DNA from: Waddliaceae bacterium
GTDB taxonomy: Bacteria > Chlamydiota > Chlamydiia > Chlamydiales > SLFE01
DNA: 64,000 nt
Reading direction: 5' to 3'
Assembly (NCBI GenBank): GCA_963783885.1
Contig: CAWAPJ010000029.1
Coordinates: 32,001-96,000, forward strand
Part shown: positions 1 through 64,000 of the stretch, piece after piece
How the letters are laid out: each line of letters opens with the position of its first letter
How positions within the stretch are numbered: the first letter of the stretch is position 1
The notes under the pieces: generated by a model
The model's database searches: none
What the model saw: only the letters and a program-made list of their open reading frames with translations
Told to the model about the DNA's origin: nothing
Made by a program: the position numbers and the translations under genes

Positions 1-1
1 C

Positions 2-313
2 TTGGGGTTGGTTTTATATCAGATGAAGCATGACAAATTGCCTGAAGATCTACAAGTTAGTCTTAATAATGATCACTTACAAACATTTAAAGTGGTACAA
101 GCCTGGCATAAGGAGCAGACTGAAAAACTCCACAGCGTGGATTATAACGAATATCAAACTCTGGATATCTCCGAAAAGATGGAAATTATCAACGGCATTG
201 ACGATGAAGATCAACGGGAAGAGGCTTTAATCCTCGAAATGCTCAATCCCCGACCTAGAAATAGAATTCCCGCGGCAAACGCTCTCGAAGAATTTACAAA
301 TCTTTATCATTAA
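2..313 (+). CDS. C-terminal fragment of a Ser/Thr protein kinase (5' end outside the window)
   Basis: LGLVLYQM...LP resembles subdomain IX; LILEMLNPRPRNRIPAANAL resembles subdomain XI; the frame is open from the window edge. Confidence 0.65.
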   Translation: MGLVLYQMKHDKLPEDLQVSLNNDHLQTFKVVQAWHKEQTEKLHSVDYNEYQTLDISEKMEIINGIDDEDQREEALILEMLNPRPRNRIPAANALEEFTNLYH

Positions 314-974
314 TCAATTGGTATTTGTCATGACGATTGAGTAAGATTTTGGCAACCTGCCTGAAGATATTTGCGTCGGCAAGAGAGATCTCCAACTTGA
401 TTTCCGGCATGTTGGGATCGGTTCTGTAACCGAAAGCCCCCGGAGGAGACGAGTAAACCCGCAAATATTTTTTCTCACCTGAGGGCGAGAGCGTGATCGC
501 ATATTTTTTTCCCTCATTATTTTTTGCTAAAAGCGATAAATGAATTCCTTTATTCTGGTCGACAACCTGAATAAAAGGAGATTTTAAGCTCTTAAAGTCT
601 TTTTCAGAAATATCTCTTGGATAATCGACAAGATGCAGCGGTTCTGCCCTCATAGGGACCTTCAATCCTTTGATAATGGAGGAAAGATCTCCTTCTACCT
701 TAAATATTTCCACCTTCAGGCAGGCAATTCTTTTAGCAAGGTCGCATCTTATCGTTGGTCTCGTAGAGAGAATTATCGCTTTGAGTCTTCTCATCTGCCG
801 GCAATGGGGAGTGATTAGATAGAGCTCTTCAGTGTGAAATTGATCGAGTATGAGATAAATAAGCTCTTCAGGCAGAAGCGGAAAAGCATTTACTTCCTCT
901 TTAGAAGAGGATTGAAAGCGGCCTAAAATGCCTTTAAAAAAATTAAGGCCCCATAGGTTTGAGCTGGTTGGCAT
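294..974 (-). CDS. F-box-like domain protein, putative effector
   Basis: FPLLPEELIYLILDQFHTEELYLITPHCRQMRRL fits the F-box pattern LPxEIxxxIL...L...CR; ATG at 974 preferred over the TTG at 1010. Confidence 0.6.
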   Translation of the reverse strand: MPTSSNLWGLNFFKGILGRFQSSSKEEVNAFPLLPEELIYLILDQFHTEELYLITPHCRQMRRLKAIILSTRPTIRCDLAKRIACLKVEIFKVEGDLSSIIKGLKVPMRAEPLHLVDYPRDISEKDFKSLKSPFIQVVDQNKGIHLSLLAKNNEGKKYAITLSPSGEKKYLRVYSSPPGAFGYRTDPNMPEIKLEISLADANIFRQVAKILLNRHDKYQLINDKDL

Positions 975-1066
975 ATAGCAAATTATATAAAAATCCAAGT
1001 TAAAAAGCAAAATAAACTAATTATTATGATATAATAACATATATAATAAAAACTCTATTTAAAGTT

Positions 1067-2968
1067 ATGGAACCTAAAAAAGCGCAAATAGAAAAAGCTT
1101 CTTTTAAGCCGCCTGTAAACGCTGTTCAGGTTAAAGATACCGGGAAATTGCTTGGACGGAAGGTGTCCAAAACCGCCGAAAAAGATCCCATCGCTCCAAA
1201 AACTCTGGAAGAGTTTCAAAAGCTCACTTTGGAAGAAAGAAGAGATCTGACTAAGAAGGTTGTAGACTCCGGCTTGCCTGGATTTCGGGCAATTGAAATC
1301 AGTTCTGCAAGCGGTGCAGCTGTCCGTAAAATTATCGCTACAAATGAGGCTCTTGGCGACGTTGAGGTCGTTGTTGCATTCCAGAAACAAACTCCATCCG
1401 ACCAGCCGGCGCAATATATGGAAAAAATCATGTATGACTTGGCCGGGATTGTTGGTATGGGAGATATGTTTGCTCCCACTTTGGCGGACGAAAAGGGCAG
1501 CATTCAGGCTCCAATATCGGGAATGAGTTTGCTGGAATTTTTTGCCAAGTTTGACCAAGACGCTCTTCCCGAGGGGCAAAAAACTCCCGAAATGCCTGCT
1601 TTGATCGACGCGACGCTCGCAACGACAGTTTTCGGAATGTTTGACGCTCATGCCAATAATATTTTTGTCACACAAGACGGAAATCTGAAATTTTTTGATA
1701 ATACCCGCTCTATGCCGCACAGCAATAATTTCGTCATCAATCGAGGGGCGGTTTTTCCTTCCTATCGTTCGGGTACATTCCTTCATCCCTATAGTTTTCG
1801 GAAATTACGCGATAATGATGTTGAGAAAATTAAGGAAAAAATTTCTGAAATCAAGGCAAAAGTTCCTGAAATTGAAAAATATCTCAATGAATCTTCTGTA
1901 CAAAATCAACTGCCGATCGGTTGGTTTGATGCAAAATTAAGCCTTGCTGCCATGAGAGAAAGAATCGAGAATATGGAAAAGGCACTAGAATCTCAAGATG
2001 TGCATCTCTATGATTTGATTTTTGCCGCTAATCCCGACTATAAATTTCAGTTATTGCTTCATTTTGCTGTTACAGATCCTTCAACAATGGAAGTTCTTAA
2101 GGATTGTGAAGGTGATGATATTGAACAATTTCTCCCTGGAGTGGCTGACCAAGTTGGAGTTTTCTCTATTTTTAATCTAAAACGCACGGGATTATTAGGA
2201 CGCTCTAAAACAATAAAAACAAGTGATCATACTTATCATATTGATCCCGAAGTTGTATGGGAAATCGCTCATGATGACAGTCTATCTTTAATTGAGGGGG
2301 TCAAAAAAGTCTCTTCTCATGTTGCCGCCAATCGCGATAGCAGCGACATCGATTTAGAGGAAATCGAGAATCACATCGAAGAGATTAGTGCGCGGGTTTA
2401 TTCTCAGGCCCATCTCGATAATAAGGATGTTAAAGCTGAAAATGCACAACGTTACTTCTTATTATATCTTGAAAAAGATGTCAATTATCCAGAAAACAAG
2501 AAATGGGCTTTGTCTAAACTTAAAGAAAATCCCGAAGAGGTTATTTTTTCCGCCGAATCCAAAGAGGGGGGCTATTCACTCAAAGCTTATTACAATAAAG
2601 GCGATAAAGTCGCTGAAGAAATGCTTGATTATGAAAGCGAGCCTGGCAAAATTAAATATCCCGATTGGAAGATGGCTCCTTTGGTGCCCAAACTTTTCCG
2701 ATCGCTGGTTCAAATTAAAAAGCTTCCCTACTTTCATGAAACCTTGACCCCTCAATTGTTGTCAAAAGCCAAGGAAAAAGGTGGATATTGCTTGACGCTC
2801 GGAGATAAGCCCGAAACCGTGATTTTGCACAGATACAATTCTAAGGGAGAAGATAAACCTCTGACGCTGACTCTTTCAGACAAGCCTCGTGTCTTTGGAT
2901 CTGATAAAGGGGAGGTTAGATTAGAGGACCTTCTTACTCCTTTAGAAGGCATTCCCCCAATATTATAA
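1067..2968 (+). CDS. PI3/PI4-kinase-like (atypical kinase) protein, putative effector
   Basis: EKIMYDLAGIVG...PT...GSIQ, catalytic-loop-like DAHANNIFV and FFDN motifs; charged low-complexity N-terminus. Confidence 0.65.
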   Translation: MEPKKAQIEKASFKPPVNAVQVKDTGKLLGRKVSKTAEKDPIAPKTLEEFQKLTLEERRDLTKKVVDSGLPGFRAIEISSASGAAVRKIIATNEALGDVEVVVAFQKQTPSDQPAQYMEKIMYDLAGIVGMGDMFAPTLADEKGSIQAPISGMSLLEFFAKFDQDALPEGQKTPEMPALIDATLATTVFGMFDAHANNIFVTQDGNLKFFDNTRSMPHSNNFVINRGAVFPSYRSGTFLHPYSFRKLRDNDVEKIKEKISEIKAKVPEIEKYLNESSVQNQLPIGWFDAKLSLAAMRERIENMEKALESQDVHLYDLIFAANPDYKFQLLLHFAVTDPSTMEVLKDCEGDDIEQFLPGVADQVGVFSIFNLKRTGLLGRSKTIKTSDHTYHIDPEVVWEIAHDDSLSLIEGVKKVSSHVAANRDSSDIDLEEIENHIEEISARVYSQAHLDNKDVKAENAQRYFLLYLEKDVNYPENKKWALSKLKENPEEVIFSAESKEGGYSLKAYYNKGDKVAEEMLDYESEPGKIKYPDWKMAPLVPKLFRSLVQIKKLPYFHETLTPQLLSKAKEKGGYCLTLGDKPETVILHRYNSKGEDKPLTLTLSDKPRVFGSDKGEVRLEDLLTPLEGIPPIL

Positions 2969-3721
2969 TGTGCATTCTTTGTATATAGGGTTGGTTGGGA
3001 TGGAGAGTCTCTTTTCTTGAACCAGAGCATACAACTTTTCGATAATCTCCCAATTTTGCACCACTCCCTCATCATTTGTCACTGTTAGTTCTTTTTGTGT
3101 AGAATTTTGAAAGGGAATTAAAGCTCCGCTCAATACCCACTCTTTCCCGCCTTTTTGAGTTTGTTTGAAGATAAAGCTCTCTTTAGTGGTCTGACCTTTC
3201 CAGGTCGTAGCTTGATAACAGACGGTATAACCTTCAGTTTCATTTTCTTGAAAACGGATGATGTTGTCATTCAATTTGGCGGGGCCGCCAAAAATGCAAC
3301 GCATAACGCTTTGGATCGTTTCAGCGGATTCGAGCGGTCTTTTGGCCTCTTTGAGAAAACCATTGATTTTGTCCAACTCATTTATTTGGTCTTGAAAAAA
3401 CTGTGCTTTAGCCTTGTCATGCGAGAAATTCCGCCGATTTTCAAGGCTGGCCCTTCGCTCATCAATTTGTTTATTGGAAGCTAAAAGATAAATCGAAAAA
3501 CGATTCCAGAATTGAGGGCGGATGGCGCAATCTTTTAAAGAAATCTGCAATCCACAAGATTCGAGTAATGAGATATTGACAGTGCGGCTTAAACGCTTCC
3601 ATAATACTTCATCTGAAGAAGCTTCATTAAATTTTTTATTGATAAGGGGAACTACGGTGGCGAGTTCCCTAGGAGGGATATACTGACAAATATGAAAAAG
3701 TAATTCCGGCTCACACAGCAT
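2963..3721 (-). CDS. F-box protein, putative effector
   Basis: N-terminal PELLFHICQYIPPRELATVVPLINKKFNEASSDEVLWKRL is a typical F-box ending in DxxLWK; GGAG RBS upstream. Confidence 0.75.
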   Translation of the reverse strand: MLCEPELLFHICQYIPPRELATVVPLINKKFNEASSDEVLWKRLSRTVNISLLESCGLQISLKDCAIRPQFWNRFSIYLLASNKQIDERRASLENRRNFSHDKAKAQFFQDQINELDKINGFLKEAKRPLESAETIQSVMRCIFGGPAKLNDNIIRFQENETEGYTVCYQATTWKGQTTKESFIFKQTQKGGKEWVLSGALIPFQNSTQKELTVTNDEGVVQNWEIIEKLYALVQEKRLSIPTNPIYKECTL

Positions 3722-3793
3722 AAATAAAACTCCAGATTAAAAATAGTATAAAGGTTTCTTTATTAAATGTAAATGTTAAAAAAATATTACCAT

Positions 3794-3862
3794 TTAGTAG
3801 ATACATATGAATGCTTTGATTGGGAGGGAGCCAAGTTTTTCGGGATTTTTGACAAGCTTCAA
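3794..3862 (-). repeat. Degenerate direct repeat of the prpD 3' end
   Basis: 3814-3861 matches 4774-4821 at 41 of 48 nt (hand count); translates to LKLVKNPEKLGSLPIKAFICIY* versus Prp[24 protein letters not shown]. Confidence 0.85.
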
Positions 3863-3886
3863 ATCGGTCGCGAGAGAAGATGCTCA

Positions 3887-4306
3887 TTACTTAAAAAAAT
3901 GATGGATAGCGGCAAAAAAAGCACGCAAGTCATCCGGCCCGGTGTGAGCAATCTGATAGATCTTTTGCATGTCAAGATCTTCGTAGGCATGGACGATGCG
4001 GTTTCTGAATCCTGCAGCGTGAGCAAGACGAACAGCCAGCTCTTTTTCAAGAAAGTTTGCTTCACTCAATTTAAAGAAGGCTGCGGCATAGCTCGAAGGA
4101 GAACCCAGATGAAGCGCAACGCAGGCGCTCAACGCCGTATCAATTGTGAGCTGAACCGCTTGCCAAAGATGTAATATCACAGCATCGGAGGAATCGGTAC
4201 CATAGTTAAAATCAGCAACATTTTGCGGCAGTCTGTCGGATACTCGTTTAAGATGCCTTTCAAGTGCGCTCACACGTTCTGCCAAAATTTGCCGGTCTAT
4301 TGCCAT
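3887..4306 (-). CDS. hepT: HEPN (DUF86/HepT-like) ribonuclease toxin
   Basis: RNRIVHAY is the RX4H(X)Y HEPN motif; 139 aa; start overlaps the stop of the upstream MNT gene. Confidence 0.9.
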   Translation of the reverse strand: MAIDRQILAERVSALERHLKRVSDRLPQNVADFNYGTDSSDAVILHLWQAVQLTIDTALSACVALHLGSPSSYAAAFFKLSEANFLEKELAVRLAHAAGFRNRIVHAYEDLDMQKIYQIAHTGPDDLRAFFAAIHHFFK

Positions 4307-4692
4307 TATCCGAGCTCCTTCAGAATATCCTCATATTCAACTTGAAATAGTGAAGATGTTTCGCACCAAAAGTTAACCGCCTCGAGCCAAAACTTTTGGT
4401 ATTGCCCTTCCGGCATTTCATAAAGGAGAGCGCCATCTTTGATGGCGCGAAATCTGAGCAATGCACTGGCATGCGTTAGATCGACTAAATCAACTTGATT
4501 AGTCTCTAAAAGAAGTTGTAAATCAGTAAAGAGCGGCAAAGGGTCGAAATCTTTATCCGCAATGTAGCCAAAATCCCAGTCCGACTCTTTTCGCGCGACT
4601 CCTTGCGATCTGGAACCAAAAAGAAGCAAAAGATGCAAACCTTTGTACTTCTTAGCGATGGCGGTTATTTTTTTAGCGATCTCATCCCTCAT
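4306..4692 (-). CDS. mntA: Minimal nucleotidyltransferase antitoxin (MntA-like)
   Basis: FGSRSQGVARKESDWD is GSX10DXD, followed by VDLVDL; paired with HEPN; ATG at 4692 preferred. Confidence 0.9.
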   Translation of the reverse strand: MRDEIAKKITAIAKKYKGLHLLLLFGSRSQGVARKESDWDFGYIADKDFDPLPLFTDLQLLLETNQVDLVDLTHASALLRFRAIKDGALLYEMPEGQYQKFWLEAVNFWCETSSLFQVEYEDILKELG

Positions 4693-4750
4693 GTCTCTTA
4701 TTGAAGCAGATAAGTAAATTTTGTACAAAATGATAAGCTCGATTTTGAAA

Positions 4751-6148
4751 TTATATTAAAAAATCAACGAACTCTTTGATAGGGAGGGAGTCAAGTTTTT
4801 CGGGGTCCTTGAAAAGCTCCAGGATTTTATCCGTCTGCTCTTTGAAAAGCTTGGTTTCTAGGTTGCTTTTCGCCTTGTCGAAAAGGAGGGGGACCGCTTC
4901 TTTGCGCCGTCTTTTGTGGCCGATAGGATATTCGACTTCCACTTTTTCTGTTGAAGTGCCGTCTTTAAAATGGACTTGCATGGCATTGGCAATGGAGCGT
5001 TTCTCAGGGTCGAGGTAATCTTGGCTGTATTGCTTGTTTTCGGTCAGCTCCATTTTGGAGCGGAGCTCATCAATCTTGGGGTTGGAGGCGGCTTCATCTT
5101 CGTAGTCGTCTGCGGTGAGTTTTCCGAAAATAAGCCCGACTGCTGTCATGTACTGAAGGCAGTGGTCGCGGTCGGCGGGATTGTGAAGAGGTCCGGTTTT
5201 GTTGATGATCCTCATGGCCGACTCGTGGGTCTCGACGGTGATTTTTTCGATTTCGCTTAGGCGCCCTTTGACCTGGTCGTGGAGTTTGAAGGCGCACTCG
5301 ACGGCCGTTTGCGCATGAAACTCGGCGGGGAAGGTCACTTTGAACAAGATATTTTCTATGACGTAGGAATCGAGGTCCTGCTCGATCTTGACGGGGAGGA
5401 TAGCGTCGTTGAACCCCCAGGTTTTGGCGCTCATCGCCTGGGGATATCCCATTTCGCCTTGCATGGTCATCAGAGCGAGCTGAACGCCGCGGCTTGAGGC
5501 GTCGCCGGCGGCCCACGATTTTCTCGAGCCGGTATTGGGGGCGTGGCGGTAGGTTCTAAGAGAGCCGACGTCGATCCAGGCCTGCGAGACGGCATTGGCT
5601 ACTTGCTCCTTCCCCTCGCCCAAAAGGGCCGCTGCAACAGCTGTTGTGGCGACTTTAACCAAGATGACATGGTCGAAGCCGATCCTGTTGAAGCTGTTGG
5701 AAAGGGCAAGGACCCCTTGAATTTCATAAGCTTTGACGATTCCTTGAAGAAGGTCTCCCACTGTCAGCGATGTGCGGCCTTCCTTTAAGGCCCGCTGGCT
5801 TAAAAAGTCGCCAAGCGCCAGCAAGCCGCCGATATTGTCGGAGGGGTGGCCCCACTCTTTGGCAAGAAAGGTGTCGTTGTAATCGAGCCACCGGATCAGA
5901 GTGCCGATATTGAAGGCGCCCCTTATGGGGTCGAGTATAAAATCTGTTCCGGGAACGCGGCTTCCTCCGGGGACGGTTGTGCCCTGGACCACGGGTCCGA
6001 GCAATTTGGTGCATTCGGGAAAATTGAGAGCCAAAATGGCGCATCCGAGGCTGTCGAGAAGGCATAGTCTCGCGTTATCCAGAGCCTCCTGACTTTCGAT
6101 AGTTTTTTCCGCTGCATATGCGGAAATTTTTTCGAGGACTTCATCCAT
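4751..6148 (-). CDS. prpD: 2-methylcitrate dehydratase (MmgE/PrpD)
   Basis: [45 protein letters not shown] motifs; in an operon with prpB and prpC. Confidence 0.95.
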
Positions 6149-6151
6149 AAT

Positions 6152-7261
6152 TCACGCTTTCCAAGTTTTGTGCTCTCGGCCGATGTAGCGGCTTAAAGGG
6201 CGTATTAATTTATTGTTTTCCCTCTGCTCAAGCAGGTGGGCCGACCATCCGGCGATCCTGGACATGACAAAAATCGGGGTGAACATCGGAGTCGGGATGC
6301 CGCAGAAATGGTAGGCGGCGGCGCTGTAAAAGTCGAGGTTGGGAAACAGCTTTTTCTCTCTCCACATCACCTTTTCGATTCTTTCCGAAACAGGAAATAT
6401 GTGTTTGTCTCCGGCCATCTCGGAGAGCTTCTTCGCCCACTGTTTGATGATGGGCGAGCGGGGATCTTTAGTTGTGTAGACACGGTGGCCGAAGCCCATG
6501 ATTTTCGTCTTCTTTTTGAGCATCTCGAGAATCTCTTCCTCTGCGGCGTCTGGGCTGTCGAATGATTCAATGAGTTCCATGGCAGCTTCGTTGGCACCGC
6601 CATGAAGAGGGCCTCTTAGCGCGCCTATGCCGCCGCAAATGCAGGAATAAAAATCGGACAAAGTGCTGGCGATGGTGCGTACAGTAAAAGTTGAGGCGTT
6701 GAACTCATGCTCGGCGTAAAGAATCAGCGAGACATCCAGGCACCGGCGGTGGGTTTCATCGGGCTCTTTCTCCAGAAGGAGTCTTAGAAAATGTCCGGCA
6801 GTAGAGTCGTCGCCCGTTTCCACATCGATCCTCTTGCCTTCGGTGTGGAATTTGTACCAGTAGAGGAGCATTGACGGAAAGCTGGCAATCAGGCGGTCAG
6901 AGGCGGCAAACTTTGGAGTTTCCTGGTCTTCGGGTTCCAGATTGCCCAGAACTGAACAGCCTGTGCGGAGCACATCCATCATCTGGGTGCCGCTGGGAAT
7001 CTCTTCAAGAATTTTTTTCAGAGGGGCGGGGAGATAGCGGAGGCTTTTGAGCTCTTGCCTGTAGCTTTTCAGTTCTGCCTGCGTTGGCAGACTGCCGCGA
7101 AGAAGCAGCCAGGCCGCTTCCTCGAAGGTGCTATGCTCTGCCAGGTCTTCAATAGCATATCCTCGGTAAAGAAGGCTTTCTTCTTCGGCTCCGCAGAGGC
7201 AGATTGCCGAATCGCCGGCAATGACTCCCGCGAGTCCTCCAGATTTAACTTTTTGACTCAT
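6152..7261 (-). CDS. prpC: 2-methylcitrate synthase
   Basis: YAEHEFNASTF, GPLHGGANE, MGFGHRVY, FPNLDF citrate synthase motifs in prp context. Confidence 0.93.
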   Translation of the reverse strand: MSQKVKSGGLAGVIAGDSAICLCGAEEESLLYRGYAIEDLAEHSTFEEAAWLLLRGSLPTQAELKSYRQELKSLRYLPAPLKKILEEIPSGTQMMDVLRTGCSVLGNLEPEDQETPKFAASDRLIASFPSMLLYWYKFHTEGKRIDVETGDDSTAGHFLRLLLEKEPDETHRRCLDVSLILYAEHEFNASTFTVRTIASTLSDFYSCICGGIGALRGPLHGGANEAAMELIESFDSPDAAEEEILEMLKKKTKIMGFGHRVYTTKDPRSPIIKQWAKKLSEMAGDKHIFPVSERIEKVMWREKKLFPNLDFYSAAAYHFCGIPTPMFTPIFVMSRIAGWSAHLLEQRENNKLIRPLSRYIGREHKTWKA

Positions 7262-8064
7262 AACGTCTCCTCATAATTTAAAAAATCATAAAGTTCTCGG
7301 CGCGTTTGCATGCGGTCTGTCATATCTTTTTGTGTTCCTTTGCTCCGAAGTTCGTTTAAGGCCAGGTAAGCGGCTCGGTTCATCACGCGCGATACGGTTA
7401 AAGGATAAAGGGCCATGTCGACGCCGGCTGTGCGTAGCTGCTCCAAGTCAAAAAGAGGCGTTTTGCCGAATTCGGTAATGTTTGCCAGTACGGGAACACC
7501 CAGCTTTTTGAATTCTTGATACTTGCCAAGAGTTTCGACAGCTTCGGGAAACAGCATATCGGCTCCGGCTTTGACATAAGCCTCTGCTCTTTTAAGGGCT
7601 TCGGATCCTTTGGCGTCGGTTCTGGCCATGATCACAAAGTCGGGGCTGCCTCTGGCAGCAAGAGCTTCGCCGATCCTCTCGCACATCTCTTTAACTGACA
7701 CTAGCAACTTTCCTTCAAGGTGTCCACATTTCTTGTTAACATCTTGATCCTCAATATGTACTGCTGAGACGCCCGCCTGCTCCATTGATCGAACGGTTTT
7801 CCCGATGTCGCCTAAGCCGGTGTCGATGTCGACAAGAAGGGGCAGGTCCACTCTGCGGGCGATTCTACGGGCGTCCTCTAAGACATTGTCCAGGGTGGTC
7901 AGGCCCGTGTCGGGCAGGCCGAAAGAGACATTGGAGACGCCCGCCCCCGAAAGGTATATCGCCTTATATCCAACCTGCTTTGCCATGAGGGCGATATAGG
8001 GATTGAGAACCCCGACGATTTGGAGGGGCTGCTCGGACCTTAGAGCCTGCCGTAAAGAATTCAT
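7258..8064 (-). CDS. prpB: Methylisocitrate lyase
   Basis: YLSGAG, LPDTG, VDIDTG, HIEDQ, KKCGH, MARTDA, ANITEFGKTP. Confidence 0.95.
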   Translation of the reverse strand: MNSLRQALRSEQPLQIVGVLNPYIALMAKQVGYKAIYLSGAGVSNVSFGLPDTGLTTLDNVLEDARRIARRVDLPLLVDIDTGLGDIGKTVRSMEQAGVSAVHIEDQDVNKKCGHLEGKLLVSVKEMCERIGEALAARGSPDFVIMARTDAKGSEALKRAEAYVKAGADMLFPEAVETLGKYQEFKKLGVPVLANITEFGKTPLFDLEQLRTAGVDMALYPLTVSRVMNRAAYLALNELRSKGTQKDMTDRMQTRRELYDFLNYEETL

Positions 8065-8124
8065 ACGCGCAGGTTAATAACATTCATTTGAAATGTCAAT
8101 GCGGATGGATTAGACTGCGGACGG
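8065..8124. promoter_or_regulatory. Overlapping divergent sigma70/66-type promoters for prpB and the enoyl-CoA hydratase gene
   Basis: Minus strand: TTGACA (8099-8094), 17 nt, TAACCT (8076-8071), 6 nt, ATG. Plus strand: TTGAAA (8088-8093), 17 nt, TAGACT (8111-8116), 8 nt, ATG. Confidence 0.7.
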
Positions 8125-8850
8125 ATGAAGACATTAACCTATAGCAAGCAAGACACTATCGGAATTTTATCTTTGAATAGGCCTGAGGCTCTCAATGCCG
8201 TCAATCGCGAGATGCTCGAAGAGATGACCGAGTTTTTGGGAAATGTGACTAATATCAACATCTTGATTCTGACAGGGGCCGGCGGTAAAGCTTTCGCGGC
8301 AGGGGCCGATGTCAGGGAAATGAGCGGCCTGGGACCTGAAAAAATAGCTGAATTTTCCCGATTGGGGCAGGATGTCATTAAAACGCTTGAAGAGGTGTCA
8401 TTTATCACAATTGCTGCTGTGAGAGGCTTTGCTTTGGGTGGGGGGTTGGAAATCGCGATGGGCTGCGACTTGATATATGCTTCGGAAAAAGCCAAATTCG
8501 GCCTTCCCGAAATTAAGCTGGGGCTCATTCCGGGATGGGGAGGCACCTATCGCCTTGCTAGGGCGATCGGGAAGAGGCGGGCAAAAGAGGTGATGTTGAC
8601 CGGGCGGATGTTTTCAGCGGATGAGGCTTATGATCTCGGTCTTGTCAATCGGGTATTTCCCGAAGACAATTTGATGGACGAGTGCCTCAAGCTGTCAAAA
8701 GGGATGCTTAAGTATTCGCCTTTTGCTTTAAGGCAGATCAAACAGGCATTAAATCAAGACGACTTTGACGAAGAGCGATTTGTCGAATGTTTTGCCACTG
8801 AGGAAGCTCAAAGGGATATTGAACAATTTTTACAGAAGCAAAAAATATGA
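8125..8850 (+). CDS. Enoyl-CoA hydratase (crotonase family)
   Basis: LNRPEALNA, AFAAGAD, GFALGGGLE, FGLPEIKLGLIPGWGG. Confidence 0.93.
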   Translation: MKTLTYSKQDTIGILSLNRPEALNAVNREMLEEMTEFLGNVTNINILILTGAGGKAFAAGADVREMSGLGPEKIAEFSRLGQDVIKTLEEVSFITIAAVRGFALGGGLEIAMGCDLIYASEKAKFGLPEIKLGLIPGWGGTYRLARAIGKRRAKEVMLTGRMFSADEAYDLGLVNRVFPEDNLMDECLKLSKGMLKYSPFALRQIKQALNQDDFDEERFVECFATEEAQRDIEQFLQKQKI

Positions 8851-10163
8851 ATCGATGGAAAAAGGTCGCTGTCATAGGGGCGGCGGGAAAAATGGGCAGG
8901 GGAATCTCGCTCATCCTTTTGCAGGAAATGGCTTGTCTGGACGTCGAGGAAAACGGAAGCGTCGGGCAAAACGATTTCAGTTTATATTTGATTGATACCG
9001 ACGAAGAGGCCGTTTTCGGGCTGAGACATTATTTCCGTCCCCACCTCACCCGCTATGCGGAAAAGGCGATCAATCGGATACGGTCGTACTTTTACACACG
9101 CGCCGACCTCATCGAAAACAGGCAGATGATTCAAGAATTTGTCGAAGGGGCTCTTGATTTGATTCGTCCATCCACTGAATTGAAAACAGCCAAAAACTCC
9201 CTGATGGTTTTCGAGGCTGTCGTGGAAGACTTCGATCTGAAAAAAAACATTCTCGGCAAATTAAAATCCCTTTGCTCAGACGAAACGGTCTTTTTTACCA
9301 ATACATCATCGATCCCCATCGGGGAGCTGGGGCAAAGCTCAGGGTTGGATGGCAGGCTGGTCGGCACTCACTTCTACAACCCTCCCCCTGTGCAAAAACT
9401 GTTGGAAGTGATTTTTCCAGGTGATGCCGATAGCGCAGTCAAGGAGCTGGCTTTGGAAGTGGGCAAGGACTTGGGGAAGACTGCCGTCGCGAGCCGCGAT
9501 GTTGCGGGGTTCATCGGAAACGGCCATTTTATCAGGGAAATCGCATTTGCGTGCGATCTGTACGAGAGGCTTAGGGAAAATTATTCCCATGTCGAAGCTG
9601 TTGTCGTAGTGGATGCCATCACGAGGGATTTTTTGATTCGTCCGATGGGCATTTTTCAGCTACTCGACTATGTGGGACTGGACGTTTGGAAAAAAATCGC
9701 CGCTATCATGACAGAGAAAATTCCTCTTGAAGGGATCTCTCCAACTCTATTAAACGATATGGTCGAGAGGGGAAAGGTCGGTGGGCAAAATATGGACGGC
9801 TCGCAAAAGGAGGGATTTTTCCGTTATCAAAAAAACCAGATCGCTGATGTATTTGATTTGGAAAAAGACACTTATATCCCTTTGGACGAAGAAAAAAAGA
9901 AGCATATTGAAGCGCTTCTCGGCCCTGTTCCTGAAGGTCATATGCCTTGGAAAAAAGCGCGGAATCTGGAAGATCGGGAAGAGAGGTTGAAGATCTACGA
10001 AAACAACCTGAGAGAGACAAATACTTTGGCCGCTCATCTGGCCGTGGAATTTTTAGACTATTCGCGAAAGGCGTCCGAAGAGCTTGTGAGAAGCAAAGTG
10101 GCCGGCAGTCTGGAAGATGTTCATACGGTTTTAAAATACGGGTTTTATCATGTCCTCGTTTAG
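8847..10163 (+). CDS. 3-hydroxyacyl-CoA dehydrogenase
   Basis: GAAGKMGRG Rossmann motif, EAVVE, TNTSS, GTHFYNPP, GFIGN, PMGIFQLLDYVGLD. Confidence 0.88.
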   Translation: MNRWKKVAVIGAAGKMGRGISLILLQEMACLDVEENGSVGQNDFSLYLIDTDEEAVFGLRHYFRPHLTRYAEKAINRIRSYFYTRADLIENRQMIQEFVEGALDLIRPSTELKTAKNSLMVFEAVVEDFDLKKNILGKLKSLCSDETVFFTNTSSIPIGELGQSSGLDGRLVGTHFYNPPPVQKLLEVIFPGDADSAVKELALEVGKDLGKTAVASRDVAGFIGNGHFIREIAFACDLYERLRENYSHVEAVVVVDAITRDFLIRPMGIFQLLDYVGLDVWKKIAAIMTEKIPLEGISPTLLNDMVERGKVGGQNMDGSQKEGFFRYQKNQIADVFDLEKDTYIPLDEEKKKHIEALLGPVPEGHMPWKKARNLEDREERLKIYENNLRETNTLAAHLAVEFLDYSRKASEELVRSKVAGSLEDVHTVLKYGFYHVLV

Positions 10164-11391
10164 AAAAAAAATCTACATCGCCGCTGGGTACAATACCATT
10201 TATTTCGGTCCGGGACGGCCAGAGTTCGATCCCAAAAAGCCGATGCCGGATCTGGAGTCTTACCTGACCGAAACAGCCGAAGGAACGACCAAGCAGGTTC
10301 CTGAGTTGCAGGTAGAAGAAGGAGTTATCGGCAGCTTTATGTCGGCAAGATTTTTGAAACAGGCCAATATCCCCGGATTTCTTCCCTTCATGGTTCCTTC
10401 CTTGAAAGGGAAACCTTGCACCGGAATCGAAGGAGCCTGCGGTACAGGTGGCCGGACAATCGGCGTGGCTGTCCGTTCTGTCCTGTCGGACATGGCAGAC
10501 GTCGTGTTTGCGGCTGCTTTTGAAATCCAAAATACGATGAAAGCCGTCTATGGTGCCGATGTTCTTGCAGGGGCGGCTTATTTCGGCAAAGAGAGGAAGC
10601 AAGGCGCTGCTTACTACTTTCCCGGAATTTTTGCCGAGCGGGCGGGCGCTTACTTTCGCGAATATGGGGAGAAGTATGCGCGGATGGGATTTGCCAAGTG
10701 GTATGAGCAGGCAATCGAAAAAGCGAGGAAAAATCCCAAAGCGCAGGAGCACTTCAATAAGACCGCCAACCTATTCGATAAAGCGATGACCCCTCCCGAC
10801 CCCAAACGTTTTTTGCCCTACCTCAATCAATATGACTGTTCGAAAGTTTCCGACGGCGCGTCGTCGCTTTTGGTGCTCTCCGAAGAGGGACTGAAGAAAT
10901 GCGGCCTCAAAAAAAGCGAGGCAGTCGAACTCATTGCCCTTGGCGAGTCGGAGAGCGACATCACAAAACCTCCCCCCGATCCTACTGTTTTCGACAACAC
11001 CGAAAACGCGGTGAAAAAAGCTCTGAACGCATCAGGACTTGCTTTGGAAGATATCGGAGTTTTGGAAGTGCATGACTGCTTTTCCATCAGCGGTATTCTC
11101 TCACTGGAGGCGGCAGGATTTGTTCAAAAGGGAAAAGCTCCTGAGTTTGTTATGGAGGAGAGGATCAGTGAATCCGGGACGATTCCCATCAATCTTTCGG
11201 GCGGACTTACCGGGTTCGGCCATCCGACAGGGGCCAGCGGAGTCCGGCAGATGGTCGATCTTCTCCATCAGCTGACGAAAAAAGCGGAAAATCCGGCTCA
11301 AAACGAACCTGAAACCGGCATGATGATCAGCATGGGAGGCAATGACAAGACTGTCACTTGCGCAATTGTTAGGACTTGTCTTCATACATGA
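10150..11391 (+). CDS. Thiolase, SCP2-thiolase type (HDCF loop)
   Basis: EGACGTGG, DCSKVSDGA, EVHDCF, GHPTGASG; lacks the C-terminal CxGGG (has SMGG). Confidence 0.85.
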   Translation: MSSFRKKIYIAAGYNTIYFGPGRPEFDPKKPMPDLESYLTETAEGTTKQVPELQVEEGVIGSFMSARFLKQANIPGFLPFMVPSLKGKPCTGIEGACGTGGRTIGVAVRSVLSDMADVVFAAAFEIQNTMKAVYGADVLAGAAYFGKERKQGAAYYFPGIFAERAGAYFREYGEKYARMGFAKWYEQAIEKARKNPKAQEHFNKTANLFDKAMTPPDPKRFLPYLNQYDCSKVSDGASSLLVLSEEGLKKCGLKKSEAVELIALGESESDITKPPPDPTVFDNTENAVKKALNASGLALEDIGVLEVHDCFSISGILSLEAAGFVQKGKAPEFVMEERISESGTIPINLSGGLTGFGHPTGASGVRQMVDLLHQLTKKAENPAQNEPETGMMISMGGNDKTVTCAIVRTCLHT

Positions 11392-14300
11392 ATGAAGTGA
11401 CATACATCAGAGCACAAAAGATGATAGTGCAGAAAAGAGTTTTGGTCAGAATAATGATCAGATTGATCAGCATTTTCATAATAGCCGGTTGACTGTGATA
11501 CCAGTAGATGTTTCTTAATTCAAACGACTTATTGGGCAAATGATTAAGCAGCTGTTTTGAATTGTCCAAAAGCGTTTTATCATAGACCGATTTAAAACGT
11601 TCATCGGGAAATTCAATGAGTTCGTATGACATTGTTTTCATCCAAAGAACCGACCCAAGGATATCCAAAGCGGGAGCCAGCTTTTTTTTGTGATTTCTGA
11701 TATCCCAAATTCCCATAACAAGACTGGAGACGATTTGGCATCTAAGTTCAGCGAGATATTTTTCATCTTCTTTTGCGAGTTCGTCCGGTATGATGGCCCA
11801 TCTGTAGGCAATTTTGCAAAGGTCGGCATTTGAATAATCAGAGCGTTTTATATTGCAGATATCCCGGCAGATAAGATTCAAAAACAGTCTTTTATTGCGA
11901 AGAGATAAGCTCTCGTCAAGAGCAAGCGAAAAAAGCCGGTTCCATCGCTCGGCTTCCTTAATTTGAATTTTCAGAGGCTGGTCTTTGTTTAATCTTAAAG
12001 AGCTCTGTTTGGTCAATAGATTCCAGGATTCGCTGAGTTTTTCTTTTCGAATCAGAATGTCAAAAATCTTTTTCCATATGGAATTTTTTTCAGAAATCGA
12101 CGGAGAATACTTCTTCCATAAGTGCAGAGCCATCATATGGCTTTCTGTTCCCTGTACAAGATCATAAGAGTGGAATCTTCGAATCCAGAGAGAAACTTCC
12201 TTTTCGATGTCGGTTGGAGTGGGTAAGGAAGCTAAAAAGGTATCGATTCTATTTTTAAGGTTAGAGTGAGATTGGCGGCTTATGAGCGTTTCAATTTCTT
12301 TTTTTTGCAGTTGTCTAAGTTCCGGGGAAGCAGGGCTTTCAAGTTTTTCCAGCCATTCAATGACAGATCTCAAAACAGAAAGGTCTTTGTCTTCGGAATG
12401 AAGTCCGATTTGCTTGAGCCGCGGGATGATATCTTCGCCAAGCACTTTTTGACCGGCATTGATTAATCCGAGCGCAGTCTTGACATTAACATCAATCGCA
12501 AACAACCAAAGGTCAGAGTCAAGGGGATGAATGTTAAGTTTACTCAGCCTCATAAGATTTTGTCCGATTTGATTTGGGGAGAGTTTTTTCATGGGAACGC
12601 TAAGATCGGGAAGAAGCTGGTCGATAAGCTTCAGATTCAGCGAGGCGGAGTTTTTTTGAGATTTGGTAATCAGTTGATTGAAACAATTTTTGATCGTTCC
12701 TTTGCTGCTTAAGGGAAGAAAAAGGGCTGCGGCTTCCCAGGCTTTGTTGATGTCATGGGATAATAGGTCAGAAAAAATGATGCTTAGTTCTTTTGCGGCT
12801 TCTTTGCTTTCAGTGCCGACTTTTAGTAAAATATCGGCAGCTATGATTAAATTGTTTGATTCAAGACAGTGCTTTGCGACCATTAGCTGATAATCCGCAG
12901 ACAAATGGTTAGTGAGAATCAAAGGATCAACCTTATCCTTTTCTAAAGGATAAAATAACCGTTTTTTGCCGAGGGATTGGGCTTGAGTTTTCTTCAAGAG
13001 CAGGCTAAGAAGATAGCACTTGACCTCTTCATCGAATTCTTTCGAATCGGCTGCTTCTTTCCATTGCTGATAAGCCTTTTCAACTGAGGTCTCACAATAG
13101 TGGAGAATCAGAATTTGTTGAATCGAGGTGAAAGATAGCCCTCCATTGTCATCTAAAACCTTAAGGAATTTTTTGACGAGTTTTTGAGGGGGTAGATGAT
13201 TGAGAAGCAGCCTTTGCTTGTCTTCTGTTTCGAGGAAAATAAGAGAAGAAGTCAGCGATTCAATGGATTCGAACGGGGAGCCATTGATAATTTTCAAAAA
13301 GAGGCTGATAAAATGTAATATGGGTTTATCGTCTGGTGTTAAGGAGTTGAAAACTTCGATTGGAAAGGATATGTCATGTTTTGTCGCCTTTTTGCCTTTC
13401 GACAAGACATACAGAATAAATTTTAAAAGTATTCCGGACAGAAGGGCGAGTCTAGGTTTGATGTCATCGGCGTCATACTCAGGCCGGAAGATATGAATAA
13501 ATTTCTCGACCGTCGCGGCAGGTTCGTATTTTAACTGGACAACCGCATTTTGACTTTGATCTAAAGAAAGAGCTAAAAAATTTTCACCGTTCTGACAGCT
13601 TGGAAAAACGGGGAGGGCGTCTTTGAGGTTAAAGGCCCTGTTTCCCTCAAGCATCAAAAGAGAGCACATTTTTATTGTTGTGACGAGGTACCCGCATCCA
13701 TAGGAATACTTTTTGATATATTCGGTAACTTCGATAAGAAGTTGGTTTTTGAACTTATTGCTAATAAACTTTGGAGATGTCTGCCAATAGTTAAACTTGT
13801 CTCCCTCTTCAAAATAGTCGTCGATCATGCCGATAATGTTGAGGCAAAAAGCCAGCTTTGATTTTGAAGAATGAAGGTGGGCCTGCCTCTCTGTAAAGCA
13901 GGAAACAAATTGTTTGACTGAGGGTTTCTTTGTTAGAAAGATTTTTACTGTCTTTTTAACAATGCCCGCTTGCGGAGTTGCCCAGCCGCAGGACTGAAAT
14001 TGAACGAGTCTTTTTAATGCTCCATGATTGATGGGCTGGTCGATATAAAAGATTTTGGTGAGTCTGTGGAGAAACCATTCAGGAAATGAGGCCCTCTTTG
14101 CAAGTTTTGGGATTGCGTTTTTCGTTTTGATCCAATCTTTTAATGAAATATAGAGGCTGTCGGTTGTCGTCAGATGAGAAGGCTCGGCACCTTGATACGT
14201 AATAATGTCGAGATCATACGGAGTTCCCTCAAAAGTGTAAACATGGGTTAAAACATTGATCTCATAGGGAGTTTTATTAGGAACCCTTTCATTGGCCAAA

Positions 14301-14749
14301 TCGCAGAGGATTTTGTGAAATACTTGAGATTCAGCAGAAGAAATGATAATCCTAAGATCGATATCGGAAAAATGCAAGGCGATATTATCCACGCAGTTTT
14401 CTAAAAAGAGCTTGCACTTTTCTGGAACAGCCTTTTGAGAGATAATTTTTTTAAACCAGTCTATATCCGCGGGAAGCGAGCTTCCGGCTAGATGGATATC
14501 GTGCTCGGGATATGTTTCCAGATATTTTGTGACAAAATCAATGATGCGCGCTTCGCCGGTTTCTGAAAGCTTAATGGTTGAATTCAGCAGGCATTCAATC
14601 TTTCTGTTGTCAAAAGGGAGGGGCGCAAGGTCTTTGAATGAGGAATCAGGATTGCTCCTTCCAGAGGGGAGGAGGCTGTCGGTTGCTAAAAGTCTTTGCC
14701 GCAGCTTAACAAGAGGGAAGTTAACTAGATTATTCGATAAACCGTCCAT
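11369..14749 (-). CDS. Large hypothetical protein with an N-terminal nucleotidyltransferase-like region and a hydrophobic C-terminus
   Basis: 1126-aa ORF; IHLAGSS...SDIDLRI...YDLDII motifs; C-terminal hydrophobic segment. Confidence 0.6.
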   Translation of the reverse strand: MDGLSNNLVNFPLVKLRQRLLATDSLLPSGRSNPDSSFKDLAPLPFDNRKIECLLNSTIKLSETGEARIIDFVTKYLETYPEHDIHLAGSSLPADIDWFKKIISQKAVPEKCKLFLENCVDNIALHFSDIDLRIIISSAESQVFHKILCDLANERVPNKTPYEINVLTHVYTFEGTPYDLDIITYQGAEPSHLTTTDSLYISLKDWIKTKNAIPKLAKRASFPEWFLHRLTKIFYIDQPINHGALKRLVQFQSCGWATPQAGIVKKTVKIFLTKKPSVKQFVSCFTERQAHLHSSKSKLAFCLNIIGMIDDYFEEGDKFNYWQTSPKFISNKFKNQLLIEVTEYIKKYSYGCGYLVTTIKMCSLLMLEGNRAFNLKDALPVFPSCQNGENFLALSLDQSQNAVVQLKYEPAATVEKFIHIFRPEYDADDIKPRLALLSGILLKFILYVLSKGKKATKHDISFPIEVFNSLTPDDKPILHFISLFLKIINGSPFESIESLTSSLIFLETEDKQRLLLNHLPPQKLVKKFLKVLDDNGGLSFTSIQQILILHYCETSVEKAYQQWKEAADSKEFDEEVKCYLLSLLLKKTQAQSLGKKRLFYPLEKDKVDPLILTNHLSADYQLMVAKHCLESNNLIIAADILLKVGTESKEAAKELSIIFSDLLSHDINKAWEAAALFLPLSSKGTIKNCFNQLITKSQKNSASLNLKLIDQLLPDLSVPMKKLSPNQIGQNLMRLSKLNIHPLDSDLWLFAIDVNVKTALGLINAGQKVLGEDIIPRLKQIGLHSEDKDLSVLRSVIEWLEKLESPASPELRQLQKKEIETLISRQSHSNLKNRIDTFLASLPTPTDIEKEVSLWIRRFHSYDLVQGTESHMMALHLWKKYSPSISEKNSIWKKIFDILIRKEKLSESWNLLTKQSSLRLNKDQPLKIQIKEAERWNRLFSLALDESLSLRNKRLFLNLICRDICNIKRSDYSNADLCKIAYRWAIIPDELAKEDEKYLAELRCQIVSSLVMGIWDIRNHKKKLAPALDILGSVLWMKTMSYELIEFPDERFKSVYDKTLLDNSKQLLNHLPNKSFELRNIYWYHSQPAIMKMLINLIIILTKTLFCTIIFCALMYVTSFMYEDKS

Positions 14750-14785
14750 ATAGACGATTAATTATCAACTACTTGGATATAAAAA

Positions 14786-15531
14786 TCAATAATGGTTGCG
14801 CATTTCGCGCATCTTGGCGAAGACCTCAAGGTCAGAAGAATCCCTCATATTCAATGCGTTGCGGAGATCGGGGTCATCGGCTCTCAAAAAAGGGTTTGTC
14901 AGTTTTTCTTCTGCTAGAGTGCTGGGAATTGTGGGAATATTTTTTTCCCTAAGCGAGCGGGCCTGAGCGAGTCTTTCTTGAATTTTTGGATTTTTCGGCT
15001 CGATTGAGGCGGCGAACTCGAGATTTTTAACGGTATATTCATGACCGCAGAGGATTTTTGTGTCGTCCGGCAGTTTGCAGATTTTCAAAAGGGAGTGATG
15101 CATTTGTTCGGGGGTTCCCTCGAAGAGCCTCCCGCAGCCGCCTCCGAACAGGGTATCGCCGGAAAGAAGCCATTTTTGCTCCGGCTCATAATAGATGACG
15201 TGGCTGGACGTGTGTCCGGGGACTTCGATTACGGTAAAATTCAGGGGGCCGAAGGAGATGACCTCTCCCTCTTCGGCGGCCTGAGTGAGCTTGGGAACGC
15301 GGCTGTCCTCGGGGCCGATGACCGGGCAGCCTGTGGCATCGACCAGCTTTTCCACTCCGGCTGTGTGGTCCCAATGATGATGGGTGACAAGAATCGCTTG
15401 AAGTTTCAGGTTTTGTTGTTTTAAGGCGTCAAGAACCGGTTCCGATTCCCGGGATCGACCGCTACGGCCATATTCCCAAAGATCAGCAGATATATGTAAT
15501 TATCGCTTAAAGCCGATAGGATCTTGAGCAT
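14786..15531 (-). pseudogene. gloB: Hydroxyacylglutathione hydrolase (glyoxalase II), frameshifted in this sequence (possibly a sequencing error)
   Basis: MLKILSALSDNYIYLL...VDPG joins ESEPVL...THHHWDHTAG...PGHT...GDTLFGGGCGR...CGHEY if one G is added to GGG at 15450-15448. Confidence 0.85.
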
Positions 15532-15547
15532 CTGCGTGTATGTTAGC

Positions 15548-15580
15548 AAATAACGGCCTTTTGAGAAAAGGCCGTTGTTT
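15548..15580 (-). terminator. Hairpin or intrinsic terminator after the histone-like gene
   Basis: AACGGCCTTTT-ctc-AAAAGGCCGTT 11-bp stem directly after the stop codon; weak U-tract. Confidence 0.65.
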
Positions 15581-15763
15581 TTACATAAAGTCTCTGTCCA
15601 TGACTGTTTTACGTTTATTTTGCTCTGCGTTGAGAATGGCTTTGTCAATTTCTCTCTCGACAATTCTTGTGAGAGCATCGAACACAGACGACGATGTGTT
15701 CATTCCCGACTTATCTTTGATATAAGTTTTCACCTTGCTGGCGACGACTTTAGAATCACTCAT
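15581..15763 (-). CDS. Bacterial histone-fold protein (Bd0055-like)
   Basis: 60 aa; VVASKVKTYIK...MNTS...L...RKTVMDRD includes the histone-fold L2 loop/RD-clamp motif; AAGGGTG upstream and its own 3' hairpin. Confidence 0.85.
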   Translation of the reverse strand: MSDSKVVASKVKTYIKDKSGMNTSSSVFDALTRIVEREIDKAILNAEQNKRKTVMDRDFM

Positions 15764-15882
15764 GATCGCACCCTTTTGTTAAGTAGACTTTTGTCTAATC
15801 CTTTCCCTCGATATAATTAAATCTGCAAAAAGGTGCAACAATCAACGGTAAAAATTTACAAAATATTGGTTGTTAGATATAT

Positions 15883-17873
15883 ATGGAGTTTCCTCTACTT
15901 CGCGACATCGTCGTAATCTTCGCCCTTTCCATTGCGGTGCTGCTCGTCTGCCACCGCTTGAGGATATCTTCTGTCGTGGGATTTATCCTGACCGGAATTT
16001 TAGCAGGCCCCCACGGGTTCGGGCTGATTTCAGCTATCGGGCAGGTGGATATCCTGGCTAAGATCGGGGTGATCCTTCTTCTTTTTACCATCGGGATGGA
16101 ATTTTCACCGAGGCGCATTTTGGCAATGCGGAAGGGATTTTTTATCGGCGGCGCCCTGCAGGTAGGCTTCACTATTTTGGGAGGGTTTGCCGTAGCCAAG
16201 CTCGTGGGCAGGCCTGCTTCCGAATCCTTGTTTCTCGGCTTCCTTCTTTCTTTAAGCAGCACAGCTATTGTTTTGAAGCTGCTCAGCGACAGGGGCGAGG
16301 GCAAAACGCCTCATGGCAATCTCATTTTGGCGATCCTAATTTTTCAGGACGTGATCATCGTGATGATGATGCTTATGATCCCGCTGCTGGCGGGGGAAGG
16401 TGCGCTCCCTTTAAGGGATGCTCCCATTGTCTTAGGGAAAGGGGCGCTGATTATTGGCATTAGCTTTTTTTCGCGATTAAGGTTGTTCCTTCTCTTCTCG
16501 ACCATGTCGCGAGGACGCGCAGCCGCGAACTCTTTTTGCTTACGGTCCTTGCGATTTGCTTTTCGGTGACCTGGAGTACCTCGCTTGCGGGACTGTCAAT
16601 TTCTCTTGGTGCCTTCTTGTCGGGAATGATTCTTTCCGAATCGGAATATCGCCATCAGGCTTTGGGAAACATTCTTCCCTTTCAAGACATTTTCACCAGC
16701 TTTTTCTTTATTTCCATCGGGATGCTTTTGCAGCTTGAGTTTGTCTATCAGAACCTAGTGTTGATCCTGGCGGTTTGTTTCGGTGTTTTGCTTCTTAAGG
16801 GATTTGTTGCCGGCAACACGTCTTTGATTTTAGGCGCTCCATTAAGGACGTCGATCCTTGTGGGGTTTGCTCTGAGCCAGGTTGGAGAATTCGCTTTTGT
16901 TCTGGCCCAGGCGGGAATGAGAACAGGCATGGGAGAGGTCTGGTTTTATCAACTGTTTTTGTCTGTATCTCTGCTGACAATGCTGGCGACTCCCTTTTTA
17001 ATCAAGTCGGCTCCGTTTGCAGCAAACTTTGTCTGCCGTCTCCCCTTGCCGGGGAAGCTGCTCTCCGGAAGGAATATGCGGGAGCTGGAAGAAGAAAAGG
17101 GACTCGCAAATCATGTGGTGATCACCGGATTTGGAACAGTGGGAAAAAACCTTGCCGAGTCCTGCAGAATGGCAAATGTGAATTTCTGTGTTTTAGAGAC
17201 CAACCTCGATTTAATTAGGCAGCAAAGAAAAGAGGGAGTGCCGATCTACTTTGGGGATGCCGGTCATGTTTCAGTTTTGCAGCACGTCAACATAGACAAA
17301 GCTTCGACACTCGCCGTGCTGGTGAACAGTCCCTCGGATGAAAGACGGATCGTTCAAGAGGCAAGAAGGGAAAACAGCGAACTTTATATCGTGGTTAGGA
17401 CCCATTATAGCGAAGAGTGCGAGGTTTTGTTTCAATTAGGGGCCGACGAGGTCGTCATCGATGAGTTCGAGTCATCGGTTCAAGTGGTCAACCGCATCAT
17501 GAGCCGCTACGGAGTGTCCTATTCCGAACGGGACCGCATCATCAACAGGCTTCCCGGAGGCCTAGACGATATGCTTCGGGAACCCCGCAACCCTTTTCTG
17601 AAATTTACCCAGCTTGAACTTGATTTGCCTCATGTGCTTTTGGAGGCCTGGGATGTCAGCCCCGGGGCCCCTCTTTGCGACAAGGCAGTACAGGAGTCGA
17701 ATCTTAGGCCCGAATACGGAATTTCCATTTTAATCATCATCCGGGGCGGGAAAAATATTACAGACATTTCCGGTAAAACCCGCATTTTGGAAGGGGATAA
17801 GCTTGTCGTCTTTGGAGATAAGGGAAAATTAAGGGAAGCGGAAGTTCTTTTTAAGGCGAAAGCCGCTCAATGA
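15883..17873 (+). pseudogene. CPA2/Kef-type cation:proton antiporter with TrkA-N/TrkA-C domains, frameshifted in this sequence (possibly a sequencing error)
   Basis: LLFTIGMEFS, LSSTAIV, FQD, LGAFLSG, SQVGEF, GFGTVG motifs; the two ORFs fuse in frame (SFFFAIKVVP...RELFLLTVLAIC) if T7 at 16465-16471 were T8. Confidence 0.85.
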
Positions 17874-18474
17874 TCCACGATCCGTTTTTAAGCAGATACC
17901 GAAACCTGTCATGAAGGCGGTGGGGCCGCCCCTGCCAAAATTCCACATAATCCGGCAAAAGGCGGTAGCCTCCCCAAAACTCTGGAAGAGGGATCTCTTT
18001 GCCTTCAAAACGGTTTTTTGTTTCTTCCCATTTTTTGTCGAGTTCTCCGCGGGAGGCGATCACTTCATCTTGTTTCGAGGCATAAGCGCTGATTCGGCTT
18101 TCCCTAGGACGAGTTGCGAAATAGTCTTCGGATTCACTGCGGCTGACTTTTTCGACTCTCCCTTCTACGACGATCTGCCTTGCCAGGGCAGTCCATAGAA
18201 ACGTTGCCGATGCGCGGGGGTTTTCCTCAATTTCCAAAGCTTTGCGGCTTTCGTAGTTGGTAAAAAAAACAAGGCCCCCCTTAGTGATTCCTTTTAAAAG
18301 GACTGTCCGGCTCGACGGTCTTCCATCTTTTGAGGCGGTGCAAAGAATCATCGCATTGGGTTCGATTATTTCAGCATTTGCAGTATCGTCGATCCAGATT
18401 TTTAATTGATCGAGGGGATTTTCTTTGAGAAGCGATCTTCTGAGCTGCTGCAAAGGGTTTTTCCTAATATCCAT
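17851..18474 (-). CDS. pdxH: Pyridoxamine 5'-phosphate oxidase
   Basis: PSSRTVLLK, FFTNYESRK, EFWQGRPHRLHDR. Confidence 0.95.
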   Translation of the reverse strand: MDIRKNPLQQLRRSLLKENPLDQLKIWIDDTANAEIIEPNAMILCTASKDGRPSSRTVLLKGITKGGLVFFTNYESRKALEIEENPRASATFLWTALARQIVVEGRVEKVSRSESEDYFATRPRESRISAYASKQDEVIASRGELDKKWEETKNRFEGKEIPLPEFWGGYRLLPDYVEFWQGRPHRLHDRFRYLLKNGSWIIERLSP

Positions 18475-18522
18475 TGACTGGGCCTCCTTAACTCATTTAT
18501 AAGCGAAAGCAATGAGGTGTCA

Positions 18523-19725
18523 ATGGAAAAGCTGTTAATCGATGAACTCGATATGAAGGGGAAAAAAGTTCTGATGCGCGTCGATTTCAACGTCCCTCTG
18601 AATGACAGAGGCGGCATTTCCGACGACACGAGGATAAAGGAAGCGCTTCCCTCGATCCAATATGTCCTCGATCATGGCAAAAGCCTCATATTGATGAGTC
18701 ATTTGGGAAGGCCGAAAGGAAAAGAAGAGAGATTTACTTTAAAGCCTTGCGCCAAAAGACTCTCCGAGCTTCTCGGAAAAGAGGTCAAAATGGCTCCTGA
18801 CTGCGTGGGAGGCGAAGTGGTCAAAATGGCGCAAAACTTAAAACAGGGCGACGTGCTGCTTTTGGAAAATCTCCGTTTTCATCAAGCCGAAACAAAACCT
18901 GAGTCCGATCCCGATTTTGCAAAAAATCTCTCTTGTCTTGCCGATATTTATGTGAATGATGCTTTTGGAACGGCCCATCGGAAGCACTCCTCGACATATG
19001 AAGTGGCAAAATATTTTCAAGGTTCGGCAGCGGCCGGCTATCTTATGAAAAAAGAAATTGACAATTTGGGAAAAGTTCTGAACAATCCCGCCCATCCCTT
19101 CTATGCGATCATCGGCGGAGTTAAGATATCGACAAAAATTGGGGTGATCTCTTCTCTTCTGGAAAAAGTAGACGGCCTGTTGATCTGCGGGGCCATGGCC
19201 CACACTTTTTTAAAGGGGAAGGGAATTGCAATTGGGGATTCCCTTTACGAAGAGGAATATCTCGATACGGCCTTTCAAATCATGGAAGAGTGCCGCGAAA
19301 AAAAAATCAAACTTATTCTTCCCGTGGATGTTCTTGCCGTCAGGGAAATTAAAGAAAAGCAGCAGCCTGTCGCTTTCGATTTGACAGAAGGGGGCGTTGC
19401 GAGCGGATATCAGGCCGTTGATATCGGTCCGAAAACCATCAAACTTTATAAGGACTCCCTTTCAGATGCCAAAACCGTTTTGTGGAACGGACCTGCCGGG
19501 ATATTCGAAATTCCCGAATTTTCCGAAGGAACGCGCGCTGTGGCCGAAATTTTGGGGTCGCTTAGGGCGGAAACCCTCGTTGGAGGAGGGGATTCGGTTT
19601 CTGCTGTCTCCTCACTGGGACTTGCGGGCAAAATGACCCACATCTCCACCGGAGGGGGCGCTGCCCTCGAATTTATTCAAAATGGCACCCTCCCCGGCAT
19701 TGAAGTCTTAACTGATAAGGTTTAA
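18523..19725 (+). CDS. pgk: Phosphoglycerate kinase
   Basis: RVDFNVPL, SHLGRP, LLENLRF, DAFGTAHR, GGGDS, HISTGGGA; GAGGTG RBS. Confidence 0.97.
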   Translation: MEKLLIDELDMKGKKVLMRVDFNVPLNDRGGISDDTRIKEALPSIQYVLDHGKSLILMSHLGRPKGKEERFTLKPCAKRLSELLGKEVKMAPDCVGGEVVKMAQNLKQGDVLLLENLRFHQAETKPESDPDFAKNLSCLADIYVNDAFGTAHRKHSSTYEVAKYFQGSAAAGYLMKKEIDNLGKVLNNPAHPFYAIIGGVKISTKIGVISSLLEKVDGLLICGAMAHTFLKGKGIAIGDSLYEEEYLDTAFQIMEECREKKIKLILPVDVLAVREIKEKQQPVAFDLTEGGVASGYQAVDIGPKTIKLYKDSLSDAKTVLWNGPAGIFEIPEFSEGTRAVAEILGSLRAETLVGGGDSVSAVSSLGLAGKMTHISTGGGAALEFIQNGTLPGIEVLTDKV

Positions 19726-19850
19726 ACCATTGATTATTAAATATTTTGGTAATATCCATTGCTTTAAAATCTCCCTCTTGAGATAATCGAAATCTCAGCA
19801 ATGTTTAAGTTGAGAATAATTCTCAAAACTTTGACCCCTGAAGGGAGTGA

Positions 19851-21404
19851 ATGTCGGGTTCGACAGAAGCAGAGTTTTCCGGATGGCGATCGTTTTTTTG
19901 GCCCATCCACAGTCATGAGCTTCGCAAGCTCCTCCCCATGCTGTTGATCTTATTTCTCATCACCTTCAATTACAACGTTCTTAGGACGATGAAAGACACT
20001 CTCGTCGTCGCTACCGGCAAGCATTCCGGTGCCGAAGTCATTCCGTTTATCAAACTCTGGATTATGTTTCCCTGCTCCATTTTGCTTACATATCTGTTTA
20101 CCAAGCTCACCAACAAATTGTCTCGAGAGTTTGTTTTCTATTCCATGATGTCGGTCTTTTTGATCTTCTTTGCTTTTTTTATCTTTGTGCTCTATCCCTG
20201 CAGAGAATTCATTCATCCGCACGAGTTTGCCGACAAGCTCCAAATGTTTCTGCCCGTGGGAATGAAGGGTTTTGTTGCGATGATCCGCAACTGGTCATTT
20301 TCAAGCTTTTATGTCATGTCCGAGCTTTGGGGGAATATTGTCCTCTTTTTACTTTTCTGGGGATTTGCCAATCAGATCACTCATCTTGGCGAGGCGAAAC
20401 GCTTCTACGCGATTTTGGGAATCGGAACAAACGTCTCGGGAATCATTGCGGGTCAATTCGCCGTGCAGATATCAAAAACCGAAATGATTTCGTTTATTCC
20501 CTACGGCAGCCGCCCATGGGACCAGCAAATGCTGGTTCTAGTCTCAATCGTTTTGATTTGCGGCATAGCCGCGATGGCCGTTTTCCGATGGATGCACACA
20601 CATGTTCTCGATACTGAAACCGGTGAGGCAATTGAGACGTCGAATGGAGAGGTCAAAGGGCGGATGTCGATGCGAGAAAACTTTTCTTATCTGTTTAAGT
20701 CGCGCTATCTGATGTATATTGCCGTCATCACAATAGCCTATAACATCATTATCAATCTCGTAGAAGTTCTGTGGAAACACCAGGTTCATGAACTCTATTC
20801 TAATCCAAGCGAGTACAATCTTTACATGAACCAGGTCATGGTGATTATCGGCATTCTGGCAACCATCACATCCTTTTTGGGCACCGGCAACCTAATACGA
20901 AGGTGCGGCTGGACCAAAACAGCTATGCTCACGCCGATTATCCTGCTGCTGACAAGCGTTTTCTTTTTTGGGCTGTTTTTTGCAAAAGAGTACTTTCTCG
21001 ATGGGGCTCAGGTTCTCTTTGGAACAGCGCCCATCGCCCTTGTCGTTTTTTTCGGCACCCTTCAAAATGTTTTGAGCCGGGGTGCCAAGTACACAATTTA
21101 TGATGCCACGAAAGAAGTGGCTTTTATCCCTCTAAGCTCAGAATCGAAAATTAAAGGCAAAGCCGCAATCGATGGAGTTTGCAATCGACTCGGCAAATCC
21201 GGGGGATCGGCGATTCATCAGGTCTTGCTGATTTCCTTCTCTACACTCTCTTTAAGCGCCCCTTACGTTGCCGGTTTTCTCCTCGCGATCATAGGGATTT
21301 GGATGGGAGCCGTATCCTCTCTTGGGAAACAATTCAACTTCCTGACCACCGATGAGGTCAAAACCCCTGCCGATTCAGACGCCGAACCTGTCTTACAAGG
21401 ATAA
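19851..21404 (+). CDS. Nucleotide transporter, NTT/TLC (ATP/ADP translocase) family
   Basis: FNYNVLRTMKD, YVMSELWG, FWGFANQIT, KGKAAIDGVCNRLGKSGG. Confidence 0.93.
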   Translation: MSGSTEAEFSGWRSFFWPIHSHELRKLLPMLLILFLITFNYNVLRTMKDTLVVATGKHSGAEVIPFIKLWIMFPCSILLTYLFTKLTNKLSREFVFYSMMSVFLIFFAFFIFVLYPCREFIHPHEFADKLQMFLPVGMKGFVAMIRNWSFSSFYVMSELWGNIVLFLLFWGFANQITHLGEAKRFYAILGIGTNVSGIIAGQFAVQISKTEMISFIPYGSRPWDQQMLVLVSIVLICGIAAMAVFRWMHTHVLDTETGEAIETSNGEVKGRMSMRENFSYLFKSRYLMYIAVITIAYNIIINLVEVLWKHQVHELYSNPSEYNLYMNQVMVIIGILATITSFLGTGNLIRRCGWTKTAMLTPIILLLTSVFFFGLFFAKEYFLDGAQVLFGTAPIALVVFFGTLQNVLSRGAKYTIYDATKEVAFIPLSSESKIKGKAAIDGVCNRLGKSGGSAIHQVLLISFSTLSLSAPYVAGFLLAIIGIWMGAVSSLGKQFNFLTTDEVKTPADSDAEPVLQG

Positions 21405-21510
21405 CTAACTCTTAACAAAATTAATTTAATTTTAGCGTTTTATAAGTTTATTTTTTAAGTTGATTTTAATTATTAAATGTGGTAATTTTTATTTTTAAGG
21501 ACTTGTTATA

Positions 21511-23091
21511 ATGAAAACAACAAAACAAGCGGAGTTTGGGCCTTTCAGGTCAATATTTTGGCCCTTTTACCGGCGTGAGCTAAAATTGGTCATTCCCATG
21601 ATGCTTATGCTCTTTCTTACCTGCTTTAATTATAGCATCCTTCGCAATCTGAAAGACGTTCTTGTGGTTACCGCGAAATCGTCGGGGGGAGCCGTAATTC
21701 CCTTCATCAAGGTCTGGGCTATGCTTCCCATGGCTGTACTTTCCGCCTATATTTTTACTAAGCTCTCCAACCGATACAGCCAGGAAAAAGTATACTACAT
21801 CATGGTTTGGGGATTTCTCATCGCCTATGTGACATTCGGCTTTATCCTCTATCCGATGCGCGAGAGCCTGGAACTTGTCGGGGTTGCCAGGTTTTTGGAA
21901 TCGATCCTTCCGACCGGGGCGCATGGCTTCATATCCATGATCAGGCATTGGTCCTTTACAATGTTTTACGTGATGTGCGAGCTTTGGTCCAGTATTGTTC
22001 TAACGGTTCTTTTTTGGGGTTTTGCCAATGAAATCACCAAAGTAAAAGATGCCCGCCGCCATTATAGCATTTTGGGCGTTGTCTCCAGTATTTCCGCCGT
22101 TATCGCCGGCTTATTGGGCCGCTATTTTTCGAGTCTTGAATACAACCCCAGCCTCCCTTTTGGCAGCGACGCCTTTGAACAGACCATTATGGAAGTTGTT
22201 TTGGCTGTCTTTGTTGTCGGCCTTTTCATTATGGGGTCGTTTTGGTGGCTCAATAAATATGCCCTTAATTCACCCGAGTATATTGACCTTCACCGATCAA
22301 ACCGCGCCTTCAGAATGAGGAAGAAGCAATCTTTAAGAGACAGCTTTACCTTCCTTGCCAAATCCAAATATCTCATCTGTATCGCCGTTATCGTTGTAGC
22401 GTATAATTTGTCGATCAACCTTGTCGAGGTTGTCTGGAAAGATCAATTAAAGAATCTTTATCCCAACCGGGATGACTACTTCATTTATTTGAGCAATGTC
22501 ACAATTCTTTTGGGAATCATTTCTTCTGCCGCTTCTTTTTTCATCGGGAAAATCATCGGACGGATCGGGTGGACAAAAACCGCCTTGATCACTCCCCTGG
22601 TCCTTTTGGCGACCAGCCTGGGATTCTTTGGATTCCTATTTTACCGTCAGTTCATGGTGGATACGACGATTTATTTTATGGGAATGACGCCGCTGGCTTT
22701 AGCCGTCATGTTCGGCGGGGCTCAAAACTGCCTTAGCAAGTCGGCCAAATATTCAATTTTCGATTCGACAAAAGAAATGGTCTTTATTCCACTGGACCAC
22801 GAGACCAAGCTCAAAGGGAAAGCCGCCATAGACGGAGTAGGTTCACGCCTGGGCAAGTCCGGAGGTGCAGTCGTCCATCAGGCGCTGCTTCTGATCTTTT
22901 CGTCGCTCACACAAAGCGCCCCTTATGTTGCCACTATCTTGATGGGAGTTATTTTTGTCTGGTTTGGGGCGGTCAAAGTACTCGGCCTGGAATTTGCCAA
23001 AATGGCTCTTGAGAGAAATGACACTTCTGAAGGGATCACTGACCAGATTAAATCCAAACCTCAGCTTGCAAAGTTAAGTCCTGAAAGCTAA
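21511..23091 (+). CDS. Second nucleotide transporter, NTT/TLC family (tandem paralog)
   Basis: FNYSILRNLKD, FWGFANEIT, KGKAAIDGVGSRLGKSGG. Confidence 0.93.
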   Translation: MKTTKQAEFGPFRSIFWPFYRRELKLVIPMMLMLFLTCFNYSILRNLKDVLVVTAKSSGGAVIPFIKVWAMLPMAVLSAYIFTKLSNRYSQEKVYYIMVWGFLIAYVTFGFILYPMRESLELVGVARFLESILPTGAHGFISMIRHWSFTMFYVMCELWSSIVLTVLFWGFANEITKVKDARRHYSILGVVSSISAVIAGLLGRYFSSLEYNPSLPFGSDAFEQTIMEVVLAVFVVGLFIMGSFWWLNKYALNSPEYIDLHRSNRAFRMRKKQSLRDSFTFLAKSKYLICIAVIVVAYNLSINLVEVVWKDQLKNLYPNRDDYFIYLSNVTILLGIISSAASFFIGKIIGRIGWTKTALITPLVLLATSLGFFGFLFYRQFMVDTTIYFMGMTPLALAVMFGGAQNCLSKSAKYSIFDSTKEMVFIPLDHETKLKGKAAIDGVGSRLGKSGGAVVHQALLLIFSSLTQSAPYVATILMGVIFVWFGAVKVLGLEFAKMALERNDTSEGITDQIKSKPQLAKLSPES

Positions 23092-23230
23092 GACATATAG
23101 AACTAATTTTTTATTTTATCCCCCCTTTATGTTATCTCTAAGTTAGATTTACTCTATTTTTATCAAGCCTCAAGACATCATCTTTTTCAGAAGAGAAAAA
23201 CAAATTAACAAATCCTTTAAGGAGTTTTAT

Positions 23231-23644
23231 ATGAAAAAGCGAAATTTGAAAAAAATCGCCTTGGCAGGGCTTGCCAGCGGAATTTGCATGATTAATTCGG
23301 CAAACGCCGGATATATTAATGCCGATGTGAATAACAATTCTATGAACCATCAGGCTCCTATGACATCGCAGCAGCTAAGATCGCAGCTGAATCCGGCAAC
23401 TCAAAAACTTTACGATACTATGAGTTCAGAAGGAAAAGCTTTAGCCCTTAAACTTGCGAATCAAAGCTGCAAGGGCCAAAACAGTTGTAAAGGACTCAAT
23501 TCCTGTAAAACCGATCATAACTCCTGCGCAGGCCAGGGCGGCTGCAAAGGAACGTCCAAAGGACCTTTCCAAGATAAGAATATGGCTGTAAAAACTGCTG
23601 CTAAGCATATGGCCGAAAAAAGAAACGGAGCCGTGGAACAGTAA
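23231..23644 (+). CDS. Secreted Cys-rich bufferin (BufA2)-like precursor, distal paralog of 34370-34810
   Basis: Signal peptide MKKRNLKKIALAGLASG...ANA; core CKGQNSCKGLNSCKTDHNSCAGQGGCKG; AAGGAG RBS. Confidence 0.8.
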   Translation: MKKRNLKKIALAGLASGICMINSANAGYINADVNNNSMNHQAPMTSQQLRSQLNPATQKLYDTMSSEGKALALKLANQSCKGQNSCKGLNSCKTDHNSCAGQGGCKGTSKGPFQDKNMAVKTAAKHMAEKRNGAVEQ

Positions 23645-23650
23645 TTACTC

Positions 23651-23680
23651 GATTTGGGGGGGGGATTCTCCCCCCAAATC
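23651..23680. terminator. Hairpin terminator between the convergent precursor gene and gabD
   Basis: GATTTGGGGGG...CCCCCCAAATC stem. Confidence 0.7.
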
Positions 23681-23685
23681 AATTT

Positions 23686-25050
23686 TCATGCTCGAAGAGA
23701 GACGCACTTTTCTACAAGGTACTCGTCAATGCCTTCTGGACCCCCTTCCCGTCCAAGGCCCGAATTTTTGATTCCCCCAAAGGAGAGTGACGGTGAGCTG
23801 GGGAGCCCATCGTTTATGCCAATAATGCCAAATTGCAAAGTATCCATGGCCCTGTAGGCTCTTTCGAGGCTTTGGGTGAAAAGATAGGATGCAAGGCCGT
23901 AAGGAGTGTCATTGGCCATTCGATAGGCGTCGTCATCACTGGAAAATCGGATAAGAGGGGCGACAGGCCCGAATGTTTCTTCGCGGCAAACCAGCATTTG
24001 GCTGTCGACATCAGTGAGAACGGCCGGGTCGTAAGGGTTTTTTCCTTTTAAAAGGGCTTTGGCTCCGTTTTTAAGCGCATCTTCGATTTGTTTCGGAACT
24101 TTATCGAGGACGCTCGGGTGCAAGACATTTGTCAGGTCGGTTTCAGGGTCATGCGGGTCGCCGACTTGCAGTTTTTTGACAGCATCGACAAATTTTTTGG
24201 CAAAAACATCATATATGGCCTCGTGGACAAAGATTCTGTTTGCGGCAACGCAGGACTGACCATTGTTGCGGAATTTTGCAATCACCGTTTGCGCGGCTGC
24301 AAGGTCAATATCGGCGTCGTCAAAGATAATGACAGGAGCGTGGCCACCCAGTTCAAGCGACAGTTTTTTGAGCGTAGGAGCCGAGTGTTCATAGAGATAC
24401 TTGCCGACAGCAGTGCTTCCGGTAAAGCTGATTTTTTTGATTTTAGGAGATTCAAGAAGCGCTTTGCCGATCTCTTTTTCATCTCCGAGAACGACATTGA
24501 CGACGCCGGGAGGAATGCCGGCTTCTTGACAGGCGAAAGCGGTGAAGAGGGCGCTTTTTGGACACTCCATTGCAGGTTTGAGGACAAGAGGGCAGCCGGC
24601 GGCAAGGGCTGCTGCTACTTTCCTTGCCGGCATGGCAAGGGGAAAATTCCATGGGGTGATGAGTCCCGAGACGCCTACCGGAGTTTTGAGAAAATGGAGG
24701 GTTTTCTCTCTGTCTGGAGAGGACAGCTGCCTTTGGTATATCCTTTCTGCCTCTCCAGCAAACCAATGAAAAAACCCCGCTGAGTATGCGGCCTCGGCAA
24801 GCCCGTCCTTTCTGGTCTTGCCCATTTCTGCTGTCATGATTTTTGCCAGCTCAAGGCGGTTACCAATAATCAGATCGCCGATTTTGCGGAGAATGCGCGA
24901 TTTTTCCTGCGGAGGCGTCTGCTTCCACCCCTCAAATGATCTTTCTGCGCAGTCGATAGCTTTTTCTACCGCTCCGACGGGAGAAATTTCCCCGTAGATG
25001 AAGGATCCCTGTTCTCTTAAGTTGAAAAAAGTCTGCATCTTGATCGACAT
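23686..25050 (-). CDS. gabD: NAD(P)-dependent succinate-semialdehyde dehydrogenase
   Basis: ITPWNFP, FTGST, LELGGHAP, NGQSCV, EETFGP, FGGIKNSGLGREG. Confidence 0.85.
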   Translation of the reverse strand: MSIKMQTFFNLREQGSFIYGEISPVGAVEKAIDCAERSFEGWKQTPPQEKSRILRKIGDLIIGNRLELAKIMTAEMGKTRKDGLAEAAYSAGFFHWFAGEAERIYQRQLSSPDREKTLHFLKTPVGVSGLITPWNFPLAMPARKVAAALAAGCPLVLKPAMECPKSALFTAFACQEAGIPPGVVNVVLGDEKEIGKALLESPKIKKISFTGSTAVGKYLYEHSAPTLKKLSLELGGHAPVIIFDDADIDLAAAQTVIAKFRNNGQSCVAANRIFVHEAIYDVFAKKFVDAVKKLQVGDPHDPETDLTNVLHPSVLDKVPKQIEDALKNGAKALLKGKNPYDPAVLTDVDSQMLVCREETFGPVAPLIRFSSDDDAYRMANDTPYGLASYLFTQSLERAYRAMDTLQFGIIGINDGLPSSPSLSFGGIKNSGLGREGGPEGIDEYLVEKCVSLRA

Positions 25051-25199
25051 ATAGAAACCAAAAGCCTATATGTCAATGATGATTTTTGCGTTCTCTAACA
25101 GCAACTTAGAGAGGCAGACATTTGAGACATGGTCGCTAATACAAAAAAAAACATGAATTTTTATTTAAAAATCGTTATTTGTAGTTTTGAGGGCAAGTT

Positions 25200-25412
25200 G
25201 TGAATTTGATCAAGTTTATTTCACAAATCGGCAATGTCATTATCATCGGGCTTTCGATTTTTCTCGGAGGTATGATATTCTACCTCTACAGCGATAATGC
25301 GACATTCGGGGAGAAGCTGGCTTATTCGGTGATTTTCGCCGCAGCGATCTTCACTCTCTTCTATACTTTTAAGATAACAGTTATTTGGTTCATTAAAGCC
25401 TTAAAAAAATAG
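25200..25412 (+). CDS. Small two-TM membrane protein
   Basis: 70 aa, GTG start after GAGGG, two hydrophobic segments. Confidence 0.55.
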   Translation: MNLIKFISQIGNVIIIGLSIFLGGMIFYLYSDNATFGEKLAYSVIFAAAIFTLFYTFKITVIWFIKALKK

Positions 25413-25474
25413 ATTCAATAATCAAAATCAATTACAATATGGAATTACTAGAATAAATCAATTTTTGAGGGAAA

Positions 25475-27469
25475 ATGGCTCGCCGATTCATTTTTATATT
25501 AATTACTTTTTTTGTTCCTTTTGCGGCATATGGAAAACCTCCGGTTATCAATGCCAAGGAAGCTCATGAGAAACTCGAAGAGATTATGAGCACCCACGTT
25601 TCGCAAAAGAAGCTGACTCCCGAGATTGTCAAAAGAGCTCTTGTCAATTTTATCGACGAGTTGGATCCCACAAAAACATATTTTATCGAATCCGACATTC
25701 AGAAGTGGATCGACCCTTCCGACAAACTGGTGGCCGAAGTAGAAGATAATGTGAATCACTCCGACTTCTCAAACTTCAACGCCATTTACGATGTTATGAT
25801 CAACGCTATTGAAAGGCGCGACAGGCTCGAAGCAATGATAGACGAGTCTTCGCTTCCTGAAAAAGTCGACGCCAATAAGTTTAAGGATATGGATTGGGCA
25901 AAATCGGAGCAGGAGCTCTTGACTCGAATCATGGAGGTAAAAGCCCTTCAGCTTCAGGCGGCGCGGAAGTTGACCGACGAGCTTCAGGAAAAATCGCTGC
26001 AAAGAATCAACAAGCAGAGGCAAAAATACGAGGAAGAAATCCTTAATTACAATCCGACATACCGAAGAGAGCTCATTTTATCGAAAGTTTTAAAAGCCTT
26101 TGCTTCCTCTCTTGACTCCCATACCGCCTACTTCACGCCCGAAGAAGCGCAGCAGTTTTTGATCAATGTACAGCAACGCCTTTTCGGCATAGGAGCAGCC
26201 CTTCGCGATGATATCAATGGTTTCAGGGTCATAAAAATTATCGAAGGGGGCCCGGCGGATCGAGAGGGAGAGTTGAAAGTTGATGATCTGATCATTGCTG
26301 TAAATGGAGAACCGGTTGTGGGAATGAGCATCACCGATGCCGTCAGCCTGATCAGAGGGGAAGAAAATACACCTGTGACCCTGACAGTTCTTAGGGACAA
26401 GAAAGAAGACGACAAGGTGGTCGATCAGAAAACCCTCGACATTACCGTGATCCGAAATGAAGTGGTTTTAAAAGAGAGCCGTTATGAGGCCACCTACGAG
26501 CCTTTTGGAAACGGTGTGATCGCCTATCTCAAATTATTTTCCTTTTACCAGGATCCCGAAAGTTCTTCCGCGGCTGATCTGACTCGCGAACTGGAGAAGA
26601 TTAAAAAGGATCATAAAGTTCTGGGGGTCGTTTTAGACCTTCGCAATAACTCCGGGGGAATGCTGTCACAGGCTGTGGCGGTGACAGGGTTGTTCATTAC
26701 CAAGGGAGTTGTTGTTTCCATTAAAGACGATTCGGGTAAAATCCAGCATCTTCGCGATTTAGACGGCAAAACAATCTGGAATGGTCCGCTTATAGTGATG
26801 GTCAATCGCGCGAGCGCATCTGCTTCCGAGATCGTGGCGGGAACGCTACAGGATTATGGCCGCGCCATTATTGTTGGAGATGACCACACTTTTGGAAAAG
26901 GGTCGTTTCAAACCTTTACACTGAATGCCTCGGGCCAAGGAGAAGTGAATCCGGAAGGAGAGTACAAAGTAACAAGGGGCCGCTATTATACTGTATCCGG
27001 AAGAAGCCCTCAGCTTGTAGGTGTTAAATCGGATATCGTGGTTCCGGGAATACTTTCGGAATCGGAAGTTGGCGAGCAGTATGCCAAATACCCTCTTGCC
27101 AACGCCAGCATTGAGCCGAGCTTTGATGACGACCTCTCGGATGTTCCCTTCTTTCAAAGGGCTAAAATTACGAATCTGTATAAATTCAACCTGCAGCCGA
27201 AACTTCATGTCTATGACAAGTACATCCCTATTTTGAAGAAGAATTCCGAGGAGCGTATCGCAGGCAACAAAAACTATCAGGCTCTGCTCGAAGAGGTCAA
27301 GAAGAAGGATTTGAATTTTGACGAGGACAAAGAAGCCGGATGGGGAAAGAACGACCTTCAGCTGACCGAGGGAATGAATATCATGAAAGATTTGATCATG
27401 CTTCAAAAGCTGCAGGCAGTCGATAAAGAAGAGAATGAAGCTCAGGAGCCCGCGGCTATTGGAGCGTAG
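25475..27469 (+). CDS. tsp: Tail-specific (S41) protease with PDZ domain
   Basis: Signal peptide, GIGAAL PDZ entry, DLRNNSGG, SASASEI, FGKGS. Confidence 0.93.
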   Translation: MARRFIFILITFFVPFAAYGKPPVINAKEAHEKLEEIMSTHVSQKKLTPEIVKRALVNFIDELDPTKTYFIESDIQKWIDPSDKLVAEVEDNVNHSDFSNFNAIYDVMINAIERRDRLEAMIDESSLPEKVDANKFKDMDWAKSEQELLTRIMEVKALQLQAARKLTDELQEKSLQRINKQRQKYEEEILNYNPTYRRELILSKVLKAFASSLDSHTAYFTPEEAQQFLINVQQRLFGIGAALRDDINGFRVIKIIEGGPADREGELKVDDLIIAVNGEPVVGMSITDAVSLIRGEENTPVTLTVLRDKKEDDKVVDQKTLDITVIRNEVVLKESRYEATYEPFGNGVIAYLKLFSFYQDPESSSAADLTRELEKIKKDHKVLGVVLDLRNNSGGMLSQAVAVTGLFITKGVVVSIKDDSGKIQHLRDLDGKTIWNGPLIVMVNRASASASEIVAGTLQDYGRAIIVGDDHTFGKGSFQTFTLNASGQGEVNPEGEYKVTRGRYYTVSGRSPQLVGVKSDIVVPGILSESEVGEQYAKYPLANASIEPSFDDDLSDVPFFQRAKITNLYKFNLQPKLHVYDKYIPILKKNSEERIAGNKNYQALLEEVKKKDLNFDEDKEAGWGKNDLQLTEGMNIMKDLIMLQKLQAVDKEENEAQEPAAIGA

Positions 27470-28835
27470 TTTCGAAAAAGGCGTTCAGATTTTTTAGAGG
27501 GATGGATTTCGCTTTTTCTAACAATTCCTTTTTGGCTTGAGAAGAGCCGATAGTTCCAAGGTGGGAAAAAGCCATAAGCAAAATTAACCGGTCATATTGG
27601 AAAAAATATTTTTTGACATCGTTGACAATGTCATTTAGGTTTGATGAACTGATTTGCGAAGCGTAATGTTTTTTTTGAGTGTTGACTAAGCTGAGGAAAT
27701 TGTTCAGCTGGCTGAATGAGACCTCCGCTATTTCATAAAGAATTTCATGTATAAAATCGGTATCGCTCAAATTGTCGAATAATGGACATAGGAGCTCTTG
27801 GTATTTTAGAATGAAATCTTCTCCAATTTTCGCGACGCCTTCGAGAATCTTCGGAATTTGTCTCGTAGGTAGATTGTATTGGTCAGCGAAAGCCTTTGCT
27901 GATTGGTGAAATTTGTCGAATATCTCCACCAGTTCATTGCGTTCGTATTCATGTTTTAGGGCAAACAAATCGAGATAGTCATAAAAGGCATCTCGATTTT
28001 TGGCGTGCCGTAAGACGCATTGGATCACCTTTTTTTGTTGGTATTTCGGCAGACGGGCAACCATATGAAGAAAGTAATCAACCTCTTTCATATTACGGTT
28101 GCAGAATTTAGGATAGTTTTTCATCGCTTCCGGACAAAAGAGGCCCTTATGTTCATATTGGCTGATAAACCACAGGATATCACCTCTTAGCTTCTTTTCT
28201 TGAGGCTCCAGGCTTTCATAAGTCAAAAGAATTCGTTGCACATCGGTTCCAGACATTGTGTTATCGAGAAGGTTATAAGCGCAATTGACGGCCATCTCCG
28301 GATCGGAAAGGTAATTGACGCATGCCAGAATTTCTGCGATGTCTTTTCCCTTCATGTTTATGTGGGTCAGCCAAAAGACAAGCTTAGCAGTTTCTTCTCT
28401 TTTAGAAGCCGGCAGTTTAGAGACAGCCGCGAGAATCGCTTCGACATCGGCTCCGTTTAGATGCTGCCGAATTAAATATTTGGCTGCCATCATAGTGAGT
28501 TCTTTTTCTCCGAAACTTTGGTAAAAGAGCGCAGTTATCTTCTTGAGGATGGAATAAAAGTAAGAATCATCGGATAAATTTTTGTAGGCTTTAATGATTA
28601 TGTCCAAATCTTTTTGATTCATAGAATTGGTTGTGAGGGGAGTGATACGCCTAGCCGTGAGAAGCAATTGGTTGGAAAGACGGATTTCGCCGGAAAGGAG
28701 AATTCGCAGAGCAATCCTGACAGTCTGAGGGTTCGGGTTGTCAGGCATTATGCTCGTAATCTTGCTAATAACTTCATTCTCTAACGGCTTGTCAGCAGAT
28801 GGCAAGCATATATAATCTAAGGTATTCGTATTCAT
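27456..28835 (-). CDS. Hypothetical helical-repeat protein, paralog of 36035-38218
   Basis: 459 aa; recurring MxGxDVxxIL units; shares C-terminal blocks with 36035-38218. Confidence 0.7.
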   Translation of the reverse strand: MNTNTLDYICLPSADKPLENEVISKITSIMPDNPNPQTVRIALRILLSGEIRLSNQLLLTARRITPLTTNSMNQKDLDIIIKAYKNLSDDSYFYSILKKITALFYQSFGEKELTMMAAKYLIRQHLNGADVEAILAAVSKLPASKREETAKLVFWLTHINMKGKDIAEILACVNYLSDPEMAVNCAYNLLDNTMSGTDVQRILLTYESLEPQEKKLRGDILWFISQYEHKGLFCPEAMKNYPKFCNRNMKEVDYFLHMVARLPKYQQKKVIQCVLRHAKNRDAFYDYLDLFALKHEYERNELVEIFDKFHQSAKAFADQYNLPTRQIPKILEGVAKIGEDFILKYQELLCPLFDNLSDTDFIHEILYEIAEVSFSQLNNFLSLVNTQKKHYASQISSSNLNDIVNDVKKYFFQYDRLILLMAFSHLGTIGSSQAKKELLEKAKSIPLKNLNAFFETTLQ

Positions 28836-28935
28836 TTTTCAAAACTATAGCAGATTAGTTTTTTTTGCGGTAATTGACATTCCTTTTTTTTAGCAGAGAT
28901 GCTATACTTTTTCTAAACCAAAGGATTTTTTTATT

Positions 28936-30444
28936 ATGACAGTTCGCGTTCGTATCGCTCCCTCTCCTACGGGCGACCCGCATGTGGGAACAGCTTTTAT
29001 GGCCCTTTTTAATCTGATTTTCGCGCGTCATCACGGGGGGCGGTTTATTCTTCGCATTGAAGATACCGACCGGTCGAGGAGCCGGACTGAATATGAAGAA
29101 AATATTTACAAATCGCTTCATTGGTGCGGGATCCATTGGGATGAGGGGCCCGATGTCGGCGGCGGCTTTGGCCCCTACAGGCAGTCCGAGAGGATGGAGA
29201 TGTACAAAGAGTATGTCGACAGGCTTCTTAAAGAAGACAAAGCCTACAAATGCTACTGCACTGCCGAAGAACTGGCGGAGAGGCGCCTCGTTCAGGCGAA
29301 TAGGGGAGGACGGCAGGGATATGACCGCCGCTGCCGCAATTTAAGCGATCAGGAAAGGCGGGCGTTCGAAGAGGTCGAGAGGCGCCCTTATGTTGTGCGG
29401 ATGAAGACGCCGCTTACGGGCGAGTGCGTATTTGAAGATGCCATTAAAGGGCGCATCACAACCCCTTGGCCTGATATCGACGACCAGGTCCTTTTAAAAT
29501 CCGACGGCTTTCCCACTTATCACCTCGCCAATGTTGTCGACGACCACCTGATGGAAATCACTCATGTGATTCGAGGAGATGAGTGGATCAGTTCCACCCC
29601 CAAGCATATCTTCTTGTATCAGGCCTTTGGATGGGAGGCGCCGGTCTTTATGCACATGCCCCTTTTGCTGGGGATGGACGGCAAAAAGCTCTCCAAGCGG
29701 AAGAATCCGACTTCGATCTTTTTCTATCGGGACTGCGGGTACCTGCCTGAAGCTTTTATGAATTTCATGACTTTGATGGGATACAGCATGCCCGGGGATC
29801 TTGAAATTTATTCCCTCGAAGATATTATTAAAGATTTTGACCCTAAGAGGATTGGGGTTTCAGGGGCGGTTTTCGATGTCAAGAAGCTTGACTGGATCAA
29901 TCAGCAATACCTCATCAAAAACATCCCGGAAGAAGAGCTTTGGGGCCGCATTCGGGATTGGGGCTTTAACGATGATTTTATGCAAAAGCTGATGCCTTTG
30001 GTTCATTCAAGGATCAAGACATTCGGAGACTTTATCAAACTCTGCGATTTTTTCTTTATCAACGACTTAGACTATACTCCCGAACTTTTTCAGGTGAAGA
30101 ATTTGACTCCTCCCCATGCGGCGATGATTCTTCAGGCTATGATCTGGCATCTTGAAGAAAATGAAAACTGGACAAGCGAGGGGATGAACCTCGCCTCGCG
30201 GGATGTCGCCGAAATTTTTAGCGTCAATCATAAAAAAGTCGTCATGCCGCTATTGTTTGCCAGTTTAATGGGCAAAAAACAAGGGCCTCCACTCTTTGGT
30301 TCAGTTCCCTTGCTGGGAAAGGACCGTACGCGGGCACGCCTTTTAAAGTCGATAGAATTTTTGGGCGGCATCTCCAACAAAAAGCTGAGTGAATTAAGAA
30401 AGGGATGGGACCATAAAAATTGTTCGAATTTAATTGCAGATTAA
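28936..30444 (+). CDS. gltX: Glutamate--tRNA ligase
   Basis: [34 protein letters not shown]. Confidence 0.97.
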
Positions 30445-30470
30445 TGATTTAATTTTTTATTTATTAGTTA

Positions 30471-30992
30471 ATGATAACAATCCCCAATATTTTGTCTCTG
30501 CTGAGGATTCCCTTGGCTCTGGTCTTCTTTCAACAGAATGTTGTTTTGCGGGCTGTTGTCGTTCTTCTTGCGCTCTGCAGTGATGGGCTCGATGGTTATA
30601 TTGCAAGGCATTATAGGCAGACATCCCGTTTGGGGACGGTTCTCGATCCTTTAACCGATCGTTTTTTCGTGATTGTGGCCGTTTCCGTCTTTTATACTGA
30701 AAACCGGATTCAGGCATGGCAGGTCGCGGCGATGTTTTGCCGGGATTTTTCCATTTTGCTATTCGGGTTTTATTTGTTTCTTAAAGGGTCGCTCGCAGAG
30801 TATTATTTGCGCGCCATCTGGTGCGGTAAAGTGACAACGGTCGTTCAGCTTGCCGTCCTCCTTAGCTTGGTACTGAACCTTTTTGTCCCCAATATCGTTT
30901 ATTATATCCTGATCGCCCTTGGCGCTTTGGCGCTTATCGAACTGGCAATATCCAGCCCTCGCATCAAAGAGGAGGCTTCCCGGTTAAGGTAA
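30471..30992 (+). CDS. pgsA: CDP-alcohol phosphatidyltransferase (PgsA-like)
   Basis: TIPNILSLLRI, DGLDGYIAR...G..LDPLTD. Confidence 0.85.
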   Translation: MITIPNILSLLRIPLALVFFQQNVVLRAVVVLLALCSDGLDGYIARHYRQTSRLGTVLDPLTDRFFVIVAVSVFYTENRIQAWQVAAMFCRDFSILLFGFYLFLKGSLAEYYLRAIWCGKVTTVVQLAVLLSLVLNLFVPNIVYYILIALGALALIELAISSPRIKEEASRLR

Positions 30993-31398
30993 AGGGGGTC
31001 ATCAGGAGGTTGTCTTGGTTCTGCTCAATTTGAAAATTTTCAGGCGTTGTGATCATATTGGGCTTTGTCACATTTTCGCTCAGGTTCGAAATTGCCCATA
31101 AAGCGGCGATTTTACTGCATTCGTTCCAGTGCTTGACCCACTCATAGGGCTTGCTGCTGATACATGACACCGCATACCCTACAGGAAACATCAGGCAGCT
31201 TGTTGCATATTCGCCAAAGCCCACTCCCGCTAAAAGCGTGAAAGCTCCTTCGCACTTGACGACAGTCCAAACTGGAGGGAATTTTTTATATTTGTCTCTT
31301 TGAGTAATCCAGTTCTCCTCCTGGCCTTGGGGATTTCTCCATATGATTAATTTAGTTTGCAACCAGGCAGATAAGGAATCTGAAAAGTAATGAATCAT
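30964..31398 (-). CDS. Hypothetical protein
   Basis: ATG at 31398 with AAGGAG RBS just after the rsmB stop; central hydrophobic stretch. Confidence 0.6.
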   Translation of the reverse strand: MIHYFSDSLSAWLQTKLIIWRNPQGQEENWITQRDKYKKFPPVWTVVKCEGAFTLLAGVGFGEYATSCLMFPVGYAVSCISSKPYEWVKHWNECSKIAALWAISNLSENVTKPNMITTPENFQIEQNQDNLLMTPFTLTGKPPL

Positions 31399-31408
31399 AA
31401 ATGTCTCC

Positions 31409-32590
31409 TTATTTGGATAGAACGCAGGCAAAGCCCCCATCCCAACCATCTTTGTTCGGTAATATGACCTTATGACACAAGCAATTTCCCCACAATCTTT
31501 CTTCTTTGACAAGGTTTTGATTCTCGCAGGGCAGGATGCTGCACGTCATATAGAAAACTCTGCCATGGGGTGTTAATAAATCGAGGGCATGCCTTAAGAG
31601 CTTTTTTTGAAGCGAGCGGAGTTCTTCGACGGCACAAGAGTTGAGCCTCCAACGGGCTTCAGGCCGTTTGTTGAGCACTCCCGAATTGGTGCAGGGAGCA
31701 TCGACAATGATAAGATCATAACGATCATCAGTTGAAAACGTTTCTCCACGGCTGATTGAATAGTCGGCATTGATGCCGTATTTTTCAAAATTTTCCCGTA
31801 TTTTATTCATCTTGCCTTCCGAAACATCATTGACAGTGAGTTTTGCCTGGGGATAAAGATCATGGGCAAGCAGGGCCTTTCCCCCGGGAGAGGCTGCGAG
31901 GTCTAAAATGGTCTTGGGAGGTTTTGTCAAAAAATTAGCCATTTTCCCCATGAGAAGAACTGGGGTGATGTTCTGAATATAAATATCCGGAGATTCGGAA
32001 TAGTCTTGAGGGTTTTCGATGGGGAAAACTTTTAAAGGAGAATCGCTGCCCCGCCTTAGGCGGCCCATCGTTTTGCCGGGGGTATTGCCCGCTTCCAAGG
32101 TCGCAATTGTCGTTTGAAGGCCGTATTCTACGAGAAGCTGCTGAACATAAAATTTGGTATAGGAATAACGGATGCTGAGGCTTTCGGCATCACTTCCCTG
32201 AGGCAGTCTGAACTCTGTATGGGGGATCTTCTTCAGCACGGCGTTTAAAAAGGAGGCAAACCGGACATGGCACTCTTTTTTTGCCAGCTCGACGCTCTCG
32301 TTGACAATGGCGTGCAGAGGAACTTTGTCCATTTCAAGCGCTTGATAGAGAGCAATATAAAGTAAAGCCCTCTCTTTGCGTTTCAACTTCAGGGTGTCTG
32401 AGAGTTGTTTGGCGTAGTGGTCGAGAGTTTTTTGTTTTCTCATAGCGCCGTTGGCGATTTCTTTTGCGAAACGAAGATCTTTCGAGGAAGGGGCGTCGGA
32501 TTGTTGCCAGGTCTCAAGAAATGAGGAGATAAACTGCTTTTCCCTCATAGATCCGAGAAGAGCTTTGTAGGCCGCTTCTCTTGCATTCAT
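31409..32590 (-). CDS. rsmB: 16S rRNA m5C methyltransferase (Sun/Fmu) with NusB-like N-terminus
   Basis: AIVNESVELAK and FLNAVLK (NusB-like); LDLAASPGGK, DAPCTNSG, YMTCS. Confidence 0.88.
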   Translation of the reverse strand: MNAREAAYKALLGSMREKQFISSFLETWQQSDAPSSKDLRFAKEIANGAMRKQKTLDHYAKQLSDTLKLKRKERALLYIALYQALEMDKVPLHAIVNESVELAKKECHVRFASFLNAVLKKIPHTEFRLPQGSDAESLSIRYSYTKFYVQQLLVEYGLQTTIATLEAGNTPGKTMGRLRRGSDSPLKVFPIENPQDYSESPDIYIQNITPVLLMGKMANFLTKPPKTILDLAASPGGKALLAHDLYPQAKLTVNDVSEGKMNKIRENFEKYGINADYSISRGETFSTDDRYDLIIVDAPCTNSGVLNKRPEARWRLNSCAVEELRSLQKKLLRHALDLLTPHGRVFYMTCSILPCENQNLVKEERLWGNCLCHKVILPNKDGWDGGFACVLSK

Positions 32591-33474
32591 TTTTTAGTGA
32601 TCCATTCTCTGACCACCCATTTTTGAAACCATTCCGACAGCTTGCCAGCCGAATCCTCGATCCATTCTTCATGCTCTTCTTCAAGAACCGCGCACGCTTC
32701 GTCGATAGTCGTACCCTGCTTGAAAAGATTGAGAAGAAATAATTCCGGTTCATCAATTTCTTCCCAGCACATGTTGTGTCTAAAGTTGCGGAAAAGGCAA
32801 AATGTATACCGTTTTTCTTTGTCAAGTTTCGGGAAGTCATGCTCTTCCCAATGTTCGGGCTTCTCTTCTAGCATCTCATCGCGGAACTGAAAGAGGTGAT
32901 AATTAAGGGGGAAAAGATAAATATGGGGCTGGAGGACGAGACGTTTATTGAGAAGGGAAGAGAACTCATCCGAATTAGGGAGGTCTTTTTGACTCAACGG
33001 TGGATTGTGGGGCATTAAAAAGCCGTCATTGTAGGCCAGGTCGATTGCTGCGGCGTCATAGACGAATGACTTGTCGTTGTTATGATAGTTGTTTTGGATC
33101 CAGTCAGGGAGCCGGCTCCCAAGCGGGTTTAGCGACCAGCTATCGGGAGGATGGTCCAGCAGGTAGGGCATTGCGATTGTTTGATTAAAATCGAAGTAGC
33201 CGAACATGCGTGTGACTAGAGGAAAAATATCGTGCAGAATCGACAGCAGGCGCCACCAATATTGCTGGTTGTAGATCTCGATTCTTCTATGGGATTCCAA
33301 TGTAGGGCTGGGGGTGATAAACTGCTTGGCCTCTTCTTTCATCGGCTGGCCGGAAGGCGAGAGGGGATTCATGCGGCTGTTTTCATCGATGGGGCGCGCA
33401 ATAATATTGCCAAACCACTGCTGGGTCAACTTCAGAGTGTGGGGAACTGTAGAATCAAAGATTACGTCAGACAT
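32587..33474 (-). CDS. DUF2063/HvfC/BufC-like MNIO partner protein
   Basis: RIEIYNQQYWWRLLSILHDIFP...YLLDHPP..WSL..LG..LP; overlaps the DUF692 gene. Confidence 0.85.
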   Translation of the reverse strand: MSDVIFDSTVPHTLKLTQQWFGNIIARPIDENSRMNPLSPSGQPMKEEAKQFITPSPTLESHRRIEIYNQQYWWRLLSILHDIFPLVTRMFGYFDFNQTIAMPYLLDHPPDSWSLNPLGSRLPDWIQNNYHNNDKSFVYDAAAIDLAYNDGFLMPHNPPLSQKDLPNSDEFSSLLNKRLVLQPHIYLFPLNYHLFQFRDEMLEEKPEHWEEHDFPKLDKEKRYTFCLFRNFRHNMCWEEIDEPELFLLNLFKQGTTIDEACAVLEEEHEEWIEDSAGKLSEWFQKWVVREWITKK

Positions 33475-34331
33475 TTTTTCAAAGGGGTTTTGCAGTTTTT
33501 TTCGATTGCTTTCTGAAATTTTTTCGCTTTCAGCGCTTCGTCCCAGGTTTCCTGAAAGCTCACAAAGTTATCGTCCCATTCAAGAAGAGTTGAGACGCCC
33601 CCTGTTCTTGGATAAACTTCAGCATAGATGTCCCAAACCTCATTGCGGACGTAATTATCATGGGTATCGAGAACATAGTCTCCGTGATCGGTGTGTCCGG
33701 CGATATGGATCTGGATAACGCGTTCCATCGGGATATTGTTATAATAATCTTTCGGGACAAATCCGTGGTTTCTGCTGGAAACGTAAATATTATTGACATC
33801 GAGCATCATGTAAATGTCGGCTTTTTCCACGATCGCCGAATAAAATTCCCATTCGGGCATTTCATCATCTTTGAAAGCGACATATGAAGAGAGATTTTCC
33901 AGAGCAAAGGGAAGCTCCAGATAATCCTGAACAATGCGCGCTCTTTCAGCGACATAATTGATCACTTCCCGGGTATAGGGCAGGGGGAGAAGGTCGTGAA
34001 AATGTGCCCCGGCCAGCTTTCCCCAGCAAAGGTGGTCGGATATCCAAGGGGTTTTGGTTTTAAAGGACAGTTTTTTCAGTCTTTTCAGGTAGTCGAAGTC
34101 GAGGGGATCGGGGCTCCCTATGGCTAGGGCGACGCCATGTTGGACCACGGGATACATTTCGAGGATCCTTTCGAGATTTTCGATGGGTTTTCCTCCGTCG
34201 ACCATGAAATTTTCGCTGATAATTTCGAACCAGTCAACATCCGGTTTATCCCGGAAGATGTCTTCGTAATGGGGAATACGAAGCCCTAGGCCGATACCTA
34301 GATTGGGAATCATTTTGTTTGTTTTAGCCAT
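33462..34331 (-). CDS. DUF692 multinuclear non-heme iron oxidative enzyme (MNIO; BufB/HvfB/MbnB family)
   Basis: GLGLR.PH, WFEIISENFM, HGV, SDHLCW, DLLPLP, LENLSSY, LDVNNIYV, IHIAGH, DTH, LEWD. Confidence 0.95.
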   Translation of the reverse strand: MAKTNKMIPNLGIGLGLRIPHYEDIFRDKPDVDWFEIISENFMVDGGKPIENLERILEMYPVVQHGVALAIGSPDPLDFDYLKRLKKLSFKTKTPWISDHLCWGKLAGAHFHDLLPLPYTREVINYVAERARIVQDYLELPFALENLSSYVAFKDDEMPEWEFYSAIVEKADIYMMLDVNNIYVSSRNHGFVPKDYYNNIPMERVIQIHIAGHTDHGDYVLDTHDNYVRNEVWDIYAEVYPRTGGVSTLLEWDDNFVSFQETWDEALKAKKFQKAIEKNCKTPLKKCLT

Positions 34332-34369
34332 GTCAAAAGCCTATATTAAAACAGCAATAGGAAAAGAGT

Positions 34370-34810
34370 TCAATCTGTTTGAGTTTTTTCCCTTTTTTCA
34401 GCCATTTTTTTTGCGACGAGTTTGACTGCGAGATTTTTGTCTCCGATCGCGCATTTTGTTGTTCCTTTGCATTCGCCTTTGCCGGCACAATCATTGTCTT
34501 CGGTTTTGCAGGCATTGAGTCCTTTGCACTCGTTAGCACCATTGCACCGTCTGCTGGCAACTTTCAGGGCCAGTTTTTTCCCTTCCGGCGAGAGAGACTC
34601 ATAAAGCTCTCGTCCTTTTCTATTCAGATTGAGGAACAGTTCCTGTTCGCTCATTAAATAATACCCCTCGTTTTCCGAATTGGGATCCTCTTCATATTCG
34701 TCGGCTTTACCGGCCGATGTTTCTTTTTCCTGCCCTTGCAGCGTAGGAGTCATGAATAGTCCCGAGGCTATGCCGATAATGGCCAGCTTTCCAAGATCTC
34801 TTTTTTTCAT
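34370..34810 (-). CDS. Secreted Cys-rich bufferin (BufA2)-like precursor
   Basis: ATG at 34810 with AGGAG RBS; signal MKKRDLGKLAIIGIASG; core CNGANECKGLNACKTEDNDCAGKGECKGTTKC; directly upstream of DUF692. Confidence 0.85.
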   Translation of the reverse strand: MKKRDLGKLAIIGIASGLFMTPTLQGQEKETSAGKADEYEEDPNSENEGYYLMSEQELFLNLNRKGRELYESLSPEGKKLALKVASRRCNGANECKGLNACKTEDNDCAGKGECKGTTKCAIGDKNLAVKLVAKKMAEKREKTQTD

Positions 34811-34830
34811 AACACTTCTCCTTGCCAGAT

Positions 34831-34864
34831 AAAATATGCGGCCTTTGAAAGACCGCATATTTTG
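34831..34864 (-). terminator. Intercistronic hairpin between the two precursor genes
   Basis: AAAATATGCGG...CCGCATATTTT stem, extendable through TCTTT/AAAGG with a G-U pair. Confidence 0.7.
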
Positions 34865-34900
34865 GGTTAATAGAAAAACTAAATCCTTCCCTTATGGGGA

Positions 34901-35362
34901 TTACAGGCGATATCCATAGGAACCGTTGGATCCTCCGCAGCTTCCCCTGTCTTTGCCATTGTTATGGTTGCCGCAGCTTCCCCTGTCTTTGCCATTGTTA
35001 TTGTTGTTGCTGTTGTCGTGATTTTGATATTGGTTGTCCGAATTGTCATGATTTTGGTCATTGTTTCCATTGTCATGATTTTGATCATGGCCGTTCGAAT
35101 AATTATAATTAGTTTGGCTGTAATTTCCATTGGCGTTGTCATAATCTCCGTTATAGCGTCTTGTGCGTCCGTTATTTGTGTTGTCTGCATGTGGGCGGCA
35201 TTTTTGGGGACATCCCCCTTTTGCCATTTGCTGGTTGGTTTCATTTCCGGGAATAAAATGCGATGTGTCGGCGCCTGCCTCACCGGAAACAACAAGTCCT
35301 GCAGCCATTCCCATCAATGCAAGTTTTGTGAGTCTGCTTTTTGAAAAATCTCGTTTTTTCAT
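34901..35362 (-). CDS. Secreted Asn/His/Asp-rich precursor with a GGCPQKC motif and two RGSCG motifs (putative second MNIO substrate)
   Basis: AAGGAG RBS; signal MKKRDFSKSRLTKLALMGMAAG; QNHDN repeats; 31-nt perfect repeat with 36-nt period at 34935 and 34971. Confidence 0.75.
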   Translation of the reverse strand: MKKRDFSKSRLTKLALMGMAAGLVVSGEAGADTSHFIPGNETNQQMAKGGCPQKCRPHADNTNNGRTRRYNGDYDNANGNYSQTNYNYSNGHDQNHDNGNNDQNHDNSDNQYQNHDNSNNNNNGKDRGSCGNHNNGKDRGSCGGSNGSYGYRL

Positions 35363-35398
35363 TTCGAATCTCCTTTAAGTTTTGTGATTCATAAATGA

Positions 35399-35427
35399 AC
35401 CATACTAAAGAAAAATTTATTTGTCTA
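35399..35427 (-). promoter_or_regulatory. Putative sigma70/66 promoter of the MNIO operon
   Basis: TAGACA (35427-35422), 17 nt, TATGGT (35404-35399); TTCAT-AA-ATGAA palindrome directly downstream. Confidence 0.5.
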
Positions 35428-35617
35428 CCGCATCATTTAAAATATAATATTCTGAAAATCAGATACTTAAAAATTTAAAAAGAGGAAAATGACTGTTTCC
35501 GAAACTATAAATGTCCAGGCTTTACTTTTTGGAGGATAAAAGTAATTAAGAGGTTGATTTTTAGTGAGATATCGTTTACATTTAGTTCCCTAACCTTGTA
35601 AAGGGGGCTATGTTATT

Positions 35618-36034
35618 ATGAGTTTATCTATTCAAAAAAGCGATGCTTTTGGTTTTCATACATATAATCAATTTAAAGGAAAGCTGATTTCTATTTCTAA
35701 CTCCATGGATGTTAACAATCCAATTCTGCAAGAGGCTGAAAAGAAATTTCAAAAAATTAACCTCGTAAAGAATCTCGTGACCGCCGCAGGCTATATTCCT
35801 GTAGTAGGAACTATCGCGGCTATTGCAAAGCTTGTTTTGATCAATAAGGCTGAAAAAGAAATGTCTAAAGATTCTCGTGGGAGACGATTGAAGCCGTTAG
35901 TACAAAACTACTTCACCGGGCAAAAAATCAGAAGCGGGATTGAGTTGACCTCTCTTGGCTTTCTTTTGCTTATTCCAGACATAATTTTTACTATAGGACG
36001 CAATATTGGGAAAAAGCCCGCTGAAGCTATATAG
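35618..36034 (+). CDS. Hypothetical protein with two hydrophobic segments
   Basis: 138 aa; GYIPVVGTIAAIAKL and LGFLLLIPDIIFTIG. Confidence 0.65.
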   Translation: MSLSIQKSDAFGFHTYNQFKGKLISISNSMDVNNPILQEAEKKFQKINLVKNLVTAAGYIPVVGTIAAIAKLVLINKAEKEMSKDSRGRRLKPLVQNYFTGQKIRSGIELTSLGFLLLIPDIIFTIGRNIGKKPAEAI

Positions 36035-38218
36035 TTAGCTGGAGCTGCCTTGTTCGGTTTCCTTTACAAGAAATTGGCATTGGGTTAAAAGAGGGCGATT
36101 TTGCAAATGCAAATCATCAGAATACAATAATATATCCTTTGCCCAGATTTTAGTCATTTCGTCTTTTTCTTGGATTTTTTTCATTAAATACTGATGACAA
36201 TCTTCCCGAAGGCTTGGGTCGACGGTGAAGATATTGCACCAATAGAACTGTTCCTCTACCCAGCACCTTGGGTCATTGAAGAGCTTGAAGTAATCATCGT
36301 ATTTTTCTGGTGGAATGAATTTGGCTTTACCCATCATCTCTTGTTTATTGGGGGATGATAATTCGATAGTTTTTTGGAGGAGATGAGGATAAGCTTTTTC
36401 TATGACAGTGCTGCCATAACATTTTAAGTCGCCAGTTGTGAACTTGACAGCATGAAGAAGTTCCTCAGAATGACGAATTTTTATACCTTTTAAGACTTTA
36501 AGTAATGGATCCAGGGTAAACGCAAAAGAAACGCGGCTAAGATAGTAAAAAATTTTTGGAACAGAGTCTGTATCGTCTAACAAGTCGAAAAGAGGAAAGC
36601 AATTTTCTGCAAGGGATCGGTATGCGAAAAGCTTCGCCGCACTAAATACAAAAGGGAGCTGATAATCATAAATGACATAGTTCTCCAAAAAAACAGAGAC
36701 AATTGTAATTATATCTGCCAGCTTAGGATGATTTTCAGTTTGTCGGTAAGCATTAAGCAAGTCGGCAATTTCGATTCTTTCTGATTCTCCAAGTTTGGAG
36801 AAAGTCTTCAGAAACTCATAAAAAGACTCCAATGTTTTAGTATTCGCAAGGGCACATTTAACAATTTCATATTGTTGATGCATCGGCAGTTGTAATAGAG
36901 CATTGAGATACTGTTCAAGGGGTCTTCCTCCTGGGAAGTAGAACCGCCCAAGTATCGTGGTTGCTTCCGGATTGATCTTGCCGGCCAGCCGTTTCATAAG
37001 ATCTAAAGTATTCATGATCTGAGAAGCTGTTTTACATCGGCCTGCAAAACAGGCAGCTAACTTGATCACCTCTAGAGGGTAGTCGATCAGGTTTTTGAAA
37101 ATGGAGCGTATGTCAACGCTTTCATGAATCATAAATGATCGGACAGCTTCAGAAAATCGAGGTCTGTCTTTTAAGGGTACTTTTCGAAAATCTTCGATCA
37201 AAGAGGCGGATTGACTATAAATCGAAAAGCATCTGCTTTGCTCCCTTTCTTCGGGAGGAAATTTTTCGATGGTTTGGAGAAGGTGGCAAATATACCATCC
37301 GTCCATAGAGTTATACAAAAGTTCGGCGGTATGCACCACAACATCCTCAGGATCGACTTCGCTTTTTAACTGATTAATGACTGTCATAATTTCAGCGGCA
37401 TCTCTTCCCGGCAAACGGTCATGGATCAGTTGTGATGCCAGGGCAAGTGTCTTTCGCCTTGTTTCTTTCGGCAATTTCACGGCTGCCTCGAGAAGGAAGA
37501 CGACATCGCCTCCACGCATCTTCTCACGAATGACCTTCGAAGTACTAATTTCTGAGATGACTTTTCGATTCTCCAATTGGTCGACAGCTGCCATGATTTT
37601 AGCGACATCGCTTCCAGACATACATTTATGGGTGAGTTGAGATGTCAGAGCAAGTGTATTTTTCCTTGTGCCTCTCGGCAATTTCAAGGCTGCTTTGAGA
37701 ATTTCTTTGACATCCTCTCCATTCATGTTCTGATGAATGACAGGCCGAATAGCGATTGCAGCATTGACGTTTTCTCCCGACTGGTAACCAAAAAGAATAT
37801 TCAGATTTAGAAAAAAAGATTGATAATTCCAGTGATAGTTCGGCATGTCACGAACTGCGTGGATGATAGTTTCTAAATCACCCCGTGTCATGCACATTGA
37901 GATTAATGGAGCGGCAAGATCAGCAATGGCTTTGTCTGGATTCCTTCGGTGAGACAGTAAAATCATCAACGAAAGTTGATTAATTTTAATGGTTAACTCG
38001 CATTTCTTAATTTTAGTGATGTTTCGGTTAATCAGTAGAAGGCAGTCGACATGTTCCGGGGTGAAGCTTATAGGATGATTATTTATCCATTGATCAAGTT
38101 TGTCGAAAATGCTTTGAAAATCGTTTTGAGTTTGTAGAATTCGGCTAAAATCTTCGATTTGAGTAGCTGTCGATAGTTGAAGAAGTGTTGTACCAAAATC
38201 CATGCCGGAAGTGTACAT
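36035..38218 (-). CDS. Hypothetical helical-repeat protein, paralog of 27456-28835
   Basis: 727 aa; about 35-aa units MNGEDVKEIL / MSGSDVAKIM / MRGGDVVFLL / LPGRDAAEIM. Confidence 0.7.
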   Translation of the reverse strand: MYTSGMDFGTTLLQLSTATQIEDFSRILQTQNDFQSIFDKLDQWINNHPISFTPEHVDCLLLINRNITKIKKCELTIKINQLSLMILLSHRRNPDKAIADLAAPLISMCMTRGDLETIIHAVRDMPNYHWNYQSFFLNLNILFGYQSGENVNAAIAIRPVIHQNMNGEDVKEILKAALKLPRGTRKNTLALTSQLTHKCMSGSDVAKIMAAVDQLENRKVISEISTSKVIREKMRGGDVVFLLEAAVKLPKETRRKTLALASQLIHDRLPGRDAAEIMTVINQLKSEVDPEDVVVHTAELLYNSMDGWYICHLLQTIEKFPPEEREQSRCFSIYSQSASLIEDFRKVPLKDRPRFSEAVRSFMIHESVDIRSIFKNLIDYPLEVIKLAACFAGRCKTASQIMNTLDLMKRLAGKINPEATTILGRFYFPGGRPLEQYLNALLQLPMHQQYEIVKCALANTKTLESFYEFLKTFSKLGESERIEIADLLNAYRQTENHPKLADIITIVSVFLENYVIYDYQLPFVFSAAKLFAYRSLAENCFPLFDLLDDTDSVPKIFYYLSRVSFAFTLDPLLKVLKGIKIRHSEELLHAVKFTTGDLKCYGSTVIEKAYPHLLQKTIELSSPNKQEMMGKAKFIPPEKYDDYFKLFNDPRCWVEEQFYWCNIFTVDPSLREDCHQYLMKKIQEKDEMTKIWAKDILLYSDDLHLQNRPLLTQCQFLVKETEQGSSS

Positions 38219-38335
38219 TGTGCACTCAATTTAAGGCAAATCTCAAAACTTTCATCAGCTCCGATCTTTGCGGTTATAGGTTAGTAGAGAGGTAATTTTG
38301 ACAATAAAAAATTTAAACGACACAATAAGCTCTTT

Positions 38336-39220
38336 ATGAAAACAAGACACCTTGTCACTCTGCTTCTAGTTTCAGGTTTCATCCTGCTTTCCATTCTCAT
38401 TATGCAGCCAATGGAAATGGTTGGAGGCTACAAGTATATCGACATCCTGTTTCCCGAGGGAGTCATAGGTTGGAAACAGCTGGAACTTCTGCTCATCATT
38501 CAAGGAGTCATGCTCGCAGTTGTCATTCCCGTCTTCATCCTCACATACTATTTCTCCTGGAAATACAGGGCGGGAAACACGAAAGCCAGACATGATCCTG
38601 ATTTTGACCACCACCCTGCCGCTGAATATATTTGGTGGGGTGTTCCCTGCATCATTGTTCTGATTATAGGTATCCTCACCTGGATCAGAACGCATCAATT
38701 AGATCCCTATAGGCCCATTGACTCTCCAAAAAAAGCGCTAGTCGTCCAGGCGGTCGCTTTGCAGTGGAAGTGGTTGTTCATCTACCCAGAGGAAAAAATT
38801 GCCAGCGTCAACTTTCTACATATTCCTAAGGATACCCCGATTCATTTTGAAGTCACCGCAGACGCTCCCATGAATTCGTTGTGGATTCCTAAACTGGGAG
38901 GACAAATTTATGCCATGCCTAAAATGAAAACAGAACTCTATCTGATAGCTGATGAAGTCGGAGATTTCAGAGGTTCTTCGGCCAACATCAGCGGCAAAGG
39001 ATTTGCGGGCATGCATTTTATCACACGCTCTTCATTAGAAGACGATTTTCAAAATTGGGTGGAGGCGGCAAAGCAGTCGGAAAAGGCCTTAACTGCAAAA
39101 GAATACGATCGATTAGCCGCTCCCAGCCAGAACAACCCTGTAGAGTCCTATCGCTTAGAAGATGAGAACCTTTTCGAACAGATTATCATGAAATACATGC
39201 CCCCAAAGAAAAGAGGATAA
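38336..39220 (+). CDS. cyoA: Cytochrome bo3 ubiquinol oxidase subunit II
   Basis: LDPYRP, ALQWKWLFIYPE, MNSLWIPKLGGQIYAMP, SANISGKGFAGM. Confidence 0.93.
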   Translation: MKTRHLVTLLLVSGFILLSILIMQPMEMVGGYKYIDILFPEGVIGWKQLELLLIIQGVMLAVVIPVFILTYYFSWKYRAGNTKARHDPDFDHHPAAEYIWWGVPCIIVLIIGILTWIRTHQLDPYRPIDSPKKALVVQAVALQWKWLFIYPEEKIASVNFLHIPKDTPIHFEVTADAPMNSLWIPKLGGQIYAMPKMKTELYLIADEVGDFRGSSANISGKGFAGMHFITRSSLEDDFQNWVEAAKQSEKALTAKEYDRLAAPSQNNPVESYRLEDENLFEQIIMKYMPPKKRG

Positions 39221-39223
39221 GAT

Positions 39224-41197
39224 ATGTTTGGCAGATTAACTCTTGGAGCATTCGATCACGAAATTACTCAAAATCTTGCTGTCATCTCGATGGCAGTCAT
39301 CGGCATTGGGCTTATCGGACTTATAACCTACCTCAAACGGTGGAAATGGCTTTGGAATGAATGGCTGACAACCGTCGATCCCAAAAAAATCGGTATCATG
39401 TATATCGTCGTCGTCCTTCTGATGTTCCTGAAAGGGTTTTCCGATGCCCTGATGATGCGCATTCAGCAAGCACTCGCCGTAGGAGATTCTCAGGGCTTTA
39501 TTTCCGCGACCCATTTTCAGGAAGTTTTTTCCGCTCATGGGACAACGATGATTTTCTTTGTCGGCATGGGATTTGTCTTTGGTATCATGAACCTCATAGT
39601 CCCCTTGCAAATCGGAGCTAGAGATGTCGCCTTCCCGTTTTTAAACGCTTTGGGTTTCTGGCTGTTTGCGGGGGCGGGATCTCTGCTTCTCATCTCCCTT
39701 GCTATCGGTCAATTTACGATAGCGGGGTGGCTTGCTTATCCTCCTTTGTCCGGACTGGAATACAGCCCCAATGAAGGAGTCGACTATTGGATATGGATGC
39801 TGCAGATAGCGGGGGTGGGCAGTACTATTTCTGCGATCAACTTTTTAGTTACCATCCTCAAAATGCGTTGTCCGGGCATGACGCTTTTTAGAATGCCCAT
39901 CTTTGTCTGGAGCGCCCTTTGCGCCACGATTCTCATTATTTTTGCCTTCCCCATTCTGACAGCGACGCTCTATTTGCTCACGCTGGACCGCTACCTCGGT
40001 ATGCACTTTTTCACTGCGGGAGGCGGAGGAAACCCTATGATGTATGTCAACCTGATCTGGGCTTGGGGCCATCCGGAAGTTTATATTTTGATCATGCCGG
40101 TGTTCGGCATCTTTTCCGAAGTGGTGCCCACCTTCTCGGAAAAACGATTGTTTGGATATGTCTCGATGGTCCTGGCCCTTGGATTGATTACATTCCTCTC
40201 ATTCATTGTCTGGGTGCACCACTTCTTTACGATGGGGGCAAGCCCTAATGTCAACGCGTTTTTCGGGTTTATGACCATGCTCATCGCGATTCCCACGGGA
40301 GTCAAAATATTCAACTGGCTGTTTACGAAATTTCGAGGAAGGATTCATTTCTCATCGCCAATGCTATGGTTTTTTGCTTTTGTGCTCAATTTTACCATAG
40401 GGGGAATGACGGGAGTCTTGCTTTCATCGCCTCCGGTCGACTATCAAGTCCACAACAGCCTGTTTTTGATTGCCCATTTCCACGGCATGGTCATTGGCGG
40501 GGTGCTCTTCGGCTTTTTTGCGGGATTTACCTATTGGTTTCCCAAGTACACAGGATTTTTTCTCGATGAAAAATGGAATATGTCAGCTTTTTGGTGCTGG
40601 TTCAGCGGTTTTTTGCTTGCGTTCATGCCCCTTTATATGCTGGGATTTATGGGAGCGACAAGGCGCCTCAACCATTACGACGCCTCTACCGGTTGGCATC
40701 CGCTGTTTTTGGTAGCGGCCGTAGGGGCATTTATTATTTTGTGTGGAGCCAGCATCCAGTTTTTGGGTCTCTTTTGGAGCATTAAAGAGCGCAAAAAGAA
40801 CCGCGACACCTCTGGAGGCGACCCTTGGAATGGCCGTACCCTCGAGTGGTCTCTTCCATCCCCTCCTCCCATCTATAATTTCGCTATCATTCCCAATGTG
40901 AACGATGTCGACCCGGTGTGGGAAATGAAACGGGGCCTTGCCCCTCCGCAAAAAAAGGAATACGAAGATATCCATATACCGAAAAACACCCCACTTGGAA
41001 TTTATATTGGGGGCTTGTGCATAGCTTTCGGCTTTGCTATGACCTGGTATATCTATTGGCTGGCAATCATCAGTTTCGTCGGAGTTATCGGGTGCCTGAT
41101 TTACCGCCTCTCCCGAAAAGACGTGTACGAGGTGATCATGAAAGAAGAGGTCAAGGAGATAGAAGACTCCCTCTCGAGGAGGCGTGAATTGGCATGA
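39224..41197 (+). CDS. cyoB: Cytochrome bo3 ubiquinol oxidase subunit I
   Basis: HGTTMIFF, WGHPEVY, VWVHHFF, AHFH. Confidence 0.96.
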   Translation: MFGRLTLGAFDHEITQNLAVISMAVIGIGLIGLITYLKRWKWLWNEWLTTVDPKKIGIMYIVVVLLMFLKGFSDALMMRIQQALAVGDSQGFISATHFQEVFSAHGTTMIFFVGMGFVFGIMNLIVPLQIGARDVAFPFLNALGFWLFAGAGSLLLISLAIGQFTIAGWLAYPPLSGLEYSPNEGVDYWIWMLQIAGVGSTISAINFLVTILKMRCPGMTLFRMPIFVWSALCATILIIFAFPILTATLYLLTLDRYLGMHFFTAGGGGNPMMYVNLIWAWGHPEVYILIMPVFGIFSEVVPTFSEKRLFGYVSMVLALGLITFLSFIVWVHHFFTMGASPNVNAFFGFMTMLIAIPTGVKIFNWLFTKFRGRIHFSSPMLWFFAFVLNFTIGGMTGVLLSSPPVDYQVHNSLFLIAHFHGMVIGGVLFGFFAGFTYWFPKYTGFFLDEKWNMSAFWCWFSGFLLAFMPLYMLGFMGATRRLNHYDASTGWHPLFLVAAVGAFIILCGASIQFLGLFWSIKERKKNRDTSGGDPWNGRTLEWSLPSPPPIYNFAIIPNVNDVDPVWEMKRGLAPPQKKEYEDIHIPKNTPLGIYIGGLCIAFGFAMTWYIYWLAIISFVGVIGCLIYRLSRKDVYEVIMKEEVKEIEDSLSRRRELA

Positions 41198-41790
41198 ATG
41201 AATCTGTAGCCGTTTATCCCGATCCTTACCAGGATGTCTATTCCAAAAACACATTGGGCTTTTGGTTTTATCTGATGACCGATTGTATGGTCTTTACCAC
41301 ACTCTTTGTGACTTATGCAGTTCTTAAAAGTAATACCTTTGGCGGTCCCTCGTCAAATGACCTTTTCAGTTTGAGCACAGCTTTTGCCGAGACGATGATC
41401 CTTTTATGCAGCAGCGTTACGTGCGGCTTCGGACTGCTCTCTTCATTGAAAAATGATAAGAAAAAAGTAGTTTTTTGGCTTGCGGTCACATTTTTGCTGG
41501 GAGCAGCTTTCATCGCCCTCGAGCTGAATGAATTTTCTCATTTTATCTTGGAAGGCAACAGCTTTACAAGAAGCGCTTTTTTATCCTCCTTCTTTACCCT
41601 TGTCGGCACCCACGGCTTGCATGTTTCTGTCGGCTTGCTATGGATGGCGGTGATGATCGTGCAGGTGTCTTTGCTCGGGATTACACTCGATACTTTTCGA
41701 AGGCTGATGATTTTTGGCATGTTCTGGCATTTTCTTGATTTGGTGTGGATCTTCATATTCACTTTTGTCTATTTAATAGGAGTCATATAA
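41194..41790 (+). CDS. cyoC: Cytochrome bo3 oxidase subunit III
   Basis: GFWFYLMTDC, LVGTHGLHV, FWHFLDLVW. Confidence 0.95.
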   Translation: MNESVAVYPDPYQDVYSKNTLGFWFYLMTDCMVFTTLFVTYAVLKSNTFGGPSSNDLFSLSTAFAETMILLCSSVTCGFGLLSSLKNDKKKVVFWLAVTFLLGAAFIALELNEFSHFILEGNSFTRSAFLSSFFTLVGTHGLHVSVGLLWMAVMIVQVSLLGITLDTFRRLMIFGMFWHFLDLVWIFIFTFVYLIGVI

Positions 41791-41791
41791 A

Positions 41792-42130
41792 ATGAGTGAA
41801 CATCTGAGTCTGGAGGAGACCCAAAAAGAATGGCCCGGAACCCTCCGCTCTTACTTGATCGGATTTTCCTCTTGCATCGTCTTGACAGGAATCTCCTTTC
41901 TGCTTGTCGGATTGAAGCTATTGTCCGGCAATATTTTGATAGGCACCATTGTCGCACTGGCTCTAGTGCAGGCGATTTGCCAGCTGCTTTTCTTTCTTCA
42001 TTTGGGACATGAAGAGAAACCTCACTGGAAGACCCTTATTTTCTACTGTATGCTGATGATTCTTTTAATTATCGCCATCGGGTCTTTATGGATTATGTTT
42101 GATTTAAAAACACGGGTGATGCCGGGATAG
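41792..42130 (+). CDS. cyoD: Cytochrome bo3 oxidase subunit IV
   Basis: SYLIGF, QLLFFLHL, GSLWIM. Confidence 0.92.
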   Translation: MSEHLSLEETQKEWPGTLRSYLIGFSSCIVLTGISFLLVGLKLLSGNILIGTIVALALVQAICQLLFFLHLGHEEKPHWKTLIFYCMLMILLIIAIGSLWIMFDLKTRVMPG

Positions 42131-42134
42131 ATTT

Positions 42135-42983
42135 ATGATTAATTATTATCTTCTGACAAAACCGGGAATTATTCTGGGAAATCTGATTACCGTAACAGCG
42201 GGTTTTTTGCTGGCGGCAAACGGAAATATTGATTTTAAATTATTTTTTGCAACCTTGATCGGCCTTGCGTTTATCATCGCTTCCGCCTGTGTTTTTAACA
42301 ATTATATCGACCGTCAAACCGACAAAAAAATGGAGAGGACGAAAAACCGGCCGCTTGTCACAGGCCTCATCTCCGGACGTCATGCCATTGTCTTTGCCAC
42401 TTTTCTTGGGATACTCGGCAACATTGTCCTCTTTTCATGGACCAACCTCTTGGCAGTACTCGCAGCAGACCTTGGTTTTCTCATTTATGTTGTCCTCTAT
42501 AGTTTTTGGAAATGCCATACAATTTATGGCACGGCAATTGGAAGTCTTGCGGGAGCCGTTCCACCGGTTGTCGGTTATTTAGCCGCCAGCGGCCGCTTTG
42601 ATGCAGGAGCCATCATTTTGTTTTCCATGCTGATACTGTGGCAGATGCCCCACTTCTTTTCGATCGCTATCTATCACCTGGAGGATTATACCTTAGCGGG
42701 AATTCCGGTGCTGCCGGTCATCAAAGGGATCCCGAGAACAAAAGTCCATATGGCGCTTTATATCCTCGGCTTTATTGCGGCTTCTTTGATGCTCACCTTT
42801 TTGAATTATACAGGGTATATCTACTTCATTGTGACGACAATCATCGGCCTGGCTTGGCTTGGCCTTGGACTTAAGGGATTTCGTTGTGCCAATCACACGC
42901 TTTGGGGCAGGGACATGTTCCGCCTGTCACTGTTGATGATAAGCGCCATTTGCCTGGCAATCTTTTTTGATGCGAGTGTCTAG
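42135..42983 (+). CDS. cyoE: Protoheme IX farnesyltransferase (heme O synthase)
   Basis: LTKPGII, NNYIDRQTDKKMERTKNRP, WQMPHF. Confidence 0.95.
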   Translation: MINYYLLTKPGIILGNLITVTAGFLLAANGNIDFKLFFATLIGLAFIIASACVFNNYIDRQTDKKMERTKNRPLVTGLISGRHAIVFATFLGILGNIVLFSWTNLLAVLAADLGFLIYVVLYSFWKCHTIYGTAIGSLAGAVPPVVGYLAASGRFDAGAIILFSMLILWQMPHFFSIAIYHLEDYTLAGIPVLPVIKGIPRTKVHMALYILGFIAASLMLTFLNYTGYIYFIVTTIIGLAWLGLGLKGFRCANHTLWGRDMFRLSLLMISAICLAIFFDASV

Positions 42984-43065
42984 TCTATAAAATTCTTACA
43001 GAAAATTGGGTGAGATTTTTTATCCTGACGTTGCGTGGAGATCGAAGTAAACATAGTGATGTTAG

Positions 43066-44895
43066 TTAGCTTGGACGTTCCACTGCGTTTTTCAAGCCAT
43101 TTAATTCGCGATATTTTTTGATTAAATCAAAGTTATCTTGAATTTGTTTTAATTCTTCCTCTCTAGTTTTATCGCCATCTATATTTTGTCTAACGTCTTT
43201 ATATTCGAGCACCAGTTTTCGGTATGCCTCTTTAAATGGTTTCCAGTCTCCTAGAATATCATCTGTGATTCCTAATCGACGAGCGGCTTCGCGGGCTTCT
43301 TTTTCACTAACGAAATCCTCATTAAAGTTGAAATCGTTGAATCCATTGCCATAGTTGAAATCGTTGAATCTATTGCCATAGTTGAAATCGTTGAATCTAT
43401 TGCCATAGTTGAAATTGTTGTATCTATTGCCATAGTTGAAACCATTAAATCCATTTCCGTTGTTGAATCCATAGCCAAAGTTGAAACCATTAAATCCATT
43501 TCTGTTGTTGAATCCATAGCCAAAGTTGAAACCATTAAATCCATTTCCGTTGTTGAATCCATAGCTATAGTCGGAAGCATTGAATCTATTTCTGTTGTTG
43601 AATCCATTGCCACTATTTCTATAGCCGAAACGATACCTACAGTCAAAGCCAAGCGTTTTCTTAATATTGTTTTTGAAAGCTTGTTTGTTGTCAGCCCCTT
43701 GGATCAAATTGTAAAAATTGTGGACGTCAGGTCTGGAAAACTTTTTAAAAAGCTTATAGCCTTCGGAAGTTTTCTTTAAGTCATTTAACCATTCATTCAT
43801 GTGGATTGTATCAAAAGAACCATTGCTTTCCCTTGTGAATCTGACCTGGGAAATATTTATGTAACTTAAATGACGATCATCAAGTAATTGAAATATTTCC
43901 GGTGTCAATCCAGTACCATCGTTGCTAGTAAGTAGTCTTTTAGTTTGCGTTAGAAGTAGTTTATCTAAGAGATCCTTATGTTTGTATATCTGATATTCGA
44001 TGATTTCCTTATTTGATAAAGAATGAATAAGATTTTTTATGATTTCCCTTCGTTCTTCAACGGGTAATTCAGTAAAAGCTTTATTGTTCTTAGATAAATA
44101 TGTTCTAACTTGTGAGTCTAATAAGCATTTTACTGCAGCACTTTTCCTGCTTAACTTCAAGACATCAACATCGTTTAAGTCTATGGATCGTATAAAATTT
44201 TCAACTTCTCTATCACCATACCAAAAATTATTTGTTTTCGCTTCTACTAAAGCGGAAACAAAATCACGTTTTTGCTTCGGGGATAATGAATTGTACATTG
44301 CTGCACAATTGTCATTTGATATTTTTATTGAAATGACATCGTTTATAAATTCCTCAATTTGTATTTTATCTGAATTTTCCATAATTTTTTTTGCATATTT
44401 GCTAAGCTGGTTTGTATTAAGGAGGGGTAAGTATTCATGTTGCGAAATTTTAGCTAATGTAAAATATTGTTCAATTTCCTCTGAATTTAATGAGTGCACA
44501 AAATCAGGTCTGTCAAGAAGAAAATAAAGTTTATGCTTGGAAAGGGTTTCGGGGGATATCTTCTTAAGTTCCTGAATCGGGTCATTTGAAAGACGCTTGT
44601 ATGATGTACTGCTCCAGAGGGTGTCGCAGCCGACTTTTAAAGCCAAAATGAGATTTGCGCATCGCAGAATTTTTCGAAGCCTTGAATTTTCACTATTAGA
44701 ATATCGATGAAATCTTTTATTCTCATATACATTCTTGTAATTGGATATATTAATATTATATCCCTTATAGAGATCTCTCATGCCAATAAAAAGTGGAATA
44801 ACCACGGTCCCTGTAGCAGTGCTTTTTGCCACGAATTTTCCTACCGATGCTACATTATTAAAAAAATTATTTTTAACTGTAAGTGAATGATACAT
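43066..44895 (-). CDS. AT-rich hypothetical protein with an N/G/F/Y repeat tract and a C-terminal J-domain-like region lacking HPD
   Basis: AARRLGI...FKEAYRKLVLEY...EELKQIQDNFDLI resembles J-domain helices; preceded by tandem repeats. Confidence 0.65.
   Translation of the reverse strand: MYHSLTVKNNFFNNVASVGKFVAKSTATGTVVIPLFIGMRDLYKGYNINISNYKNVYENKRFHRYSNSENSRLRKILRCANLILALKVGCDTLWSSTSYKRLSNDPIQELKKISPETLSKHKLYFLLDRPDFVHSLNSEEIEQYFTLAKISQHEYLPLLNTNQLSKYAKKIMENSDKIQIEEFINDVISIKISNDNCAAMYNSLSPKQKRDFVSALVEAKTNNFWYGDREVENFIRSIDLNDVDVLKLSRKSAAVKCLLDSQVRTYLSKNNKAFTELPVEERREIIKNLIHSLSNKEIIEYQIYKHKDLLDKLLLTQTKRLLTSNDGTGLTPEIFQLLDDRHLSYINISQVRFTRESNGSFDTIHMNEWLNDLKKTSEGYKLFKKFSRPDVHNFYNLIQGADNKQAFKNNIKKTLGFDCRYRFGYRNSGNGFNNRNRFNASDYSYGFNNGNGFNGFNFGYGFNNRNGFNGFNFGYGFNNGNGFNGFNYGNRYNNFNYGNRFNDFNYGNRFNDFNYGNGFNDFNFNEDFVSEKEAREAARRLGITDDILGDWKPFKEAYRKLVLEYKDVRQNIDGDKTREEELKQIQDNFDLIKKYRELNGLKNAVERPS
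43321..43620. repeat. Coding tandem repeats with 45-nt and 27-nt units
   Basis: YGFNNGNGFNGFNFG about 3 copies, then NYGNRFNDF about 4 copies. Confidence 0.9.
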
Positions 44896-44990
44896 GTTTA
44901 ATTTCCTTTTTATAGAATACGTTATAAAACTAAATTATAAATTTTGTGTAAAGATAGCTGTACTAGCTGCAAAACACAGGGACATTATCC

Positions 44991-46274
44991 CTAAATAGTC
45001 TCTGTGAGCTCTCGTGATCTCTGAGGTGAAAATTCCAGCTGCGAATAATTGAAAACTTGCGAAATCACGGGGAAGAGAAAAAGAAGCGTCATAAACGGCA
45101 CCACTTCGATGGATTGATAAAACAAAGTTTGGATGAGGGAGGCATAAAAGGCGGCCTTCAGCAGGCAGTGGCCCGGGTGGATGAAGCGGGGGATCTGCAG
45201 GAGGATGGCGTAGAAGAGAACCATGCCGATGAGTCCGAAGTTCATGAGGAGCTGGAGGACGCTTGATTCGGTTACACGGCTTTTGTTGGTGTCGAGCTTC
45301 TTTTTCGCGAGCATGTTGTTGGAAGCGTTGGTGTATTTCCCCGCCTCTTCGCCGATGAGAAGATTGGTTCCCACCCATTCGGAGATGACTCTGTTCCAGA
45401 TATTGATGCGGATGTTGTTTCCAATGGACTTTTTGCTGGCGGCCATCACCATGTGGTGGACCATGTTGTGGAGGGGGGAGTTTCGGCTTTCTTTTGAGAA
45501 ATAGAGGAAGGACAAAAAGCCGCAGGCGATGATGAGGGTGATGAGAATGATAATTTTTTTGGATTTTCTAAAAGGGGCGACAAGGGGGTAAAACAAAATC
45601 GAGGCGAGTAGGATTAAAGCGCCCGATCTTGATGCGGCGGCAAGGGGGGCGAGGCAAAAGATCAAACCCGACCACAGATACAGTTTTTTTTTGGAGAGGG
45701 CATACCATTGAAGGGAGATCATCCCCAAAAGAATCATAATGATCGGATAATGGAGAAAGCTTCCTGTAAGCGACGCGGGGCGGACGAGGTAAATTTCTCC
45801 CGTAGCGTCGAATTTAATCAGGTGGACCTGTTCCAAACAGGCAGTCATGAGCAAAAGCCAGCCGGCAAAAAGAAGTATTGGGGCAATCGCGATCTTCAGT
45901 TCTTTTTCTTCGAAGCGTCTGATCGTAAAGAGGCCGATCCAAAGAAGTCCAAGATTAAAGGCAAAGTAAATAACCCAGATTTTTGTTTCGTTTAGAGTGA
46001 ATGTGAGAAAACAGCTCAAAAAAGATTCGGCGATGAAGATAAGAGCAAAGATTATGTAAAATTTTTGAGAAGGGGAGGCGGCGCGGCTTTTGGGAAAGAA
46101 GATGAGAGCGCTTAGGGCTGTAATTCCTGCAAACTGAAGTGCCATGGCGAATTTTTTCGTCATGAGAAGCTCAAGCCCTCCTCGGCAGGTTGCCAGGATA
46201 ATCATGAAAAAAAACAGCAGGGTTTTCGGGTTGACCTTGATTTGGGTATCGGGGAGCGTTTTTACCAAGATCAT
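44991..46274 (-). CDS. O-antigen polymerase/ligase-like (Wzy_C family) membrane protein
   Basis: Multi-pass membrane protein; [19 protein letters not shown]...[13 protein letters not shown]; last gene of the wbp operon. Confidence 0.7.
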
Positions 46275-47905
46275 CGTTTCACTTTGACAAGCTCTTCCTC
46301 GGCGGGGTGGACCTGATCGAATTCCAGGCAGTAGGTTTCTCCGCTTGCAGGACAGCGGGCGAAGAGGGGTTCTCCGTCACTCGCCTGCAAGGGAAGGTCG
46401 AGCTTTTCGCCGTGGCGGCTCATCCAGCCCGTTTGCCTTGCGGGGCTGCCGACCATAAGAGCGTAAGGTTTGACGTTTTGAATCACGACGGCGCCGGCGC
46501 CGATGAAGCAATACTCTCCAAGCTCAATTCCGCAAAGGATTGTCGCATTCGCGCCTATGGTGGCGCCTCTTTTGACAAGAGTTTTGAGATAGTGGTCTCT
46601 CCGGACCACCTCACTTCGGGGGTTTCTGATATTGGTGAAAACCATGCTGGGTCCGAGGAAGACGTGATCTTCTAAGACGACTCCCGAGTAGACGCTGACA
46701 TTGTTTTGAATTTTGACGTTGCTCCCTATTTCGACATGCGGGGCGACATAGACATTTTGACCTATGCGGCATTTCGATCCGATTTTCGTTTTATCTGAAA
46801 TATGCGTGTAGTGCCAAATGGTTGTTTCTTCCCCGATAGCGGCGCCGGCATCGACTGTGGCGGTCGGGTGGACCTGTAGGGAATGATGAGCGCGCATTTG
46901 GGATGGATTTTTAGCTTCACCGCCATCTTCGAGACTCTTTTGAGCGGCCTGCAGTACCTGAAGGACGCGCAGCCCCTCTTCTCCATCGGTAAGCGGTGTT
47001 TTCCTCTCTTGGCAGCATAAGAGAAAATGGCGGCACTCCTCTTTGAGCGGTTCGAGCTGGGGCGGGTCCATAGGCTCGGGATCGGACTGAGCGGCAACGG
47101 GGGATTTGCCGTCGCTCCACTTGACATGTTCTCTGAAAATAACGAGTTTTTCTCCCCAGGGTTTTGTGTCGTCAAAAACCGCGAGGCCATTGGAGCCGAC
47201 GACAGTCATTTTTTGTTCCTTGAAGGGGCTAAGCCAACTGACATAAATGTGTGCTTGAACACCGCCGGGGAATTTCAAAACCGTCAGAGCTTTATCCTCT
47301 ACTCCTTCTGACAGGAAGGAGGCGCCTTCGCAGCGCACCTTTTCCGGAAGGCGGCCGCCGCAAAGAGAAAGGATAACCGAAACGTCGTGGGGAGCAAAAT
47401 TCCAGAGGGCGTTTTCCTCGGTACGGTAGCTTCCAAGGTTTAGCCGGTTGGAGGTGATATATTGAATTTTTCCGAGGTCGCCTTTTGAGACAAGTTCCTG
47501 AAGTTTGCGGACGCATGGGTGGTATTGAAGCAGGTGGCCGACCATAAGCAGGCATTCCTGCTCATCGGCAATGTGGATAAGCTCTTTGGCTTCGGCGCAG
47601 TCCAGGCACAGGGGTTTTTCGACATAGACGTCTTTCTCTGCGAGAAGAGCTTGCTTGGCTAGCTCGTAGTGTTGAAACGCCGGTGCGGCGATGGCGATTT
47701 GCTTGATCTTAGGATTGCCGAGGACTTCCGAAAAATCGGCGGTCAAAGCAACATCTGGATACTTTTCTTTGTAAGTTTGCAGCAAATCGCTGTCGGTATC
47801 GCATATTGTATGGAGGGCTCCAAGGCTGGAAAAATTTCTCGCAAGATTTTTTCCCCAATATCCGGCCCCGATTAAGGCGCATGTTTTTGGAAACTTGTCT
47901 TTCAT
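46271..47905 (-). CDS. Fused Gfo/Idh/MocA oxidoreductase (WbpB-like) and hexapeptide N-acetyltransferase (WbpD-like)
   Basis: ATG at 47905 overlaps the wbpE stop (ATGA); GAGYWG, VEKP, APHD; then VHPTATVD...[10 protein letters not shown]...FTNIRNPRS...PARQTGWM. Confidence 0.85.
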
Positions 47906-49008
47906 GACAGGGCCTCTACTGCTGCTGATTCTTTGACTGATTCGACAATGAAGTCTTGCGCCTCTTCTGTCAACCAGGGATGCATGGGCAGGCTGAGTAC
48001 CTCTCCGCAGACCTGCTCGGTGACAGGAAAAGCTTCTTTGGAAATTTCGAGGGATGCATAAGCCGGTTGGGTGTATATCGGAGTGGGGTAATAGACAGAG
48101 TTTGGGATCCCTTTTTCTTTCAGGCAAGCCGCGACTCTGTCTCTTTCGGGAATGCGGATGGTGTAGATGGCAAACGTGGAAGTGTAATTGTCTCTTATGA
48201 CGGGGACAATGCAAATGTCTTTTAGAAGATGATTATAGCGGTTTCCGATGGCGCTTCTCCTTTCGATTTCTTCGGGAAAGTAGGGAAGCTTGGTTTTGAT
48301 GACAGCAGCCTGGATCGTATCAAACCGGCCGTTCATTCCAATTCTAGTGTATTCATGCCTGTTGACTCCGCCATGGATTCGGATAGCTTTTAGGGTCTCG
48401 GCAAGATCGTCGCTGTCGGTAAACAGCGCTCCACCGTCCCCGTAACAGCCCAGAGGTTTGGCCGGGAAGAAGCTTGTCGACCCGATGGTTGTCATGCCGC
48501 AGCTTTGCTTGCCATTCAAAGTGGAGCCAAATGTTTGCGCGGCGTCTTCAATCACGGGGAGGTTGTGTTTTTTGGCAATGGCGTTAATAGCAGGAAGGTC
48601 GGGCATATGGCCGAAGAGTCCGACCGGCATGATGGCTTTAGTTTTCGGGGTAATGGCCGCTTCGATGAGGTCGGGGTTGATGTTGTAGGTGTCGAGTTCG
48701 ATATCGACGAAAACCGGTATGGCCCCTAGAAACGAGATGGTCTCGACAGTCGAGATGAAGGTAAAGGGTGTCGTGATCACTTCGTCGCCGGGCTTGATAT
48801 CCAATGCCATCATGGACATCAGGAGAGTGTCGGTGCCGCTGGAGGCCGTGACGCAGTGCTTGACACCGACAAAGTCGGCAAGCAGGGATTCGACTTCGCG
48901 AACCTGCGGGCCCATGATATACTGGCTCGAATCTAAGACTTCGTGAATCGCTTCGTCTATTTCTTTTTTATATTTTTGGTATTGGGTTTTTAAGTCTATA
49001 AAATCCAT
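47902..49008 (-). CDS. wbpE: DegT/DnrJ aminotransferase (WbpE-like)
   Basis: ATG at 49008 with [37 protein letters not shown]. Confidence 0.82.
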
Positions 49009-49015
49009 TGATTCC

Positions 49016-50356
49016 TCAAGCTTGATAAACATTTTCTTTTCGGGGTAAAAAATTTCGCGTATCGACAGTGGGAATGCCGTAGGATAAAATCTCGTCGGCA
49101 CAAAAGCAGCTGTGTTTTGTCGCGATCACAAAACAGTCGTATTGATCTGACAAGGGACGGCTTTTCCTTCCGGCCAGCTTCGGGTAGCGCCGGGTCGGGG
49201 GAAGTTCGGGAAAGTAGGGGTCGTGAAAGTCGACAAGGGCGCCTTTTTGTTCCATCAGCCGTATCAACTCGAGACTGGGGCTTTCCCTCATGTCATCGAC
49301 GTCTTCTTTGTAGGAGAGGCCGAGAATTAAAATTTTTGCCCCTCTCATCGCTTTTCCATAGTCATTGAGGCAGTCCTGCACTTTCCCGATAACATAATGG
49401 GGCATGTTTCGATTGATTTCTCCGGCCAGTTCGATAAACCGCGTGGCTGCGCCGCATTCCCGGGCTTTCCATGAGAGGTAAAAAGGATCGATCGGTATGC
49501 AATGCCCTCCAAGGCCCGGCCCCGGCCAAAAAGGCATAAAGCCGAAAGGCTTTGTCGCTGCCGCGTGGATGACCTCCCAGACATCGATCCCCATTTTATC
49601 GAGAATGATCTTCATTTCGTTGACCAAAGCGATATTGACGCTGCGAAAAATATTTTCAAACAGCTTGGCCGCTTCGGCCGCCTCGGCAGAGCTTAAGGGA
49701 ATGACCTCGTCGACGATCAAGGAATAAAGCTCGACACCCAGATCGGTCGATGCTTCGTCCACCCCTCCCACTAGTTTCGGGGTATTTTTGGTTTTAAAAT
49801 CCTTGTTTCCCGGGTCTTCTCTTTCAGGACTGAAGCAAAGATGCAAATTTCGGCCGGTTTTGAGCCTTCCCCCTTTCTCCAGAATAGCTTGAACGACCTC
49901 CCGGGTTGTTCCCGGCCAGGTTGTGCTTTCCAAAGAGACAAGGGTACCCGCTTTTAGATACGGGGCGATCGACTCAGAGGTGCTGGTAATATAAGAAAGG
50001 TCGGGCTCCAAGTGTTCTGTCAAGGGAGTCGGGACGCAGATGATGACAGCGTCGCAGCTAGAAATTTGAGAAAAGTCCGAGGTTGCGGATAAAAACCCCC
50101 TCTTTCTGACAGTTTTCAACCGGTTTTCATCGATGGTGTGGATATAGTTTCGATTGTTCGAAAGGTCGTCGATTTTCTGCTCGTCAATATCGAATCCAAT
50201 AACGTGAATATCTGATTCAGAATAAGTTAAGGCTAGAGGATAGCCGACATATCCAAGGCCCACGATACCCACGGTCAATTCCTTGGAGCGGATTTTTTGA
50301 TGTGAGATGCCCGATGTTTCAGGCAGCCGGCAGTTTGTCAATGCGGTCGCGGTCAT
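49016..50356 (-). CDS. wbpA: UDP-N-acetylglucosamine 6-dehydrogenase (WbpA-like)
   Basis: GLGYVG, CVPTP, FSPEREDPGN, GPGLGGHCIPIDP, DDMRESP. Confidence 0.85.
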   Translation of the reverse strand: MTATALTNCRLPETSGISHQKIRSKELTVGIVGLGYVGYPLALTYSESDIHVIGFDIDEQKIDDLSNNRNYIHTIDENRLKTVRKRGFLSATSDFSQISSCDAVIICVPTPLTEHLEPDLSYITSTSESIAPYLKAGTLVSLESTTWPGTTREVVQAILEKGGRLKTGRNLHLCFSPEREDPGNKDFKTKNTPKLVGGVDEASTDLGVELYSLIVDEVIPLSSAEAAEAAKLFENIFRSVNIALVNEMKIILDKMGIDVWEVIHAAATKPFGFMPFWPGPGLGGHCIPIDPFYLSWKARECGAATRFIELAGEINRNMPHYVIGKVQDCLNDYGKAMRGAKILILGLSYKEDVDDMRESPSLELIRLMEQKGALVDFHDPYFPELPPTRRYPKLAGRKSRPLSDQYDCFVIATKHSCFCADEILSYGIPTVDTRNFLPRKENVYQA

Positions 50357-50521
50357 AGGAAAAAGTCACCTCAAAATGAGATACCACATTATCAATTTCC
50401 GGGTTATTCCTCAAGGGAAATGAGAAAATCGGTTGGCTAAAAGAAACTGTTGTTTTGACATATCCCCCATGGATAATTCCAGAAAATCCTTTAATTTATC
50501 CTATCCAAGTAAAACATTGAG

Positions 50522-51142
50522 CTAACAAGTCACTTGCAAATTTTGGTTTGCCGGGTAGCAGGGGTGGAGCATGATCTTTTCGACGGCTTCTGAATGGGGC
50601 CCGTTTTTGGTGAAAATATCGTTGGATTCGATGCTAATCAGCTTCTCTTGGCAGGAGAAGGGGAGCGTGTCAATGTATTCTCTAAAAAGGTCCCGGATGC
50701 GGTTTCGATAGACAATCCCTGAGTCGCGCACGGCGTCGACGGCGAAATTGTCGGTATCGCTTGAGGGTTCGACGAGGATAAGCAAATCATATTCCGTCTC
50801 GAGCCATTGCAAGGCAGCTTCTTTCAGCTTATCGTAATAGGGATGAGGGGTGTTTCTGTCGTGCCAGTAAACTATGGGGTCGAGCGAGCAGCGGTCCATA
50901 ACGGCGACCTCGAACTGCTGGGCTTTGACATGTAGTTCTGCGCGGATCTGGGTGTGGATCATCCAGACCTCCGTATCGATTGTGGCCGCTTCATTAATGG
51001 GAAATGGGCAGGACCGGGCCTTTTCTTCGACGATGGAAGCATTAAAATTACTTTCTTTTAACGCAACGCAAAGCTGATGTGTCAATGTGGTTTTTCCAAC
51101 GCCATGCGTTCCGGTTATGGCAATCTTTTTCATGGGCAGCAT
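50522..51142 (-). CDS. P-loop nucleotide-kinase-like protein (AAA_28 type)
   Basis: KIAITGTHGVGKTTL Walker A; MDRCSLD; D.VRD. Confidence 0.75.
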   Translation of the reverse strand: MLPMKKIAITGTHGVGKTTLTHQLCVALKESNFNASIVEEKARSCPFPINEAATIDTEVWMIHTQIRAELHVKAQQFEVAVMDRCSLDPIVYWHDRNTPHPYYDKLKEAALQWLETEYDLLILVEPSSDTDNFAVDAVRDSGIVYRNRIRDLFREYIDTLPFSCQEKLISIESNDIFTKNGPHSEAVEKIMLHPCYPANQNLQVTC

Positions 51143-51182
51143 CCCGGGTTTATTGAAAATTCAGCTTATACAACTTTTACTG

Positions 51183-52223
51183 TTAAAATGTCATGGCTTT
51201 TTTGAGTTTTTCCCGAATGAAAGAGTTCGATTCTTTGAAGGGTTCCATCTGATGATTAACCCTCCAGAAAACAACATCTGCCAACAAGTTCCAGTCTTTC
51301 TCGATTTTTTTTGAAGGGATTAACTCGCATCTCTTTTTAAACTCCACCTCCCTTTTCTTTGAATAACAGCGAAAAAGATAATGGAGATTTTCGGTTTGTT
51401 GGGGAAAGGCAATAATTGGTCCTTTTAAGCTTAAGTAATCGGCAGTCTCTTTTAAAAAGGTTTTTAATTCATCAGTCTTGCCGATTTCAATAGGTCCCCA
51501 TTCGGTGGCGATGTGAAAGGTGCCTCCTTCGCCCTTTTCGACACCAATAGCGCCGCTTTTTTTGACCTGGGGCCCCATTGCATTGGGACCTTTCAGGTAG
51601 GTTTGATGGATTTGAGAGGTTCTTTGAGATGGAGGAAGTCTTCTTGAGAGAAGAACTCGCAATTTGATGACTTCGACAAGGTAGGGAATTTTTCCCTTGA
51701 GTTCCGGAGGAAGGGCGTTTTCAGCTTCTTCGATTCCTTCGAGTTTGGAGAAGTGTCCCAATTCGAGGGATTTGAGTTCTTCTACTTCCCAGACTTTTTG
51801 AGTCTTTTGCAGTACCTCCAAGGGGTCGTAGTTGATCAAATTTAAAATGGGGCGGATTTTCCCGCAGAGCTTAGAGTATTTGACGATTGGCAAGGCTGCC
51901 GGATGTTCGGCATAGGGACCTACCAGGTCAATCTCGGGTTTAATGGTTCTGGCAACATAAGGGACCAGTCCCCGATTGCTGACATCTTCAGTTATGCGGC
52001 ATATGGTCTTGCCGGGCAAAATCCTGTCGTCTCCGGGCGTTCCATAAGGAGCGTTAATAATCGTTGTTATAAGGGGAGGATTTTTCAGGGCAGAGCAGGT
52101 TGCTTGATGAACGCAAAGTTTATTATTGGCTATGGCGTCTGTCGCTTGGTGTTCTCGAAACTTGAAATAACCGCAGCTTGCAGCTCCTATGCCAAGAAAG
52201 ACCCCGGCTCCATTTTTAAGCAT
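51183..52223 (-). CDS. Hypothetical protein with a short N-terminal hydrophobic segment
   Basis: ATG at 52223 with GGAGG RBS; no recognised motif. Confidence 0.65.
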   Translation of the reverse strand: MLKNGAGVFLGIGAASCGYFKFREHQATDAIANNKLCVHQATCSALKNPPLITTIINAPYGTPGDDRILPGKTICRITEDVSNRGLVPYVARTIKPEIDLVGPYAEHPAALPIVKYSKLCGKIRPILNLINYDPLEVLQKTQKVWEVEELKSLELGHFSKLEGIEEAENALPPELKGKIPYLVEVIKLRVLLSRRLPPSQRTSQIHQTYLKGPNAMGPQVKKSGAIGVEKGEGGTFHIATEWGPIEIGKTDELKTFLKETADYLSLKGPIIAFPQQTENLHYLFRCYSKKREVEFKKRCELIPSKKIEKDWNLLADVVFWRVNHQMEPFKESNSFIREKLKKAMTF

Positions 52224-52452
52224 AATAACCTCCAAGGTGATTGTCATAATTATGTTCATACCTTTATCATTTAACGCAAATGAAAGCGTTGATTAGCAGT
52301 TATAAAGATTTAGACCGGCAACTCAGGGTATGTTGTCAGATTCGGCGGATTTTGGACGGGAAAAATTCCATAAGGACTCTTGGTCTGATAGTTTTCCTTT
52401 TTCCTGGGGAGAAGTATTTCAAATTAATAGTGGAAATGAAGGAGCCGGCTCT

Positions 52453-54285
52453 ATGTGCGGGATAGCAGCCTTGTTCGGCCTGGGCAATGATTTAAGCGTT
52501 ATCGATGAAATGACCGATATCGCAAGCCACCGGGGCCCTGATGATCGGGGAGTGCAGCTGTTCCAGGGAGCCGCTTTAGGGCATCGCCGCCTCTCCATTC
52601 TCGATTTAACCGAGCATGGCCATCAGCCAATGGCCTCTCATTGCGGCAGGTTTCATATTGTTTACAACGGCGAGATTTACAATTACAAAGAACTCAAAAG
52701 GGAGCTTGAAGGAAAAGGAGTCTGCTTTTCTTCTCATTCGGATACAGAAGTTCTCCTAAACGCCTTTTGCGAGTGGGGGAAGGATTGCCTTCACAAGCTG
52801 AACGGGATGTTCGCTTTTGTCATTTATGACAAAGAGCAAAGACGTTTTTTTGCCGCAAGGGACCGCTTTGGCATCAAGCCTCTTTATTACTGGATTTCCC
52901 CTGCAGGGCTGATCGCTTTCGCATCGGAAATCAAGCAATTTACCGCTCTTGAAGGATGGAGGCCCAGACTGAATCATCAGCTTGCCTATGATTTTCTCAA
53001 TTGGGGGGTTCACGACCACACATCCGGAACTCTGTTTTCCGGTGTGAACCAATTGAGAGGGGGTGAATATGCCCAAGGATCAATTGGCGAGTCTGAAATT
53101 TGCCCAAAAAAATGGTACGTTTTAAAAACCCGGGGTCTAAAGATGTCCCCCGATGAAATCGCCAAGACTTATAGAGAGCTCCTTGCCGATTCGATAAGGC
53201 TGAGGCTAAGGGCTGATGTCTCGATCGGCTCCTGTCTTTCGGGAGGGCTCGATTCCTCCTCGATCGTCTGTCTGGTCGCAAAACAGCTACAATCACAGCA
53301 GGCAGCAGAGAAGCAGAAGACATTTTCCGCCTGTTCTCATGTTGAGCGGTTCGATGAAAAACGGTTTATCGACATCGTGATCGAAAAAACGGGGCACCGG
53401 GCGCACTTTATCTATCCGGATATCGAAGATCTTTTTCGCGAGCTTGACTCCATCATATGGCATCAGGACGAACCGTTTGGTTCAACCAGTATTTTTGCCC
53501 AGTGGGAGGTATTCAAGCTGGCAAAAAGGGAGCAGACAAAAGTTCTTCTCGACGGACAGGGGGCCGATGAGCAGCTTGGAGGGTATACGTCCTCATACGG
53601 TTTTCATTTTTATAATCTCTATCGCTGCATGAGGTGGTTAAAACTGTGGCAGGAAATGAGGCTTTCCCGGCCGACTCTTGGTTCGACGCTTCCTTTTAAG
53701 ATGCTCGGAGCAAGAGTTTTGCCTGAAGTGGTGAAGCGTCCGCTTAGCAAGCTGTATCGACGGCCGGCAAGACGTCCCGAATGGTTGAATTTAAACATTC
53801 TCTTAGCAGATGACGTCTCGCCGTTTTTGTCTTTAGAAAGAAGCGGGCTGAAAGATTATTGCCAAACGATGATCGCCTCGTCCAGCCTGCCGATGCTTCT
53901 CCATTATGAAGACCGCGACTCTATGGCATCATCAGTCGAGGCGAGGACGCCGTTTCTCGATTACCGGCTTGTGGAATTTGTTTTGGATCTTCCTTCCGAA
54001 TGGCTGCTCGATCAGGGGACAACCAAAAGAGTTTTGCGCGAAGCTATGAAAGGGATCCTTCCTTCGGAGATTCTCGCCCGGCGGGATAAGATCGGCTTTG
54101 CCACTCCCGAAGAGGTGTGGGCTCGCCATCCCGGCTTCTGCCATCTTCTTGAACAAGGGATCGCTTGTTCACAAGGGATGGTTACCCCTTCAGTCCTTAG
54201 TGATTTTGGGAGGGTGTTTACGGCTCGGTATTGGCGTATCATTAGTTTTGGCAGGTGGATGGAGCTTTTCAAAGTGAGGCTTTAG
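52453..54285 (+). CDS. asnB: Asparagine synthase (glutamine-hydrolysing)-family amidotransferase, polysaccharide-associated type
   Basis: MCGIA start at 52453, HRGPD, LSGGLDSS, LDGQGADE, EARTPFLD. Confidence 0.88.
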   Translation: MCGIAALFGLGNDLSVIDEMTDIASHRGPDDRGVQLFQGAALGHRRLSILDLTEHGHQPMASHCGRFHIVYNGEIYNYKELKRELEGKGVCFSSHSDTEVLLNAFCEWGKDCLHKLNGMFAFVIYDKEQRRFFAARDRFGIKPLYYWISPAGLIAFASEIKQFTALEGWRPRLNHQLAYDFLNWGVHDHTSGTLFSGVNQLRGGEYAQGSIGESEICPKKWYVLKTRGLKMSPDEIAKTYRELLADSIRLRLRADVSIGSCLSGGLDSSSIVCLVAKQLQSQQAAEKQKTFSACSHVERFDEKRFIDIVIEKTGHRAHFIYPDIEDLFRELDSIIWHQDEPFGSTSIFAQWEVFKLAKREQTKVLLDGQGADEQLGGYTSSYGFHFYNLYRCMRWLKLWQEMRLSRPTLGSTLPFKMLGARVLPEVVKRPLSKLYRRPARRPEWLNLNILLADDVSPFLSLERSGLKDYCQTMIASSSLPMLLHYEDRDSMASSVEARTPFLDYRLVEFVLDLPSEWLLDQGTTKRVLREAMKGILPSEILARRDKIGFATPEEVWARHPGFCHLLEQGIACSQGMVTPSVLSDFGRVFTARYWRIISFGRWMELFKVRL

Positions 54286-55488
54286 AAATTCAACAATCTG
54301 GAGGGCAGTGATGCGTTCTTCCCTTTTCAGCTTCCAGCAGCGCCACAGAAGATATTTTAGGATATCGTCCTCGGGGGGTTCTTTCATTTGTTTGAGATAT
54401 GCTTCGAGGTTGCTTCGATATTGCCTATAGGCGTATTCCAGTTTGTAACGCATCTGATACTTGTAGGCTTCTTGAAATCTATCGGCATCTTTCAACCATG
54501 CGGGTTCTTTCTCTCCGAGAAGCCTATAGATGACCCAGCCAAGGCTCCAAATATCCATAGCAAATGGATTGGCTATAAATTTATTGTAAAGTTCCGGGTA
54601 AAAGAAGTGTTCAAAGAGCTCGGGAGGCCAGTAGCCAATTGTTCCTCCGATGCCGAGTGCAACTTTTACTTGAGTCAAGTGGCGCGCTTGTCCGAAGCCG
54701 TCAAGTTTGACGACTATGCGCCCTTCTATAAGAGAAATCAGAGTATTTTCAACGCTTACATTGCCGTGAAGGTCTCCTCTGGAGTGCATATGATGGAGCA
54801 GGCCGGCAATTTGATAGACGATCGAAAGTTTATCCTGCAGAGACAAAGGTATTTCCTTGTCTTTGATGACATCGAACAAATCACGCTGCAGCAGTTCGCT
54901 GATTTCCATATGCTTTACATGAGCTTGTTTCTTGATAGTTCCGATATAGGGAAATTCATGGAAAAGTTTGGGAATCTGCGCACTTTGATATTTTTTTCGA
55001 TATGTCATTTCCCTATCGATCCTGTTTAGCTCTATTGACCCGTCTCGGTTAGGAAGACAAATAGATTTGGTTTTTTTTATCAGAAGAGTTAATTGAGGCT
55101 TGTCCGAAAAATCAAAACAGAGCATGGGTTTGAAGCTTTTTTCCGAAGGATTTTTAGGGTCTTTTTTCTTGAGTCCAATTTTAGAAAGATATCCAAAAGC
55201 CTCGCGGAAGTTTTCGCTGATGATTGAAAGATTGCCGTTGATTCTGTCGATATCGGCTGTTTTCAGCATAATGCAGAGCTTTTTTTCTTGCGGAAGAACA
55301 ATGCAGGTTCTTTTTATTTGCTTTTCAAGCCTATTGAAGACAATCGGATCTTCATTGTCTTCAATACTTACTGTTCTTTGGTAGAGATTGTAAATTCTTT
55401 TGAAGTCCGGTTGATTGAGCTGGGGTAAAAGGAGGCCTGCTAGACGATAAAATTCGTCAAAAGTTTTCGGCGGTTGATTACAGACCAT
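54190..55488 (-). CDS. Ser/Thr kinase-fold protein, probable pseudokinase
   Basis: LHGNVSVEN in place of HRDxKxxN; KLDGFG; GGTIGYWPPE; DIWSLG; ERITA. Confidence 0.75.
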   Translation of the reverse strand: MVCNQPPKTFDEFYRLAGLLLPQLNQPDFKRIYNLYQRTVSIEDNEDPIVFNRLEKQIKRTCIVLPQEKKLCIMLKTADIDRINGNLSIISENFREAFGYLSKIGLKKKDPKNPSEKSFKPMLCFDFSDKPQLTLLIKKTKSICLPNRDGSIELNRIDREMTYRKKYQSAQIPKLFHEFPYIGTIKKQAHVKHMEISELLQRDLFDVIKDKEIPLSLQDKLSIVYQIAGLLHHMHSRGDLHGNVSVENTLISLIEGRIVVKLDGFGQARHLTQVKVALGIGGTIGYWPPELFEHFFYPELYNKFIANPFAMDIWSLGWVIYRLLGEKEPAWLKDADRFQEAYKYQMRYKLEYAYRQYRSNLEAYLKQMKEPPEDDILKYLLWRCWKLKREERITALQIVEFLKPHFEKLHPPAKTNDTPIPSRKHPPKITKD

Positions 55489-55494
55489 AGGACA

Positions 55495-56784
55495 TCACAC
55501 AATGTATCGTTCCCACGCGCCATAGCGTTCTTTAATTTTGCCGCGGGGGAAGGTTAACGCAATCAAAAGCAACCCTACAATAATGTGGCTTATCAGTCCA
55601 CCCCCATGAGAAAAGAAGAGCAAAAAGAAAGCAAAAATCCCGAAAAACAGATTGATAAAACGTGCCGCTCTGACCACTTCTGCCATGGAAATGATGGAGA
55701 TGGCCACGACCAAAGCTCCGATAATGTGGTCCAGATCTCCCACTAGTTTCGGCTCGTCCAGAACATGCGGCGAAAACATCAGCCAAAGTCCCAGGATCGC
55801 TGTTAACCACAGGTTCCAGGGGAAGCTTATCCCCCAAATCATCGAGCCTGCCATTTTATACGAAGCGACAGAAGGGGTTCTGCTGTCGGTTTCTTCACCC
55901 TCGGCATGGCCGCCGCGCCAAAAGACTTTTGAGAAGTTTCCTTTCTTTTTCGCTTGGTGGAGAAAGTGGAGGACAGCGATCACTTCATCGATGGCAAGAG
56001 CAATCATAAAGAGCATGCACACTGCGGTGAGCAGGCACCAGAAGCACCAGTGGCCAACCATAATCGGCTGAAGCATAATCAGCACAATGCTTGTAAAACC
56101 GAGAGGAACGACCAGGATCGCAAAAAGAACAACGAACCAAGGGATTGTATGCCATCTTTTCACCCCTCCATGCGCTCCCATAAGAGTTTCTATTGTGTAG
56201 GCCATAGCGCCAAGCCCTGCGTCAGCAACAGGAAATTCTTTTGACACTGTAGACGTAATCACATCCCGGGTGCCGTTTCCAAAGACAGGGTCGTAGACGT
56301 TGTCCAGGTATCCCAGCTGATAGCAGGCCATGTAGCGGGCGAACATCCAGGCAAAGAATCCCAGGAAGATAATCGGAATTCTTTGCGGCCAGGAAGAGGG
56401 GTTGTAGGACCACCCTTCGGGAATTGAAGCGCCCCCCACAGCCTCTTCGATGGGGTCTCTAGGGATGAGTACGGCAAGAGCGATCACTAAAGCGCCTACA
56501 AGAGTATCATTCAAATAGGTAACCGCCTCAGGAGCCCAGAAAGCAAGCGGAGCGAACTGCAGCCAAACCGCGACAACCGACAGGGCCCATCTTGGCCATA
56601 TTTGCCTGAAGGTGAGGTCGTAGAGGCTGATCACAATCAGCAGGATTCCGCAGACAATATCGCTCACAGCCATCGGCAGGCTGTGCTGCGTGAATGAAAA
56701 GGTGCAGGCGATCAGCCAAAGCCCCAGTCCGATAACCGCATAATGGGTCCAGAAACTTTTATTTTGATGTAAATTATTTTGCAT
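55495..56784 (-). CDS. Vitamin K epoxide reductase (VKOR) family membrane protein with SPW-type repeats
   Basis: GWSYNPSSWPQR, FPVADAGLG, WCFWC CxxC; GLWL..SP-type repeats. Confidence 0.85.
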   Translation of the reverse strand: MQNNLHQNKSFWTHYAVIGLGLWLIACTFSFTQHSLPMAVSDIVCGILLIVISLYDLTFRQIWPRWALSVVAVWLQFAPLAFWAPEAVTYLNDTLVGALVIALAVLIPRDPIEEAVGGASIPEGWSYNPSSWPQRIPIIFLGFFAWMFARYMACYQLGYLDNVYDPVFGNGTRDVITSTVSKEFPVADAGLGAMAYTIETLMGAHGGVKRWHTIPWFVVLFAILVVPLGFTSIVLIMLQPIMVGHWCFWCLLTAVCMLFMIALAIDEVIAVLHFLHQAKKKGNFSKVFWRGGHAEGEETDSRTPSVASYKMAGSMIWGISFPWNLWLTAILGLWLMFSPHVLDEPKLVGDLDHIIGALVVAISIISMAEVVRAARFINLFFGIFAFFLLFFSHGGGLISHIIVGLLLIALTFPRGKIKERYGAWERYIV

Positions 56785-57865
56785 GGGCTTGAATGTGTTT
56801 TTTTATGTGTTCTGCCATTTGTAATCCGTTTTCCTCATACCATTTTATGGGATCGTTTTTCAGCGGCTCCAGCATTACCGGAAGCGAATCCTTGATAAAA
56901 TGTTTGGGAGTCCATCCAAGCACTTCTTTGGCTTTGGTAATATCAAGGGCGTAGTGGTCGTCTGCCAGATCGATCATCCAGGGCTGAACAAAATCATCGC
57001 TGAAGAAGGGAAGGTGCTCTTCGATCCAGGCTCCTTCTTTTGCCAGCCATTTTGGAAGCCGGAGAATGTGGAAGTCTTTGTGTTCTAAAATTTCCGAGAT
57101 CGTGTACTGGAGGTCTTTGTAGCTGACGGTTTTGTCCTCGCCGATAATGACGACGAAGGGGTTCGGCAGTTTATCCTTTTTCTGAATAGACAGCTCAAAG
57201 GCGTCGACTAAATCGTCTAAGTGGAGGAAGGGGTTTCCGTGAGACGTATCGCCCGGGAAAAGGTGGGCGTTCAACTGGTGTTCATAAATCCGTTGAATAT
57301 TGTGGGATATGGGAATCGAGTGGCACCAGTCGTCATAGCATCCGGCGATTTGCATGATTACGGCCGGGATGTCGCCATGAAGCTCGTGAATGACTTTTTC
57401 GGTTTTGACCTTGGACTTTGGATAATCCCACTTAGGCTCGACAGGAGAATTTTCGTTGATGGTTTCGCCGACCTCGCAAGGTTTGTAGATGAGAAGGGTG
57501 CTGGAAAATGTGAACTGGTCGACTTTGTCGAATTTTTCATTCAGCCCTTGAAGCATCCGCCTTGTCCCTTGAACTGTGATGGAGTCGTAGAGTTCGGGTT
57601 TTTGATTGGAAAACGAGTAGTAGGCTGCCAAATGGATGACGGGGCCGATTTCCGCGCCGTATTTGTTTCTTACCTGATCAAGGGCGTCGTTCACACTTTC
57701 GTCTGAAGAAATATCCATGTTAATATGGTGCATTTTCTTTTCGTGGGGATGTTCTTTGCGGTCGAATCCCACAACTTGATAATCATCTGCAAAGCGGTGG
57801 ACACAGAGCCTGCCGATCCTGCCGCTCGCGCCTGTAATCAACATGACTTTCTTATCTTTAGCCAT
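56774..57865 (-). CDS. NAD-dependent epimerase/dehydratase family protein (VKOR-associated type)
   Basis: ITGASGRIG, HLAAYY, YPKSK, PWMIDLADDHY. Confidence 0.85.
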   Translation of the reverse strand: MAKDKKVMLITGASGRIGRLCVHRFADDYQVVGFDRKEHPHEKKMHHINMDISSDESVNDALDQVRNKYGAEIGPVIHLAAYYSFSNQKPELYDSITVQGTRRMLQGLNEKFDKVDQFTFSSTLLIYKPCEVGETINENSPVEPKWDYPKSKVKTEKVIHELHGDIPAVIMQIAGCYDDWCHSIPISHNIQRIYEHQLNAHLFPGDTSHGNPFLHLDDLVDAFELSIQKKDKLPNPFVVIIGEDKTVSYKDLQYTISEILEHKDFHILRLPKWLAKEGAWIEEHLPFFSDDFVQPWMIDLADDHYALDITKAKEVLGWTPKHFIKDSLPVMLEPLKNDPIKWYEENGLQMAEHIKKHIQAHAK

Positions 57866-57960
57866 TTCTCAACCTCAATACATTCAATGGTTTAAAATTA
57901 ATTGAAATTTTTCTCTACTAATTTTTTCTATAAGTGATTTTTTGAAATGAGGCAAGGGAT

Positions 57961-57995
57961 AAAAAAAAGCCCTGAATATCCTTGATATTCAGGGC
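57961..57995 (-). terminator. Intrinsic terminator of tRNA-Ser
   Basis: GCCCTGAATATC/GATATTCAGGGC 12-bp stem followed by T8 on the minus strand. Confidence 0.9.
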
Positions 57996-57999
57996 GATA

Positions 58000-58086
58000 C
58001 GGAAAGAGAGGGATTCGAACCCTCGATACCCTTACGGGTATACGTCCTTAGCAGGGACGCGCCTTCGGCCGCTCGGCCATCTTTCC
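58000..58086 (-). tRNA. tRNA-Ser (GCT)
   Basis: GGAAAGATGGCCGAGCGG...CGTCC-CTGCTAA-GGACG, long variable arm, GGTTCGAATCC; CCA not encoded. Confidence 0.96.
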
Positions 58087-58207
58087 CTAAGCAAAGAACA
58101 CCTATTCTATACGACATCTTTGATTTTGGGCAAGTAGGTCGCGATACCCTCGAGATAAAAATTTTGTTAGTTAGTTAACTTGATAGAGTCATAGATAGTG
58201 TGAAAAA

Positions 58208-59650
58208 TCAGGCAGAAGGAATGCTTTCATTTTTACGAGGAAAGATTTTATCATATGTTTCTAGAGCATCTTCCATTTTAGGTCTTTGATCGGGATCAAT
58301 TTGCGTCATATGGTCAAGCAGATTGACGAATTGATCAACCTTATCCTCTTCAATAACTTTTTGTTCTTTCAATTGTTTGGCCAAAAGTTTGATATATCTA
58401 TCTAAAACTTGCTTTTGAAATAACTTTTCATCTTGGGATAGGTTCATTAATTTGGCTCTTCTTAACAAGGTTGACCAGCCGCTTCCCGCAGTGGCTTGAA
58501 AAGCTTCGTGTTCAATGACAAATCTTTCAATTCCTCTTTTATTTCGAATACGTTCATTTTTGTATTTTCCCTCTTCCACTTTTTCCCAAGTCTTTATAAA
58601 TTCGTCTTTTTGCGCTTCTTCCACTTCACCCCAAAGAGATGTGTTCCGATTCTTATCTAAAACCTGTTCTTCAAAATTTCTTATCAGCACAAGTGCAGCT
58701 CCCCAGACTTCTCCTTTTGTACTTAATTTGCCCTCAGGAGAGATAAAGCGAATATTTCCTGAATATTTTTGTGGTATTTCCTTTCTAGTTTTTTTATTAG
58801 TTTTGATTTCGCTGGTCTTTCCGAAGTCGGCGATTTTAAGGGTCTGATCTTTTCCTGTTCCGTATATCAGACAGTTTTCAGGTTTGATATCCCCATAAAT
58901 AAAGCCAGCATTTTGCAATTCAGTCATCCCTTCGAGGTATTGCCTTCCAAACTCAATTCGGGTTTCGATATTAAGGTTTTCTTGAATTTTATCTTCAAAA
59001 TTTCCACCTTCGGCAAAGGGTACTTTGAGGCCGTATCGAGCTTTACCTGATTGACCTATAAGTTCAATTTCGTCGGTTTTAGTAGCCAAGTGCTGAGGTT
59101 CACTTTCTGATTTTTTATTGATTGCATCGTAAGTTTTCTTTTCCGCGCGAAGATTTTTTTCTCTGGATTTCCAAAAAGTTTTGACTGGTGCGTAAAAGGC
59201 TTCTTCCTGTTTATTTATGTCTTTTCTTGGTTGGTTTTTCTCAGGTATGTATAAGGCACTTGTGATCTCTTGAGATACAAATAGAGGGTTTGGTTTAAAT
59301 TCCCTTTTGCGATAGACGATTTTCTCTTTTCCTCGGGTCAATTCTTTAATATCTTTAAAGGCAACTCGATCTGTTTTCGCTGCTGTAGATTGGAGTGTTT
59401 TTTTTGATTTGAAGAAGAATTGCTGGATTCTAGCGCTTATTTTTCTCAAACCTCTTATCAGAGAACGGCTTGCGGTTATATCTCTTCGTGCTGCCTGTTC
59501 TCTTCTCGTTTGTTGGTTTGAGAGTGATCTATTTTCAACATACTGAATTTTAGATTCTTGAGTTTTTAAAGGTTTAGCCGTCACCCAATTTTGGGTTTGC
59601 TCTACAGGGGGACTGCTGTTGCCTTTTATTTCAGGGGCTCCGTTAGCCAT
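58208..59650 (-). CDS. Ser/Thr protein kinase, putative effector
   Basis: YGDIKPENCLI, KIADFG, FISPE, DPDQRP; low-complexity N-terminus. Confidence 0.82.
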   Translation of the reverse strand: MANGAPEIKGNSSPPVEQTQNWVTAKPLKTQESKIQYVENRSLSNQQTRREQAARRDITASRSLIRGLRKISARIQQFFFKSKKTLQSTAAKTDRVAFKDIKELTRGKEKIVYRKREFKPNPLFVSQEITSALYIPEKNQPRKDINKQEEAFYAPVKTFWKSREKNLRAEKKTYDAINKKSESEPQHLATKTDEIELIGQSGKARYGLKVPFAEGGNFEDKIQENLNIETRIEFGRQYLEGMTELQNAGFIYGDIKPENCLIYGTGKDQTLKIADFGKTSEIKTNKKTRKEIPQKYSGNIRFISPEGKLSTKGEVWGAALVLIRNFEEQVLDKNRNTSLWGEVEEAQKDEFIKTWEKVEEGKYKNERIRNKRGIERFVIEHEAFQATAGSGWSTLLRRAKLMNLSQDEKLFQKQVLDRYIKLLAKQLKEQKVIEEDKVDQFVNLLDHMTQIDPDQRPKMEDALETYDKIFPRKNESIPSA

Positions 59651-59834
59651 AATTAACCTTTTAATATTATGTTTATTAACTAGTATTATTATAATTAATT
59701 ATTAATTAAATGTAAATTTTATTATAAAATTATATTAATTAAATTATTAAAAAACAATAAACTAAAATTAGCTTTTTTCTTGCCAAATAAGCCGAAAAGA
59801 GTGTATTATACCGCAAAAAAGGAGCATTTTTTCT

Positions 59835-60743
59835 ATGAATTCTATCCGTCGAGTATCTATCTATGAATCTTCCCTAAGAGATGGCTTGCAGGCTCTTAAA
59901 CAAAACATTCCTACCAAAGTTAAAATTGGCTTTGGCAAACGACTGGAAAAAGCGGGATTTAAAAATATCGAAGTCGGCAGCGTGACTAAGATTGAGCAAA
60001 TGAGAGATAGCGAAGCGGTCTTTAAAGAGCTGAATAAAAGCGGATCGGCAAAATATTGGACTTTGGTTCCCAATCCGAAAGGTTTGCATAAGGCCATCAT
60101 GTGGGGGTGCAGGCATTTTGGGATTCCCGCGTCGGCATCAGACCCTTTTTCTCGCGCCAACATTCGGAGAGGAATTACCGAAGCTTATGAAGATTGGCAT
60201 CTTCCCATGCTTCAGAAAACTGCCTATGAAGGAATAAAAGTACGCTTTTATCTCTCATGCAGTTTCGGATATAAAAGCCCTGATGATGTCACTGAAGAGG
60301 TTGTTGTCACTCTAGGGTCAATGGCCCATAGATATAACGCCAAAATTGTTCTTTCCGACACGATGGGCTGGGCAACTCCGGATAAAGTCCGAAGGTTGTT
60401 TCAAGAGTTTTGGAATGAAGGTTTTTTACCCAGCGATCTGGCGTTTCACCCGCATGGCCCCCCTAAGCGTGTTATGGAAAATACCGCAGCGGCAATCCAG
60501 GAGTTTATCAAGCGTGAACAGGTACTGGGAGAAGTCGCCGCGGGGGGCTTTGGTTTGGGGGAAATCGACGCTACAATTAGAAATTTTGGAGGATGTCCCG
60601 CAGCGCAAAAAGCGGCAGGCCGCGATCTCAATAATGTCCCGACGCAGGATGTCATCAGTTATTGCAATGCCCAGAATATCCTCACAGGTGTTGATCTGGA
60701 GAAGGTGAACGAGGCAAGCAACTTTTTTATATCTTCGCTGTAG
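59835..60743 (+). CDS. Hydroxymethylglutaryl-CoA lyase family protein
   Basis: RDGLQ, IEVGS, LVPN.KG, LSDTMG, FHPH, GGCP, TGVDL. Confidence 0.8.
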   Translation: MNSIRRVSIYESSLRDGLQALKQNIPTKVKIGFGKRLEKAGFKNIEVGSVTKIEQMRDSEAVFKELNKSGSAKYWTLVPNPKGLHKAIMWGCRHFGIPASASDPFSRANIRRGITEAYEDWHLPMLQKTAYEGIKVRFYLSCSFGYKSPDDVTEEVVVTLGSMAHRYNAKIVLSDTMGWATPDKVRRLFQEFWNEGFLPSDLAFHPHGPPKRVMENTAAAIQEFIKREQVLGEVAAGGFGLGEIDATIRNFGGCPAAQKAAGRDLNNVPTQDVISYCNAQNILTGVDLEKVNEASNFFISSL

Positions 60744-61539
60744 ATGGATGCTCAAGGATTTTTTCTATCGCTTTTTGAAAGAGCCATTGTCTGGAGTCGG
60801 GGTCTCGGGATAATTCGCGGTGAATTTCTTCCCAATTATGCCAGCGAAAATATCTGTTGAAGTTTTCCGAAGAGTGTTCAAAGCTCGAAAAGAACTGTTT
60901 TTCCGGCTCGATTTCGAGGTGGACCATAGAATGCACCACGATTCCTTTGCCGTGAATTGAAGTCAATACGGCCGGTTTTTTGTTCTCCTGATAAGTCGCC
61001 AGAACCTCTCCCTTCCATGATTCATCGGGAAAATAGCACCCCCCTCCGCTTAATAGAGCTTTGATTTTCTTGTCGCCACAGCTTAAGGCGGCGACTTTGT
61101 GAATGAAGGGGAGGGGGCATTCTTTAGCTGCGGGATAAATGGGGCCGGAGGCTTTTCCCGGAAATAGGCGCATTTTCCCTTGTTTGGTGATGTTGTTAAA
61201 GGTGCGCTCTGTCGCGGCGGCGTAGGAAGCTCCGCAGATCATTACAGCGGCTCCGCCTTGATGGATAAATTTTCTAAGCTCTTCGAAGCGGCCGCTTATT
61301 TCAGCTTCAAGTACAGATGATGGTCCCCCCGGGATGACGAGGACAGTACGCCCGGGCTGCCATTTCGAGGGTTGAAAATCAAACGCTGAAATCTTTTTGA
61401 TGTCCCAATGGGCGCTGAAATGTCCCTTAGCTTTCCTGATAAGCCGCTCAAGTTTTGAAGATGTGCTGCCAAAAGTCCCTTTCCCGTCATAAATGAGAAA
61501 AGAGTCGATTGGGCATTTGCCGCTAACTTCTGGCGCCAT
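60727..61539 (-). CDS. BPL-N (biotin-protein ligase N-terminal, GATase-like) domain protein
   Basis: LIYDGKG, LVIPGG, ICGASY, FPGKASGP, GGGCYF, VHLE; next to bioY. Confidence 0.75.
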   Translation of the reverse strand: MAPEVSGKCPIDSFLIYDGKGTFGSTSSKLERLIRKAKGHFSAHWDIKKISAFDFQPSKWQPGRTVLVIPGGPSSVLEAEISGRFEELRKFIHQGGAAVMICGASYAAATERTFNNITKQGKMRLFPGKASGPIYPAAKECPLPFIHKVAALSCGDKKIKALLSGGGCYFPDESWKGEVLATYQENKKPAVLTSIHGKGIVVHSMVHLEIEPEKQFFSSFEHSSENFNRYFRWHNWEEIHRELSRDPDSRQWLFQKAIEKILEHPSTAKI

Positions 61540-62071
61540 AGATGCGAGCCGCAATCACTGCCAGACAAAGCTTATAGCAGGCTGTCGGCAGGAAGGGGAC
61601 GACGCCGACAAGCAGCGCTTTTTGAATATCCATAAAAAAGAGAAGCCATGTGATGCCGAAAAAGTAGATAGTCAATTGCCCTGACAAAACCGCAAGGGTC
61701 GACATCAACCAGGTTCTTTCTTTTCGAAACTCTAAAAGGAAGCCTGTCACATAGGCGGCTATCGGGAATCCAACGAGATACCCCCCTTTGGGGCTGATGA
61801 TCCAAAACGGGTCAATGCTCATCCCTGAAAGGACGGGAAAGCCTGCTGTCGCCTCCAGCAAGTAGAGGAGAAGGGAAAAGGATGCTTTTTTCCCTCCCTG
61901 AGCGATTGCAAGCAAAAAGACTCCGAGGGTCTGCAGGGTCATCGGTATTGGTTCCAGAGGCACCTTCATTTGGGAAATGACGGCCATGAATAGGCTCCCC
62001 AAGATGACATGGGCGGCATAGATGGCATAGGACTTTGTTTTTGTATTGGCAATAGTTTGTGTGTTGTCCAT
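61523..62071 (-). CDS. bioY: Biotin transporter BioY
   Basis: PIPMTLQT, LYLLE..GFPV, GGYLVGFP, GVVPFL; AAGGAG RBS before ATG 62071. Confidence 0.92.
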   Translation of the reverse strand: MDNTQTIANTKTKSYAIYAAHVILGSLFMAVISQMKVPLEPIPMTLQTLGVFLLAIAQGGKKASFSLLLYLLEATAGFPVLSGMSIDPFWIISPKGGYLVGFPIAAYVTGFLLEFRKERTWLMSTLAVLSGQLTIYFFGITWLLFFMDIQKALLVGVVPFLPTACYKLCLAVIAARIYGARS

Positions 62072-62102
62072 ACAAGCTCCTTCGGTTTCAAAGAGAGCTT
62101 TC

Positions 62103-62131
62103 AGAATGGCTGAAAGCAAAAAAAAGGTCAA
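62103..62131 (-). promoter_or_regulatory. Putative sigma70/66 promoter of bioY
   Basis: TTGACC (62131-62126), 17 nt, CATTCT (62108-62103). Confidence 0.5.
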
Positions 62132-62144
62132 TCTTGATTATGAG

Positions 62145-62258
62145 TGCACAGCATTTGAAAATTTATCAACGCGGAGTCGCGGAATATTTTATTCTTTAAT
62201 TTCTTATTGCACCCTTCGTCCCCGCGACTCCGCGTTGAATTTTTACAAAAATTGTGCA
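62145..62258. repeat. Long imperfect inverted repeat (REP/MITE-like)
   Basis: Perfect 17-bp arms TCAACGCGGAGTCGCGG (62166-62182) and CCGCGACTCCGCGTTGA (62222-62238); extends imperfectly to TGCACA/TGTGCA. Confidence 0.8.
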
Positions 62259-62266
62259 AAAAAGGT

Positions 62267-62716
62267 TTAGTTTTCCCAGGGAACTTGGGTGCAAGTGGCT
62301 ACCCAGCCCATCCAGCTGTCTTTGACATGAGTGATTTTATATCCCTTATCTTCCAATAGCTTTTTCACTTTGACTGCAGTGTGCGGTGTTTCTGATTGCA
62401 GGCGCGACTCATTGATCCACTTGCCGGCAATCGAAAGAATTGTGCAAGAAGTATAGTACTTTTTAGAATTCTCTTCATTGCACTGCAGTCTTGAGGGAAT
62501 CTGATTTTCTGTCTTAGTCCCTAGAATTGTAAGCATTCGGCCATCTGCGTCCCCAGGTAACTTGCCGAGGCTTCGGTCTGCTTCGTTGTCCTGCTTCGGC
62601 AACCCCATGAGGGGTTGTCTGCATCGGACGCCTTGCAGCCCTTTGCCCGGGCCGCGTTCTCTGGGGACGCAGATGGCCGAATGCTTACCTAGAATTGAAC
62701 GGGTTTGCAGTTGCAT
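62267..62716 (-). CDS. Hypothetical protein
   Basis: AAGGAG RBS directly after the upstream stop; 149 aa. Confidence 0.55.
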   Translation of the reverse strand: MQLQTRSILGKHSAICVPRERGPGKGLQGVRCRQPLMGLPKQDNEADRSLGKLPGDADGRMLTILGTKTENQIPSRLQCNEENSKKYYTSCTILSIAGKWINESRLQSETPHTAVKVKKLLEDKGYKITHVKDSWMGWVATCTQVPWEN

Positions 62717-62724
62717 TTTTCTCC

Positions 62725-63390
62725 TTATTCAAAATTAAATCCGGCTTCGGCTAACTCTTTCATAAACGCAGGGGGCAATGAAGTTTCTTTAATTTCTTTT
62801 TTAGTGCCTGCAGATAACTTGACTGAGTGTTCAGCGCCTTTTCTTATGAGTTTGCAAAAGGCTTCTTCAACATATTGGTATCCTCCTCTTGCGCCCAGCC
62901 TGATCAAATTGATTAATGTGAAGTTATAATGGATTTGTTCAAACTGATCAGTGACGTCAGATTTATCTTTGAATGTGAATTTATCCGCCACAAAGTCAAG
63001 AACGTCTTTAAAATGAGAATCGATGGTGTCTTCAGATTTTCTCATTCGGAAAACAATATCTATCGATTGTTTGGGAGTTAAAGACTCCAGCGTGAGAAAC
63101 TCGTTTAAAGGCAAAAAATCTCGGTCATCCCATGAGAATGAGACGGGATTCAACAAGAAGCCGTAGGTGAATAATTTGAAGGCTATAGGTGCAGGACAGT
63201 TAGCGTCGGAAGCGATGCCTTTCAGTTTTCGAAGCAGTTGGGCGTTTGATGGATTCTCAGAGTCATTCAAGATGCTTGCGCCCAATTCATGAATTCGGTT
63301 TTTTATCTTTTCTCTATCAGCTTGGGGAGAAAGGCTGAGCGCTTTTGTAGTGAGTTCAGAAATTGAGAGTTCTTTACTTTCGATATTCAT
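62725..63390 (-). CDS. Hypothetical protein
   Basis: 221 aa; ATGA overlap with the permease stop; GGAGG RBS. Confidence 0.65.
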   Translation of the reverse strand: MNIESKELSISELTTKALSLSPQADREKIKNRIHELGASILNDSENPSNAQLLRKLKGIASDANCPAPIAFKLFTYGFLLNPVSFSWDDRDFLPLNEFLTLESLTPKQSIDIVFRMRKSEDTIDSHFKDVLDFVADKFTFKDKSDVTDQFEQIHYNFTLINLIRLGARGGYQYVEEAFCKLIRKGAEHSVKLSAGTKKEIKETSLPPAFMKELAEAGFNFE

Positions 63391-64000
63391 ACTGATCCTC
63401 CAATTTTTTTGATCTGCAGAATCATGCTGAGAATATAGGCGGCGCCGGCAAGGAGGGCGATCGTCGCTCCTGATGGCCAGTCGAGATAGAAAGATGAGGC
63501 GATTCCGGTAAATGAGAACACAGCGCTGAAGAGAACGGCGATGGCCATCATCAATGAGAGCCGGGATGTGATCATGTTCGCAATAGCTGCGGGAATAGCA
63601 AGCAGAGTCATCACGAGTATGATCCCCACAACATAAATTAAAAGGACGATAGTGATGGCGATTAAAGAGAGAAGCAAAAGATAGATGAGGTTGACATTTG
63701 CGCCCTGGAGAAGCGCTTGCTCCTCGTCAAAGCAGATAACGAGAAATCGCTTGTGCATCAGGAAAACGGCGGCGAGGACAATGATGTCTAAAACAAGCAA
63801 AAATAGAAGATTGGCTGGGGAGACCCAAAGAATATTTCCGATGAGGAAACTGGTCAGCTCGACATTAAAACCCGGAGTTTGGGACATAAAGATAATTCCG
63901 ATCGCCATTCCCACCGACCAAACGGCCGCAATCACGGTATCTTCCCGCTGGCGGTAATGGAGGTGGATCCATCCCATGATAAGGGCGGAAATGATTCCTG
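63387..64000 (-). CDS. Metal (Zn/Mn/Fe) ABC transporter permease, 5'-truncated by the window edge
   Basis: REDTVIA..W..GMAIG, FLIGNIL, FDEEQA, VGIILV, DWPSGATI. Confidence 0.9.
   Translation of the reverse strand, partial: GIISALIMGWIHLHYRQREDTVIAAVWSVGMAIGIIFMSQTPGFNVELTSFLIGNILWVSPANLLFLLVLDIIVLAAVFLMHKRFLVICFDEEQALLQGANVNLIYLLLLSLIAITIVLLIYVVGIILVMTLLAIPAAIANMITSRLSLMMAIAVLFSAVFSFTGIASSFYLDWPSGATIALLAGAAYILSMILQIKKIGGSV

Follow-up and report, generated by a model that had tools for sequence, protein, structure and literature searches.

An HBb/Bd0055-type bacterial histone in a Waddliaceae genome that also carries Hc1 and HU/IHF-family genes

The window analyzed here, a stretch of 64,000 nucleotides from a Waddliaceae genome, carries on its minus strand a short gene encoding a histone of the HBb/Bd0055 family, i.e., an alpha3-truncated "bacterial dimer" histone and as such a true histone-fold protein, and this gene is under strong purifying selection. 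The original prediction had proposed a 60-aa basic ORF of the Bd0055 type with its own ribosome binding site-like sequence and 3' hairpin, and its exact sequence was recovered (Table 1), the span first assigned to it (15548–15790) also taking in the flanking signals. The ORF starts with ATG, with 5 more codons of open frame upstream (65 aa), and its predicted product of 6.8 kDa is basic as described, if modestly so (12 K + R vs. 9 D + E, computed pI 9.45). Its genome (2.16 Mb, 88.9% complete) has one copy of the gene.

Table 1. Coordinates of the histone gene, its flanking signals and its neighbors in the window.
Feature	Position	Strand	Evidence and remarks
HBb/Bd0055-type alpha3-truncated histone CDS (60 aa + stop)	15581..15763	minus	ORF list, phmmer, AlphaFold, Foldseek, dN/dS
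Shine-Dalgarno-like AAGGGTG	15769..15775	minus	Read from sequence; 5 nt before ATG
Promoter-like element: TTGCAC (15838-15833), 17 nt, TATATC (15815-15810)	15810..15838	minus	Alignment of window and four relatives
3' hairpin, 11-bp stem and 3-nt loop	15552..15576	minus	4 nt past stop, before gloB-like gene
GloB-like hydroxyacylglutathione hydrolase, downstream neighbor	14786..15531	minus	Pfam HAGH_C (2e-29) and Lactamase_B
KefB-like Na/H-exchanger with TrkA-N and TrkA-C, divergent upstream neighbor	15883..17873	plus	Pfam

A Pfam search with the window histone returned no match at E ≤ 1 and the NCBIfam model "archaea_histone" scored 19 bits, below its cut-off of 50, so that family membership is based on homologues in the PDB rather than on curated models. 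PF00808 had no match in the whole genome, and matched 46 of 57 aligned homologues weakly (best E = 3.4e-4). Searched against the PDB with phmmer, the window histone was closest to HBb/Bd0055 of Bdellovibrio (8fvx, 8cmp; E = 6e-9, residues 2–59 on 2–59, ungapped), followed by HLp of Leptospira (9qt0, 1.9e-7) and HTkC of Thermococcus (9f2c, 1.8e-3). A profile of the family scored 87 bits against HBb (E = 6e-24), 42 against HLp, 40 against HTkC and 29 against HmvA.

The original prediction was to be given up if no histone fold were predicted; the AlphaFold model (pLDDT 88.8, pTM 0.63) has one, with alpha1 at residues 3–19, L1 at 20–26, a 22-residue alpha2 at 27–48, L2 at 49–55 and a 4-residue alpha3 at 56–59, and its best Foldseek matches were all histones. 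In this comparison, which had been suggested against Bd0055, the top five PDB rows were HBb (TM 0.76–0.79, rmsd 1.3–1.5 Å, identity 43–44%), and then came two HLp chains, two HTkC chains and eukaryotic H2B (TM about 0.6). The window histone carries S9-K10, K12, K16 and R51-K52-T53-V54...D58, i.e., the RKTV motif together with the R51–D58 "RD clamp". Across the 57 homologues, S9, K10, K12, R51, K52, T53, R57 and D58 are invariant, as is RKTV, and K16 is conserved in at least 90%.

Histones of the alpha3-truncated "bacterial dimer" category, which was set by sequence clustering, are described as having an alpha3 of 3–4 residues and an alpha2 shorter than in nucleosomal histones (Schwab 2024, PMC11390915; Hocher 2023, PMC10627809, under the name "bacterial singlets"); in calling alpha2 short we follow these papers' statements on nucleosomal histones. 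Of the features of the class, the histone fold, the 4-residue alpha3, the RKTxxxD and S9-K10 motifs and the clustering with HBb are present in the window histone. Those of nucleosomal histones (a match to PF00808 or PF00125 and an alpha3 of about 10 residues) and of Hc1 (HctA; a match to PF07432) are absent, the protein having no Pfam match and an alpha3 of 4 residues. The Bd0055-type identification is thus borne out, with the VVASKVK, MNTS and RKTVMDRD motifs present, alpha2 short, and phmmer, model and profile in agreement. Compared with the chains of HBb from Bdellovibrio bacteriovorus (8fvx, 8fw7, 8cmp, 9ezz, 9f0e), the window histone is of similar length (60 aa vs. 58–66) and shares the ungapped alignment over 2–59, the fold, the short alpha2, the 4-residue alpha3, S9-K10, RKTV and the RD clamp. 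It differs in overall sequence (about 44% identity), in the replacement of T8 by Ala (the residue that at least 90% of the 57 aligned homologues have at this position) and in its host, an intracellular chlamydia also carrying Hc1.

In the dimer modeling suggested at the outset, a homodimer was predicted with an ipSAE of 0.86 (0.00 for the highest-scoring of three controls), 100% contact agreement in three runs and a partner pLDDT of at least 91; among proteins solved as one-chain pairs, 20 of 30 attained the mark used to call a dimer, against 1 of 23 among those known as single chains. Solved HBb look-alikes may drive this score through memory of their dimers, and we read it as a likeness rather than as independent proof. 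The predicted interface is a handshake, with residue 35 on the partner's 35 and L1 (22–24) on the partner's L2 (53–54). In such a head-to-tail homodimer the alpha2 helices would cross at 34–35, and each L1 would pair with the L2 of the other chain.

The HBb residues with most DNA contacts are reported to be N22, R57, S9, T53, T8, S24, K10, K12, K52 and K16 (Hu 2024, PMC11317129). Because the alignment is ungapped and the numbering identical, these can be read directly in the window histone, which has the same residue at nine of the ten positions and Ala in place of T8. By analogy with HBb, each L1–L2 pair, together with S9, K10, K12 and K16 of alpha1, would contact the DNA backbone at minor grooves, independently of sequence, and HBb–DNA structures and simulations suggest that the dimer would bend DNA in the manner of HU/IHF. 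The window histone may also be an abundant nucleoid-associated protein, as HBb is, probably with a transcription unit of its own that runs from the conserved promoter-like element to the 3' hairpin, and it would act beside the Hc1 and HU homologues, not as a substitute for them. As a whole, this account (a dimer-class HBb-type histone that bends DNA, has its own transcription unit, is abundant and works alongside Hc1 and HU) is in our judgment probable.

How HBb itself binds DNA is disputed, with straight DNA-coating filaments (Hocher 2023) set against bending (Hu 2024) in the account given by Schwab 2024. If the window histone followed the former mode, its dimers would stack end-on into a nucleohistone filament that coats straight DNA and neither bends nor wraps it. 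This would be in keeping with the first Bd0055 co-crystal structure, which suggested filaments (Schwab 2024; Hocher 2023), the window histone being as close to Bd0055 as to any solved structure, but later co-crystals (9ezz, 9f0e), solution data and simulations favored bending by dimers (Schwab 2024; Hu 2024), and we consider straight coating unlikely.

HLp of Leptospira perolatii (9qt0-2) and HTkC of Thermococcus kodakarensis (9f2c) are face-to-face histones, which form tetramers via R49/N53/R55 (PMC12701072). They have the alpha3-truncated fold in common with the window histone (TM 0.74–0.76; 36–48% identity over 52 columns) and were its next-best matches in both sequence and fold, which would speak for an HLp-like, face-to-face histone whose tetramers wrap about 60 bp of DNA. 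N49 and R51 indeed align with the HLp interface residues N53 and R55, but R51 is the universal RD-clamp arginine and Asn45 stands in place of HLp R49, so that the triad as mapped from the phmmer alignment reads N45, N49, R51. The profile score for HLp and HTkC is moreover half that for HBb, and no confident multimer above the dimer is described for the bacterial dimer group (Schwab 2024). On this comparison of sequences, a tetrameric DNA-wrapping mode is unlikely for the window histone, and we give the HLp-like reading as a whole very little credence next to a DNA-bending dimer of the HBb type.

The search of a large protein collection returned 330 homologues of the window histone (E ≤ 1e-3), often named "histone H3/H4" by JGI and, for the chlamydial ones, "hypothetical protein" by NCBI. 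The gene had been described as easily missed, which does not hold for gene callers, as these detect the ORF, and does hold for annotation, given the missing Pfam match, the NCBIfam score below cut-off and the names of its relatives. The closest named homologues come from MAGs titled Waddliaceae bacterium (90% identity) and Chlamydiae bacterium (85 and 75%), and further ones from MAGs titled Parachlamydiales, Simkaniaceae, Simkania sp. and Waddlia sp., the latter two at 59–64% identity to the window histone.

In an obligately intracellular phylum with known host-nucleus proteins, such as NUE (PMC2904774) and Wcw_0377 (PMC6426960), the window histone might also be pictured as an effector that is secreted, reaches the nucleus of the host cell and targets the chromatin there. 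Against this, the protein has no N-terminal extension, residues 3–19 already forming the highly conserved alpha1, and it keeps the residues with which a bacterial nucleoid protein contacts DNA. Proteins 56–68% identical to it also occur in MAGs titled Oligoflexales, Bdellovibrio, Bacteriovoracaceae, Myxococcota and Spirochaetota, groups known as free-living or predatory, and we regard an effector as highly improbable and a protein of the bacterium's own nucleoid as the better reading.

Evolutionarily, the dN/dS of the window histone was 0.032 against L002, a relative of the same genus, and 0.028 and 0.064 against the more distant L003 and L033, respectively, with synonymous sites near saturation in these comparisons; for a fourth relative (L004), synonymous saturation yielded no ratio. 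In the alignment of 57 homologues, 15 columns are invariant, including M1. That the ORF is a chance frame or functionless remnant, as its very short length and the missing Pfam match might suggest, is refuted by these ratios (0.03–0.06), the 330 homologues and the invariant start codon, and is further opposed by contigs from three other public runs (one of them possibly the source sample) in which the ORF occurs without any difference, leaving that reading with a negligible probability.

Of the signals originally ascribed to the gene, the ribosome binding site-like sequence is present, and the 3' hairpin is significant as a fold (−17.8 kcal/mol, z = −5.0; none of 200 shuffles as stable) and was not called by a terminator scan (0 found), because the T-run that trails it is just AUUU. 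At the Shine-Dalgarno-like sequence, an AAAGG core is conserved in all five sequences of the f1-clade alignment, and a GAGG/GGAG-type motif, read by eye, stands at equal distance in most chlamydial homologues. A hairpin of differing sequence occupies the same place in L002 (z = −3.7), L003 (z = −2.0) and L033 (z = −2.2), but not in L004 (z = +0.5). The structure is probably a terminator or an RNA-stabilizing stem, and since it lacks a proper T-run, read-through into gloB is possible.

Upstream, both hexamers of the TTGCAC-N17-TATATC element are invariant in the five sequences while their flanks have diverged, and from its sequence we infer a sigma66/sigma70-type promoter. A scan for consensus promoters found none on the histone strand, and misses this element because TATATC is without the final T. 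Judged by eye against what we take to be the sigma54 and sigma28 consensus sequences, the upstream block fits neither, with no −24 GG and a −12 GC unconserved among relatives for sigma54, and a −35-like part that misfits the sigma28 site. The element lies in a block of about 41 bp (15800–15840, minus strand) that is nearly invariant in the five genomes, the surrounding intergenic DNA having diverged, and which may hold more than a promoter, e.g., an operator for a developmental regulator. Among chlamydial homologues outside the f1 clade the block is absent, save for TTGCAC-N17-TATACA in L010/L039.

The order kefB–histone–gloB is conserved only in the f1 clade (L002, L003/L034, L004/L035, genomes of the same genus or family as the window) and was absent from more than 100 other loci examined; in L033, the histone gene is flanked by pdxH and pgk instead. 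Both neighbors are broken in the window, the gloB-like gene being split over two frames (N-terminal part 15531–15421, C-terminal part from 15355) and the kefB-like gene into overlapping ORFs (15883–16569 and 16536–17873), and each is a single frame in L002. In contigs from other public runs that are otherwise identical, a single additional base follows 15447 (run X4) or 16464 (runs X1 and X3). By our own arithmetic each extra base brings the gene halves into one frame, and the flanking frameshifts most likely reflect assembly errors of one base, or variation between strains, and not pseudogenes. Just downstream of the gloB-like gene lies a 1126-aa ORF (11369–14749, minus strand) with a below-cut-off match to PXA (E = 0.034), and a 27% identical counterpart occupies the same position in L034, of the same family.

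The chlamydial nature of the host, also part of the original prediction, is confirmed by a TLC ATP/ADP translocase in the window (Pfam, E = 2.7e-186), by an Hc1 gene and by the Waddliaceae and Chlamydiae titles of the nearest relatives. The Hc1 gene is the only PF07432 match in the genome (71 bits) and is located on another contig (C8), and there is one HU/IHF-family gene (PF00216, 98 bits). Because both occur in the same genome, the histone is an addition to the classical nucleoid proteins and not a replacement for them. Hc1 (HctA) and Hc2 (HctB) are, like the window histone, small and basic chlamydial nucleoid proteins. Hc1 differs in its unrelated fold, resembling eukaryotic linker histone H1 and not the histone fold, in its PF07432 match and in being a separate gene, in agreement with the initial statement that it is no histone-fold protein. 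The ORF of the Hc1 homologue (L031 1450–2274, plus strand) encodes 274 aa, about twice the size of the 120–140-aa open frames of the small-genome family, and ends in a long C-terminal tail that is rich in Lys, Ala and Thr and built of AKKKTAAKKKPAKRK-type repeats. Among public sequencing runs, the stretch was found in 14 DNA and 0 RNA runs.

To describe the distribution of the family, we used a phylum sample of 400 scored Chlamydiota genomes (one further genome, G005, being unscorable in the histone and Hc1 searches). A histone homologue was detected in 92 of the 400 or, when only genomes with a completeness of at least 90% are counted, in 71 of 334. By family code, it is frequent in f1 (4/4), f8 (30/35), f12 (5/6) and f25 (3/3), intermediate in f6 (19/69) and f9 (9/90), and was not found in f4 (0/29, genomes of 1.0–1.4 Mb), f5 (0/46) and f3 (0/23). 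Searching these 400 genomes for Hc1 gave 339 positives, among them all 29 of f4 and, by hand cross-tabulation, 78 of the 92 with a histone, i.e., 85%, which equals the overall rate: histone presence is independent of Hc1 and not anticorrelated with it.

Several f8 genomes carry a second, divergent histone-fold gene with 38–43% identity to the window histone (E = 1e-6 to 1e-4), including G053:C1:1542782-1542943 and G060:C1:1042188-1042349 as well as genes in G107, G034, G045 and G032; in G053 and G060 the two genes are no more than about 8 kb apart. This second gene may match a Simkania protein of 77 aa whose N-terminal tail is rich in Lys, listed in Table S1 of Hocher 2023.

In a tree of 110 rows and 62 columns, the window histone falls in a seven-row clade (SH-aLRT 98), and relationships between phyla are so poorly resolved that this tree does not distinguish vertical descent from transfer. 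Traced over the tree, the Chlamydiota label has to change 15 times on the best tree and no fewer than 5 times on the starred branches, against a mean of 37 when shuffled.

The novelty implied at first is not supported, as such histones are already listed for Waddlia, Simkania and Chlamydiae MAGs; that the family is known was correctly stated, its chlamydial members having been catalogued within the HBb/Bd0055 family. Hocher 2023 (PMC10627809) surveyed 18,343 bacterial genomes, and the chlamydial rows of its Table S1 are Waddlia chondrophila, Simkania negevensis (a 62-aa protein and the 77-aa paralogue), a Waddliaceae MAG and two "Chlamydiae bacterium" MAGs. Entries 3–32 of the 45 for "chlamydi" in that workbook all belong to the list of searched genomes (Table S4) and not to the hit table, and the searched genomes include Chlamydia species, Parachlamydia, Protochlamydia and Neochlamydia. 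Chlamydiota are named among the phyla with bacterial dimer histones in Schwab 2024 (PMC11390915) and Hu 2024 (PMC11317129), and the alignment of the HLp paper (PMC12701072) includes the Waddlia and Simkania proteins. Judging by the Table S1 rows, the proteins of W. chondrophila (ADI38622.1, 62 aa) and S. negevensis (CCB88880.1, 62 aa) are of the same phylum and family as the window histone and have the same motifs; the window histone differs from them in its separate seven-row clade and in having its own gene neighborhood and upstream element.

A full-text literature search found no experimental study of a chlamydial histone-fold protein, and the "chlamydial histone homologs" of a 2026 mSphere paper (PMC13317200) are, according to that source, HctA and HctB. 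The string "ADI38622" is absent from the Waddlia EB-vs-RB data of Beder & Saluz 2018 (PMC6090853), a study that uses locus tags, the tag "wcw" is absent from the Hocher 2023 supplements, and neither accession searched is present in the tables of Waddlia heparin-binding proteins (PMC6426960). The idea that a true histone may contribute to chlamydial chromatin is reasonable and has already appeared in print, once as an entry in a catalogue and once as an observation on expression, its functional role being a proposal.

The window adds one well-supported member to the family and leaves knowledge of that family unchanged; new here are the wider phyletic count, the independence from Hc1, the transcription-unit anatomy of the clade and the evidence for purifying selection. 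The counts (92/400, independent of Hc1, none in the small-genome family) sharpen a pattern that had been printed from six proteins in five genomes. Bacterial histones were recognized as real chromatin proteins only in 2023–2025 and, to our knowledge, HBb and HLp are the only two to have been characterized experimentally. The chlamydial nucleoid visibly condenses and decondenses in each developmental cycle, which is credited to Hc1 and Hc2, and this makes chlamydiae a natural place to study what a histone does. A role of the window histone in the developmental cycle is one that we purely infer. It is tempting to speculate, as a tentative possibility, that the HBb-type histone is a major constitutive chromatin protein in the lineages that keep it and acts jointly with Hc1 in the switch between replicating and infectious forms. 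If so, its absence from the 29 genomes of f4 (all with Hc1) and from the families counted at 0/46 and 0/23 would mark a re-organization of chlamydial chromatin, and the culturable Waddlia and Simkania would offer the first chance to study a true histone alongside an H1-like protein in a bacterium.

Follow-up and report, generated by a model that had tools for sequence, protein, structure and literature searches.

The DNA stretch analysed here (the window) comprises 64,000 nt of a Waddliaceae bacterium (assembly GCA_963783885.1, contig CAWAPJ010000029.1, positions 32,001 to 96,000 of the forward strand). Its minus strand carries an operon consisting of precursor A, a hairpin, precursor B, an MNIO enzyme and a DUF2063 partner, followed by rsmB (Table 1). 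All the parts described in an earlier note on this DNA were recovered where it had placed them. Precursor B is separated from the MNIO gene by a 36-nt spacer, and the MNIO and DUF2063 genes overlap by 13 nt. The start of rsmB overlaps the stop of the partner gene by 4 nt, so rsmB is probably co-transcribed with the operon; several related loci, L001, L002 and L004 among them, likewise have an ORF with its N-terminal sequence 3' of the partner gene. As previously remarked, neither DoxX nor sigma/anti-sigma genes were found in the operon; two DoxX genes were located elsewhere in the genome, on other contigs. The operon also contains no copper gene and no metal-responsive regulator. The nearest locus belongs to a Waddliaceae MAG and the window contains two TLC ATP/ADP transporters, which supports the earlier view that the host is probably a chlamydia-like intracellular bacterium.

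Table 1. Features of the MNIO locus and of the unlinked precursor gene (positions within the window)
Feature	Position	Strand	Remarks
Precursor A	34901..35362	-	153 aa ORF; AGGAG ahead of ATG
Precursor B	34370..34810	-	146 aa ORF; putative divergent BufA2 type
MNIO enzyme (BufB type)	33462..34331	-	289 aa; PF05114, NF050167
DUF2063 partner (PME type 1)	32587..33474	-	295 aa; PF09836, AF2/Foldseek
rsmB, 16S rRNA m5C methyltransferase	31409..32590	-	outside RiPP chemistry
Precursor B2 (second B-type)	23231..23644	+	137 aa; whole-genome B-profile scan
15-bp stem-loop in A-B spacer	34831..34863	-	folding of spacer
Promoter-like TAGACA-17-TATGGT upstream of A	35399..35427	-	9/12 consensus match

The MNIO protein matched PF05114 (MbnB_TglH_ChrH) with 343.6 bits (gathering score 25) over profile positions 1–262 of 263, and it passed the equivalog cut-off of the BufB model NF050167 (319.9 bits; cut-off 310) while failing that of the HvfB model (242.9 bits; cut-off 360). 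The partner exceeded the PF09836 cut-off (45.8 bits; cut-off 27.2) and scored below those of NGO1945_C (20.8 bits; 27) and NCBIfam HvfC (23.2 bits; 142). Its AF2 model (pLDDT 92.6) returned 3DEE NGO1945 as the top Foldseek match (E 3.9e-6, TM 0.70 on target), with TglI next. The DUF2063 domain, the predicted NGO1945-like fold and the position of the gene directly after that of the MNIO place the partner in PME type 1, and the scores and fold together uphold the earlier assignment of a bufferin-type RiPP operon with an MNIO/DUF2063 pair.

According to section 14 of PMC13097082, an Asp instead of a Phe after the catalytic Asp is tied to Cys-Lys substrates, and the test for this subgroup, in the part of that paper considered here, combines the Asp with an N-terminal GLxxRR motif whose second Arg is not conserved. 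The MNIO reads LLEWDDNF where 3BWW, with Phe after the catalytic Asp, reads LLERDFNF, and GLGLRI where 3BWW reads GLGYRR, with Ile replacing the second Arg. It carries, on a reading of the alignment for the equivalence to FonB numbering, the signature of the Cys-Lys captophorin subgroup. The E251-W-D253-D254 motif (E-W-D-D/E) was common to all chlamydial MNIO homologues examined, whatever the precursor upstream; among 30 chlamydial sequences, D253 never varied and conservation of D254 was at least 90%. The enzyme is 70–94% conserved across the phylum. MNIO genes were present in 139 of 401 Chlamydiota genomes and in none of the 30 genomes of a family with ~1.1-Mb genomes; environmental, amoeba-associated lineages appear to keep the enzyme and the most reduced lineage to be without it.

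Precursor B, which had been called BufA2-like, comprises a signal peptide (recognised by eye and with a 28-residue N-terminal profile), a helical scaffold (residues ~50–88 and 125–145) and a six-Cys core (residues 89–120) that contains Cys-Lys dyads. The cysteines, at positions 89, 95, 101, 108, 114 and 120, follow the spacing CxGxNxCKGxNxCKTxxNxCAGxGxCKG..C reported earlier. In the AF2 model of B, the helices have pLDDT values of 81–95 and the Cys loop of 42–54. Five of the six core cysteines were invariant in an alignment of 17 homologues (A5), C120 being substituted in 5-Cys variants. The Sec signal peptide, the six conserved cysteines and the location of the gene directly before that of the MNIO agree with the BufA2 architecture; the score against the BufA2 model NF050166 (E 2.5e-7, 30.8 bits) fell short of the curated cut-off of 60. 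Scores of chlamydial homologues lay between 24.7 and 41.3 bits, and one chlamydial relative with 12 Cys exceeded the cut-off with 71.9 bits. Judged by its sequence, B is a divergent BufA2-type bufferin precursor lying under the family cut-off. A third candidate precursor, B2, missed in the earlier note, was detected in a whole-genome scan with the B profile (E 6.9e-43). Situated 11 kb from the operon and unlinked to it, B2 has a five-Cys core with the variant CKGTSKGPF and also stays below the NF050166 cut-off (31.1 bits); for both B and B2 the alignment covers the Cys core alone (profile positions 27/28–62 of 79).

The presence of two precursors of different architecture, both predicted to be exported, was borne out. 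Behind a signal peptide (residues 1–31, ending in AGA before D), A contains a Cys pair in GGCPQKC (C51 and C55), an Asn/Gly/Asp/His-rich spacer and two GKDRGSCG repeats (C130 and C142), and the 122 residues after position 31 include 30 N, 17 G, 12 D and 7 H. It lacks the helical scaffold that A-tail proteins retain. No match to A was found in Pfam or NCBIfam, in the latter not even at E ≤ 1, and a single homologue besides itself was found among 5.8 billion clusters; against the chlamydial A-module profile, A scored E 4.4e-16. The orthologue in L001, a 94%-related locus, is 74% identical, with one in-frame 33-nt indel and mostly silent changes. A evolves very fast, its Cys motifs and signal peptide being the sole conserved parts. 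The HMM searches, positive for PF05114 and PF09836 and under the cut-off with BufA2 for B, yielded no HvfA-type match for A. An HvfA/EGKCG-type peptide was considered for A and rejected, given this lack of a match and its motifs (GGCPQKC and two DRGSCG). GGC-P, KC-R and GSC-G are not Cys-Lys dyads, whereas the enzyme bears the Cys-Lys-type Asp.

The signal peptides of the three precursors are related. A 28-residue N-terminal profile of A-type proteins from other genomes ranked A (E 1.2e-6), B2 (1.6e-6) and B (7.8e-5) first among the 31,290 frames of this genome, the next frame having an E value of 0.4, and the reciprocal B-type profile placed B2, B and A on top.

Across Chlamydiota, the A module has a signal peptide followed by the motif hydrophobic-Leu-Ala-x-Gly-Cys-x(2-6)-Cys; a low-complexity spacer then leads to motifs of the GSCG type at the C-terminus. 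Within the 401 genomes, 72 of 88 full-length matches (those reaching the Cys pair) were located 62–2875 nt upstream of an MNIO gene on the same strand, a linkage that is partly by construction because the profile was built from MNIO-adjacent genes. Co-conservation with the enzyme, on which the earlier proposal depended, was thereby observed. The remaining 16 matches do not adjoin an MNIO gene; four of them come from a pair of nearly closed genomes, where the distance is 220 kb in one case and the match is on a different contig in the other. Full-length matches were present in 61 genomes, 59 of which also have an MNIO. Classification of 43 non-redundant loci by a fixed rule gave 13 A+B, one B+A+B and 11 B-only loci, together with three in which A is fused to B and five in which it is fused to a Cys-less B scaffold. 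Some loci thus have the A module by itself, 14 of the 43 have it in tandem with B, and others have it joined to B in a fusion. Five A-only or A-tail genomes (94–99% complete) showed no Cys core anywhere by the B profile, and the A module was the sole Cys-bearing candidate found in them; database relatives of the A-tail proteins have just the two cysteines of the N-terminal motif.

The hairpin between A and B proved to be real. Its 15-bp stem is followed by AUCU, and the 101-nt spacer folds with -28.2 kcal/mol (z -2.8), a value equalled by 2 of 200 shuffled sequences; a terminator scan did not list it. The hairpin is kept in L001 with loop changes and one A-U to G-U change, and a strong hairpin of differing sequence occupies the A-B spacer in all 14 tandem loci. 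The stem-loop is terminator- or attenuator-like. The promoter claimed upstream of A fared less uniformly: the site is present, the 65 nt ahead of the ATG are identical in L001, and L004 retains TAGACA and an AT-rich -10; its 9/12 match is weak taken by itself, and the consensus scan returned 19 sites of this grade in the region against 7.1 expected.

Among the closest known systems in the sources considered, each covered in part, is bufA2-bufB2-bufC2 of Caulobacter vibrioides (PMC11626156), which shares the order precursor, MNIO, DUF2063 and the lack of DoxX in the cluster. Its precursor, like B, has a Sec signal peptide and Cys-Lys dyads within a core of six Cys; the BufB score of the present enzyme is a further likeness. 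In contrast to bufferin 2, B has roughly double the length and a helical scaffold flanking the Cys loop, no SigF/NrsF control is evident here and the operon runs into rsmB, and there are an extra, unrelated precursor gene upstream and a third, unlinked one. The EGKCG-repeat captophorins HvfA/oxazolin, fontiphorin and gonophorin (PMC11252979, PMC13097082) are described as exported, largely unstructured Cys-Gly repeat peptides that an MNIO processes together with a DUF2063 partner, and in which two Cys sites are required for turnover (PMC13097082). A resembles them in the Cys followed by Gly of its two short repeats, but these are 12-residue units (GKDRGSCGxxNN) without a Lys-Cys dyad, not 17-residue units with two EGKCG, and the enzyme has Asp where Lys-Cys enzymes have Phe. 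With the 'CxxxxC' precursor family of PMC12452194 the comparison is one of description: its clusters often carry a Lactamase_B_2 gene, absent here, and the spacing is C-x3-C in A and C-x2 to C-x6 in its relatives. The same paper reports tandem precursor genes in bufferin clusters (section 14), so this kind of system is not undescribed, contrary to what had been claimed. It also reports that ~4,000 MNIOs in the bufferin mega-cluster have neighbouring precursors outside any family (sections 14–15); its genome table gives zero recognised precursors for all five MNIO-bearing Parachlamydiales genomes, and two of four chlamydial MNIO accessions searched occurred in its figure-data file, in the partner-type sheet only. 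Set against the text and tables of PMC12452194, with overlap with Fig. S3 or Table S2 possible, the locus is of a kind already known, the bufferin/captophorin systems, while its chlamydial precursor class is undescribed.

Building on the gene identities, the partner fold, the linkage of the A module, its fusions to B, the hairpins and the shared signal peptide, we infer how A and B are modified, which metal is bound and what physiological role results. The reading that we consider fairly probable is a bufferin/captophorin-type locus with two precursor classes, A being made in excess via the hairpin, and copper-binding products. The MNIO iron enzyme and its partner would work in the cytoplasm on Sec-targeted precursors and oxidise their cysteines to 5-thiooxazoles; the modified products would be exported, lose their signal peptides and bind copper in the periplasm, in line with the chemistry and copper role described for such systems in the parts of PMC11626156 and PMC13097082 considered. 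B and B2 would be divergent BufA2-type substrates, in which a helical scaffold displays a six- or five-Cys loop. A would represent a second, chlamydia-wide substrate class, disordered, with the Cys pair near the signal peptide and the C-terminal Gly-Ser-Cys-Gly motifs as functional parts; each Cys pair may give one bis-thiooxazole metal site. The hairpin 3' of the A gene would set A in excess over B and the enzymes. A more far-reaching version, which we advance tentatively, holds that A belongs to a disordered and fast-evolving class of MNIO substrates peculiar to environmental chlamydiae, fixed in nothing but the Cys pair and the GSCG-type motifs and handled by an enzyme with the Cys-Lys signature, that a precursor-specific signal peptide acts as the leader recruiting precursors, and that the class is the sole substrate in Parachlamydiaceae-like genomes; here a single enzyme pair would act on three precursors from two classes and so buffer copper in the periplasm of the symbiont when amoebae use the metal to poison it.

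Modification of A is put forward conditionally, since the enzyme does not reach the HvfB cut-off and has the Asp tied to Cys-Lys substrates. It is conceivable, albeit rather unlikely, that B and B2 are the only substrates and that A, a secreted low-complexity peptide encoded alongside and kept near the operon for co-regulation, does something else: its unmodified Cys, His and Asp residues might bind metal, or it might be an envelope or periplasmic filler. The Cys-Lys signature, the E-W-D-D/E motif shared regardless of the upstream precursor, the very fast evolution of A, its lack of a scaffold and the terminator-like hairpin parting it from the other genes would agree with this. So would its Cys-Pro, counted against A as a substrate since a Pro adjoining Cys blocked processing by FonBC, an enzyme of the Lys-Cys type and the sole one studied for this effect in the part of PMC13097082 considered. 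However, the five near-complete genomes would then be left with a fully conserved enzyme pair and no Cys-bearing candidate substrate, just the Cys motifs and signal peptide of A are retained amid divergence, and several loci have A and B fused.

Still less probable is a thiooxazole peptide factory serving something other than copper buffering, such as another metal, redox stress or the disulfide-rich envelope of the infectious stage. The operon lacks a copper gene, DoxX and a metal-responsive regulator and is coupled to the housekeeping gene rsmB, and section 14 of PMC12452194 links clusters to other metals; yet the characterised members of this enzyme/partner group all bind copper or protect against it, as far as PMC11626156 and PMC13097082 were covered, and the window gives no pointer to another function. 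That A is no real gene at all, just an open frame in Asn-codon-rich low-complexity DNA, is highly improbable. Other frames on the same DNA are open too (138 and 126 aa) and A has no family match, but the conservation data already contradict this explanation: the ribosome-binding site and signal peptide, the in-frame indel and mostly silent changes relative to L001, the conserved upstream region and the occurrence of the module in 61 genomes all oppose it, and the recurrence of the module beside the enzyme indicates that A is not a chance ORF.

Bufferins/captophorins are now counted among the largest RiPP groups. In the published census, as far as considered, thousands of MNIOs, every listed chlamydial one included, are without a recognised precursor. 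The chlamydial precursors defined here supply testable substrates for a conserved enzyme. One type is a divergent BufA2; the other, characterised by a Cys pair and as yet unnamed, is encountered free, in duplicate or as part of a fusion. If the A type is modified, the Cys-Lys/Asp selectivity rule would be too narrow, and the locus offers a natural test of that rule. For chlamydial biology, the system would represent a metal-handling trait.

The operon comprises five tightly packed genes, in which two precursor genes, A and B, lie upstream of the gene for an MNIO (a DUF692-type iron enzyme), followed by those for its DUF2063 partner and RsmB. Its gene content confirmed the earlier note's statement that it includes no DoxX, sigma or anti-sigma gene; two DoxX genes are located on other contigs of the genome (2.16 Mb, 89% complete), which carries this single MNIO.

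Features of the precursor operon, its flanks and the B2 region (window positions)
Feature	Position	Strand	Remarks
Operon	35427-31409	-	five genes
Precursor A gene	35362-34901	-	153 aa
Signal peptide of A	35270-35362		
Stem-loop	34863-34831	-	15-bp; within the ~91-nt A-B spacer
Precursor B gene	34810-34370	-	146 aa
Signal peptide of B	34733-34810		
MNIO gene	34331-33462	-	13-nt overlap with DUF2063 gene
DUF2063 partner gene	33474-32587	-	
rsmB	32590-31409	-	4-nt overlap with DUF2063 gene
Flanking ORF	36035-38218	-	727 aa; no Pfam or NCBIfam match
Flanking ORF	35618-36034	+	138 aa; no Pfam or NCBIfam match
TLC ATP/ADP transporter gene 1	19851-21404	+	PF03219, 620.6 bits
TLC ATP/ADP transporter gene 2	21511-23091	+	in tandem; PF03219, 599.3 bits
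B2, candidate third precursor	23231-23644	+	137 aa; five-Cys BufA2-like core; chlamydial B-protein profile, E 6.9e-43
Signal peptide of B2	23231-23311		

The MNIO matched PF05114 with 343.6 bits and the NCBI BufB model with 319.9 bits, above the cut-off of 310, and scored 242.9 bits against the HvfB model, below its cut-off of 360. The partner scored 45.8 bits against the DUF2063 model; its sequence gave nothing but a chance match (E 0.61) among solved structures, and a structure search with its AlphaFold2 model (pLDDT 92.6) returned NGO1945 (3DEE, E 3.9e-6) as the top PDB match and TglI as the second.

In precursor B, a signal peptide precedes six Cys at residues 89-120, whose spacing in the translated sequence agrees with the pattern that the earlier note had read. 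Its match to the BufA2 model (E 2.5e-7, 30.8 bits, cut-off 60) is confined to the Cys core; eight chlamydial B homologues scanned against this model scored 24.7-41.3 bits, and a 12-Cys lipoprotein relative 71.9 bits. AlphaFold2 modelled the helices of B (50-88 and 125-145) with confidence and its Cys loop with low confidence, and a sequence search of solved structures with the B profile found no match. B2 was identified inside the window, unlinked to the operon and preceded by the two TLC ATP/ADP transporter genes, when all frames of the genome were searched with a profile of chlamydial B proteins. Such transporters are a hallmark of obligate intracellular bacteria. A genome of the same genus, G379, has a signal-peptide match at a distance from its MNIO similar to that of B2. 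At the MNIO loci of one genome group (L026, L027, L029, L031, L035, L043 and L013), the sole upstream precursor is B-type, with a signal peptide ending in a lipobox-like LxGGC; because of this ending, these proteins are probably membrane-anchored bufferins. That of L013 is a duplicated, 12-Cys form.

At the N-terminus of precursor A, the sequence MKKRDFSKSRLTKLALMGMAAGLVVSGEAGA is a typical Sec signal peptide; DTSH comes next, and further along are the Cys pair GGCPQKC (C51, C55), a spacer with many Asn, Gly, Asp and His residues, and two C-terminal GKDRGSCG repeats (C130, C142). It had no match in Pfam or NCBIfam; full-length A retrieved two matches from 5.8 billion clusters, one being A itself, and its best score in the ESM Atlas, 0.76, was under the useful range. 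The DNA upstream of the MNIO at 21 chlamydial MAG loci and 30 loci of further species genomes revealed a shared A-type design: a signal peptide resembling MKKxDLKKLALxGLAxG, a stretch of 8-15 polar residues, the core motif hydrophobic-Leu-Ala-x-Gly-Cys-x(2-6)-Cys, with Gly as a frequent next residue, a spacer without fixed sequence and usually further Cys in Gly/Ser contexts at the C-terminus (five RGGSCNGSNTANGQ repeats at locus L051). A lipobox reading of Leu-Ala-x-Gly-Cys was ruled out, as the Cys lies 10-15 polar residues past a signal peptide that is already complete, and position -1 is occupied by Lys or His in several members. A is a member of a recurrent family that has no name.

A fixed rule was used to classify the upstream ORFs at 43 non-redundant loci with enough upstream DNA, leaving out L047 (the same as L005), L040 (the same as L016), L021 (enzyme cut at a contig end) and, with less than 900 nt upstream, L002, L003, L006, L007, L042 and L054. 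An A + B tandem was found at 13 loci, the window included, and B + A + B at one; A was fused to a B core at three and to a B scaffold without its Cys core (A-tail) at five; 11 loci had B only, seven 'A' only or A + A, and three no precursor, the 'A' calls at L011 (ORFs of 41 and 55 aa) and L039 (degenerate core) being apparently false by eye and L012, L014 and L018 atypical. At L018 (3094-4895), a 442-aa A-type ORF overlaps, in a different frame, a 223-aa ORF with a B core at its end, which points to either a fusion gene with a frameshift or an error of assembly. In L009, L046, L048, L052 and the database relatives P0004-P0039, the B helical scaffold (…ALAIQLASQDSYRDKNLAVKEAQ…) is kept, the entire Cys core is gone, and just two Cys remain, those of the N-terminal A motif.

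An MNIO was detected in 139 of 401 sampled Chlamydiota genomes, including 4/4 of the window's family, 45/46 of family f5 and 0/30 of family f4 (genome size about 1.1 Mb). The closed chlamydial genome G303 gave five MNIO matches, one with an internal TGA. When a 51-position profile (alignment A7) of the A module was run over the same 401 genomes, 72 of the 88 matches reaching the Cys pair lay 62-2875 nt upstream of an MNIO gene on the same strand, a linkage that is partly by construction because the genes from which the profile was derived adjoin an MNIO and come from about 20 of these genomes. Among the 16 exceptions, nine are on other contigs of fragmented assemblies, four lie truly apart from the MNIO in two nearly closed genomes, two come from a 370-contig genome without an MNIO match and one is a weak match in f4. 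The remainder of each genome gave almost no matches, and 59 of the 61 genomes with an A-module match have an MNIO. From the 5.8-billion-cluster collection the profile retrieved 38 proteins, whose only given name is 'hypothetical protein' and which contain no Pfam domain.

With a profile restricted to the N-terminal 28 residues of A-type proteins encoded in other genomes, A, B2 and B took the first three places among the 31,290 frames of this genome, none of whose other frames resembled them; the reverse profile, built from B-type signal peptides, put the same three first. Thus, A, B and B2 share a signal peptide unlike those of this genome's other exported proteins; it also resembles those of MNIO precursors in other chlamydiae. 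This could reflect either common descent or a leader role combined with export, both of which fit. Bufferin modification in E. coli did not need the signal peptide (PMC11626156).

L001, a 94%-related locus, shares all 65 nt immediately upstream of the A start codon despite differing coding sequence, and a -35-like TAGACA is kept in locus L004. The palindrome TTCAT-TT-ATGAA past the -10 was ruled out as an operator, since it is not kept in L004. Relative to L001, the A gene has one in-frame 33-nt indel, and the changes in its first 60 codons are mostly silent (manual count). L001 retains the A-B hairpin with loop changes and one A-U to G-U change; a strong hairpin occupies the A-B spacer at 14/14 tandem loci, with unrelated sequences and, in several, a classic U-run. 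This layout would be expected if A were produced in surplus and B and the enzyme genes were reached by read-through. A run search for the window's DNA returned 12 DNA metagenomes and no RNA run.

We consider it likely that A is modified by the MNIO and its partner. Five genomes (completeness 94-99%; two consist of two contigs each) have only A-type or A-tail genes at the MNIO; a whole-genome search with the B profile found no B Cys core anywhere in them, its sole match being the Cys-less scaffold of A-tail proteins beside the enzyme. No Cys other than the two of the N-terminal motif occurs in the A-tail proteins examined, and the enzyme pair is fully conserved. Moreover, fusions of an A module to a B domain occur in several lineages. 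Against this stands the enzyme itself: LLEWDDNF and GLGLRI of the MNIO align with LLERDFNF and GLGYRR of the Lys-Cys-type structure 3BWW, and in Cys-Lys enzymes Asp replaces that Phe and the second Arg is lost (PMC13097082). By that published rule, the Asp for Phe and the absent second Arg would make the window's MNIO tuned to B. All chlamydial MNIOs examined keep E-W-D-D/E, even with A-type neighbours only, which weighs against A because the signature is tied to Cys-Lys substrates. Furthermore, Cys stands in Cys-Pro, Lys-Cys-Arg and Ser-Cys-Gly contexts in the window's A, which has no Cys-Lys dyad; Pro substitutions stopped FonBC processing (PMC13097082), and the helical scaffold is absent from A.

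Bufferins are Sec-exported, MNIO-modified, copper-binding peptides that carry 5-thiooxazoles, and their partner is a DUF2063 protein (PMC11626156); EGKCG peptides of Haemophilus, Neisseria and Fontimonas bear the same modification, and captophorin has been proposed as the class name (PMC13097082). For bufferins and fontiphorin, a mass loss of about 4 Da with each modified Cys and absorbance near 305 nm have been reported (PMC11626156, PMC13097082). A census (PMC12452194) noted precursor genes in tandem, and also thousands of MNIOs to which no classified precursor was assigned. For Parachlamydiales, its genome table has five genomes, each with one MNIO, one DUF2063 and zero Buf1, Buf2 or EGKCG precursors, its figure-data file places two chlamydial MNIO accessions under 'PME-type 1' only, and its main text nowhere mentions chlamydiae. 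Full-text searches (DUF692 with Chlamydia, bufferin or captophorin with chlamydial names) found no paper on chlamydial precursors. The system belongs to a known kind; judged by these searches and by the census's text and spreadsheets, what appears to be new is how the chlamydial precursors are defined, the class of A-type Cys-pair peptides with its fusions, the signal peptide common to the precursors and the conserved hairpin.
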